Origin: an uncultured Pseudomonadota bacterium
GTDB lineage: Bacteria; Pseudomonadota; Alphaproteobacteria; Rs-D84
Assembly (NCBI GenBank): GCA_902787665.1
Contig: CADAHF010000001.1
Span: 68,757-112,781, forward strand
Direction: 5' to 3'
Length of the DNA: 44,025 nt
The notes under the pieces: model-generated
Database searches by the model: none
What the model saw: only the letters and a program-made list of their open reading frames with translations
What the model was told of the DNA's origin: nothing
Program-made: the position numbers and the translations under genes
Shown: positions 1-44,025 of the stretch, piece by piece
Position numbering within the stretch: position 1 is the first letter of the stretch
Layout: each line of letters opens with the position of its first letter

Positions 1-1
1 T

Positions 2-886
2 ATGTTGCCAACATATTCTGTATTAAATGTTGCAAACGGCGATAAAGTTGCCGCAGGTGATGTCTTGGCACGTATTCCAGTTCAAACAAAGAGAACAAGC
101 GATATTACCGGCGGTTTGCCTCGCGTTGAAGAATTGTTGGAAGTTCGCCGTCCATCAACACCAGCATTGTTGGCGGAAATTGATGGAACGGTTGAATTGG
201 AAGATTCTAAATCGAAGATTATTATCCGTATTGAACCAAACGATGGTTCGGCACCAGTCGAATATGCTGTGGCTAAGGGTACAAACCTGTTGGTGCGCAG
301 TGGCGATGTTGTGCGTAAAGCGGATAAATTGGTCGATGGTGATCCGGTTCCACAAGACATCTTGCGTATCTTGGGTCAAAAAGAATTGGCACAATTTATG
401 GTCGAACAGATTCAGCAAGTTTATCGCTTGCAGGGCGTGTCAATCAACGATAAGCACATTGAAATTCTTATCCGCGAAATGACACGTCGTGTTGAAATCA
501 CAAATCCGGGTGATACTGGATTCTTGATGGGCCAGGTTGTTGACCGTGTTGATTTCGAAGAAGAAAATGCGCGTGTTGCACATGATGGTGGCCGTGTTGC
601 AGAGGCTTCACAAGTCCTGGTCGGTTTGACCCGTGCATCATTGACATCACGTTCGTTTATTTCGAATGCATCGTTCCAACAAACAACAAAGGTTTTGGTA
701 GATGCGGCTATATCGGGTTCAACTGATAAATTGGTCGGTATCAATGAAAACTTGATTGTTGGTCGTTTGATTCCAATTGGAACCGGGGCATATGTCCGCC
801 GTGTTCGTCAAATTGCCAAAGACGAAGAAAAAGCCGAAAAATTGGCTCGCGAAGGTGGCGAACAACAACAGTTGTTGGATATCTAA
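2..886 (+). CDS. rpoC: DNA-directed RNA polymerase beta' subunit, C-terminal part (5' end outside window)
   Basis: Motifs DITGGLPRVEELLE, VYRLQGVSINDKHIE, SFISNASFQQTT, GRLIPIGTG. Confidence 0.98.
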   Translation: MLPTYSVLNVANGDKVAAGDVLARIPVQTKRTSDITGGLPRVEELLEVRRPSTPALLAEIDGTVELEDSKSKIIIRIEPNDGSAPVEYAVAKGTNLLVRSGDVVRKADKLVDGDPVPQDILRILGQKELAQFMVEQIQQVYRLQGVSINDKHIEILIREMTRRVEITNPGDTGFLMGQVVDRVDFEEENARVAHDGGRVAEASQVLVGLTRASLTSRSFISNASFQQTTKVLVDAAISGSTDKLVGINENLIVGRLIPIGTGAYVRRVRQIAKDEEKAEKLAREGGEQQQLLDI

Positions 887-892
887 AAAAAA

Positions 893-925
893 TAAGTATC
901 GGTTGCGTTTTGCAACCGATACTTA
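893..925. terminator. Perfect 14-bp stem-loop after rpoC
   Basis: TAAGTATCGGTTGC-gtttt-GCAACCGATACTTA; no clear U-tract on + strand. Confidence 0.6.
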
Positions 926-935
926 GGTAATCACT

Positions 936-1334
936 ATGAGAGAAATTCCTGCGATTTTTTGTGACATTGACGGTGTGGTCGCTCATAAATGGGCGATTGC
1001 TGATTATGACCGTTTTGGTGAACCAAATGAAAATATGATTCGTGTTCTGGAAACATTGGGCCATGATTTTACAATCGTGTTCATTACTGGTCGTTGGGCG
1101 ATGGGTCAACAAAAGGTCGAAGATTTTATAGATGGTATTTTGCCAAATATAAAAAAACGTGTTTTCTGTAAACCACACACTTATCCAGGGACAACCGCAG
1201 AATTTAAATTGGAAACAGTTAAAAAATTAGAAGAAGAAGGATTTAAGTTCTATATTGGGTTTGATGATTTTACACCGGTGGTTGGGTTGTTGCATAACCA
1301 CGGTATGTTTGTCGCCCAGGTGGTATCGAATTAA
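936..1334 (+). CDS. HAD-superfamily phosphatase, polynucleotide-kinase 3'-phosphatase-like
   Basis: HAD motifs FCDIDGV, FITGR, K, GFDD; 132 aa, capless. Confidence 0.75.
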   Translation: MREIPAIFCDIDGVVAHKWAIADYDRFGEPNENMIRVLETLGHDFTIVFITGRWAMGQQKVEDFIDGILPNIKKRVFCKPHTYPGTTAEFKLETVKKLEEEGFKFYIGFDDFTPVVGLLHNHGMFVAQVVSN

Positions 1335-1398
1335 ACTTTTTCTTGCAAAACAAGAATAATTCTATAAAATAGCAATCATTAAAAAAAAGGATAGAAAA

Positions 1399-1548
1399 AT
1401 GGCAACGCCAAAAAGTAAAACAAGTAAAGCACGCAGCGCACAACGCCGCAGCCACGATGCATTGTCTGTAATGCCATGTGGTGTATGCAAAAAATGTGGC
1501 GAAAAGAAACGTCCACATCATGTTTGCCCAGCATGTGGTGCAAAATAA
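1399..1548 (+). CDS. rpmF: 50S ribosomal protein L32 (49 aa, Zn-ribbon form; absent from ORF track)
   Basis: Manual translation MATPKSKTSKARSAQRRSHDALSVMPCGVCKKCGEKKRPHHVCPACGAK; AAGGA RBS; directly upstream of plsX. Confidence 0.95.
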   Translation: MATPKSKTSKARSAQRRSHDALSVMPCGVCKKCGEKKRPHHVCPACGAK

Positions 1549-1614
1549 TAAACACTATCGTTTAACGGCAGAATGTGCGCAGGTGTGTGCGGTTCTGCTA
1601 TTTTTTTATTATTT

Positions 1615-2691
1615 ATGACAATGCAAGATACTGACAAAAAAATTATAGCGATTGATGCAATGAGCGGGGACAAAGGTCCACGCGCTGTCTTTGGTGGTAT
1701 AAACCAGTATTTGTATCAAAATGGCGAAGATCATGTTTTCTTTCGTGTATTTGGTGCCGCGCGCGCATTGCGTAAATTGTTGGCTAAATATCCACGTGTT
1801 GCCCGTAATTGTGAGATTATTGATGCGCCAGATGTTATTCGCGGAACAGATAAAATTCGTGAAGTATTGCGTCATGCACAAAACACATCAATGTATATGG
1901 CAATAAAAGATGTGCGCGAAGGTAAAAGCGCCGCGGTCATAAGTGCTGGGAACACCGGTGTTTTAATGTCTCTGTCGAAACTTGCATTAAAAACCATTGA
2001 TGGTATATCGCGTCCGGCAATTACAACAATGTTGCCATCTGGGGCGGGCGATGGTCGTGTTGTTATGCTTGATTTGGGTGCAAATGTTCAATGTGATGCG
2101 GGCAATTTATTTGACTTTGCAATTTTAGGCAGTGTTTATGCCGAAGTTATTGGTCATATGCCAAAACCAAAACTTGGTGTTTTGAATATTGGCGAAGAAG
2201 AAACCAAGGGTAATGAAACACTGCAACGTTTGAATCATGTGCTGACAGAAAACAAAGATAATTTACCGTATGAATATATCGGTTTTGTTGAAGCAAACGA
2301 TATTTCAGCTGGTGTGGTCCAGGTTGTTGTGACAGACGGCTTTACCGGTAATGTTGTGTTAAAGACAGTCGAAGGAACTGCAAAACTTATTAAGCGCGTT
2401 ATTACCGAAAATTTCAAGAAGTCAATATTGGCTATAATTGGTGCATTTTTCTTGGTTCATGTGTTTAAACGTCTTAAACATAAAATTGATCCACGTTCGT
2501 ATGCAGGCGCAACATTTTTAGGTTTAAATGGTTTTTCGTTCAAAACGCACGGAAACAGCGATGCGCTGGCGTTTGCAAATGCGATTAAGTATGCGGCAGA
2601 TTTAGTACACGCTGATTTAAATGGCTTGATTGCAAAGTATGCATCAGATGTTGCAAATGTACGCGATAAATTACAAGAAGAAGCAGAATAA
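1615..2691 (+). CDS. plsX: Phosphate acyltransferase PlsX (start 1615 or 1621)
   Basis: IAIDAMSGD, SAGNTG, LDLGAN, NIGEEETKG, VTDGFTGN, KTHG; rpmF-plsX synteny. Confidence 0.95.
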   Translation: MTMQDTDKKIIAIDAMSGDKGPRAVFGGINQYLYQNGEDHVFFRVFGAARALRKLLAKYPRVARNCEIIDAPDVIRGTDKIREVLRHAQNTSMYMAIKDVREGKSAAVISAGNTGVLMSLSKLALKTIDGISRPAITTMLPSGAGDGRVVMLDLGANVQCDAGNLFDFAILGSVYAEVIGHMPKPKLGVLNIGEEETKGNETLQRLNHVLTENKDNLPYEYIGFVEANDISAGVVQVVVTDGFTGNVVLKTVEGTAKLIKRVITENFKKSILAIIGAFFLVHVFKRLKHKIDPRSYAGATFLGLNGFSFKTHGNSDALAFANAIKYAADLVHADLNGLIAKYASDVANVRDKLQEEAE

Positions 2692-2718
2692 AAAAACCGG
2701 CAAGTGCCGGTTTTTTTT
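2690..2718. terminator. Bidirectional intrinsic terminator between plsX and ihfA
   Basis: A-tract CCGGCA-AG-TGCCGG T-tract between convergent genes. Confidence 0.85.
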
Positions 2719-2735
2719 ATTTTATCATACTTTGT

Positions 2736-3026
2736 TTATTTTTTATCTGCGACACGTTCACGGAATTCTGCACTTGGGCGAAAAGACACAACACGACGTG
2801 CAGAGATTACCGCAGGTGCGCCTGTTTTTGGATTGCGACCCATACGTGCCGATTTAGCCAAGATTTTAAATGTTCCAAATCCAGCAAATTTAACCTCTTC
2901 GCCATTGATAAGTGATTCACAAATTTCATCAAATACAACATCAACCAATTTGTTTGCGTCGGTGGTAGTAAATCCAAAACGTTCACGCAATCTGTTTGCA
3001 AAATCTGTTCTTGTAATTGTTGCCAT
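2736..3026 (-). CDS. ihfA: Integration host factor alpha / HU-family DNA-binding protein
   Basis: VKFAGFGTF, RMGRNPKTG, ISARRVVSFRPS. Confidence 0.85.
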   Translation of the reverse strand: MATITRTDFANRLRERFGFTTTDANKLVDVVFDEICESLINGEEVKFAGFGTFKILAKSARMGRNPKTGAPAVISARRVVSFRPSAEFRERVADKK

Positions 3027-3122
3027 TTTCTTTTTCCTTATGTTTCTTTATCGCGTTGTTATTATAGTCCTTAGTATTATGTCTTGCAATATCAAAATCA
3101 AGGAATAAAATATATTCCAATC

Positions 3123-3198
3123 GTCCCCATAGTTCAACAGGATAGAATAGGGGTTTCCTAAACCCTTGAAGCAGGTTCGAATCCTGCTGGGGACACCA
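3123..3198 (+). tRNA. tRNA-Arg (CCT)
   Basis: Acceptor GTCCCCA/TGGGGAC, anticodon loop TTCCTAA, T-loop TTCGAAT, encoded CCA. Confidence 0.95.
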
Positions 3199-3221
3199 AA
3201 AACAGATATAAGGAAATAAAA

Positions 3222-3551
3222 ATGTCAAAGAAAGCTGTTGGTATTGGAATAATTGCGTCTATTTTGCCGCATTTGTTTTGTTGTGTTTTGCCGATTGTGT
3301 TGTCGGTAATTGGTCTTGTTGCGCCAGATTTTGCACATTCAAAAATTATGCCAGAATGGGCGGAACCATGGCTTTTTGTTTTTTCGGCAGTAATGTTAGG
3401 TATTTCTTGGTTTTTGGTTGTTCGTGAATGCAGATGCGAATGCGACCATTGTCACGGGGAACATTCACACGAAACATCAAAAATAATACTGGTTATAATT
3501 ACGATATTGTTTGTGGTTAGTACGATATTGCACCTGATTGTGCATCATTAA
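3222..3551 (+). CDS. Small 3-TM membrane protein, MerC/MerT-like, with Cys/His-rich loop
   Basis: HLFCCVLP in TM1; loop CRCECDHCHGEHSH; three hydrophobic segments. Confidence 0.55.
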   Translation: MSKKAVGIGIIASILPHLFCCVLPIVLSVIGLVAPDFAHSKIMPEWAEPWLFVFSAVMLGISWFLVVRECRCECDHCHGEHSHETSKIILVIITILFVVSTILHLIVHH

Positions 3552-5134
3552 ACAAATTTTTCAGGCATTAATTTGCAGATGTTTTTCCATATTCTGCGGA
3601 ATATAGTGGTGTCGGGGCTGTGATAGTATGTGTGTGGCGTGGCATCTGTTCGGTGTTGACCGTCCCAGCGAACATCATCGCCATCAATGGTGACATGCCA
3701 CGAAGTTTTTGTGTCGTCAATAATCATATCGCGCAGTTTTGCGGCGAATTCAGGACTTTCGAATATTGCGACATTTTCAGTATTGTAATAGGCGCTGCGT
3801 GGGTCCAGGTTAAAACTGCCAATCCACGAAATTTTATCGTCAAACACAATCGATTTGCTGTGCAGAACCGAAAAACCGCGTGCCTGACGTGCGCGACCAT
3901 GCTTTTTCGCACGCAGATTTTCCGCCGACAACATAAATTCATAAACATCTGCGCCCGATTTAATCAGTTCTGTGCGGTATTTTTCCCATTTTGCATAAAC
4001 GGATGCTGAATTTGTCGAAGACAATGAATTTGTAACGATTGTCACATGTACCCCAGAATTTTCTTCGCGCCGTATGTGCTCAAGCCCGCCCATGCCCGGC
4101 ACAAAGTATGCCGCCGATAAATACACAGATTGATTTGTTTTTGACCACAGGTCTTGCAGGGTTTTTATAATTTCGCCCCGATATGCTTCTTTTTGTGCCA
4201 TCGTCATTTCGACTTTGGACGGTGGATCGGCTATGAAAGTCCCGTGCCCCCAACTGAAATCGAGTTTATGTTGTTTGAATTCGCGCACGGCCAGTGATAT
4301 TACGGTGTTGTAAAGACGCTTTTCAACCGCACCACTGTTTTCTATTTCATCAAATTTCCGTTCAAGTTTTTGCATGGCGCGTTTCGTTTTTGCTTTTGGA
4401 AACACTGATGCAGGTATGGACAGTTTATGATTCCAGTATTCATCAAACGATTTTGTTGCGTATTTTGTCATTGCACCGATAAACAAAACATCGGTGTCTG
4501 AAAAGTTCGCCGATGTTTCCGGATAAAAATAGTTGCTGCCGATATTGCGACCACCGGTAATATATGCGACATTGTCCACGATAAACAGTTTGTTGTGCAT
4601 ACGGGAATTAAGACGGTTAAAGTCCATAAACAGTTGTGGCAAGAACAAAAAGCGCGAACGGTTTCGCACAGTATTAAATACTTTTACTTCTATATTAGGG
4701 TGTTGGTTCAACAGCATTACATCGGCGACATCTGACTTTGTGCCATAGTCATCAAGTAATATTCGCACCTTGACCCCACGGTCGGCGGCGCTTTTTAATT
4801 CGCCAATTAAAACCTTGGACGTTAAATCATTACTATATATATATGTTTGCAAATCGATGGTCTTGGTTGCCATACGCGCAAATGCAGCCCGCATAACAAA
4901 AGCCGATATGCCGTCGTCGATTAATGTTGCGCCACTTATGTCAGTGCCATTTGTCAATTCATTTATATAGCATTGGGCGATTGGTGTCTGCATTGGGTCA
5001 TAGTTAAAATCATCAGCAGTGATTTTTGGAACATAATTATTAAGTCTGTTGTCATGTGTATCGGTCGGTACGGTCGTGCACCCAACCAATGGCAACGCAA
5101 GCAAACACCAAGAAAGTTTTGTTGATAATAACAC
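3548..5134 (-). CDS. Phospholipase D family lipoprotein (cardiolipin synthase ClsC/YmdC-like)
   Basis: Two HKD motifs (HNKLFIVD, HSKSIVFD), GGRNIG, GSFNLDPRS; lipobox LVGC; GTG start with AAGGA RBS. Confidence 0.88.
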   Translation of the reverse strand: MLLSTKLSWCLLALPLVGCTTVPTDTHDNRLNNYVPKITADDFNYDPMQTPIAQCYINELTNGTDISGATLIDDGISAFVMRAAFARMATKTIDLQTYIYSNDLTSKVLIGELKSAADRGVKVRILLDDYGTKSDVADVMLLNQHPNIEVKVFNTVRNRSRFLFLPQLFMDFNRLNSRMHNKLFIVDNVAYITGGRNIGSNYFYPETSANFSDTDVLFIGAMTKYATKSFDEYWNHKLSIPASVFPKAKTKRAMQKLERKFDEIENSGAVEKRLYNTVISLAVREFKQHKLDFSWGHGTFIADPPSKVEMTMAQKEAYRGEIIKTLQDLWSKTNQSVYLSAAYFVPGMGGLEHIRREENSGVHVTIVTNSLSSTNSASVYAKWEKYRTELIKSGADVYEFMLSAENLRAKKHGRARQARGFSVLHSKSIVFDDKISWIGSFNLDPRSAYYNTENVAIFESPEFAAKLRDMIIDDTKTSWHVTIDGDDVRWDGQHRTDATPHTYYHSPDTTIFRRIWKNICKLMPEKFV

Positions 5135-5275
5135 TCTTTTTCCTTTGCGCTGGGATTATATCAATATTAAACCACAACACAAGATATTTCATATCGTTTT
5201 TAATAGAATAGGAAAAGGTGCTTAAAGTTAATAGAAGCATATATAAAATTTTTTTAATTTTTTGTTATTTTTCTC

Positions 5276-5304
5276 TTGTGTGACTTGGGTATATATGATA
5301 AAAT
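5276..5304 (+). promoter_or_regulatory. Candidate sigma70 promoter for the 752-aa secreted protein
   Basis: TTGTGT-N17-TAAAAT with TG extended -10. Confidence 0.45.
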
Positions 5305-5333
5305 GAAGCATACTAGAAGGGAAGGAATACGCT

Positions 5334-7592
5334 ATGAAAAGACTTGTTATTATATTAGGTGGATTGCTGGCATTGCCCGCATTTGCTGAGGTTGCGCCGT
5401 TTTATTATGATGGTGTAACTGAATATGCAGACACTGAAATGAACGATGGTGGTGCTGTCGTTGGTGACGAAATTGTTGCCGAAGAAAATTCGATTGCTGC
5501 ACCTGTTGTTCCATCTCGGCCGGCTGCTCGTGCAAGTGCAACGCGAAATGCGTCGCGTGCAACACCGTCGAATGTAACGACTGGTAATCGTGTGTCGAAT
5601 TCTCGTGTGGTTGCATCTCGTGGTGCAACGGGTGCTGTGACTGCTCGCAGTGCTGGAACACAACGTGCAACTGTTGCGCGTGCTGGTACGACTACATTGA
5701 CGACTTCTGGCGGTTCCCTGTATTTACCAAATAATACTGGTCGTGTTGGTGTTCGTGCGGCTGGATCTGTGGCGCGTGCGCCATCGGTTTCTGTATCGAA
5801 TACAACAACCGCAACGGCTGATACTGTCAAGGAAGCGACCGAAAACTTGGATAATTTGATGGAATTGACCGATTATTGCAAGGCGCAATATACCGCGTGT
5901 ATGGATAATTTCTGCAATGTCTTGGATGATAACCAGGGTCGTTGCTCTTGCAGCAAAAATGTCAAGAATTATGAAAAAACCGAAGATGCGTTGCGTGCCG
6001 CAACCGAAGAATTACAGGATGTTGCACAACGTATTCAGTATATCGGTTTGACTAATGAAGAAATTACAACTTTGTTTGCTGAAACCGAAGCGGAAACCGC
6101 GATGCAAAGCAAATCTGATAACAGTAAGTTGAAAAGTGACCTTGATCGTATTAAAAATATGATTGTTGGTGTTAAAACTGGTTCTGCAAGTGCGATTGGC
6201 GATACCGCCGGTATCAGTTTAGATTTGTCGAATCTGTTAAGTTTCAATATCGATTCAACCGGATTTGATTTGTCAGCATTGTTTGGAACACAATCACAAA
6301 ATACATCGTCCATTGGTAATCAACGTGGTGAAGCATTGTATAAAAGTGCGGCTGCACGTTGCAAATCTGCGGTGCTGACACAATGCGCGGCCCAGGGTGT
6401 TGATTCCGGGGTTATTGTGAATTCGTATGATGTTGAAATTGATAAACAATGCATCCTTTATGAACGTGCATTGACCGATTCGAATACACAGATGTCTGCA
6501 ACCGTGCGTAATGCAAAAACCGTTTTACAGAAAGCGCGTTTGATGGTTGCCCAACAAAAGAATCAATATGATTTGCGTGGATGCATCAGTGCATTGGATT
6601 CTTGTATGCAAGATGACTATGTATGCGGAACCGATTACGAAGATTGTTTGGACCCAACCGGCAAATATATTGTAGACGGTAAAGTTGTTGTTGGTTCAAA
6701 GCCAGGTTTGTCTGGTGGTGATTGGGCCAGTGACGCTGCAACCAATACAACAAGTGGTCTTTATCAGACGTGGAATGTTAATGGTAATGGCCAAAATATT
6801 TGGGCACCGGCAGAAGGGGCGCCAAAACCATATACATTGACGAATTATATAGATGAAACTGTGGAATTAGCTGCTGCTAAGGACAGTAGTTCTGGTGAAA
6901 TGTCTGTATTCTTGCAGAACAAGTTGGGATATAATGAAAATGGCAAGAATTATGGTATGTGCATTTCCATCTTGAACAAATGTCAAGATTATACATATGT
7001 AAACGGTACCTATAATGCGGAAAACAGTGTAATCAAGAATTATATGCAACGTGCATTCCGTCAGATTAAATCGGCACAAGATGAAGTTTTGGCGAACTAT
7101 GCATCAAGTTGCTTGTCTGATGTCACTTCTTGCTTAAGCCAGAACCGTTACGCGTATGATAACACCACGGATAATAACTATTCAGATGTTGCTATCCGTG
7201 CTTGCTTACCAGTTATCAATACATGTCGTTCGGTAACACTGGGTACACAAGACGATGTAGATTTGACCGAAGCTAAAGAATGGCTGGACACCTCTGGGAT
7301 AGCAAAGTATAGCAACCAAGGTATCTGTGAAGCTTCTCATGGAAGTTGGAATGCTACATCAAAATCATGTATGTGTAACTCAACAGCTTTGTTAGAAAAT
7401 GTCACAAAAGACAACAAGGTTGTATCATGTAAGTGTCCAGAGGCTACACCTGCGTGGAGTACTACCAGTGGAAAATGTGTGACTCAGGCACAAGCAAATT
7501 GTGAAGGTGATGATGGTTCGTGGAGTGGCTCAACATGTGCTTGTGGCACAGGCAAGGAATGGGATACGACTAGTTTGCACTGCAAAGCGTAA
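5334..7592 (+). CDS. Large secreted Cys-rich protein of unknown function (752 aa)
   Basis: Signal peptide (ALPAFA), Arg/Ala/Thr/Ser low-complexity tract, helical core with many Cys, C-terminal C-x4-GSW...CxC repeats; AAGGA RBS. Confidence 0.85.
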   Translation: MKRLVIILGGLLALPAFAEVAPFYYDGVTEYADTEMNDGGAVVGDEIVAEENSIAAPVVPSRPAARASATRNASRATPSNVTTGNRVSNSRVVASRGATGAVTARSAGTQRATVARAGTTTLTTSGGSLYLPNNTGRVGVRAAGSVARAPSVSVSNTTTATADTVKEATENLDNLMELTDYCKAQYTACMDNFCNVLDDNQGRCSCSKNVKNYEKTEDALRAATEELQDVAQRIQYIGLTNEEITTLFAETEAETAMQSKSDNSKLKSDLDRIKNMIVGVKTGSASAIGDTAGISLDLSNLLSFNIDSTGFDLSALFGTQSQNTSSIGNQRGEALYKSAAARCKSAVLTQCAAQGVDSGVIVNSYDVEIDKQCILYERALTDSNTQMSATVRNAKTVLQKARLMVAQQKNQYDLRGCISALDSCMQDDYVCGTDYEDCLDPTGKYIVDGKVVVGSKPGLSGGDWASDAATNTTSGLYQTWNVNGNGQNIWAPAEGAPKPYTLTNYIDETVELAAAKDSSSGEMSVFLQNKLGYNENGKNYGMCISILNKCQDYTYVNGTYNAENSVIKNYMQRAFRQIKSAQDEVLANYASSCLSDVTSCLSQNRYAYDNTTDNNYSDVAIRACLPVINTCRSVTLGTQDDVDLTEAKEWLDTSGIAKYSNQGICEASHGSWNATSKSCMCNSTALLENVTKDNKVVSCKCPEATPAWSTTSGKCVTQAQANCEGDDGSWSGSTCACGTGKEWDTTSLHCKA

Positions 7593-7627
7593 TAGACCTG
7601 GTCTAAGATTTTTCGCTACATAAAAAC

Positions 7628-7655
7628 AAACCGCCACTCAACAGAGTGGCGGTTT
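7628..7655. terminator. Bidirectional terminator inside the candidate invertible segment
   Basis: AAACCGCCACTC-aaca-GAGTGGCGGTTT. Confidence 0.8.
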
Positions 7656-7691
7656 AATACATATCAAATATGATTATTTTTCGCTATCAAA

Positions 7692-7748
7692 TTAGTCGCC
7701 CACATCGTAAGTGGTATTGATAGCATCATTTAGCCATTCTTTTGCTTC
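7692..7748 (-). other. Silent start-less alternative 3' cassette EAKEWLNDAINTTYDVGD*
   Basis: 57-nt open frame beginning with the repeat and ending in TAA; no ATG between the mraZ stop and the repeat. Confidence 0.65.
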
Positions 7749-7758
7749 TGAAGGGATT

Positions 7759-8205
7759 TTAACTAATCTTTAAATCTGGTCTTGCGTTATGCAGACGTGA
7801 TAATGCGCCGTTCTGCATTTTTGTAAATTCGTCAGGGTTCCAAATCTGAAAACTGGTTCCGCGACCAACAAATACTGCACGATCGGTTATGCCAGCATGC
7901 GCCAATAAATCAGCCGGAATCACAATACGTCCCGTTACGTCAAATTGTAATGGGCGGGCATCCGCAAATAGCATTGCCGATAAATCGTCCAATGTGCCGT
8001 CAAAAACGCCCATTTTATCGGTCGCAGACGCCAATTGTTCCATGCGTGACATTGATAACCCATCAATACATTTATTCGTAAAAGAACGGTATAAAACAAC
8101 GCCCATAAATTGTTCAGATGAAACGGCGGCGCGAAAAGATGCCGGGACGGAAATTCGACCCTTAGTGTCCAAACGATTTTCATAAGATGAGAGAAACAAT
8201 GACAT
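7759..8205 (-). CDS. mraZ: Transcriptional regulator MraZ
   Basis: Two SpoVT/AbrB motifs LDTKGRISVPASFR and FDVTGRIVIP; FQIWNP. Confidence 0.93.
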   Translation of the reverse strand: MSLFLSSYENRLDTKGRISVPASFRAAVSSEQFMGVVLYRSFTNKCIDGLSMSRMEQLASATDKMGVFDGTLDDLSAMLFADARPLQFDVTGRIVIPADLLAHAGITDRAVFVGRGTSFQIWNPDEFTKMQNGALSRLHNARPDLKIS

Positions 8206-8258
8206 TTCTTAATCTATCCTTAGGTCTTGTTGCCGGCATACACCCGCGCCACAATCGT

Positions 8259-8333
8259 AACCTAGCACACTGTTTTTTTGTTGTCAATGACAAATTATAA
8301 TTATTTTATGGGATTTTATGGTTTTGTATGTCA
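8259..8333 (-). promoter_or_regulatory. mraZ promoter plus putative MraZ operator repeats
   Basis: TTGACA(8287-8282)-N17-TAGGTT on -; 10-bp-period TATGGGA/TATGGTT/TATGTCA at 8307-8333. Confidence 0.55.
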
Positions 8334-8578
8334 AAAATAAATATTTTTAAATAAAATGAAAATATTTTATTTTTTCGCTTGACCTGCGATTCGTTTTTGT
8401 TCTATGATTGATGTATAGACAAGGAAGGAAACTTCAAAAAGCCCAGAAAACCGCCAAAAGCCGGATTTCTGCAAAAAACAAAAACGACGGGGAAAATTGA
8501 TTTCGTTATTTGTAAATACATCGTGTAAATACAAATCGACATCAATTTTACTTAAAAAAACAAAACGGAGGGACGCAC

Positions 8579-8917
8579 ATGGCAACAAAAAATATCAAAG
8601 ACATTATGATTGCCCTGAACAAGGTTTTAACAACTACTGTTTGGGTCAATAACGATCGCCAGATTATTTCACTGGCTGACGAATTGCATATCGGTAAAAA
8701 CAATTCGCCACGATCAATCGAAGATTTGGCACGACCATCATTGGTTGGTGCATATGTTTCACTGCAAATTCGCACCGATAATTTCGATGTGGCTGCGGAA
8801 AGTTTGGAAACAAAAGATTTGGCTTTGCGCGTAAAGTCAATGGTCTTTGCAGAGGCAAAGAAATTGCTGGATGCGGGCGATGTATCGTCTGAATCCGGGG
8901 TCGCAATGGCCGCATAA
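8579..8917 (+). CDS. Hypothetical protein (112 aa) ending in -AA
   Basis: GGAGG RBS, native-looking codon usage, structured UTRs; no family recognised. Confidence 0.8.
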   Translation: MATKNIKDIMIALNKVLTTTVWVNNDRQIISLADELHIGKNNSPRSIEDLARPSLVGAYVSLQIRTDNFDVAAESLETKDLALRVKSMVFAEAKKLLDAGDVSSESGVAMAA

Positions 8918-8987
8918 TTGCCCGGCGCACGTGTGCGTTGGTTTCTGGGCAATTAATCAGTTTTCCGGTTACGGAAAGGAAGGGAGT

Positions 8988-9022
8988 GCCGTCGGCGAGT
9001 AATCGCCGGCGGTTCTTGTTTT
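8988..9022 (+). terminator. Intrinsic terminator
   Basis: GCCGTCGGCGA-gtaa-TCGCCGGCGGT followed by T-rich tail. Confidence 0.7.
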
Positions 9023-11009
9023 ACCAAATTTTTACCCGTTTATCTGGGGCAAGGTACATTTTATCGTTTTCGGTAATGTTATATGCATCATACCATGCGT
9101 CAATTTGTGGCAAAATGCCATTTACACGATTGCGCCCCAGGGAATGTTCATCAACCTTGGTCCGACGCAGTTTTTCAGCATCACGGATGTTGCCCGCCCA
9201 TACGCCCGCATACGCAACAAAGAAACGCATGTCTGGGGTTAAATCCAATGCCGTGTTTGATGGTATGCCAAAGTTTTTATACGCTGTATAAGATACCGTT
9301 ACGCCACCATAATCAGCCAAATTTTCGCCCAATGTGAATTCTCCATTTGCGTGGATGCCCGGTGCGATTTCTATTTTATCAAAGAATTTGCGCAAAACGG
9401 ATGTGCGTTCAACAAATGCGTCGGCATCTGATTTTGTCCACCAATCGCGCAGGTTGCCGTCTGCGTCAAATTGGCGACCGGAATCATCAAAACCGTGCGT
9501 CATTTCGTGTCCAATTACACTGCCGATTGCGCCATAGTTAAATGCATCGTCTGCATCCATATCAAAGAACGGATATTGCAAGATTCCCGCCGGAAAACAC
9601 ACTTCGTTCGTTGACGGGTCGTAATATGCGTTAACCTCGTGCGCGTTCATGTACCAAATGGTTGGGTCTTTTTCACGACCAATTTTTTCCAGCCAAAACT
9701 CGTCTTCGAATTTAGATACATTTACCATGTTTTCCCACAGCGATGCGTTTTCATCAAGTTTTAATTTTGAATAATCGCGCCATTTGTCTGGGTAACCGAT
9801 TTTTGCGCGGAATGTAGATAGTTTCTTTAATGCTTGTTTTTTTGTGTCGTCTCCCATCCAGGTCAAGTTTTCAATACGCATACCCAATGCGCGTTGCAAA
9901 TTTTTAACCAGTTTTTCCATGCGCGATTTAGCCGCGGCTGAAAAATACTTTTTAACATACAGGTGGCCGATTTCTTCGCCCAATGACCCGTCAAGCATAG
10001 CAACTGCACGTTTCCAACGTGGCTTTGGCTCAATTTGTCCAGCCAAGAATCGATTATAAAAATCAAAAGATATATCGTATGTCGTATCGTCAAGCATCGC
10101 ACCAGCAGCCAAAATAATACGATATTTCAAATATGTTTTAATCAAATCAAAATCTGTGTCGCCCATTATCGCGATTGATTCACTGATTGCCTCTGGTTGA
10201 TTTATGTTGATAAATTTCGCCGCGGATGCGCCGCGTGTTTCAAGGTATGTGTCCCAATCAAATCCAGGGAATTTTTCGCGCACTTCATCAACCGACATTT
10301 TGTGATAGTTTGCGTGGGGATCGCGCAATTTTTCCTTTGGATAAAATGATTTCGCCATGCGTTCTTCGAATCTATACAATTTTTCCGCATCAACAGAAAT
10401 TCCAAAGTTTTTCATTTGTTTGGCGATGAATTTTTTATATTCTTGGCGCGCCTGAATCGACTTTTCATCTGTATCAAAGTAATAATCACGCGCCATGCCA
10501 AGTCCGCCCTGGCCAATATTATAAATATAGTGGTCGCTGTCCATTTCGTCCAAAGATACGCCGTCGCCCCAAAACGCAGATGCGAATTTATGCATTTTGC
10601 CCAAATATTTCGGTAATTCAGATGCAGATTTTAATTCGTCTATTTCTGATAAATATGGTGCCACTGGTGCGGTTTTGTCGGTATTTAATTTTTCGGCATT
10701 CATCGCAATATCGTACAGCATGCCGATTTTGCCAGAATCTGTTTCGGCAATTTCACGCACGCGTTCCAGATTTGTATTAACCAATGCATCAAAAGAACCA
10801 TAACGCGTATAATCGTCTGGAATAGGGTGCGATACCGCCCAACCATGTGTCGCATAATCGTAAAAATCATCGCCTGGTTTTACAGACAAATCCATATTTT
10901 CAATTTTTATTCCAGCATCCATATTTTTCCCCCTTGATGTATATGTGGCAAAGCCAACCGCTGATAAAACGGCGACTATGCCAAGAAAATTTAATAACTT
11001 GTGTTCCAT
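9021..11009 (-). CDS. pepO: M13 family zinc metalloendopeptidase (PepO/neprilysin-like), N-terminal membrane anchor
   Basis: PGDDFYDY, KIGYPD, VNAYY, HEMTH, GENLADYGG. Confidence 0.93.
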   Translation of the reverse strand: MEHKLLNFLGIVAVLSAVGFATYTSRGKNMDAGIKIENMDLSVKPGDDFYDYATHGWAVSHPIPDDYTRYGSFDALVNTNLERVREIAETDSGKIGMLYDIAMNAEKLNTDKTAPVAPYLSEIDELKSASELPKYLGKMHKFASAFWGDGVSLDEMDSDHYIYNIGQGGLGMARDYYFDTDEKSIQARQEYKKFIAKQMKNFGISVDAEKLYRFEERMAKSFYPKEKLRDPHANYHKMSVDEVREKFPGFDWDTYLETRGASAAKFININQPEAISESIAIMGDTDFDLIKTYLKYRIILAAGAMLDDTTYDISFDFYNRFLAGQIEPKPRWKRAVAMLDGSLGEEIGHLYVKKYFSAAAKSRMEKLVKNLQRALGMRIENLTWMGDDTKKQALKKLSTFRAKIGYPDKWRDYSKLKLDENASLWENMVNVSKFEDEFWLEKIGREKDPTIWYMNAHEVNAYYDPSTNEVCFPAGILQYPFFDMDADDAFNYGAIGSVIGHEMTHGFDDSGRQFDADGNLRDWWTKSDADAFVERTSVLRKFFDKIEIAPGIHANGEFTLGENLADYGGVTVSYTAYKNFGIPSNTALDLTPDMRFFVAYAGVWAGNIRDAEKLRRTKVDEHSLGRNRVNGILPQIDAWYDAYNITENDKMYLAPDKRVKIW

Positions 11010-11013
11010 ATTG

Positions 11014-12069
11014 TTACCTGATTAAATTCACCAACAAATCGTCCAAGACCAATATTCCATTGTCGGTTGCACGCATGCGTTCATCATTGATTTGGACAAG
11101 TTCGTTGTGTTCTTTTGCGTATTCCATATTTAGCACATTTTTCACATCTTTTGCAAGCAATACGCCACGCATCGTGCGCAGGCCAGTAATTACTTTTTCA
11201 ATCGCACGCGCATCATTGGTTATTGGTTCAAATTTGACGCCACCCCCCAGTTGTTCGTACCATACATTGTTCATAAAAACACGACCCGCCGCCGCGGTGC
11301 CAAGACCGATATATGCATCGCCATCCCATATATTTTGATTGTGCCGACATTCGTTGTCGGGGTTTGCATAATTAGAAACCTCATACCGTGGCAGGTTTAA
11401 CGTGTTTTGAATCGCGGTATACATATCTGCCATTTCGTTATTTGTCGGCATCGTCAAATTCATTTTCCCAAATGGTGTTGATGGTTCAATAGTTAATTCA
11501 TACATAGAGCAATGTGAAAGACCAGTGTTGTTTATTTGTTTGCAAAGATTTTCAACCTTGTTTGCATTGTGTCCAGGCAGACCATAAATAAAATCAGCCG
11601 ATACACGAATTTGGCGTGCTAAAGCAGAATCTATAAGTTTTCGGGCTGTATATGCATTATGGCGGCGTCCTAGAAAAGCTAATTCGTCATCATCAAACGA
11701 TTGAACACCAATCGACAAACGGTTTGCGCCATATTTTATAAATTCATCTAAACGTGCCGTATCCAATGTGCCTGGGTTTGATTCAAGCGTGATTTCGGCA
11801 TTGTTGACAATATTAAATTTGCTATGCAGGTGTTCAATGATTTGGGCAAAGTATTTTGTTGGCAACAGTGATGGTGTTCCGCCACCAAAAAATACTGTTG
11901 GAACATCGAATTTTCCCAACATTTCTGCCCAATGGTCAATTTCGCCAATAATGCCAGCAGTGTATTTTTCCCAATCTGGTTTGGCGCAGGCATGGCTGAA
12001 AAACGCGCAATAATTGCATTTCGATATGCAAAAAGGGACATGAATATAGATATTGTGTGGTAATGTCAT
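11014..12069 (-). CDS. hemW: Radical SAM heme chaperone HemW (HemN-like)
   Basis: YIHVPFCxxxCxxC, GGGTPS, SIGVQSF, YEVSNY, CRHN. Confidence 0.88.
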   Translation of the reverse strand: MTLPHNIYIHVPFCISKCNYCAFFSHACAKPDWEKYTAGIIGEIDHWAEMLGKFDVPTVFFGGGTPSLLPTKYFAQIIEHLHSKFNIVNNAEITLESNPGTLDTARLDEFIKYGANRLSIGVQSFDDDELAFLGRRHNAYTARKLIDSALARQIRVSADFIYGLPGHNANKVENLCKQINNTGLSHCSMYELTIEPSTPFGKMNLTMPTNNEMADMYTAIQNTLNLPRYEVSNYANPDNECRHNQNIWDGDAYIGLGTAAAGRVFMNNVWYEQLGGGVKFEPITNDARAIEKVITGLRTMRGVLLAKDVKNVLNMEYAKEHNELVQINDERMRATDNGILVLDDLLVNLIR

Positions 12070-12171
12070 TGTGTTGGTATTTTACCCTGATTGATTAATC
12101 GCGCAAGTAATAAATGAAAACACTTTTTTATACCCCTTTTTTATGATATAATAAACTGTAATAAGGTAAGG

Positions 12172-13677
12172 ATGAGGACACACAAAATCGCATTTTTAGC
12201 GGCTGTCTTGGCGCCCTGTGTTGCGTTTGCTGCAAACGAGGGGGTGCCGTCGTATTATCAAACCGCACAAACCATGACGGCAAATCGTTCCGCGTATGGT
12301 CAGTATCAAAATATGGGATATTCCCAGTATGTCGGGCAATCGGGTCAAAAACAGATTGTTGGCACGAATTCGTATACTTATCAGGTGCCACGTGTCCAGG
12401 TTCCGACCATTGAAGATTATTCGTCTTATTCTACGGCCAGCACGATGACTGCAAACGGTGTTGCAATGCCAGTGGAAAACGAACCTGCGACAACTGTGCA
12501 TGCTGGATATTCGCGGCGTTTCGCTGATTTTTCGTTCAAGACTGGTGTAAATTCCGTACTTGAATGGGATGATATGATTTTCAACGAAATCAATGTTGGT
12601 GCCCAGCATAATTTTAAATTACGTGATTTTGATTTGTTTGCTTATGCTGATTATACATACGGCGATATGGCGTCTGCCGGGTTGTCAATGGATTATGATT
12701 TGGAACCGTATGATTGGGCAGACGAAAGATACGGTATATTTACAATATCGGTTGGCGATCAATCTGGTCGCACAGAACATTTGCGTCTTGGTTTGGGTGC
12801 GCGTCATGTTTGGGATTTGTGGGGCTGGAAATTATCGCCATCTATTGGATATGAAATTTTCAAACATAATTTGAAAATGTCTAATCATCTGTATCCAAAT
12901 CCTGGAATTTATCTGCCGTTGATGGCGACCAGTGGTGATTATGTATATGGTGACGAGGAAGGCAATTATTTCACTTACCCGGTTGGTGCAGATGTGCCGG
13001 ACACACTGTATCAAGTGTGTATGTCGCCCGAAGATATCAAGTTGGTTAATTCTTCGGTGTCGGGAAATGGTGTTGCGTTAGGCAAGGTTTTTTCGACCAC
13101 AGATTATAACCCGGCAATGGGCGATGTTCCATGGGGTGTAACATCGGGCGAATGTATCATTATTGGTGGTGATGGTCCGATTTTGGTCGATGGGACGACG
13201 CACATTTATAACACCACATGGTCTGGATTCTATATCGGTTTGGAAATAGAAAAGCAAATGACATTGTCTGATAAATTGCGTTTCTATGTTCAATTTGGTT
13301 TACCAAAATATTCAGCCGAAGGTATTTGGCCGAATCGTGACGATTGGCAACAAAACCCAAGTTTCCTGGACGAAGGTGACAATGGCGCATATTCGTATGC
13401 TGCAGAAATGGAATATGTGTTGAAATTGTCAAACCGTTTGCAGTTGGCATTAAAGGTTGATACCAACTATTTCCATGTTGGTAAAATTGGTGGCGAATTG
13501 TACTTGGCATCCAGTGGCGGTTATTTGATTGATGAAAACGGCCAATACATATTGGATACTAACGGCAATCCGATTTATGAAACAGTTTCTGCACATACAG
13601 AAAAGATAACAGAATCATTAAAAGAAGCCACATGGCAATCTTTTGGTCTGCATCTTGGGGTTAAATACGCGTTTTAA
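12172..13677 (+). CDS. Outer membrane beta-barrel protein (omptin-like) with large inserted loop
   Basis: Signal peptide, amphipathic strands, C-terminal GLHLGVKYAF (terminal Phe). Confidence 0.7.
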   Translation: MRTHKIAFLAAVLAPCVAFAANEGVPSYYQTAQTMTANRSAYGQYQNMGYSQYVGQSGQKQIVGTNSYTYQVPRVQVPTIEDYSSYSTASTMTANGVAMPVENEPATTVHAGYSRRFADFSFKTGVNSVLEWDDMIFNEINVGAQHNFKLRDFDLFAYADYTYGDMASAGLSMDYDLEPYDWADERYGIFTISVGDQSGRTEHLRLGLGARHVWDLWGWKLSPSIGYEIFKHNLKMSNHLYPNPGIYLPLMATSGDYVYGDEEGNYFTYPVGADVPDTLYQVCMSPEDIKLVNSSVSGNGVALGKVFSTTDYNPAMGDVPWGVTSGECIIIGGDGPILVDGTTHIYNTTWSGFYIGLEIEKQMTLSDKLRFYVQFGLPKYSAEGIWPNRDDWQQNPSFLDEGDNGAYSYAAEMEYVLKLSNRLQLALKVDTNYFHVGKIGGELYLASSGGYLIDENGQYILDTNGNPIYETVSAHTEKITESLKEATWQSFGLHLGVKYAF

Positions 13678-13691
13678 TACGGGGGATTCCC

Positions 13692-14741
13692 ATGAGTTTT
13701 AAATCTGCTGTTCGCATTTGTTCTGCGTTGGCAATTTTGTTGCCAGTGGCGGTTCGTGCAGACGATTGCAGGTTTGATATGGCGCGTTGGGAATCAATAC
13801 TGGACAATGTCCGCACTCGTGCAGCAGCCGAAAATATTTCCCAAGAAACCATAGATGCAACATTGAAAAATCCACTGTTCGTTCCGTCGGTCGTTAAAAG
13901 CGATAAAAATCAATCAGAATTCAAATTAACACTTGAACAATATCTGAACCGCACTGTAAATCAAAAACGCGTCCAGGACGGTAAAAAAATGCGTGCAACA
14001 TATCCAACTATGCTGGGTCGGGTTGAACATAAATACGGTGTGCCACCACATATTATGTTGGCATTTTGGGGTATGGAATCGAACTTTGGTGAAATTAAAT
14101 CGCGGCATAAGTTAACAAACGCATTTTTATCATTGATGTATGATGGCCGGCGTGAAACATTTTTCACAAATCAGTTGATTGCATTGATGAAAATCGCTGA
14201 TAAAAACAAGCTTGATATAAATAATATCCGGGGCAGCTGGGCTGGGGCTATGGGGCATTTCCAGTTTATACCAACAACATTGGCGCAATATGGTGTTGAT
14301 GGTAATGGCGACAATAAAATTGATATTATCGGCAGTGTGGGCGATGCAATGTTCAGTGCTGGAAATTACCTGAATAAGCTGGGGTGGAATGAACATGAAC
14401 GCATTGTGCGGCGCGTTGTGTTGCCAGCGAACTTTGATTTGTCGCTGTTAAAGGGCGATGTGAAAAAGACATTAACCGAATGGACGGCGATGGGTGTGGT
14501 TAATCCAGATGGTTCGCCAATTCCAACAAACGATATGACGGCTGGTTTGGTTGCCGATGTTGCAGCGATTGAACAAGCGCGCAAACAAGCCGCGGAAAAT
14601 ATATCGCCAGATGCGGATGTTGCGCCAATGCCGGTTATAAATGCGTATTTAACATATCCAAATTTCTATCGCATAAAAAAATGGAACAGTTCCAACTGGT
14701 ACGCAATCGCGATTGCAGAGTTAGCAGATAAGTTGAAATAG
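13692..14741 (+). CDS. Lytic murein transglycosylase (MltB/SLT_2 family)
   Basis: AFWGMESNFG, GSWAGAMGHFQFIP, DGNGDNKID, WNSSNWYA. Confidence 0.92.
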   Translation: MSFKSAVRICSALAILLPVAVRADDCRFDMARWESILDNVRTRAAAENISQETIDATLKNPLFVPSVVKSDKNQSEFKLTLEQYLNRTVNQKRVQDGKKMRATYPTMLGRVEHKYGVPPHIMLAFWGMESNFGEIKSRHKLTNAFLSLMYDGRRETFFTNQLIALMKIADKNKLDINNIRGSWAGAMGHFQFIPTTLAQYGVDGNGDNKIDIIGSVGDAMFSAGNYLNKLGWNEHERIVRRVVLPANFDLSLLKGDVKKTLTEWTAMGVVNPDGSPIPTNDMTAGLVADVAAIEQARKQAAENISPDADVAPMPVINAYLTYPNFYRIKKWNSSNWYAIAIAELADKLK

Positions 14742-14772
14742 ATTGTTTATGAATAGCTGCACGGATTTCAGT

Positions 14773-15330
14773 TTACATATTTTTTTGTTTAAACAAATCT
14801 GATAGGCGATTTGCCATTCTGTCTTTTTCAGATGTTATCACCTTGTCGGCAGGTATTTTCCAATCAATGCCAATTTCTGGGTCATCAAAACGGATTCCAA
14901 ATTCAGATTCTTTGTTATAAACATTATCAACTTTGTATGCGAATATTGCTGTCGGTGACAGCACAGAAAAACCATGCAAGAAATGACGCGGTATTAACAA
15001 TTGGCGTTGATTTACATCAGACAATTCCACCGCGACATGTTTACCAAAAGTCGGTGAATCTGGACGCACATCAACAGCAACGTCCAATACACACCCCTGT
15101 AACACACGCACCAATTTCGCCTGGGAATATTCGCCCAATTGGCAATGCAGGCCACGAATAACACCATACGATGATTTTGATTGATTATCTTGCACACCAA
15201 AATCATTGGTAATTCCATTTTTCAACATTTCCGCGCGATTAAAACTTTCGAAAAAGTAACCACGTTCATCTTTGAAAATCTTTGGCTCTATAATATAAAC
15301 GCCTGCAATATTTGTTTTTATAAAATTCAT
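14773..15330 (-). CDS. rmlC: dTDP-4-dehydrorhamnose 3,5-epimerase
   Basis: DERGYFFE, QDNQS, IRGLH, QAKLVRV, HGF. Confidence 0.95.
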   Translation of the reverse strand: MNFIKTNIAGVYIIEPKIFKDERGYFFESFNRAEMLKNGITNDFGVQDNQSKSSYGVIRGLHCQLGEYSQAKLVRVLQGCVLDVAVDVRPDSPTFGKHVAVELSDVNQRQLLIPRHFLHGFSVLSPTAIFAYKVDNVYNKESEFGIRFDDPEIGIDWKIPADKVITSEKDRMANRLSDLFKQKNM

Positions 15331-15342
15331 AATTATAATCCC

Positions 15343-16482
15343 TTATTCCGAAACATATTTTTTGACTGTATCGATAATGTATTTTACATCTTCTTCTGTC
15401 AATCGAACATGCATTGGCAACGACAAAGTGTGATCTGAAACATATTTTGCATATGGGCATGTTCCACGCGCATATTCATACATCCTGTATTCAGTATTAT
15501 CACGATAATGAACCCCCGGATAAATGCCAGCGGCATTTAATTTCAAAATAAGTTCATCACGATTTGGAACAAGAATCTGATACAAATGGCGACTGCTTTC
15601 GCAATCTGGCGCAATTGGAATCAGTTCAATGTTCGGACAATCTGCAAATGCATCATCATACATTTTTGCAACCTTGCGCCGATATTCATTGTCCACGTCC
15701 AGATATTTCAAACTGACCAACGCCAACGATGCCATAACAGAATTACCATGTGCCTTATACCCAACATATTCGACATCGTACATCCATTTATACGCACCGT
15801 CTTTACTTACACTGCGCGCATAAGTGTCTTTGTTTATACCCAGCCATGCTTTTTTGCGAACAATTTCATCGCTTTTTGCGTCTTTAAAACAAATCATACC
15901 AGAATCACCCGTTGGACAGTTTTTAACAGCCTGGAACGAATACACAATCACGTCCGCCTCAGTCCCCGGGATTTTTCCATTTAACCGAGTGCCCGCCATG
16001 TGTGCCGCGTCCAAAATCAGTTTCAGGTTATGTTCGCGAGCAATTTTTACAATCTCTGGCCACTGTCCAGTATTACCACCCAATCCAACAAACATTATCG
16101 CACGTGTTTTTGGTGTAATTTTCCGCAACACATCAACCGGATCCAAACAAAGATATTTATCAACATCTGCAAACATCGGTTTTAGTTTTGACAACAAGAT
16201 TGCATGATTTGTTGAAATAAAAGTCAATGGAGTTGTGATAATTTCATCATCATCAGCCCAGCCGTTTTCTTCTTTTAAAATTTCTACGGCCAAATTCAAA
16301 CCCATTGTTGATGAGTTAAGGTAGTGCGCGAATGGCAGACCCGTATATTCTTTCCACTTTTCTTCAAATTCAACCGTTTTGAACCCCAGACCTGTCCAGC
16401 CCTTATCAAGACATTCTTTTATTTGTGCCAAACATTCATCTGTTCTGAAATACGGTGCAAACAGTTGTATTTTTCTATCCAT
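15343..16482 (-). CDS. DegT/DnrJ/EryC1/StrS nucleotide-sugar aminotransferase
   Basis: TPLTFIST, LDAAH, SFQAVKNCPTGDSG, LSLPMH. Confidence 0.93.
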   Translation of the reverse strand: MDRKIQLFAPYFRTDECLAQIKECLDKGWTGLGFKTVEFEEKWKEYTGLPFAHYLNSSTMGLNLAVEILKEENGWADDDEIITTPLTFISTNHAILLSKLKPMFADVDKYLCLDPVDVLRKITPKTRAIMFVGLGGNTGQWPEIVKIAREHNLKLILDAAHMAGTRLNGKIPGTEADVIVYSFQAVKNCPTGDSGMICFKDAKSDEIVRKKAWLGINKDTYARSVSKDGAYKWMYDVEYVGYKAHGNSVMASLALVSLKYLDVDNEYRRKVAKMYDDAFADCPNIELIPIAPDCESSRHLYQILVPNRDELILKLNAAGIYPGVHYRDNTEYRMYEYARGTCPYAKYVSDHTLSLPMHVRLTEEDVKYIIDTVKKYVSE

Positions 16483-17488
16483 TTTTTGTCCTCTTTTTAT
16501 AATTTATTTTTATGAATCCCAAAATAATGATTGTCCTGTTATTACCATTTCTGATTTTCAAGAAAGGAAAACCATGCAACCAGAACAAAACATTTTTAAT
16601 AAAATGACAATGACGATGGTTGTAATATTTCGTAACAATATCCAGCCATTGTTGACCACGTGTTTCGAAACTGTAATTAGCAAGTATTAATTCACGATAT
16701 TTTTTAAAATCAAATTTTGGCGCGATAACACCATCTTTTATATCTTGTATTCTTTTGTTCCAATCTTCACCATCATGCATAATCATTTCACGTGGATAAT
16801 CCAGTAATTCTGCCAAATCAACATATGCCGCCAAATCAGAACATAACACCGGCACACCCAAATATAATGATTTCAGCATGCGACAATTCCCCTTGGCTGC
16901 GCCATAGTTTGAATGAATATCTTGTGGCAACAAAATCAAATCAAACTTTTGAATATTTTTATCAATAGTGTCCGGCGACCATTCAATATCACCACCGCGA
17001 GTAATCGTTTTTACATCTGATACATTAGTACTATGTAAAATATCGAGATTGGTTATATTACCAAACCAACCTAATTTGCATCTTTTTAACGACAATTGTT
17101 TTTTCAGTGGTATATTCAAATCATTGATATCAACCGGATCATCTAAAACGACAATGTTTTCATTCAGATATTGCCATTTTTCTTTCAAAAAAGACGACCC
17201 CACCACAACAAGATCCGCGTGTTTAATAAAGAATTTATATTTGTTATCGCAATAATCATCAATATCAAAAATAATAAATGTATGTCGTTTTTTGTATTTC
17301 AAAAACTGTTTATAAATAAAACGGGTGCTAGCTTTTTGAATTACGACAATATCATAGCTATTGTTAACACCATTTAACTCAACATGTGTCATAATTGAAG
17401 ATACATACTTATACAATCGCAAAATTCTTGAACGGAAACTTGCAGCAGAATTGTCAAATTCAGAAATAAAATTTATACTTAGCATCAT
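16475..17488 (-). CDS. Putative glycosyltransferase (GT-B-like)
   Basis: SFRSR, IFDIDD, LGWFG, KGNCRMLKSLYLGVPVLCS; position in glycan cluster. Confidence 0.65.
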   Translation of the reverse strand: MMLSINFISEFDNSAASFRSRILRLYKYVSSIMTHVELNGVNNSYDIVVIQKASTRFIYKQFLKYKKRHTFIIFDIDDYCDNKYKFFIKHADLVVVGSSFLKEKWQYLNENIVVLDDPVDINDLNIPLKKQLSLKRCKLGWFGNITNLDILHSTNVSDVKTITRGGDIEWSPDTIDKNIQKFDLILLPQDIHSNYGAAKGNCRMLKSLYLGVPVLCSDLAAYVDLAELLDYPREMIMHDGEDWNKRIQDIKDGVIAPKFDFKKYRELILANYSFETRGQQWLDIVTKYYNHRHCHFIKNVLFWLHGFPFLKIRNGNNRTIIILGFIKINYKKRTKNG

Positions 17489-17497
17489 TTTGTTTGG

Positions 17498-18019
17498 TTA
17501 GTCTTTTTTTATTTGTCTGTGCTTACAAACAATGTCATATGCGGCCAAATTATCTTTATCTTTGTTGTGTTTTATACATTTCTTAGTGTAATCATCAATG
17601 GTTGATATAAATTTAGCCGGACAACCCGCCCAAACTTGACCGTCTGGAATAGATTTAGTCACAATACTTCCTGCACCGACAACGCAATTATCACCAATAA
17701 TCACACCCGGCATAATTATACTATGACAACCGATAAAACAATTTTTACCGATTGATATTTTTCCAAAATGGACCAGTTTAGGGCATTTTTTATCGTATTT
17801 TTCACAAACATGAATTGCCGCATCGTGTGTTACAAAAGTCACACCAAACGAAATACAAGTATCGTCACCAATTGATATTAAATATGGTTCAGATCCAAAA
17901 TCAGGATAAGACCAACTGTGTGGCCATATAATAAACCTTACATTTGTACCCAAGTTTACACCTAGTTTTGATATAACTTCATAAGGTGTTTCTTTTTTTC
18001 TGTGTCGAAATATTTTCAT
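17498..18019 (-). CDS. Hexapeptide-repeat sugar acetyl/acyltransferase
   Basis: IGKNCFIG, IIGDNCVVGAGSIVTKSIP, WAGCPAK. Confidence 0.88.
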   Translation of the reverse strand: MKIFRHRKKETPYEVISKLGVNLGTNVRFIIWPHSWSYPDFGSEPYLISIGDDTCISFGVTFVTHDAAIHVCEKYDKKCPKLVHFGKISIGKNCFIGCHSIIMPGVIIGDNCVVGAGSIVTKSIPDGQVWAGCPAKFISTIDDYTKKCIKHNKDKDNLAAYDIVCKHRQIKKD

Positions 18020-18816
18020 TGTTTGTGTCCCCGTATACGAAAATTGATTTTATCATATCTATATGGTGATTTTGATAAATATGGCATTTTAAATTTGTTA
18101 CGCCACAAGACATACATAAAAGACAATTGGTCGCGGCAAGAAAACTTTATTAACATGTTCCACCATTGGTTCATCAGTTTGATACATGTCTTATCATTAT
18201 GTTTTCTATATATTACATTGTTTTCACTTAGACCAAAGTGTTTTGGAAAGTTATTCTTTTGTAATAGTCGTTTTGTTGCTTTTATTTTTGACATATCGTC
18301 TTTCTTTTGATTGATACAAGCATCAATTTCATCATATATACAATCTCTTTCGAAATGAATTGGTATAGACAACACGCATTTCTTGGGCAATTTGTTTATA
18401 TCATTAAATAATTTTGTATTTATAACATCTATATTTGCATCAACATATATACTTTGCGGATACTCTGGAAATAGAATATGCGGGTGAAGTTTATGCCACC
18501 GATTATTTCGTACATTATCAAGTTTATCATATACCAAAGGTCTAATTTCCCACACACCAATTTTTTTGTGTTTTAACAGTTTTTTGTTATCTGTAAAACA
18601 TACATAGTGACAATTTGTGTTTGTACACGAATGTTGAATTAAATCGTCATACATACCAGTAATACAAGTGTATATTACACATTTATCTAAACCCGCCACT
18701 TTTTCAGATATAGAAATTTTTGGGTCTTTTTTTCTTGGCAAACTAACCACCTTAATGCCACAAAAAAGGAAATGTCTACGACCATTACCTGTTATATGTT
18801 TTTCAAATATCCGCAT
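18016..18816 (-). CDS. DUF616/TOD1-like glycosyltransferase
   Basis: VIYTCITGMYD, YVCFTD, KLHPH, SIYVDAN, RDCIYDE, RDQLSF. Confidence 0.8.
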   Translation of the reverse strand: MRIFEKHITGNGRRHFLFCGIKVVSLPRKKDPKISISEKVAGLDKCVIYTCITGMYDDLIQHSCTNTNCHYVCFTDNKKLLKHKKIGVWEIRPLVYDKLDNVRNNRWHKLHPHILFPEYPQSIYVDANIDVINTKLFNDINKLPKKCVLSIPIHFERDCIYDEIDACINQKKDDMSKIKATKRLLQKNNFPKHFGLSENNVIYRKHNDKTCIKLMNQWWNMLIKFSCRDQLSFMYVLWRNKFKMPYLSKSPYRYDKINFRIRGHKQ

Positions 18817-18836
18817 TAATAATACCCTTGGTTAAT

Positions 18837-19700
18837 TTATCTCCACTTAATTTTAAAAATCGGGATAAATTCAAACAACAACACCCAATTATGTTTGATT
18901 TTTAGTAAAGGAATACAACCAAACAATCGCAGACGAAAACGGGTCGCACATGCATCTGATTGCAGCCACGCATTCCAATATGCCGGGAAATTATTCACGA
19001 TATCCAAATGAATTGCGCGGTGTGCCGTTTTCATACGGTTATTTTGTATGCTTGATGTCTGGTTCGCAAACGTGCGATATTTTACCAATACTGTTTGCAG
19101 GTTATGAAAATGTGTAACGCCCATCAGTCGTGCCCACAGCCGATAATCCTCACTTGGGGAATAATATTCTTCGTATTCAATGTTATTATCAACCAACACA
19201 GATTTACGTATCATCGCCGCGGTATGCCACACGGAACAATCATAAGTCATTGCGATTTTTATATCGGTGTCAAATTCTGGGGCGGATCGAACGGTTTTTG
19301 CCGTTCCAAAATATTCCAGCCAGCCGGAAACAACACCAACATGCGGATTTGCGTCCAGGTATGCAACCTGTTGTTCCAATCTGTCTGGGACAGAAATATC
19401 ATCATGATCGAAAATCGCCAGGTATTCGCCACGTGCCATTTTTAACAATTTATTGCGCGATGGGGTTATGCCCATATTTTTTGTGTTTTTGGAATATTTA
19501 ATGCGAGTGTCTTTCTTGGCGTATTGCAAAACGATTTTTTCGATTTCTTTGTTATTTGGTGAATCGTTCAAAATCAAAAATTCAAAATCGGTAAATGTCT
19601 GCGCCAATATAGATTCAATCATTTCGCGCAAATGCGCCGGATTGGTGTTGTATATTGGTGTTAAAACAGATACGCGTGGCGATTTTGTTGTTGCTTTCAT
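18837..19700 (-). CDS. Family 2 glycosyltransferase
   Basis: VSVLTPIYN, SILAQTFTDFE, FDHDD, EDYRLW. Confidence 0.93.
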   Translation of the reverse strand: MKATTKSPRVSVLTPIYNTNPAHLREMIESILAQTFTDFEFLILNDSPNNKEIEKIVLQYAKKDTRIKYSKNTKNMGITPSRNKLLKMARGEYLAIFDHDDISVPDRLEQQVAYLDANPHVGVVSGWLEYFGTAKTVRSAPEFDTDIKIAMTYDCSVWHTAAMIRKSVLVDNNIEYEEYYSPSEDYRLWARLMGVTHFHNLQTVLVKYRTFANQTSSIQNNRMKTAHRAIHLDIVNNFPAYWNAWLQSDACATRFRLRLFGCIPLLKIKHNWVLLFEFIPIFKIKWR

Positions 19701-19825
19701 CCTTAAATCCTTTGGACAGAACTATAGACAATGTGGGTAATAATATCAATAAATAAAAATAATTGAAAGTTCGGGTGATTTTTGTTACGGTATGTCTAAT
19801 AGAATTATGAATATAAGGATTTTTT

Positions 19826-20788
19826 ATGGCTATTAAAGTTCGTGATTACGAGGTCCGCCTTACTAAAAACAAAGAAGAACGCCGGCAAGTGCGCGCATTG
19901 CGTTATGCTGTGTTCTGTGAAGAAGAGGGCGCGTCCGCAACCGAAGAACAGAAAAACCTGCGCGAAGAATACGACAGTTTTGATCGCTTTGCTGAATATA
20001 TGGCTGTGTTTCATAATGGTAATGTCGTTGGATGCTATCGTATTATTGACCGCGAAGCTGCCGAAAAAATGGGCAGTTTTTATACCGAATGCGAATTTAA
20101 TATTTCCAAGATAAAGAAAGTGCGTGGCAATATTGCCGAAATGTCGCGTGCGTGCGTTGATGTGCGCTATCGCGATAATGCGCTGGTGATGCGTTTGCTT
20201 TGGGCGGGATTGTCTGAATATGTGTTGCGTCGCAAGGTTCGCGTTTTGTTCGGTGTCGCGTCTTGGGTTGGACAAAAACCGGGCTTGTCGGCACATGCGA
20301 TTTCATACCTGTATTACAACCGGTTGGCACCATCGCGTCTGCGCGCCACGGTTGAGGTTGATAATTTCCATGAAAGCGTTAATCCGGGCCTTGCGCGGAT
20401 GAACATCATGCCAAAAGAGTTTGTCGATGAAGACGAAGCGTTTCGTCAGATGCCACCGTTGGTTAAGGGGTATTTGCGTATTGGTGCTGATTTCGGCAAG
20501 GGGGTTTTTGTTGACAAGAATTTCAACACATACGATGTATTTGTAACCTTGCAAACGAAAAACATTAATGCGACATATCAAAAACACTTCCTGGGTCGGG
20601 AAAATGCATTGGATGATTTAGATGTTGATATTGATGATGGTGCGGTCAAGACAATCGGTAAAATCGTTTTGTTCCCAGTTACTGGACCATTAAAGGTGTT
20701 GGGCTCGTTCGTTAAATTCTTTCTGCGTGAAGATGCCGAAGACGCTGAATACGTCGAAGATAAAGATAATGATACAGATGCGGACTAG
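19826..20788 (+). CDS. olsB: Ornithine N-acyltransferase (GNAT, OlsB-like)
   Basis: LRYAVFCEE, DSFD, EMSRACV, PPLVKGYLRIGA; followed by an acyltransferase. Confidence 0.8.
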   Translation: MAIKVRDYEVRLTKNKEERRQVRALRYAVFCEEEGASATEEQKNLREEYDSFDRFAEYMAVFHNGNVVGCYRIIDREAAEKMGSFYTECEFNISKIKKVRGNIAEMSRACVDVRYRDNALVMRLLWAGLSEYVLRRKVRVLFGVASWVGQKPGLSAHAISYLYYNRLAPSRLRATVEVDNFHESVNPGLARMNIMPKEFVDEDEAFRQMPPLVKGYLRIGADFGKGVFVDKNFNTYDVFVTLQTKNINATYQKHFLGRENALDDLDVDIDDGAVKTIGKIVLFPVTGPLKVLGSFVKFFLREDAEDAEYVEDKDNDTDAD

Positions 20789-20793
20789 TAATT

Positions 20794-21621
20794 ATGGCTG
20801 TGCGGAAACAAAATATTTTTAACACAATTACCGGCGGAATTCGTATGGGGCTGTTTTGGATAATGGTTGTTATCCAAATGCCGTTGATATGTTTGATGCC
20901 AACTGGACGTGTTTCTGTTGCTTATATGCGTGTGTTTATGTGGTTTTTGCAAATCATATCAAGTGTTAAAATTCGTGTGCATGGTAAATTAGTCAAAGAC
21001 AGACCTTTGTTGGTTGTGTCTAATCATATATCTGTATTTGAAATCGCAATGTTCCCAGTGGCTTTTGGGGGCAGTTTAATTGCCAAGAAGGAAGTTGCCA
21101 GTTGGCCAATCGTTGGTTGGGTTGCAAAAAAGTTCGGTGTTATTTTTGTTAATCGTAATCCGTCAGCTGCAGCAACCGCACTAAATGATGTTCAAAAAAC
21201 TTTGGCAAAAATAAAATATCCGCTTTTTGTGTTTCCCGAAGGAACCACAACAAACGGTGCGTATGTCAAACCATTTAAAAGCGCACTGTTTAATGTGATT
21301 GAGGGAACAGATATCCCAGTGCAACCGGTTGTGGTTAATTATCGTTTCCGTAATGGGGATGTGATTTCAGATGAAGATATGGCGAATCATTATGCTTATT
21401 TTTCAAATGCTAAAATGGATATGGGACCACTTGCAAAACGCGAACGCAGTGCGTTTGGACAACTGTATCATGTCATGATGCTGGGCGGAATGATGATTGA
21501 AATGACTGTTTTGCCAGTGCCAGATTTAAAGGGATTAAACAGAAAACAAATTGCCGAAAAACTTGGCAATATGGTTTCTGAAAAATATATGGAATTAAAA
21601 GATAAACCTGCAAAAAAGTAA
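20794..21621 (+). CDS. olsA: Lyso-ornithine lipid / lysophospholipid acyltransferase (OlsA/PlsC family)
   Basis: SNHISVFE, AKKEVASWP, FPEGTT, FKSALF; synteny with olsB. Confidence 0.75.
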   Translation: MAVRKQNIFNTITGGIRMGLFWIMVVIQMPLICLMPTGRVSVAYMRVFMWFLQIISSVKIRVHGKLVKDRPLLVVSNHISVFEIAMFPVAFGGSLIAKKEVASWPIVGWVAKKFGVIFVNRNPSAAATALNDVQKTLAKIKYPLFVFPEGTTTNGAYVKPFKSALFNVIEGTDIPVQPVVVNYRFRNGDVISDEDMANHYAYFSNAKMDMGPLAKRERSAFGQLYHVMMLGGMMIEMTVLPVPDLKGLNRKQIAEKLGNMVSEKYMELKDKPAKK

Positions 21622-21632
21622 GAGAAGTAAAA

Positions 21633-23069
21633 ATGAAAACAGCAATTACACCAACACGTGCCGAGGATTTTAGCCAGTGGTATCAAAATTTAATCGTTGC
21701 CGCAGATTTGGCGGAAAACGCGCCTGTGCGTGGTTGTATGACTATTAAGCCGTATGGTTGGGCGATTTGGGAACTGATGCGCGATGAAATGGATAAACGC
21801 ATCAAAGCATGTGGTGTTCAAAATGCAAATTTTCCATTGCTGATTCCAATTGACTATTTTAATCGCGAAGCGGAACATGTTGCGGGCTTTGCAAAAGAGG
21901 CCGCGGTTGTCACACACTATCGCCTGAAAAAGATTGATGGTAAATTACAACCAGACCCAGATGCAGAATTAACGGAACCGTATGTTATTCGTCCAACATC
22001 TGAAACGATTATTGGTGAGGCAATGTCGCGTTGGGTGCAATCGTATCGTGATTTGCCAATGAAATTAAATCAGTGGGTTAATGTTATGCGCTGGGAAATG
22101 CGCCCACGTTTGTTCTTGCGCACTTCTGAATTTAATTGGCAGGAAGGGCACAATGTGTTTGCAACACATGATGAAGCAAACACTGATGCGCGCAAAATGC
22201 ATCGGGTTTATGGTGACTATATGCGTGAAGTGCTGGCAATACCATGCATTATGGGTGAAAAAACGCCCGAAGAGAGATTTGCCGGGGCTGACCATACATA
22301 TACCATTGAACAAATTATGCAAGATGGTAAAGCGTTACAAGCCGGAACATCGCATGATTTGGGTCAACATTTTGCAAAATCTTTTGGTATTCAATTTTTA
22401 GGTACTGATGGTAAATTGCAATATGCGTGGACGACCAGCTGGGGAACATCAACGCGTATGATGGGCGGCCTGTTTATGATTCACAGTGACGATGATGGTT
22501 TGGTTTTGCCACCGGTCGTCGCGCCGTACCAGGTTGTCGTTATTCCGATTACTCGTGACGATACCGCGGACGATTTGAATGCGTATGGACACAAAATTGC
22601 TGATAAATTGCGCAGCGCTGGTGTTCGTGTTTTGGTTGATGATACTGATGCGCGCAGCCCAGATAAAATGTGGAAATGGATTAAGCGCGGTGTGCCATTA
22701 CGGGTTGAGGTTGGTGCGCGTGAAATGGAATCAAATGCCATAAGTGTTACACGGCGTGATATCGGCAAAGATTCCAAAGCAACAATGTCTGTGGATGAAT
22801 TTATTGAAAATGTTCACGATATGTTGTCGCAAATGCAATCTGATATGTATGTCGCGGCACAAAAACGCAACGAATCAATGATTCACAGTGTTGCAGATTT
22901 GAACGAATTGGATGCTGCATTGAATTCGGGCAAGGTTGGATTTTTCCGTATCAAATATGATTTAACAACAAATGAAAAATTTGATGAATTAATGGAAAAA
23001 TACAAGATTTCCCGTCGGTGCTTAGATGATGCCGATCCAACATATGTGTTTGTTGCAAAATCTTATTAA
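21633..23069 (+). CDS. proS: Proline--tRNA ligase, archaeal/eukaryote-like type
   Basis: DFSQWY, RPTSET, RWEMRPRLFLRTSEF.WQEGH, LQAGTSH, SWGTSTR, C-terminal AKSY; no INS editing domain. Confidence 0.96.
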   Translation: MKTAITPTRAEDFSQWYQNLIVAADLAENAPVRGCMTIKPYGWAIWELMRDEMDKRIKACGVQNANFPLLIPIDYFNREAEHVAGFAKEAAVVTHYRLKKIDGKLQPDPDAELTEPYVIRPTSETIIGEAMSRWVQSYRDLPMKLNQWVNVMRWEMRPRLFLRTSEFNWQEGHNVFATHDEANTDARKMHRVYGDYMREVLAIPCIMGEKTPEERFAGADHTYTIEQIMQDGKALQAGTSHDLGQHFAKSFGIQFLGTDGKLQYAWTTSWGTSTRMMGGLFMIHSDDDGLVLPPVVAPYQVVVIPITRDDTADDLNAYGHKIADKLRSAGVRVLVDDTDARSPDKMWKWIKRGVPLRVEVGAREMESNAISVTRRDIGKDSKATMSVDEFIENVHDMLSQMQSDMYVAAQKRNESMIHSVADLNELDAALNSGKVGFFRIKYDLTTNEKFDELMEKYKISRRCLDDADPTYVFVAKSY

Positions 23070-23070
23070 T

Positions 23071-23090
23071 AACGGGGCGAAAGCCCCGTT
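23071..23090. terminator. Bidirectional terminator
   Basis: AACGGGGC-gaaa-GCCCCGTT. Confidence 0.8.
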
Positions 23091-23094
23091 TGTT

Positions 23095-23394
23095 TTATCG
23101 TGTGCGCAACATTCGCACATCATCAAATTCAGGATACCGCGTAAACATATTTCGTGCAATGGGACAAATTGGTAAAACATTTCTGTGCTGTTGCCGTGCA
23201 ATTTGGCACACACATCGCACCAGGTTTAATTCTATATCGCTGTTTTGATATTTATCGTCTACTTCGGTATGGTCAATAATAACAGTGTTTGATCCAGTTC
23301 GTATAAAAGTTATTTTTCCAATTTGGTGGCCGTCACAATACGCATAAAAACCGTTTCCGTGTGCAAAAGGTATGTATGTTATTTTATTGTTCAT
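23095..23394 (-). CDS. Small GNAT acetyltransferase-like protein (YjdJ family)
   Basis: IIDHTEVD, ARQQ..VLPICP, YPEFDDV; the acetyl-CoA glycine loop appears degenerate (YQNSDIE). Confidence 0.75.
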   Translation of the reverse strand: MNNKITYIPFAHGNGFYAYCDGHQIGKITFIRTGSNTVIIDHTEVDDKYQNSDIELNLVRCVCQIARQQHRNVLPICPIARNMFTRYPEFDDVRMLRTR

Positions 23395-23489
23395 GATTTT
23401 CCCCGTGTTTTGAGAAAATCATAACATTCGTTTTTCGTGATATAAATATGATTGTATGCCAAACAAAATGGGGCGTTTGCCCCATTTGA

Positions 23490-24425
23490 TTATTTTCCAA
23501 TTAAATCGAAATTCTTTCTAACTATTTTGGCACTGTGTTGCAGATTTGACACTTCTGTCTTATCCATTTGTGGAATCAGTGTGCGTGTTGCACCATTGTT
23601 GCCAACAATTCGTGGCATTGATACTGCAACGGAATTTTTACCAATACCTTCTACTGTGCTGACGGTCAATATGCGGTTTTCATCATTTATTATACTGCGA
23701 ATTAAATCAGCAGCTGCGCCGGCAATGCCGTCCCATGTCGCGCCGCGTCCACGAATGATTTCGTATGCAGCCGTTTTAACACGATGTTCGATTGTTGCAC
23801 GTGTGTTATCTGTCATTGGGGTATTTGTTTGTTTGCAAAAATCGTTTAATGCGATTGCGCCGATTGTTGCACAATTCCATGCGACAATACTGCTGTCGCC
23901 ATGTTCACCCAATACATACGCATTAACCGATTGTGGTGATACAGACAAACTGCGCGATAATATGACATGCAGACGCGCCGAATCAAGCATGGTACCAGTT
24001 CCAATAACGCGTGATGCAGGTAACTTTGACAATTTTTGCGCCAACATAACCATCACATCCAATGGATTTGTGACGATAACAAGTTTTACATTTTTTGAAT
24101 CCACGTTTGCCATTATTTTTGGAACAATATCGGAAATTACAGCAGCATTTTTATGTAATAAATCCATTCGTGTTTCGCCCGGTTTTTGATTCGCCCCGGC
24201 GGATATAATAACTATTTCGGAACCTTTTATAGCACGATAATTACTTGCCGCAGTAATTTTAACATCATATGAAAATGCGGCGGCATGCCCCAGGTCTTCG
24301 GCGGCTGCACGTGCGCGCACACCATCAATATCAAACAAAACAATTTCATGTGCCAGACCAGTGTTTTTAACCGCAGTTGCAACTGCTGAACCAACTGATC
24401 CAATTCCGATTATTGATACTTTCAT
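23490..24425 (-). CDS. ldh: L-lactate dehydrogenase
   Basis: GIGSVG, AGANQKPGETR (Gln specificity residue), NPLD, LDSAR, GEHGDS. Confidence 0.88.
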   Translation of the reverse strand: MKVSIIGIGSVGSAVATAVKNTGLAHEIVLFDIDGVRARAAAEDLGHAAAFSYDVKITAASNYRAIKGSEIVIISAGANQKPGETRMDLLHKNAAVISDIVPKIMANVDSKNVKLVIVTNPLDVMVMLAQKLSKLPASRVIGTGTMLDSARLHVILSRSLSVSPQSVNAYVLGEHGDSSIVAWNCATIGAIALNDFCKQTNTPMTDNTRATIEHRVKTAAYEIIRGRGATWDGIAGAAADLIRSIINDENRILTVSTVEGIGKNSVAVSMPRIVGNNGATRTLIPQMDKTEVSNLQHSAKIVRKNFDLIGK

Positions 24426-24551
24426 CTTTTTTCCCCATGGTTATTGTTTTTATTATATCACATTGGTATAAAAATTTTTATAAAAAGCACTTGCGACAAA
24501 TAAAATTTATTTTCTATAATCACAATACGAATAAACAAGGAGAAAATAATC

Positions 24552-25124
24552 ATGAAAACATTATCAATTTTGTCTGCCATTTGTGGTGTTGCATTTATGT
24601 CTGCTGCGTCTGCTGCCGATATTACAATTTACTATTCACCAACATGTCCGCATTGTCATCATGCGCGTGAATTTATTTCCAGCACATTGATTTATGAATA
24701 TCCACAATTAAAAGTGACAGAAGTTAATGTTTTCGAAGATGCGAATCGTCCAACATTTGAATCTGCATTGAAGAAATGTGAATATGAATCTGGTGGTGTG
24801 CCGGTGTTGGTAATCGGTGAAAAATGTTTCCAGGGTTATGCAGATTTTATGCAGAAAGATTTGCGTGACGCGGTTGAGGCAGATTTGGATGATGCAGCAA
24901 AAGCGACAGCTGCTGAAAACAAGGCGGCACTGGAAAAAGATGCCGATGCATTCAAATCAGAACACGCAGATCGTAAAGATGCGATTTCTGAATATGTTGT
25001 TGCTGCCGAACAACCACAAAAAAAAACTAATGGTGGATCAACAATTTGGTTTTATGCTTTCTTGATTGCGTTGGTTGCGGCATTGGGATTTGTCTTGGTG
25101 GGTAATGGAAACAAGAAAAAATAA
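24552..25124 (+). CDS. Exported thioredoxin-fold protein (CPHC) with C-terminal membrane anchor
   Basis: Signal peptide, CPHC, GVP, C-terminal GGS-TM-KKK. Confidence 0.8.
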   Translation: MKTLSILSAICGVAFMSAASAADITIYYSPTCPHCHHAREFISSTLIYEYPQLKVTEVNVFEDANRPTFESALKKCEYESGGVPVLVIGEKCFQGYADFMQKDLRDAVEADLDDAAKATAAENKAALEKDADAFKSEHADRKDAISEYVVAAEQPQKKTNGGSTIWFYAFLIALVAALGFVLVGNGNKKK

Positions 25125-25144
25125 GCATTTGGTAAATTCAAATT

Positions 25145-25915
25145 ATGTTTGATTTAACTATTCTTGATTACATATACATCGCCATAGTTTTGGCATCAAC
25201 CGTTTGGGCAACGATTCGTGGCGGTGTATATGAAACAATTGCAACATTATCGTGGGTTGTTGCGGCGGTTGCTGCGCGATTTTTTTCACCAACGGTTGAT
25301 GGTTGGTTGCAAAATTGGTTCGGGTTACCTGAATCAACGGTTGGAACACTGGTTGCATCGTATTTTATAATATTTTTTGCAATATTGATTGTTGTTGGAT
25401 TTATAAATCAAAAACTGCGCGATTGGATTCAAGGCAGTATTATGAATGTTACCGATAAAACACTTGGTGTTATTTTTGGTGTTGTGCGTGGTATTGTTGT
25501 AATGGGGGTCGTGTATTGGATTGCGTTATGGTATTATTCTGATTCACCGATTTTGCCGACATGGTTGGCAAATGCGCGCACACGTCCAATTATGCAAGTG
25601 ACAGCGGTAAAACTTGATGAATGGTTCTTGCCTGGCAAAGAAAACAAATTGTTGGCGCGCGATATTGCTGGCACGCATGAAGCGATAGAGATTTATAAAA
25701 ATCTGATTAACCCGGCAATTGCAAACAAGGATGCTGAAAAAATAACGGCGTCGGACAATTCAGACGCAACGGAAAAACAGCCAGCGGAGACTGGTTATAA
25801 ATCGTCTGAACGCACCGCGCTGGAAAATCAGTTGATGCAGATAGAAACTGCGGCCAAGGTCCAAGATGCAATCGATGCGGCCAAGGAAGCAGAAAAGCAA
25901 GATTCCGCAGAATAA
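25145..25915 (+). CDS. cvpA: CvpA (colicin V production) family membrane protein
   Basis: LDY, RGGVYE, DKTLGVIFGVVRG. Confidence 0.85.
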   Translation: MFDLTILDYIYIAIVLASTVWATIRGGVYETIATLSWVVAAVAARFFSPTVDGWLQNWFGLPESTVGTLVASYFIIFFAILIVVGFINQKLRDWIQGSIMNVTDKTLGVIFGVVRGIVVMGVVYWIALWYYSDSPILPTWLANARTRPIMQVTAVKLDEWFLPGKENKLLARDIAGTHEAIEIYKNLINPAIANKDAEKITASDNSDATEKQPAETGYKSSERTALENQLMQIETAAKVQDAIDAAKEAEKQDSAE

Positions 25916-25930
25916 GATGTTATAATAATA

Positions 25931-25958
25931 AAATAACCGTCCAGATGGACGGTTATTT
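25931..25958. terminator. Bidirectional terminator between cvpA and tRNA-Thr
   Basis: AAATAACCGTCC-agat-GGACGGTTATTT. Confidence 0.85.
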
Positions 25959-25963
25959 ATTTC

Positions 25964-26039
25964 TGGTGCCAGTTGTCGGACTTGAACCAACGACCCTCTG
26001 ATTACAAATCAGATGCTCTACCAGCTGAGCTAAACTGGC
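25964..26039 (-). tRNA. tRNA-Thr (TGT)
   Basis: Reverse complement GCCAGTTTAGCTCAG...TCTGA-TTTGTAA-TCAGA...GTTCAAGT...AACTGGCACCA. Confidence 0.95.
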
Positions 26040-26157
26040 CTGGTGACGCTTATATTACATTGTTGGTTTATAAATATCAAGCACATTTTTTCGGGTTCTT
26101 GATTTTTTGTTTTTCTTTGCTAATATGCTGGAAAACAGGACAAAAAGGGGTGTGTTT

Positions 26158-26652
26158 ATGTCGCTTTATAATCAACTTGAACGCAAAGCACAGCAGAAAT
26201 CTCAGACGACAAAGGAATTTTTTGCCGATTTGGATAAAAAAATCAAGGAATCTAGATGGTTTTCTTGTGATGTCCATGAAAATTGCGAAACTTATCGCCT
26301 TGATAAAATAGATGTTTCGTTTGATATACGCACAGCGCAGCTGGTTGTTATGAATAAAATGGGTATTGAAACGAAAAATATGGACTGTCAGGATAGTGCA
26401 AAATCTGTGAGACAGCACACAAAGCATGAATTATTTTGCGAATTATTGTCGGTTGCGCGAACAAGAAATTTTGCAGAAAATGAAATGCGCGATGCAATAC
26501 AGCAACACAGCAAAAAAAGTTGCGATGTCGAAAATATAAAAAACGAACTGGCAACATACGCAACGCACAGACGGGTAAAAAGACAAAAACTGGGAATTCG
26601 TGCGATTATGCGGCAATCTGTGATGCGTGCGTTCCGGGGCAGGGGTTTATAG
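26158..26652 (+). CDS. Hypothetical protein with basic C-terminus
   Basis: AAGGGG RBS before ATG 26158; no recognisable domain. Confidence 0.65.
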   Translation: MSLYNQLERKAQQKSQTTKEFFADLDKKIKESRWFSCDVHENCETYRLDKIDVSFDIRTAQLVVMNKMGIETKNMDCQDSAKSVRQHTKHELFCELLSVARTRNFAENEMRDAIQQHSKKSCDVENIKNELATYATHRRVKRQKLGIRAIMRQSVMRAFRGRGL

Positions 26653-26665
26653 GAACAATATATCT

Positions 26666-27907
26666 ATGAAAAAATTACCAGAATTATTGGTGCCGGCGGG
26701 AACCTTGGATGCGTTCAAAACGGCGATACTGTATGGCGCGGATGCGATTTATGCGGGCCTGCCCGGGTTTTCAATGCGCGCGCGCGCAAAAATCACTACC
26801 GAAGAAGTAAAGCAGGGTATCGATTTGGCGCATGCGGCCGGGAAAAAAGTGTATTTGGCATTTAATCTTTTTGCGCACGACTGTGAATACCCGAATTTGC
26901 CGCGAGTCAGTGAGATTATAAATTACCTGTGCCCAGATGCGTTGATTGTTTCGGATCCTGGTGTTGTGACATGGGTGCGGGAAAATCACCCCAATATGCC
27001 AATTCATATTTCAACCCAGGCGAATATTTGTTCGGCGCGTTCGGTAAAGTTCTGGCAAAATGCGGGTGCATCGCTGTGTGTGTTGGCGCGTGAATTGTCG
27101 CATGCCGATTTCAAGACAATTCGTGCGGCATGTCCCGACATGAAATTGGAAATATTTGTTCACGGTGCAATGTGTATGGCGTATTCGGGTCGGTGCCTGC
27201 TGTCTAACTTTATTACGGGACGGCCGGCAAATCGTGGTGCGTGCGCGCAACTGTGCCGGTGGAAATATGATGTGATATTGCGTGAGGTTGATACCGGTGT
27301 TGAAATGCCGTTGGACGAAGATGAGCATGGTGCGTATATATTGAACAGTAAAGATTTATGTTTAATGCCACGTTTGGCAGAAGTATTGGAATCAAACCCA
27401 GATTCATTAAAGATTGAAGGACGAAATCGTTCCGAATACTATGTTGCATCGGTTGTACATGCGTATCGCTGTGCGATTGATGCGTATGCGCGCGATCCTG
27501 AACATTTTGACCCAGCGCCATTTATGGATGATTTAAACAAGTTAGAAACAAGGGGTTATACAACGGCATTCTTTGATGGGCCATTACCACACGATGCACA
27601 CAATTATGAATCTGCACGTTCAACGTCCAATTATCATGCGGCAGGCGTTATTGTTGCAAACGATGGTGAAAAAATCACATTTGAATTGCGTAATGAAATT
27701 TGCGCTGGCGATGAAATAACATTTTTAGTGCCAGGTGAATTTGAAAAACAGACAATCAAATTACCACAAATCATAAATGCGAAAAATGGTGATGTTTTGC
27801 CAAAAATGTCTGCGGGTCAGCACAACAGTATTACAATTCCGCGCGCATGGGCGGGTGACGGTTTTGATAAATTAGTGCCACTGGTTGTTGCATATAAGAA
27901 AAAATAA
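26666..27907 (+). CDS. Peptidase U32 family protein (TrhP/YegQ-like tRNA hydroxylase)
   Basis: PELLVPAG, HISTQAN, FVHGAMCMAYSGRCLLS, NRGACAQLCRW, NSKDLC, SLKIEGR. Confidence 0.92.
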   Translation: MKKLPELLVPAGTLDAFKTAILYGADAIYAGLPGFSMRARAKITTEEVKQGIDLAHAAGKKVYLAFNLFAHDCEYPNLPRVSEIINYLCPDALIVSDPGVVTWVRENHPNMPIHISTQANICSARSVKFWQNAGASLCVLARELSHADFKTIRAACPDMKLEIFVHGAMCMAYSGRCLLSNFITGRPANRGACAQLCRWKYDVILREVDTGVEMPLDEDEHGAYILNSKDLCLMPRLAEVLESNPDSLKIEGRNRSEYYVASVVHAYRCAIDAYARDPEHFDPAPFMDDLNKLETRGYTTAFFDGPLPHDAHNYESARSTSNYHAAGVIVANDGEKITFELRNEICAGDEITFLVPGEFEKQTIKLPQIINAKNGDVLPKMSAGQHNSITIPRAWAGDGFDKLVPLVVAYKKK

Positions 27908-27930
27908 AACGCACCGTTTGGTGCGTTTTT
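27906..27930. terminator. Bidirectional terminator
   Basis: AAAACGCACC-gttt-GGTGCGTTTT. Confidence 0.8.
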
Positions 27931-28484
27931 TATTTACCGTTATTTTGTTTGTTGTGTATCAATATGCCAACAATCGATGTAACACCCGACAATTGTTTTT
28001 TATAATGTGCAACCGTTGGTAAATCCGTCGACTGTTGTACTGGTTTTGTAACACGCTTTGCCATCGGTTTATATTTTGCCGACAGTGTGTTAAATGTAGC
28101 CAATGTCTTGTTTATCCACTGTGGAATTTTAGATTCAAGTTTTTGACTGTTTTCCGATGTAAACGAAACATTTGCGTTACGATTGCTGCTTGTCATGATG
28201 CGTTTTGCAATGCGTTTTGAACGACGTTCATTTACACGAATTAAAAACTTCGTAACAGGATTGCTTTTGTCCATCGTTGATAGTTTGGCACTTATAAACT
28301 GAAACGCGTTATATGAAGCCGCGCCAATCGTCATGCGTGAAAGCAAGCCCTTTAGAAACATTGCACGATAAAGTTGATAATATGCAATCGCAAGTTTCTT
28401 ACGATCAGATTTTGGAATAATATGTTTTTTCTTTGGTTTTTGGGTTTTGGCAACCTGGGCCATGTTGTTTGTGCTTTTCTGCAT
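27930..28484 (-). CDS. Hypothetical highly basic protein
   Basis: AAGGGGG RBS; 184 aa, Lys/Arg rich; no family recognised. Confidence 0.65.
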   Translation of the reverse strand: MQKSTNNMAQVAKTQKPKKKHIIPKSDRKKLAIAYYQLYRAMFLKGLLSRMTIGAASYNAFQFISAKLSTMDKSNPVTKFLIRVNERRSKRIAKRIMTSSNRNANVSFTSENSQKLESKIPQWINKTLATFNTLSAKYKPMAKRVTKPVQQSTDLPTVAHYKKQLSGVTSIVGILIHNKQNNGK

Positions 28485-28723
28485 GGCAGCCCCCTTTTGT
28501 GTTTTCTTTGTTCTTGTTTACATGTATCATTATAATGTTTGGCATAATCAGTTTCAAGTGTTATGTCAAGATAAACTTTCTTTTGACTTTATTCCCAGGA
28601 TATAGCAAAGTGTTCTTAACCATATTGTAAAAATTGCCACCGATGGTTTGCGGCGTTGGTATGGTTCCCGATCTTGCCAATAATGGGGGTCGGTGTGTTT
28701 CATCAAAACAAGGAGTAAAAAAG

Positions 28724-29812
28724 ATGAAAAAAACTTTAAAACTTGCGATTGCGGCATCGGTTTTGACCGCACCAGCATTAGCGGACAGTCCGTATATCGC
28801 AAATTCACTTAGCAACATGGAAAATCCATTGTATTTGCCAAGCGCTGGTGAATTATACAGCAAAGTTGGTTTCGGTGTGATGTATAAGGTTACCGACAGC
28901 AACGATGCACAGAAAAAATTGTTCCACGATGGTGAACAAGAATTTCCAATTTGGCGTCCGTCATTAGAATTGGGTTATGGTATTACGGACCGTTGGACTG
29001 TCCATGGCCAGGTTGGTTATACACACAATCGTGATGTAGAACGTTATGGTTTCCACCTTGGGCGTATTGGAACAACATATCGTATTTTGTCCGAAGATTT
29101 TATCTGGGACGTTTATGGCGATTTCCACTTGGGTGGTATCAGCAAGATGCAAGGTTCGTTGGTTAACAAAGGGAAGTCTCCTTTGGATACAACATTTAAA
29201 TATGATAACTTCTCGAATGGTCGTTGGGGATATCATGTTGGAACCAAATTCGGCAAGGTTTGGGACCGTTGGACAACAAGCGCATTTGTTGAATTGTTGC
29301 GCACATGGGGCAACCACAATAACGAAATTGATTTGTCCAAAGTTTATTTGGATGATGTGAGATCGGGTGTGCCACACATTCCTTTAACAACAGTCGTGTC
29401 ACCAGAAAAAATATCTGTTGATTTGAAATCAACAACGGAATATGACTTTGGTGTCAATGCTTTTTACCAGGTTAACGATCGTTGGTCTTTTGGTTTGGGC
29501 TTGAAATATACTTACCATGCAGAAAATGGTATTAAAAAAGTTCATACAAAAATGAGTTTTAGCGATCTTCCAGGTGTTCCTGGCAGTGCAACAGTGGTTG
29601 CAGGTGGCATCAGCGATGCTTTGAATCATTTTAAAGATATGCATGACGAATTTAGTGAATTTGCGCAAAGTTTGACTGTTGCATATCAAGCAAGCGATTC
29701 TATGCAGGTTGCGGCTTTTGTTGAAAATACCATTGACAATGGTCAACGCTTGTCTGGCAGTACCACCGATTTCAAGGCGGAATTTGGTGTTCGTTTGAAT
29801 GTTAAATTCTAA
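28724..29812 (+). CDS. Outer membrane beta-barrel protein (possible major OMP/porin)
   Basis: AAGGAG RBS, signal peptide MKKTLKLAIAASVLTAPALA, C-terminal FGVRLNVKF. Confidence 0.8.
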   Translation: MKKTLKLAIAASVLTAPALADSPYIANSLSNMENPLYLPSAGELYSKVGFGVMYKVTDSNDAQKKLFHDGEQEFPIWRPSLELGYGITDRWTVHGQVGYTHNRDVERYGFHLGRIGTTYRILSEDFIWDVYGDFHLGGISKMQGSLVNKGKSPLDTTFKYDNFSNGRWGYHVGTKFGKVWDRWTTSAFVELLRTWGNHNNEIDLSKVYLDDVRSGVPHIPLTTVVSPEKISVDLKSTTEYDFGVNAFYQVNDRWSFGLGLKYTYHAENGIKKVHTKMSFSDLPGVPGSATVVAGGISDALNHFKDMHDEFSEFAQSLTVAYQASDSMQVAAFVENTIDNGQRLSGSTTDFKAEFGVRLNVKF

Positions 29813-29835
29813 TAATCGGACGAAAAAAGTAAAAA

Positions 29836-29860
29836 AATCCCCCACTTTTTAGTGGGGGTT
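29836..29860. terminator. Intrinsic terminator
   Basis: CCCCCACT-tttt-AGTGGGGG flanked by A and T tracts. Confidence 0.75.
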
Positions 29861-29936
29861 ATTTTTTGTCTATACAAAATGCTTTTTTATAGGGCTTTTT
29901 TATGATATAATAAAACAAAAGGAATTCGGAGCGAGA

Positions 29937-31040
29937 ATGAAAAAGTTCAGCATTTCTGCCGCTTTGGTTGGGGTAATGTTTGGCGCGCCATATGGGGCGG
30001 GTGCCGTTTATCCGGTTTATCAAAATGCGTCTATGTCGACCCAAATGGCAACAAATGGTATGCCAAATAATACTGTTGCTGTTCCAGCCCAGGGTCAGGT
30101 TATCTATGTAAACCCGAATGTTGCGGCAAGTCCAACGCGTATTACCGGCGCTTTGCCAAAGGTTGGCTCAAATGCGATTGCAGCGGGACGTCAATATTAT
30201 CAACCGGCTGAATTCGACAGATTGGCAGACAGTGGTTTGTATATCGGTATGTCGGTTGGATACAGTGCTTCTGTTATGGGTTCAATAAGTGCAGATTATG
30301 CCGATAAAGAAAAGGCTTTCTTTGTTCCAGGGGCGTTCAAGGCGGCTGATTTTGAAAAAGATACAGTAATTCCGTTACAATTATCGGTTGGTGCCGCGAT
30401 TAATAACGATGTGCGTGTTGATTTTTCTTATCTGCGTTATAGTGGTCTTTCGTATCCAAGCAGTGTTGAAACATCAACTGGAAATGGCGGATATGCACTG
30501 GCGACCGTTGATGGTGGCGCAATTACAGCAAACGCAACGATGTTAAATGTGTATTATAACATCGATTCATATACCGGTTATTTGGCGGGCGGTTCACTGC
30601 GGCCGTATGTTGGTGTGGGTGCTGGTTTGTCGTTAAATACGATTGCCGATTATATTGTGTCGGATAATAACTATTACTATGAATTGACAGATGAACAATT
30701 ACCAACTGTGCCAGATGGAACATTGTCGGGTGTTTCTGATATTATCGCGTATCACAATGGCGGAACAACCGAACAGCTGGCATTTATGCTTGAAGGTGGT
30801 GTTACAACCGAATTGTCGGGTGGATTAAAGGTTGATTTCTTTGTTCGCTATACGAATTTGGGTCGTGTGAAAACATCGGGCAGTATCGTTATGTCACAGA
30901 CAGAATGGTTGAAAGACAGTTCGTCGCCAACACTTGAAACCCAGGGACAATACGACAGTGTTTACCACTATACCAACTGGTATGAAAGCGGGCGTCTGTC
31001 GATGGTTGATGTTGGTGCGCGTTTAAGATTACAGTTCTAA
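29937..31040 (+). CDS. Outer membrane beta-barrel protein (opacity/Omp-like small barrel with long loops)
   Basis: Signal peptide, RVDFSYLRY, MLNVYY, PYVGVGAGL, YTNLG, C-terminal VGARLRLQF. Confidence 0.8.
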   Translation: MKKFSISAALVGVMFGAPYGAGAVYPVYQNASMSTQMATNGMPNNTVAVPAQGQVIYVNPNVAASPTRITGALPKVGSNAIAAGRQYYQPAEFDRLADSGLYIGMSVGYSASVMGSISADYADKEKAFFVPGAFKAADFEKDTVIPLQLSVGAAINNDVRVDFSYLRYSGLSYPSSVETSTGNGGYALATVDGGAITANATMLNVYYNIDSYTGYLAGGSLRPYVGVGAGLSLNTIADYIVSDNNYYYELTDEQLPTVPDGTLSGVSDIIAYHNGGTTEQLAFMLEGGVTTELSGGLKVDFFVRYTNLGRVKTSGSIVMSQTEWLKDSSSPTLETQGQYDSVYHYTNWYESGRLSMVDVGARLRLQF

Positions 31041-31052
31041 GACACAAAAGAT

Positions 31053-32675
31053 ATGACACGCAAGAATTTGATTATGCATTATTCATTGTTTGTCGCAATG
31101 GTTGGTATTGTGGCGGGTGGTGATGCGTTTTCTGCGGTGCGTATCGGAAATGCAACAAAAAATCAATATTATGCAAATCAAATGGCGCAATATCAGGCGA
31201 TGAATCAGGTCGTATCGACAAATGATATTGCGACCACTTCTGGAAATGATTCTGCGCGTGATGCAAAATCAGCTGGTGAATCACAATTAGAATCTTGTCA
31301 ACAGATATATCCAACTGGTGAATTTGAAATTGCGCGTCCAACCGCGGGACTTGGTATGGGTGGTGCAAAAACTTGCACGGCTGTTGTTGAATTGCGTGGA
31401 TATCAAATGGGACAAAATGGTGGCGATGCGGTTTTAGCGCGTGCCAATATTGCGGCTGGAACAACGATTGATTGTAATATTTCTGCGTTTCCAGAAACAT
31501 CATATACACTTGATGCGCAACGCGTTGTGTTTCCCGCAGATGCTGAACCAACGGTCGAAGATGTGGTTGCCGTTATGAACCAGGAACAAAAGCAAAATGC
31601 CGGTATGAAAATAGCGGCGGCGGCGTTGGTTGGGGCAATCGGCGGTAATATCAGTGGCAGAAATGATGTTGGCAAAGATGGTTTCATTGGAACTGATAAA
31701 AACAAAATGCAAAACACTGTGATTGGTGCGCTTGGTGGCGCTGCAATCGGTGCTGGCGGTGCGTATGCCGGATATGAAGCGGGCAATATGATTATGTCTG
31801 CGGGTGTTAATGCTGCGGCTGGTGCTGCGGCTGGTAATATGATTGCATCTGGTAATGAAGTATTAAGTATTAAACAATGCGATACTGGTCCGTGTTTGTT
31901 GGGTAATTTAATATCGGGAAAAGCAATTGATACATCGTCACATAATTATTATGTTGATTTATCCGACCGCAAAACTGTTATGCGTTGTAGTCTTGATAAC
32001 ACAAAATGTGAATCTGAATACGGATTGTTATCAATTACGTTTGGCAATGATGATAATGCGAAATTGTTAAAGAATATGACTGAAACAGAGATACAAGAAA
32101 TAATATTTTCTGGTAATGTATATCATATCGAAGAACAAACAAATGGTTCCAAAGAAATGGTAAGCGGCCAGGGTAACCAGACGTTTGCATTAATATCTGG
32201 GGCTAAAAAAGAAGACGGTATGCCAATACCAGTGGTGATAAAAGATTTATCGGGTTTTAATGTTAAAGCACTGGGCAATACAGAAGCAGAATTTAATACA
32301 TGGAAAGACAATCAGAAAGACAATCATAAAAACATCCCGATATATAAACGTGATGTGAATGGTAATGCTGTCGGTAAACCGATTGAAAATGCAAAAATGG
32401 AAGATTTTGTTCCGATGACGGACAGCGCTAAAGACGGTGGTATTATCGATTTGGGTAACAAGGCGCGTTTGAAAAGCACGCTTGTTGGCGCGGGTGCTGG
32501 TGGGGCGCTGGGTGCATTCACTGCATACGAGGGTGCACAGAGTGATATTGATGACCGTTGGGTGTCTGCAGTTCGTGAATACAAAGATTCACTGCAAAAG
32601 TTTTATTGTGTGACTGGAAATCGCTTCTTGTCTTATTATAACGATGTTGTGATTATACCGAGTGTGAAAGAATAA
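31053..32675 (+). CDS. Secreted Cys-containing protein with multiple glycine zippers
   Basis: Signal peptide; GxxxG runs VGAIGG, GALGGAAIGAGG, GAGAGGALGA; several Cys. Confidence 0.8.
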   Translation: MTRKNLIMHYSLFVAMVGIVAGGDAFSAVRIGNATKNQYYANQMAQYQAMNQVVSTNDIATTSGNDSARDAKSAGESQLESCQQIYPTGEFEIARPTAGLGMGGAKTCTAVVELRGYQMGQNGGDAVLARANIAAGTTIDCNISAFPETSYTLDAQRVVFPADAEPTVEDVVAVMNQEQKQNAGMKIAAAALVGAIGGNISGRNDVGKDGFIGTDKNKMQNTVIGALGGAAIGAGGAYAGYEAGNMIMSAGVNAAAGAAAGNMIASGNEVLSIKQCDTGPCLLGNLISGKAIDTSSHNYYVDLSDRKTVMRCSLDNTKCESEYGLLSITFGNDDNAKLLKNMTETEIQEIIFSGNVYHIEEQTNGSKEMVSGQGNQTFALISGAKKEDGMPIPVVIKDLSGFNVKALGNTEAEFNTWKDNQKDNHKNIPIYKRDVNGNAVGKPIENAKMEDFVPMTDSAKDGGIIDLGNKARLKSTLVGAGAGGALGAFTAYEGAQSDIDDRWVSAVREYKDSLQKFYCVTGNRFLSYYNDVVIIPSVKE

Positions 32676-32702
32676 AAAAATCGCCCGTATGGGCGTTTTT
32701 TA
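32675..32702. terminator. Bidirectional terminator
   Basis: A-tract CGCCC-gtat-GGGCG T-tract. Confidence 0.75.
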
Positions 32703-32713
32703 TTTTCTTGGTC

Positions 32714-34024
32714 TTACTTTCCCAAACATAATTGTGCAAATGTAGCGTCCATTACATCGCTTGCAGTGATGGTTCCAAGTATTTTGCCAATGCTATCTGC
32801 AGCACTGCGCACGTGTTCGGAAATTAAATCATAGTTTTCACCATCAATATCAATCGCAGATTTTAATTCATCATGCGCGTTTTCCAGTAATGTTTTTGTG
32901 CGGGCGTTTATTGCAAGCGCGTTTTCCATGCCGTCTGTTAATTTATGCAGGTGCGTACGGATTTCGTTCATCAAATCGTTCATTCCATCGCCCGTTTTTG
33001 CCGAAACATAAATCGCGTCTTTAAATTTTTTTGTTTTCAATAAATCAGATTTGTTGATAATGATAATTTCATTATCTGAACTTTGATTTTTGAAATTTGA
33101 ACTTTGTTCCGTGGACACAATCCGCAGAACCAGGTCGGCATTTTTGATTTCGTTTTCCGTCCGTTCGATTCCAATCTTTTCAATTTTGTCGTCTGTATTA
33201 TCACGCAGCCCCGCCGTATCAGATAAATTTACCAAATATCCATCAATATCAATTGTCGCGGACACAACATCACGTGTTGTCCCCGGAATGTCGGACACTA
33301 TCGCACGATTTGACCCCAAAATCGCATTAAACAGTGAAGATTTACCAACATTTGGTTCGCCAACAAGTGCGATATTAAAACCGCCACGAACCGCACGCGC
33401 CGCTGCATAGCGCGAAAGCGCGTTATCTATTTCACCATATAATTTTTTGATTTTTTCACGAACCGTTTTGCCGATGTTTTTTGGTAAATCGTCTGCATCA
33501 TAGTCCAAAATCGCGGCACTGTATGCGGCGATTTCAATCATTTGCGACCGCCATGCATCGTAAATCTTGCTGTCGCGACCCATCATGGATGACAATGCAG
33601 ATTTGCGTTGAACATCGGTTTGTGCGTCCAATAACGCGGCAAGACCGTCAATGTCCGCCAAATCCATTTTGTTGTTATAAAACGCGCGTCTGGAAAATTC
33701 ACCTGGGGTTGCCATACGCATATTGTTCGATGATAAAAATTCAAAGATTTTTTCAATAACCGCGGGCGCACCATGCGATGCGATTTCAATCACGTCTTCG
33801 CCGGTAAAAGAGTGGGGCGCGGCAAAGTATGTCACGATACATTGGTCAATAATTTCGCCCGCATTGTCGGTTAAATTCACAAAATACGCATGACGTGGTG
33901 TTGGACCAAACCGCCCAACGATATGTTCCATGAAATCAGACAGGTTTGTACCCGATATGCGAATAACTGCAACACCTGATTTTCCATGGCCACTGGACAG
34001 CGCAAAAATTGTATCGTTATTCAT
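32714..34024 (-). CDS. mnmE: tRNA modification GTPase MnmE
   Basis: DTIFALSS, SFTGED, GEPNVGKSS, GTTRD, DTAG, NKSD, C-terminal CLGK. Confidence 0.96.
   Translation of the reverse strand: MNNDTIFALSSGHGKSGVAVIRISGTNLSDFMEHIVGRFGPTPRHAYFVNLTDNAGEIIDQCIVTYFAAPHSFTGEDVIEIASHGAPAVIEKIFEFLSSNNMRMATPGEFSRRAFYNNKMDLADIDGLAALLDAQTDVQRKSALSSMMGRDSKIYDAWRSQMIEIAAYSAAILDYDADDLPKNIGKTVREKIKKLYGEIDNALSRYAAARAVRGGFNIALVGEPNVGKSSLFNAILGSNRAIVSDIPGTTRDVVSATIDIDGYLVNLSDTAGLRDNTDDKIEKIGIERTENEIKNADLVLRIVSTEQSSNFKNQSSDNEIIIINKSDLLKTKKFKDAIYVSAKTGDGMNDLMNEIRTHLHKLTDGMENALAINARTKTLLENAHDELKSAIDIDGENYDLISEHVRSAADSIGKILGTITASDVMDATFAQLCLGK
33077..33104 (-). repeat. Heptamer tandem repeat (AAGTTCA-like x4) inside mnmE
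   Basis: AAGTTCA AATTTCA AAAATCA AAGTTCA on -, encoding QSSNFKNQSS. Confidence 0.6.
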
Positions 34025-34025
34025 G

Positions 34026-34604
34026 CTATTTATTCCCGCTTATGTGTTTCAATGCGATTGGAACCAATGTTGCAACATCTGCGTTTGGATTGTCAGCAAC
34101 CAATTTTTGTGCCATATCGATAATGTCCAAACGGCGATAACCCAGTGCCTCCAGTGCCGCCAATAAATCGGGTAATGCACCGCCGGCCGTGTCGCCACCG
34201 CCAAAGTCAAATGATCCACCACCGATTTTTGATTTCAATTCGACAATAATTTTTTCAGCGACCTTTTTCCCAACGCCTGGTGTGGTTGCGATTGTTTTTG
34301 CGTCCCCGGTTGCGATTGCGGACATCAAAGTGTCGGTTTTAATCGTTGACATTATGGAAAGCGCAACCTTTGGCCCCACGCCAGAAACGGTCGTTAATTG
34401 ATTAAACAGGTTTTGCGCCGCAATGCTGCCAAACCCGAAAAGACGGATGGAATCTTCACGCACAATCGTTTCAATCCACAGGACAACAGTCGCACCCTTT
34501 GCCAGATATTCGGGGGTGTAAACCTTGTACCCGACGTCATGCACCAATAAAATTATGAACCCGTCGCCAATATAATCAACAATGCCTTGCAATTTTCCAA
34601 TCAT
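34026..34604 (-). CDS. ruvA: Holliday junction branch migration protein RuvA
   Basis: MIGKLQG, VREDSIRLFGF, VSGVGPKVAL, PGVGKKVAEKIIVELK, ALEALGY. Confidence 0.96.
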   Translation of the reverse strand: MIGKLQGIVDYIGDGFIILLVHDVGYKVYTPEYLAKGATVVLWIETIVREDSIRLFGFGSIAAQNLFNQLTTVSGVGPKVALSIMSTIKTDTLMSAIATGDAKTIATTPGVGKKVAEKIIVELKSKIGGGSFDFGGGDTAGGALPDLLAALEALGYRRLDIIDMAQKLVADNPNADVATLVPIALKHISGNK

Positions 34605-34654
34605 CTGTTATCCTTTTGCTGTAATTGTAATCTAAAATAATCAAAAGGTCAAAT

Positions 34655-35371
34655 ATGAGTGGACACAGCAAATGGCACAATATTCAGCACAAGAAAGGGC
34701 TGGTTGATGCGGCGCGCAGTGGTTTGTTTACCAAATTGGCGCGTGAAATAACAATGGCGGCAAAGTTGGGCGACCCAAATCCAGACAATAATCCACGTCT
34801 GCGTCTGGCGATTTTACAGGCACGCAAAAATTCTATGCCAAACGATAATATTAAACGCGCAATTGATAAAGCATCGGGCAGCAATACCGAAAACTATGTT
34901 GCCGTGCGTTATGAGGGCTATGGCCCGGGTGCCGTTCCTGTTATTGTTGAAGCATTGACGGATAATCCACGCAGAACAGTGCCAGAAGTCCGTAATATCT
35001 TTGCGAAAAATGGTGGTAATATGGGCGAAGAAGGTTCGGTCGTGTTTATGTTCACACGTGCTGGTCAAATTATGTATCCGGCATCAATCGGCAAAACCGA
35101 AGACGAAATGATGGAAATTGTTATGGATGCGGGGGCTGACAATTTGGAAACTTCGGATGAAGGTTTCATTATCACAACCAAGCCAGACGATTTTATGACC
35201 GCACAAAAGGCGATTGCCGATGTTTTGGGTGAACCAGAAAGCGCGGAATTAACTTGGATTCCAAATATGCCGATGGATTTGGACGACGAAGCATATGCCA
35301 AGGTTGAAAAATTGGTAGATGCGCTGGAAGATAACGACGACGTGCAAAAGGTATTCACCGCCGCGGCGTAA
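34655..35371 (+). CDS. yebC: YebC/PmpR family protein
   Basis: MSGHSKWHNI, NPRLR, YEGYGPG, LTDN, LEDNDDVQ. Confidence 0.96.
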   Translation: MSGHSKWHNIQHKKGLVDAARSGLFTKLAREITMAAKLGDPNPDNNPRLRLAILQARKNSMPNDNIKRAIDKASGSNTENYVAVRYEGYGPGAVPVIVEALTDNPRRTVPEVRNIFAKNGGNMGEEGSVVFMFTRAGQIMYPASIGKTEDEMMEIVMDAGADNLETSDEGFIITTKPDDFMTAQKAIADVLGEPESAELTWIPNMPMDLDDEAYAKVEKLVDALEDNDDVQKVFTAAA

Positions 35372-35377
35372 GAAAAT

Positions 35378-35401
35378 AAAAATGCCCGTTCGGGCATTTT
35401 T
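35378..35401. terminator. Intrinsic terminator after yebC
   Basis: AAAATGCCC-gttc-GGGCATTTT. Confidence 0.8.
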
Positions 35402-35407
35402 ATTTTA

Positions 35408-35435
35408 AAGTTCAAAGTTCAGATTTCAAAGTTCA
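35408..35435 (+). repeat. Heptamer tandem repeat (AAGTTCA-like x4)
   Basis: AAGTTCA AAGTTCA GATTTCA AAGTTCA. Confidence 0.7.
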
Positions 35436-35436
35436 A

Positions 35437-36067
35437 ATGATGACAAACAAAGACTCTTTAATAAATGTGCCGGTGGAATTTACGAATACTGTGTTGCGGG
35501 TTGCAAGTGCATTAAATGTTCGTAACATGTGTGTCGTTGGTGGTGGTGATTTTGCCTGAACCGTTATCGCAACCGCATAAAAATCCAAATATTTTGGGTA
35601 TGCGTAAAAATTCCCTTGGCGGGGTAAAGGTTTTTGTTAAAAACTTTGGCACCGTTGATGTGTTCCAGCAATATACAAATGAACCCGAAGGCATCATTGC
35701 AAATTACTTTGATTTTAATTGTAACAGTTTGTATTATCGTATGCACGATAACAAAATAATTGAATCAGTATTCTTTGATGAATTTATGGAATCAAAAACA
35801 ATCAGTCCGCAACATGTTATATATGATAAAACCGGTGGAACTGTTTTGTATGGAAAACCACAAACAGTTATGCGTGCGTTAAAATTCCAAATACAATTTA
35901 ATGAAAAGTTTAATTTAAAGACGAATTTAAGTTCTGACATTTTGTATATGATTTATAATATGAACGCAGATGATGAAAAAAGCATGAAAAAATATATGTC
36001 GTCACATGTAATGGATAAAAAATTACAAACCCAAATCTTGCAAAGTTATCAGAGAATTAGGGAATAA
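35437..36067 (+). pseudogene. Frameshifted class II nucleotidyltransferase-like gene (CCA/poly(A) polymerase head)
   Basis: Frame 1 reads ...MCVVGG then stops at 35559; frame 2 continues with KNSLGGVKV, VDVF, FDFNCNSLYY, RALKF; RD..DxD segment missing. Confidence 0.55.
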
Positions 36068-36545
36068 AGCGTTCCAATGCCGACATGTTAGCATGGCTAA
36101 GGGCGATGGCAATTGCGTCTGCTTCGTCCGGCGTTTTTGGATTTGCCGCTGGCAGTAAAATTTTTACCATTTTATCAATCGCACTTTTATCAGCATGACC
36201 CGCACCAGTTAGTGCTTTTTTTATCTTGTTTGGTTCATATTCGTAAATTGGAATATTGCGTGTTGATACCGCCACAATCGCCGCCGCACGTGCATGTCCC
36301 AAGATAAGAGTTGTGCGTGGATTTTTATTTACAAATGTGATTTCAATGCTGCATTGATTTGGCGAAAAAGTATCAATCAATTTTGAAACTTCGTTAAAAA
36401 TTATTGCCAATCGTTCGGGCAGGGTGCCATTTGTTTTTGGTAATATAACGCCACTTGCCACATACTTGCGGTTTGACCCCGCGGTATCAATTATCGCCCA
36501 ACCAGTATGTAAAAGTCCCGGGTCAATGCCCAATATGCGTGTCAT
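36057..36545 (-). CDS. ruvC: Holliday junction resolvase RuvC
   Basis: ILGIDPG, LGHAR, KKALTGAGHADK, DEADAIAIA. Confidence 0.96.
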   Translation of the reverse strand: MTRILGIDPGLLHTGWAIIDTAGSNRKYVASGVILPKTNGTLPERLAIIFNEVSKLIDTFSPNQCSIEITFVNKNPRTTLILGHARAAAIVAVSTRNIPIYEYEPNKIKKALTGAGHADKSAIDKMVKILLPAANPKTPDEADAIAIALSHANMSALERFIP

Positions 36546-36871
36546 TTTCTAAATGTTATTTTGTTTACGGCGTCATAGCCAAAGTATTTATTTATGCGTT
36601 TTGTTATTTCCGGTACAGAATATGATAACTGTAATGCAAATGCTGGATTTTTTGGCTTTACCGCAATGTTAAATTTTTTATCGCGTGTTTTTGTTATGCC
36701 CGCCAGTGTTGATATACCCCCAATGTCATCACCCATTATTTCCGCCCAACGCGCAGCCAGGTCTGCATCAGATGCGTGTCCACCGAAAATTCGTATCAAA
36801 CCACCCAATGCCGCAGCAAGTGTTTGCGGACGTTCGGTACGCTTTTCAATTTTATTTTGTTGGTTTGACAT
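36542..36871 (-). CDS. DciA/DUF721 family protein
   Basis: LAARWAEIMG, ALQLSY..PEITKRINKYFGY.AV.KI. Confidence 0.8.
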   Translation of the reverse strand: MSNQQNKIEKRTERPQTLAAALGGLIRIFGGHASDADLAARWAEIMGDDIGGISTLAGITKTRDKKFNIAVKPKNPAFALQLSYSVPEITKRINKYFGYDAVNKITFRK

Positions 36872-37946
36872 ATGTATATTCCCGTGGCATTAAGATAAAC
36901 ATTTGACCTTTAGCATGTTGACCGTGGGCATATTTATATGCTTCGTCCCCCTTGCCAAAGAAAATATCTGCGCGTATCCAACCACGAATGGCGGAACCAG
37001 TATCTTGGGCAATCATCAATCGCTGGAATTTGCGCCCATCGGAAAGGTTCGTGCTGATATACACCGGCAGCCCAAGGGTATAAATACTGTCATCCATGGC
37101 GATACTGCGAATCTTGGACAATGGTGTGCCGATTTTACCAATTACATCTGGTGGCACAGATTCATAGAAATACACATAACGCGGATTTTTATAAATCACA
37201 TCGTGGGCAAGTTTCGGGTTTTTCTTCAGGTGTTTCCAAACCGCATCTGCGGAATAGCCACCTTCGGGTCTGATGCCGCGATTGCGTAATTCTTCGCCGA
37301 TTGATTTGAACGGCATATCGTTTACGGCGGCAAAGTTCAATTTTACCATTTTTCCGTCGTCCAGTTGCAACATTCCGGAACCTTGGATTTGAATATTTTG
37401 CACATCGACAATGTTCGCCCAGTATAAAACGCGCCCGATTTTTTGTTCGACAATTTTCTTCTTTTCAACACCCTTGTAATTGCGGCCATCGGTTGGAACA
37501 CCCATCAAAGGTTCGTTATATTCGGCGGTTTTTGTCCGGCTGCCCTTTATAATTGGGGAATAATATCCGGTATAAGTGCCGGTGTCGGTACCATTATCGT
37601 TATAAATCTTGTACGGTTGAAAATGCGATTCAAACCAAGCGCGCACTGTCGCCACATCCGCAGACGCAGACGGCAACATACGGCATTTTTCTTCGAATAA
37701 TGCGCGGTCTGGAATAACGCGGCCAGTATATTGAATTTTGGCTTTGCACGAATTACGAAATGCCTGCAAAGCATAGCGGACATCGTCATCGCGCCATCCA
37801 GGCAGGTCGTTATAAGATACTTTTTTAAGATTTGTTCCCGGTGCAATTGATTTATCGCCAGTGTGTGTCGGCGTGGACAGGTCGCAAGATGCCAAAACAA
37901 AGCCACAAAGCACGATAAAAAACAAATTTTTTATGAATTTTCTCAT
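36852..37946 (-). CDS. mltA: Membrane-bound lytic murein transglycosylase MltA (lipoprotein)
   Basis: Lipobox LASC, TGYYSP, IQGSG, NPRYVYF, QDTGSAIRG, DIFFG. Confidence 0.93.
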   Translation of the reverse strand: MRKFIKNLFFIVLCGFVLASCDLSTPTHTGDKSIAPGTNLKKVSYNDLPGWRDDDVRYALQAFRNSCKAKIQYTGRVIPDRALFEEKCRMLPSASADVATVRAWFESHFQPYKIYNDNGTDTGTYTGYYSPIIKGSRTKTAEYNEPLMGVPTDGRNYKGVEKKKIVEQKIGRVLYWANIVDVQNIQIQGSGMLQLDDGKMVKLNFAAVNDMPFKSIGEELRNRGIRPEGGYSADAVWKHLKKNPKLAHDVIYKNPRYVYFYESVPPDVIGKIGTPLSKIRSIAMDDSIYTLGLPVYISTNLSDGRKFQRLMIAQDTGSAIRGWIRADIFFGKGDEAYKYAHGQHAKGQMFILMPREYTYVKPTK

Positions 37947-38036
37947 TTTTTTAATGTCCCCCCACTTGTAAAATGCAAAAATAAATGTTATATATATTTT
38001 ATCACAAATTGATGCGTAAAAAAAGGAGCAATCGCG

Positions 38037-38477
38037 ATGGCAAAATTTAATATCATTTCTCAGTTTCTAAAGGACTTTTCATTTGAAAACCCAAATGTGC
38101 CGGAATTATTCTTTAAACAGGAAAACACCCAGGCAAAATTGGAAATCAATATTGATATCCAAATTAAGGGTTCTGAAAACAATTTATTCTTGGTTGATTT
38201 GATTACCAAGGTTCATTCGAAACTGGAAGCAAATGATAAAACAGTGTTCATGATTGAATCAACATATTCTGGTTTGGTTCAAATGGAAGAAGAAAAAGAC
38301 GAAGAAGCCAAAAAGCGCACTTTGTTGATTGATGTGCCGACATTGTTGTTCCCGGCGGTTCGCGCGCTTATTACCCGTGCGACATCGGAATCGGGATTGG
38401 CACCATTTGCGATGCAACCAGTTGACTTTGCAAAACTGTATGAACAGCGAAACGCAAAGAAAGAAGAAGCAAAATAA
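38037..38477 (+). CDS. secB: Protein export chaperone SecB
   Basis: QFLKDFSFENP, PTLLFPAVR, PVDFAKLY. Confidence 0.93.
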   Translation: MAKFNIISQFLKDFSFENPNVPELFFKQENTQAKLEINIDIQIKGSENNLFLVDLITKVHSKLEANDKTVFMIESTYSGLVQMEEEKDEEAKKRTLLIDVPTLLFPAVRALITRATSESGLAPFAMQPVDFAKLYEQRNAKKEEAK

Positions 38478-38478
38478 T

Positions 38479-38504
38479 AAAAACCGCCCGTTTGGGCGGT
38501 TTTT
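38479..38504 (+). terminator. secB terminator
   Basis: AAAAACCGCCC-gttt-GGGCGGTTTTT. Confidence 0.8.
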
Positions 38505-38511
38505 GATTTTC

Positions 38512-38604
38512 TGTCACCCCGGCGTAGGCCGGGGCCCACTGCTGCGCAGCAATAATCATTATTTGCCTGCGGCGCAATGGATACCGACCTGCGTCGGTAT
38601 GACA
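38512..38604. repeat. REP/RPE-like palindromic element (GTCA...TGAC type)
   Basis: TGTCACCCCGGCGTAGGCCGGGGCCCA ... TGGATACCGACCTGCGTCGGTATGACA, two inverted hairpin units around a palindromic spacer. Confidence 0.7.
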
Positions 38605-38608
38605 ATGA

Positions 38609-38731
38609 CTATCCCGTCGCTTCGCGCCATCCCTTCAACGATTGAAGGGGATTTCGGTATGATTCCAGAGAAAAAATCCCCTTCGTTAGACGAAGGGGTG
38701 GATTGTGAGCAAAGCGAACAAGACGGGGTAG
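38609..38731. repeat. Second REPIN-like element (CCCTTC..GAAGGG type)
   Basis: Ends CTATCCCGTC / GACGGGGTAG; two internal CCCTTC-N-GAAGGG hairpins in inverted arrangement. Confidence 0.6.
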
Positions 38732-38763
38732 AAAAAAAACACCGCCATCGGCGGTGGTCTTTT
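38732..38763 (-). terminator. glyQS terminator
   Basis: A8 then CACCGCC-atc-GGCGGTG. Confidence 0.75.
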
Positions 38764-40123
38764 ATTGTTTCACGATGTCCAAAACTTTGGTCGTGACATC
38801 GGCGATTGGAACACGCACCTGTTCCATTGTATCACGATAACGCAATGTGACGGTGCCGTCCTCAATTGTTTGGTGGTCAACCGTTATGCATACTGGTGTC
38901 CCAATTTCATCATGGCGGCGATAATTTTTACCGATGTTACCGCTGTTTTCCAATTCAATACGGCCAATGCCCAATTTGCGCAAATCATTTTCAATGTTGT
39001 TTGATATTTCCAATAATTCTGGGACGTTACGTGCCAATGGAATAACCGCAGCCTTTACCGGTGCCAACCATGGCTTTAATTTCAACACAACGCGTGATTT
39101 ACCGTCGCCCAGTTCTTCTTCGGTATATGCCTCAATCATAACAGCCAACATTGCACGGTTCACACCCATTGCCGTTTCAATGACATACGGAATAAAGTTT
39201 TCGCCAGTTTGCGCATCGGAATAAGACAATTTTGTTGTGCTGTCTTTGTTTTCCAGAACCTTTGCATGAATCTTGAATTCATCTTGTGATTTTGTGTGTG
39301 AACCCAAATCAAAATCTTGACGATTATGGACACCTTCGACTTCATCAAAGCCATCTGGGAAAGCATATTCAATATCGACTGCGGCTTTTGCATAGTGCGC
39401 CAATTTTTCGTGTGGCAAAAAACGCAATTTTTCAGCCGGTATTCCCAAAACATCAATCCACCACGCAAGACGTGTCGCCTTCCATTGTTCAAAATATTTT
39501 TCATCGTCCGCCGGATTTACAAAGTATTGCATTTCCGCCTGTTCAAATTCACGCATACGGAAAACAAAACCGCGTGGGGAAATTTCATTACGGAACGCTT
39601 TACCAATCTGGGCAATACCAAATGGCAATTTGTGCGGTTTCGCATCCAGCACATTTTTGAAATTAACGTAAGTCGTTGTTGCAGTTTCTGGACGCAAATA
39701 AGCATTTATTGCACCGTCAGCCATCGCACCAATGGACAACCCCATCATCAACTGATATGCACGTGGTTCGGTAATTTCGGTTGAACCACAGTTATCGCAT
39801 TTTGTCGGATCTTTCATTTTATCCTGGCGCATGCGGGTGCCGCACTTTTTACATTCAACCAGTGGATCGGAAAAAGAAGCCTCATGCCCAGAATATTTCC
39901 ACAACAAACGGTTTGATATTAATGCAGCGTCTAACCCTTCAATATCATTACGGGAATAAATCATGGCGTTCCACCACGCATTGCGGATGTTTTTCATCAA
40001 TTCAACACCATACGGACCATAATCATACGCACCACCCAAGCCACCATAAATTTCAGACCCGGTGAAAATAAACCCACGACGCTTGCACAATGCGACAATA
40101 TCATTAACACTTTTTGCTGGCAT
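38762..40123 (-). CDS. glyQS: Glycine--tRNA ligase, alpha2 homodimeric (eukaryote/archaea-like) type
   Basis: LCKRRGF, YDYGPYG, YLRPETA, IGKAFRNEI, FRMREFEQ, NIGKNYRRHDEIGTP. Confidence 0.96.
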   Translation of the reverse strand: MPAKSVNDIVALCKRRGFIFTGSEIYGGLGGAYDYGPYGVELMKNIRNAWWNAMIYSRNDIEGLDAALISNRLLWKYSGHEASFSDPLVECKKCGTRMRQDKMKDPTKCDNCGSTEITEPRAYQLMMGLSIGAMADGAINAYLRPETATTTYVNFKNVLDAKPHKLPFGIAQIGKAFRNEISPRGFVFRMREFEQAEMQYFVNPADDEKYFEQWKATRLAWWIDVLGIPAEKLRFLPHEKLAHYAKAAVDIEYAFPDGFDEVEGVHNRQDFDLGSHTKSQDEFKIHAKVLENKDSTTKLSYSDAQTGENFIPYVIETAMGVNRAMLAVMIEAYTEEELGDGKSRVVLKLKPWLAPVKAAVIPLARNVPELLEISNNIENDLRKLGIGRIELENSGNIGKNYRRHDEIGTPVCITVDHQTIEDGTVTLRYRDTMEQVRVPIADVTTKVLDIVKQ

Positions 40124-40218
40124 AATTTATATCTCCATTTAATTACGGGGTTATTCTATAACGAAAAACATATTTTGCAAGGGTAAATACAAATAAAACG
40201 GGGCATACGCCCCGAATT

Positions 40219-40395
40219 TTATTCGGCCTTTATTGCATTTACTGGACACATTGCTGCGCAAGTTCCACATGATACACATTTCGCTGGGTCAATGGCGCAT
40301 TTGCCGTCCGGTGTTGTTGTAATTGCACCCATTGGGCAAACGCCCGCACAAGTGTGACAACCAATACATTGTGATTTATCTATTTTATATGCCAT
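40219..40395 (-). CDS. 2[4Fe-4S] ferredoxin, clostridial type (58 aa; absent from ORF track)
   Basis: Manual translation MAYKIDKSQCIGCHTCAGVCPMGAI...CVSCGTCAAMCPVNAIKAE; two CxxCxxCxxxCP; AAGGA RBS. Confidence 0.95.
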   Translation of the reverse strand: MAYKIDKSQCIGCHTCAGVCPMGAITTTPDGKCAIDPAKCVSCGTCAAMCPVNAIKAE

Positions 40396-40410
40396 TTTAA
40401 TATCCTTTGA

Positions 40411-41133
40411 TTAATCGCGGTTAAGTAAACTTAAAATATACTGGAACATCGCGATGAACGAAATGTACAAATGCAACGCACCCAATACAGCCAACTGATT
40501 CTTTTGCGTTTCATCACCACCGATGTAATTATACGCATGCTTTAATGTTTGCATATCGTATGCGGTAAACAGTGCGAATATTAACACACCAAGCAAGCAT
40601 ACAATCATGCCAAATGTGCCACCAACCAATGACGGCCAAATGAAAGACGCAATTCCAACAAGAATAAGACCAATCATACCCATAAACAAGAACAGCCCCA
40701 AAAACGATAAATCTTTGATTGTTTTATATCCAAACATCGCCATGCATGCGAACATAACCGCCGCGATTATAAACGCAAACAAGATTGTCCATGGGTTATG
40801 AACCACCGCAACCAATAACAACGGCGTTAAAACGATTCCCATCATTATTGCGTACAGTGCCAATAACACACCGCCCATTACTGGTGTCATGCGAAATGCA
40901 CGAACCTGGGCCCAAATGGACAGTGCCAGTCCACCAAACAATAAAATATAATAAAATGCTGATAAACCTGTTGATGTAAACAATGCCGTCCACAGTGGTG
41001 TTGCCATGGTTAAGAAAGATGCAACCGCGGTTAATCCAACCGCACCACACATTATTGTGAACACGCGTTTAAGATATTTTGCCATACCGTCACCGCTTTT
41101 TGATACACGAACTGGTTTTCTGGACTGAATCAT
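40411..41133 (-). CDS. Bax inhibitor-1/YccA family membrane protein
   Basis: About seven TM segments, GYKTIKDLS, TAYDMQ.LK, GALHLYISF. Confidence 0.9.
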   Translation of the reverse strand: MIQSRKPVRVSKSGDGMAKYLKRVFTIMCGAVGLTAVASFLTMATPLWTALFTSTGLSAFYYILLFGGLALSIWAQVRAFRMTPVMGGVLLALYAIMMGIVLTPLLLVAVVHNPWTILFAFIIAAVMFACMAMFGYKTIKDLSFLGLFLFMGMIGLILVGIASFIWPSLVGGTFGMIVCLLGVLIFALFTAYDMQTLKHAYNYIGGDETQKNQLAVLGALHLYISFIAMFQYILSLLNRD

Positions 41134-41239
41134 AATTTTCTCCTTGTTGTTTCCATATTATATGATACAATTATATAATACAAAGCAACTATAAATTCAA
41201 TAGTAAAAAGAATAACAAAAATAAAAAAGGATGTATATT

Positions 41240-41623
41240 ATGTCAGAGCGCACACGTTCAAATCCAAACTGGGACAAAATACCAACTAAACTTGGTCCTA
41301 AAAACTCTAGTGACAGACAGAAAGATATTAAATTTCTTATAACCAGCATCAAGCAAAATGATGAAAAAATCAGAGAAGAAAAATCTTCTAAGATGCCCAA
41401 TGAAAAGAGAATTGCAAAATGTCAGGAAATTATTGACAGTTGCAAACAAACAATTCGCAGAGAAGTGCTTGCTATGGCATCGGCACATATGATACTGACA
41501 GCAATAATGAAAGAAGTCGACAAGGGTGATTATGAGGCTGCTTTAAAGAAATCTATGGAAATAAAAGATATTGCTGTCGATACATTTTTCACCGCAGCAC
41601 TTGCGAAAAAACAACGCGGGTAA
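41240..41623 (+). CDS. Hypothetical helical protein (AT-rich orphan)
   Basis: AAGG RBS about 9 nt before ATG 41240; Lys-rich; AGA codons unlike neighbours. Confidence 0.6.
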   Translation: MSERTRSNPNWDKIPTKLGPKNSSDRQKDIKFLITSIKQNDEKIREEKSSKMPNEKRIAKCQEIIDSCKQTIRREVLAMASAHMILTAIMKEVDKGDYEAALKKSMEIKDIAVDTFFTAALAKKQRG

Positions 41624-41629
41624 TCATCT

Positions 41630-42427
41630 GTGGCGATAGTAATTAATCCAATTTCACCAGTTGCATTCAGCCTGTTTGGGCTGAATGTGCGGTGGTATGC
41701 GCTGGCGTATATCGCCGGTTTTTTATTTGGTTATTGGTTGTTTCGTAAAATGTTGTCGTCCAAAAAGTCGCCTATTAAAATGGATAAAAAACAACTGGAC
41801 GATTTATTAACTGCTGTTATTTTGGGGGTGGTGATTGGCGGACGGTTGGGATATGTGCTGTTGTATGACCCGATTTTCTTTATTACGCATCCGTTGGAAA
41901 TTTTAGCGGTGTGGCATGGCGGAATGAGTTTTCATGGGGGGCTGGCCGGTGTATTAATTGCAACATGGTTGTTTGCGCGTAAAAATAAAATTCGCACAAT
42001 GTCTGTGCTGGATATGATGTCAGTGGTCGCACCGATTGGACTTTTTTTTGGTCGTATTGCGAATTTTATTAATATGGAAATTATGGGGCGCGCAACAGAT
42101 GTTCCATGGGCAGTAGTGTTCCGTGGCGAAACACCAGTTCCGCGTCACCCAAGCCCAATTTATGAAGCGCTGGGCGAAGGGTTGTTTCTGTTTTTGTTAA
42201 TGGCAGCATTGTATCGGTGGACAAATTTGCGTAAATATCCGGGTGCATTGGCGGGTATTATGGGTATGGCGTATGCAGTTATTCGTATTTTCTGTGAACA
42301 ATTTCGTATGCCCGATGCACAAATCGGTTTCTTAACTTCATGGGGTTTAACGATGGGAATGTTGCTGTCGGGGATAATGTTTATTGCAGGTGTGGTAATT
42401 TTTGCATTTGCATTTAAGAAAAAATAA
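41630..42427 (+). CDS. lgt: Prolipoprotein diacylglyceryl transferase
   Basis: VRWYALAY, GGRLGYVL, GGMSFHGG, GRIANFIN.E, RHPSPIYE, EQFRMPD. Confidence 0.96.
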   Translation: MAIVINPISPVAFSLFGLNVRWYALAYIAGFLFGYWLFRKMLSSKKSPIKMDKKQLDDLLTAVILGVVIGGRLGYVLLYDPIFFITHPLEILAVWHGGMSFHGGLAGVLIATWLFARKNKIRTMSVLDMMSVVAPIGLFFGRIANFINMEIMGRATDVPWAVVFRGETPVPRHPSPIYEALGEGLFLFLLMAALYRWTNLRKYPGALAGIMGMAYAVIRIFCEQFRMPDAQIGFLTSWGLTMGMLLSGIMFIAGVVIFAFAFKKK

Positions 42428-42442
42428 AACGGGGGTGTCAAT

Positions 42443-42754
42443 ATGGCTATGATTTATTGTCGTGAATGTGGTCGTCGTTATTCTGATCGGGCGCTGGCGT
42501 GTCCAAAATGTGGCTATCGCGAATTCGATTTATCTAAATCAGTCGCGGTATACCTGATACTGTGCTGGTTTTTCGGCGTAATCGGCGTTCATCGTTTTTA
42601 TGCGGGTAAAATTGGTACTGGTTTTTGTATGTTGGTGTTAAGTTGTACAATTTTTGGTATGATTATAACTGTACCATGGGCATTGATTGATTTTATTGTT
42701 GGTGTGTGTAATATATCAACCCCACAAAATATATTTGCGTTTAAGAAAAAATAA
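42443..42754 (+). CDS. Zinc-ribbon + TM2 domain membrane protein
   Basis: CRECG..CPKCG; GVIGVHRFYAGK; WALIDF. Confidence 0.88.
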   Translation: MAMIYCRECGRRYSDRALACPKCGYREFDLSKSVAVYLILCWFFGVIGVHRFYAGKIGTGFCMLVLSCTIFGMIITVPWALIDFIVGVCNISTPQNIFAFKKK

Positions 42755-42775
42755 ATATAGAATAGGCGCAGTGCA

Positions 42776-42835
42776 AAGGCGAAAACCATGGGTGACCCTG
42801 GTTGAGATAGCCGTTGGTTTGAAAAGACCGGCGGA
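42776..42835 (+). ncRNA. Putative structured RNA with two GNRA-capped hairpins, upstream of tRNA-Ser
   Basis: AACCATGG-GTGA-CCCTGGTT and CCGTTGGTTT-GAAA-AGACCGGCGG; family not identified. Confidence 0.35.
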
Positions 42836-42851
42836 AAAATGAAAAAGTTTA

Positions 42852-42941
42852 GGATGGTTGGCAGAGCGGTCGAATGCGACGGTCTTGAAAACCGCTGACG
42901 GGGTAACTCGTCCGGGGGTTCGAATCCCTCACCATCCGCCA
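42852..42941 (+). tRNA. tRNA-Ser (TGA)
   Basis: Acceptor GGATGGT/ACCATCC, loop CTTGAAA, long variable arm, G73 discriminator, encoded CCA. Confidence 0.95.
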
Positions 42942-42944
42942 GTT

Positions 42945-42977
42945 AAATAAAACCCGGGTTAGTCCCGGGTTTTATTT
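42945..42977 (+). terminator. tRNA-Ser terminator
   Basis: AAATAAAACCCGGG-ttagt-CCCGGGTTTTATTT. Confidence 0.85.
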
Positions 42978-43098
42978 AATGTGTGGGTGTATAGGGTTGG
43001 ACACAGCAACAAAGTTGCCGAGTTCGAAAACAAGTAGATTTGGCAAACATAGTGCAGCCAAATCGTTACGGTTTGCCCACAGGCACAAAGTGCCGAGG

Positions 43099-43120
43099 GA
43101 ATCCCTCACCATCCGCCAGT
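43099..43120 (+). repeat. 22-bp direct repeat of the tRNA-Ser 3' end (copy of 42922-42943)
   Basis: GAATCCCTCACCATCCGCCAGT identical at both sites, 177 bp apart. Confidence 0.9.
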
Positions 43121-43133
43121 AAATTATAATCTT

Positions 43134-43159
43134 AAACCGCCCAAACGGGCGGTGTTTTT
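43134..43159. terminator. Terminator between the repeat and the LRR gene
   Basis: ACCGCCC-aaac-GGGCGGT followed by T-tract. Confidence 0.75.
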
Positions 43160-43166
43160 ATTGTTT

Positions 43167-44025
43167 TTATCTGCTGTTGTCGGAAACGGTTTTGTTCTGC
43201 ATTTTTTTGGTTGTTTTTTTCAATACTTTTTTCTCTGCATTTTTTAGTTTCTGTATCTTGCTATTATTTTTTGCTACTAACAATTTTTGAGCCAACCAAC
43301 CGTATTCTTTGGGCAGATTTATTGATGTTAAACCTTCGTTGCACCACAAGAAGTTATCACCAATTTCTTTAACGTTTGGTAAATCTATCGATGTTAAGCT
43401 GTGGTTGCACCACAAGAAGTTATCACCAATTTCTTTAACGTTTGGTAAATCTATTGATGTTAAACCTTCGTTGCAAAACAAGAAGTTATAATCAATTTCT
43501 TTGACATTTGGTAAATCTATCGATATTAAATCTTTGTTGTCTGACAAGAAGCGCGCACCAATTTTTTCAACGTTTGGTAAATCTATCGATGTTAAATCTT
43601 TGTTACCTGACAAGAATTCGTTACCAATTTCTTTGACGTTTGGTAAATCTATTGATGTTAAATCTTCGTTGAATGCCAAGAAGAATTCACCAATTTTTTC
43701 AACGTTTGGTAAATCTATTGATGTTAAACTTTTGTTTTGTGACAAGAAGCCGCCACCAATTTCCTTGACATTTGGTAAATTTATCGATTTCAAGGCATGA
43801 TAGTCGTGCTCCAAGAACTCATCACGAATATATTCAACGTTTGGCAAGTTTATTGATGATAAACATGTGTTGTGTAACAAGAAACATTTACCAATTTCTT
43901 TAACGTTTGGTAAATCTATAGATGTTAAACCTTTGTTGTGTAACAAGAAGTCATCATCAATTTCTTTGACGTTTGGTAAATCTATTGATGTTAAATCTTC
44001 GTTGCAAAACAAGATTTTTCTACCA
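43167..44025 (-). CDS. BspA/TpLRR-like leucine-rich repeat protein, 3' part (frame open to window edge)
   Basis: At least ten 22-aa repeats LTSIDLPNVKEIGxxFLxxNxx; Lys-rich C-terminal tail. Confidence 0.9.
   Translation of the reverse strand, partial: GRKILFCNEDLTSIDLPNVKEIDDDFLLHNKGLTSIDLPNVKEIGKCFLLHNTCLSSINLPNVEYIRDEFLEHDYHALKSINLPNVKEIGGGFLSQNKSLTSIDLPNVEKIGEFFLAFNEDLTSIDLPNVKEIGNEFLSGNKDLTSIDLPNVEKIGARFLSDNKDLISIDLPNVKEIDYNFLFCNEGLTSIDLPNVKEIGDNFLWCNHSLTSIDLPNVKEIGDNFLWCNEGLTSINLPKEYGWLAQKLLVAKNNSKIQKLKNAEKKVLKKTTKKMQNKTVSDNSR

What the first reader, a model, noticed from the sequence alone, without database searches (positions are those of the whole stretch)
7269..7748. Candidate shufflon-like invertible segment that swaps the C-terminus of a secreted Cys-rich protein
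Seen: inside the 752-aa gene, GAAGCTAAAGAATGGCT (7269-7285, codon 646 onward, EAKEWL) recurs on the opposite strand at 7748-7732 as GAAGCAAAAGAATGGCT. That is 16/17 identical with a synonymous mismatch. The inverted copy continues in the same frame as EAKEWL-NDAINTTYDVGD-TAA (to 7692), lacks its own start, and sits just behind the mraZ stop. A symmetric terminator (7628-7655) lies between the two possible 3' ends and would work in either orientation. Established: shufflons (R64 pilV/Rci, Mu G-segment, Bacteroides invertons) exchange C-termini by inversion between short in-frame inverted repeats. Inference: flipping the 480 bp converts the 752-aa form with a 101-aa, 10-Cys tip into a 663-aa form lacking it, an on/off switch for a putative adhesive domain of an uncharacterised protein family. 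No recombinase is encoded in the window, so it would act in trans. Alternatives are a frozen relic of a 3'-end replacement or an assembly mosaic of two alleles.
Basis: partly seen in the sequence, partly recalled or inferred. Interest (0 to 1): 0.88.

Follow-up and report, generated by a model that had tools for sequence, protein, structure and literature searches.

The report
Leftover inverted copy of gene's end
The short inverted repeat is real and marks a trimmed, silent, inverted copy of the 3' end of a secreted cysteine-rich protein gene; sister strains carry a much longer copy that could swap the protein's tail, but in this genome the switch looks frozen.

Summary
The 16/17 inverted repeat (7269-7285 / 7732-7748) and the in-frame minus-strand cassette are exactly as described. 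On numbers alone such a repeat is at chance level. Relatives show it is not chance.

An independent metagenome contig (L027, 92.7% identical) has the same architecture, including the same mismatch. In sister strains the two arms share 41 nt. In one public run (X4) and one contig (L058) they form a 494-bp inverted repeat, window 6816-7268 plus 41 nt, around a 407-bp core. A 666-aa full-length protein, 96% identical, ends with precisely the predicted short tail.

So the alternative C-terminus is genuine. The cassette is the remnant of an inverted partial duplication of the gene's 3' end.

No site-specific shufflon is supported. The site occurs only twice, no recombinase lies in the window, and all 3 assemblies with short arms sit in the long-tail orientation. 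With 494-bp arms short reads cannot fix the core's orientation.

Most likely, tails are exchanged by homologous recombination in long-arm strains, and G000 is a near-locked long-tail variant. No raw reads were available, so switching within one population is untested.

The parts
5334..7592 (+). 752-aa secreted-looking Cys-rich protein gene, long-tail form. No Pfam family. Member of a multi-copy family specific to this group of gut Alphaproteobacteria.
   Evidence: ORF. 0 Pfam hits at E<=0.01. 13 matches in G000 and matches in 24 of 24 same-genus genomes drawn. 1192 database relatives at E<=1e-10; the few that carry a name are 'Alphaproteobacteria bacterium' MAG proteins.
6816..7268 (+). Segment 'A'. 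Single-copy in G000. Present a second time, inverted and next to mraZ, in sister strains, where it forms most of a 494-bp inverted repeat.
   Evidence: L058 homology to the window starts exactly at 6816. The contig of X2 ends at 6815 and that of X4 at 6816. X4 record 26 is 494 nt at depth 35.1, against 17.6 for the core contig.
7269..7285 (+). Inverted-repeat arm 1, codons 646-651 (EAKEWL).
7287..7592 (+). Long tail: 101 aa with 10 Cys, plus stop.
   Evidence: Conserved in L027.
7627..7656 (-). Hairpin terminator. Perfect 12-bp stem, with a T-run only on the minus-strand (mraZ) side.
7692..7730 (-). Silent short tail: 12 codons plus TAA, with no start or promoter of its own.
   Evidence: Read. 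Identical in L027. It is the actual C-terminus of P0004 and of the L058 frame.
7732..7748 (-). Inverted-repeat arm 2, 16/17 identical to arm 1.
   Evidence: The same arm with the same mismatch is in L027.
7759..8205 (-). mraZ, convergent with the big gene.
   Evidence: Pfam MraZ, E 7e-19. The convergent arrangement is kept in 7 of the 8 genus loci that hold mraZ.

Best explanation
The 17-nt arm plus the 12-codon cassette behind mraZ is the trimmed remnant of an inverted, promoter-less partial duplicate of the gene's own 3' end, that is, a silent alternative tail.

Within the same species the duplicate exists in graded sizes:
- 17 nt shared (G000, L027).
- About 41 nt shared (X3). Here the long tail also begins with the cassette's first 7-8 residues.
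- 494 nt shared (X4, L058; probably X2). This is window 6816-7268 plus 41 nt, flanking a 407-bp core that carries the short tail at one end and the Cys-rich tail at the other.

In long-arm strains both junctions, body-to-short-tail and body-to-long-tail, are always present. Inversion of the core, or gene conversion, by ordinary homologous recombination decides which tail sits on the full-length gene. RecA is encoded in G000. This step is inferred, not shown.

In G000 the arms are too short for efficient homologous recombination. No dedicated recombinase or extra site is evident. G000 is therefore most likely fixed, or nearly so, in the 752-aa long-tail state.
For: - Independent assembly L027 (92.7% nt identity over 5.2 kb) has the same layout and the same 16/17 arms. 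It has no difference from G000 between 7602 and 7776.
- In L058 the long tail starts with the cassette's residues, so the arms share 41 nt. An 82-nt perfect inverted repeat reaches the contig end.
- L058 carries mraZ, then about 110 nt, then a copy of window 6816-7283 with stops upstream in frame, then the short tail, terminator, reversed Cys tail and reversed arm.
- In X4 the 494-nt contig runs exactly from 6816 to the end of the 41-nt shared part. Its 26 extra letters equal L058 900-925. Its depth is 35.1.
- The X4 core contig is 467 nt, which is 30+407+30, at depth 17.6. That is a 2:1 ratio, with the core bounded on both sides by the same repeat.
- The X2 contig joins 6815-7283 to 7733->7592 on the opposite strand.
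- P0004 is a full-length short form.
- Both tail types are natural ends in orthologues: 5 short and 12 long among 17 complete genus loci.
- RecA is present.
- All 3 short-arm assemblies are in the long-tail orientation.
Against: - No read-level data exist. All 22 runs offered are kept as contigs, so no orientation mixture within one population was shown or excluded.
- The left junction of L058 (mraZ, 110 nt, copy) rests on one 1.4-kb contig that folds back at its end. The 110 nt match nothing else held. The expected branch from the true upstream gene is missing in that contig.
- The X4 upstream contig has depth 24.6, not 17.6, so strain mixtures contribute to the depths.
- With 494-bp arms the orientation in P0004's contig may be the assembler's choice. 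Its DNA could not be fetched.
- The direction of evolution (trimming a long copy versus extending a short one) is inferred.
- The perfect conservation of 7602-7776 between G000 and L027 could also mean constraint on a functional site. However, 8000-8900 is equally conserved.
Confidence: 0.55

Rival explanations
1. One reading: an active, recombinase-driven inverton (shufflon-like, 'partial intergenic'). A trans-acting invertase flips 7269-7748 at the 17-nt arms, in G000 too, toggling the 752-aa and 663-aa forms.
For: - The arms are in frame and the mismatch is synonymous.
- The arm and cassette are perfectly conserved in L027 despite 7% divergence elsewhere.
- The short form exists as a full-length protein.
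- G000 encodes candidate enzymes on other contigs: a 208-aa serine recombinase with an HTH, and three tyrosine recombinases.
- The hairpin lies between the two possible 3' ends.
Against: - The site occurs only twice in the genome, and no recombinase lies on contig C1.
- The serine recombinase sits in a prophage-like block with an integrase and methylases.
- 3 of 3 short-arm assemblies are in the same orientation, and no inverted joint was seen in X1 or X3.
- The inverted joints that were seen are accounted for by the 494-bp duplicate.
- The arm length varies between strains (17, 41, 494 nt). This behaves like homology, not like a fixed recognition site.
- 17-nt repeats of this quality are at chance frequency.
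Confidence: 0.15
2. Pure relic. The cassette and the longer copies are decaying fragments of a lost convergent paralogue or a recent segmental duplication. No tail switching happens in any strain, and P0004 is an assembler's arbitrary path.
For: - The orientation in long-arm strains is unresolved.
- The partial copy in L058 has in-frame stops upstream.
- No comparable repeat was found at the other 9 family matches scanned in G000, or at the 18 orthologous genus loci scanned.
- The spacer behind mraZ is not conserved in other species.
Against: - The two 494-nt copies in X4 collapse into one unitig with no bubble, although strains differ by 3-8% in this region. This points to ongoing homogenisation or a very recent origin.
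- The 41-nt shared part in X3/L058 against 17 nt in G000/L027 implies gene conversion between the tails.
- A long perfect inverted repeat together with RecA is expected, from general knowledge, to invert its core.
Confidence: 0.22
3. Chance repeat or MAG assembly mosaic.
For: The genome-wide frequency of such repeats equals that of shuffles.
Against: - The same architecture is in independent contig L027. The X1 contigs span both junctions.
- The arms are longer in sister strains.
- The cassette equals the real C-terminus of P0004.
Confidence: 0.03

Closest known systems
Gene-altering ('partial intergenic') invertons and shufflons (R64 pilV/Rci; Mu/P1 tail-fibre G/C segments; Milman et al. 2023 as cited in Chanin et al., preprint PMC10028968, passages read)
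   Same: One repeat arm lies inside the gene and the other downstream. The inverted copy continues in frame, so inversion would exchange the C-terminus of a surface or secreted protein.
   Different: - There is no adjacent recombinase and there are only two sites.
- Arm length varies from 17 to 494 nt among strains.
- Both orientations in one population were not shown.
- The R64, Mu and P1 details are recalled, not tested here.
RecA-dependent inversion or gene conversion between an expressed surface-protein gene and silent partial copies (Campylobacter fetus sap; Anaplasma msp2 and Neisseria pilS pseudogene cassettes). Recalled from general knowledge, no paper read here.
   Same: There is a promoter-less partial copy that shares a long identical block with the expressed gene and differs in a terminal variable part. 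RecA is present. The copies look homogenised.
   Different: - Here the 3' end is exchanged, not the 5' end or a central hypervariable region.
- There is a single cassette with only two alternative tails.
- In G000 the shared block has shrunk to 17 nt.
- Switching is unobserved.
Inverted-repeat flip-flop of a unique core (plastid IR/SSC isomers, rrn-mediated inversions). Recalled.
   Same: There is a long perfect inverted repeat around a short core. The core's orientation is unresolvable by short reads, and both junction types are always present.
   Different: Here the repeat boundary lies inside a coding sequence, so the two isomers encode different proteins.

Membership tests
Shufflon (Rci-type multiple inversion system) | Several invertible segments separated by three or more copies of the recombination site | tested here: not met
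   The 17-mer, allowing up to 2 mismatches, occurs twice in the window. A short-word BLAST of 7650-7775 against all 29 contigs finds no other copy longer than 14 nt.
Shufflon (Rci-type multiple inversion system) | Dedicated site-specific recombinase gene next to the invertible region | tested here: not met
   PF00589 hits lie on C3, C6 and C13. The PF00239 hit lies on C13. None lies on C1, which holds the window.
Shufflon (Rci-type multiple inversion system) | In-frame alternative C-terminal segments for one constant N-terminal gene body | tested here: met
   The frame was read. P0004 is the full-length body with the cassette as its C-terminus.
Partial intergenic inverton (PhaseFinder/PhaVa sense) | Inverted repeats with one arm in the gene and one outside | tested here: met
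Partial intergenic inverton (PhaseFinder/PhaVa sense) | Reads supporting both orientations within one sample or clone | not testable with these tools
   All 22 runs found are kept as contigs only. Contigs of X1 and X3 show only the reference orientation. X2, X4 and L058 are ambiguous because of the long duplicate.
Hin/Gin/Cin/Pin serine-invertase systems | Small serine invertase encoded beside the segment | tested here: not met
   The only PF00239 protein (208 aa, Resolvase plus HTH) is on C13, inside a prophage-like block.
Hin/Gin/Cin/Pin serine-invertase systems | 26-bp sites with internal dyad symmetry, and an enhancer | not tested
   No comparison with hix/gix sites was run.
Silent-cassette recombination systems (expression site plus promoter-less partial copies) | Partial copy lacking a start, sharing a long identical block with the expressed gene and differing in a variable end | tested here: met
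   Met in sister strains: L058 and X4, with a 494-nt repeat at twice the core depth. In G000 itself the shared block is only 17 nt.
Silent-cassette recombination systems (expression site plus promoter-less partial copies) | Homologous-recombination machinery present | tested here: met
   RecA is at G000 C3:32559-33341, E 3e-140.
Silent-cassette recombination systems (expression site plus promoter-less partial copies) | Observed exchange: the same strain expressing different ends | tested here: inconclusive
   Long form in G000, L027 and X3. Short form in P0004. P0004's orientation may be an assembler's choice, and its contig could not be read.

The most novel reading that the evidence does not exclude
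The species carries a recombinase-independent C-terminal tail switch. A 494-bp inverted copy of the gene's 3' part lets RecA flip a 407-bp core, alternating a 101-aa 10-Cys tail with a 12-aa tail on a major surface-type protein. Natural strains form a series (494, 41, 17 nt arms) from freely switching to locked. G000 is a naturally 'locked-long' variant. This would give ready-made locked and unlocked pairs for asking what the Cys-rich tail does in the gut.
Probability: 0.3. Interest if true: 0.55.

Novelty: new member of a known kind. Interest (0 to 1): 0.42.

Why it matters
The organism is an uncultured gut alphaproteobacterium with a reduced genome (0.8 Mb). It keeps 10-20 copies per genome of an uncharacterised secreted Cys-rich protein family.

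If the tail exchange is real, it is a simple and testable case of surface variation in this group. It would also show how such switches decay: the arms shrink from 494 to 17 nt, leaving the kind of short in-frame inverted repeat that sequence-only scans flag.

Practically, the case warns in two ways:
- A short in-frame inverted repeat can be a relic rather than a recombinase site.
- 'Inverted' junctions in short-read contigs can come from a second silent copy rather than from inversion.

Tried and rejected
- Chance repeat. It was considered first because shuffles give as many 17-nt repeats. It was rejected after L027, L058 and P0004.
- Conservation of the cassette in other species. The spacer behind mraZ differs in all 8 genus loci examined, and tblastn with the cassette peptide hit only G000. 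This argues against an old conserved device but not against a species-level one.
- Same device at other loci. No repeat of 16 nt or more was found at the 9 other family matches scanned in G000, of which 2 run off their contigs. None was found at 18 genus loci. Among the 45 metagenome loci, only L027 and L058 had repeats better than chance-like 14-16-mers.
- Standalone ORFs made of the Cys tail, which would mark a flipped silent copy. None was found among proteins of 55-177 aa. This is no evidence of absence, because such a copy has no start.
- Short ORFs made of segment A. P0122 (154 aa, on an 880-nt contig) ends in the short tail, but it is just a contig-edge call. P0127 (244 aa, another species) could not be placed; the best match in 257 genomes is 74% identical.
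- Same-species genomes among the 257 genus representatives. None has near-identical DNA.
- The 110 nt of L058 between mraZ and the copy match nothing held.
- I first read the X2 'opposite strands' joint as proof of inversion. I withdrew that once the 6816 boundary, the 494-nt and 467-nt contig lengths and the 2:1 depth in X4 showed a long duplicate.
- Parts of X2 without cover (7284-7576, 7734-7942) are not used as evidence.
- The ESM Atlas lead to TraN-like proteins (score 0.80, below the tool's reliability line) has no Pfam support. It is not adopted.
- Contig ends at 7577-7595 in X1 and X2 probably reflect the strain indel at 7589-7590 (table 4). This is not proven.

Tools not available:
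- The look-up of encoding contigs is stated closed and was not called.
- Supplementary files of papers were not consulted.
Full report
**Observation**

Arm 1 is at 7269-7285 (+) and arm 2 at 7748-7732 (-), 16 of 17 identical. Arm 1 is codons 646-651 (EAKEWL) of the 752-aa ORF 5334-7592.

On the minus strand the same six codons are followed by 12 codons and TAA (7730-7692). This frame opens only at 7769 and has no start. It begins 10 nt after the stop of mraZ (7759-8205, Pfam MraZ E 7e-19).

The hairpin 7628-7655 has a perfect 12-bp stem. The terminator scan scores it only for the minus strand.

Taken alone the repeat is not remarkable. The 793-kb genome has 12 loci with a 17-nt inverted repeat of at most 1 mismatch spaced 50-1000 bp (32 overlapping hits). 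Ten Markov shuffles gave 1-16 hits, mean about 9.

**What the gene is**

The protein has a signal-peptide-like N-terminus (by eye) and no Pfam family. It belongs to a large paralogous family. There are 13 matches in G000 and matches in 24 of 24 same-genus genomes drawn. There are 1192 database relatives at E<=1e-10; the few named ones are hypothetical proteins of 'Alphaproteobacteria bacterium' MAGs.

G000 is a 0.79-Mb, 29-contig genome. Public runs that hold the locus are recorded as cattle, goat or other gut metagenomes.

Orthologues sit convergent with mraZ in 7 of the 8 genus loci that hold mraZ. Among 17 complete genus orthologues, 5 stop 13-25 residues after the conserved Trp, and 12 carry longer, mostly Cys-rich tails. 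One long tail (L021) starts EWLDDAVNTS, like the cassette. Both kinds of end are thus natural in the family.

**Not chance, not an assembly mosaic**

An independent metagenome contig, L027, is 92.7% identical over 5.2 kb. It has the same layout, the same two arms with the same mismatch, and no difference from G000 between 7602 and 7776.

In the probable source run X1, one contig spans 6400-7595 and another spans 7577-8785. Both junctions of the reference arrangement are therefore assembled there.

**The short tail is used, or at least attached to the gene body, in sister strains**

The protein search found P0004. It is 666 aa, 96% identical to residues 1-651, and ends with exactly the cassette's 12 residues. 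The 3 extra residues are an indel upstream.

In run X2 a 615-nt contig joins 6815-7283 to 7733->7592 on the opposite strand. In X4 a 494-nt contig covers 6816-7283 and then reads 26 letters of the cassette type.

Metagenome contig L058 (1414 nt) encodes ...EAKEWL, the 12 residues and a stop. This is followed by the spacer, the hairpin, the reversed Cys tail and the reversed arm.

**Why these junctions do not prove inversion**

Three details point to a second, silent copy of the gene's 3' part in these strains:

- *L058 layout.* L058 begins with the 3' part of mraZ on the same strand. It then has about 110 nt found nowhere else. It then has a copy of the gene that starts exactly at window 6816, with stops upstream in frame. 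The X2 contig ends at 6815 and the X4 contig at 6816, the same nucleotide.
- *Extended shared region.* In L058 the long tail also begins with the cassette's residues, so the arms share 41 nt. The X4 contig ends exactly at the end of that shared part; its 26 letters equal L058 900-925.
- *Contig lengths and depths in X4.* The 494-nt contig has depth 35.1. The core contig is 467 nt, that is the 407-nt core of L058 (926-1332) plus 30 nt of k-1 overlap at each end, at depth 17.6.

This is the graph of a 494-bp inverted repeat present twice around a 407-bp single-copy core. In such a genome both junctions exist permanently. Short reads cannot tell which tail is on the full-length gene. The orientation in L058, and possibly in P0004's 99-kb contig, may be the assembler's choice.

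Caveats:

- L058 is a single short contig that folds back over its last 82 nt.
- The branch from the true upstream gene is missing in L058.
- The X4 upstream contig has depth 24.6, so strain mixtures contribute.

**A graded series**

- G000 and L027 share 17 nt between the arms.
- X3 has the G000 layout: one contig runs 6883-7929 without a second copy. At 7284-7289 it reads the cassette-type letters, so its arms are longer, about 41 nt.
- X4 and L058 share 494 nt.

All three short-arm assemblies are in the long-tail orientation.

No comparable repeat was found in three scans:

- the 9 other family matches scanned in G000;
- the 18 orthologous genus loci scanned;
- the other 43 metagenome loci.

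No genome among 257 genus representatives has near-identical DNA. The device is therefore confined to this species-level group.

**Mechanism**

G000 encodes RecA. It also encodes three tyrosine recombinases. Two are of XerC/D size, which is my inference. One is a phage-type integrase. There is one 208-aa serine recombinase with an HTH. The serine recombinase and the integrase lie in a prophage-like block on C13. None lies on the window's contig. The 17-mer has no third copy.

Three observations fit recombination driven by homology rather than by a recognition site:

- the arm length varies between strains;
- the two 494-nt copies are identical in a region where strains differ by 3-8%;
- the shared part is extended by 24 nt in some strains.

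My reading is therefore as follows. The cassette is a silent, inverted partial duplicate of the 3' end. In long-arm strains the core can be inverted or converted by homologous recombination, exchanging a 101-aa 10-Cys tail for a 12-aa tail. This step is inferred. In G000 the duplicate has been trimmed to 17+39 nt and the gene is effectively fixed in the long form.

An active trans-acting invertase at the 17-nt arms is not excluded, but nothing found here calls for it.

**Comparison with known systems**

Gene-altering inversions with one arm inside a gene are well documented. They are called 'partial intergenic invertons' or shufflons: 733 were reported by Chanin et al., and over 11,000 were predicted by Milman et al. 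as cited there (preprint PMC10028968, passages read).

The present case shares the in-frame C-terminal exchange. It fails the shufflon criteria of multiple sites and an adjacent recombinase. It works more like silent-cassette or inverted-repeat flip-flop systems (recalled: C. fetus sap, Anaplasma msp2). It is a new member of a known kind, in an uncharacterised protein family of an uncultured gut alphaproteobacterium.

**Limits**

- No raw reads were available.
- Supplements of papers were not seen.

Noticed in passing
window 7765-9015; L022 (G005:C7) 4763-6190: In the nearest species (G005; protein 71% identical) the block holding mraZ and the 112-aa ORF is inverted relative to G000. In G005 the block is flanked by two copies (23/25) of the same palindromic terminator hairpin. 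mraZ is frameshifted there.
   Followed up: partly
window 6700-6900: A hypervariable stretch lies inside the big gene. It is 67-69% identical between G000 and L027, against 92.7% overall. X3 replaces 6726-6883 with 159 other letters. The outer boundary of the 494-bp duplicate (6816) lies inside this stretch.
   Followed up: partly
window 8206-8950: The intergenic region upstream of mraZ and the 112-aa ORF 8579-8917 (no Pfam, no Rfam match) are 96-100% identical between G000 and L027, and about 80% identical to G005. Whether this is a small protein, an RNA or a regulatory region is unknown.
   Followed up: partly
G000 C13:2025-9564 (L025, L026): A prophage-like or integrative block. It holds two methylase-like ORFs, a 208-aa serine recombinase (Resolvase plus HTH), a possible small-terminase-like ORF (my guess from its sequence), a 412-aa phage-type integrase and tRNA-like sequence.
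   Followed up: partly
L058 328-440: About 110 nt lie between mraZ and the partial gene copy. They contain an 11-12-bp hairpin with a loop of about 55 nt and match nothing else held. Origin unknown.
   Followed up: partly
G000 C3:12657-13087; C9:22813-23450: These are other inverted repeats from the genome-wide count. On C3 two copies of a roughly 30-nt palindromic hairpin lie 430 nt apart. On C9 two colinear 17-nt repeats suggest a longer, diverged inverted duplication.
   Followed up: no
window 7577-7605: Contigs of X1 and X2 end at 7577-7595, next to a 13-nt palindrome and a strain indel at 7589-7590. This is probably strain heterogeneity, not shown.
   Followed up: no
window 7759-8205: mraZ is followed on its strand by a terminator and the convergent big gene, not by rsmH. 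The location of the rest of the dcw cluster was not looked for.
   Followed up: no
window 5334-7592: The ESM Atlas's nearest cluster is named 'TraN family' (score 0.80, below the tool's reliability line). No Pfam TraN hit. A weak lead only.
   Followed up: partly
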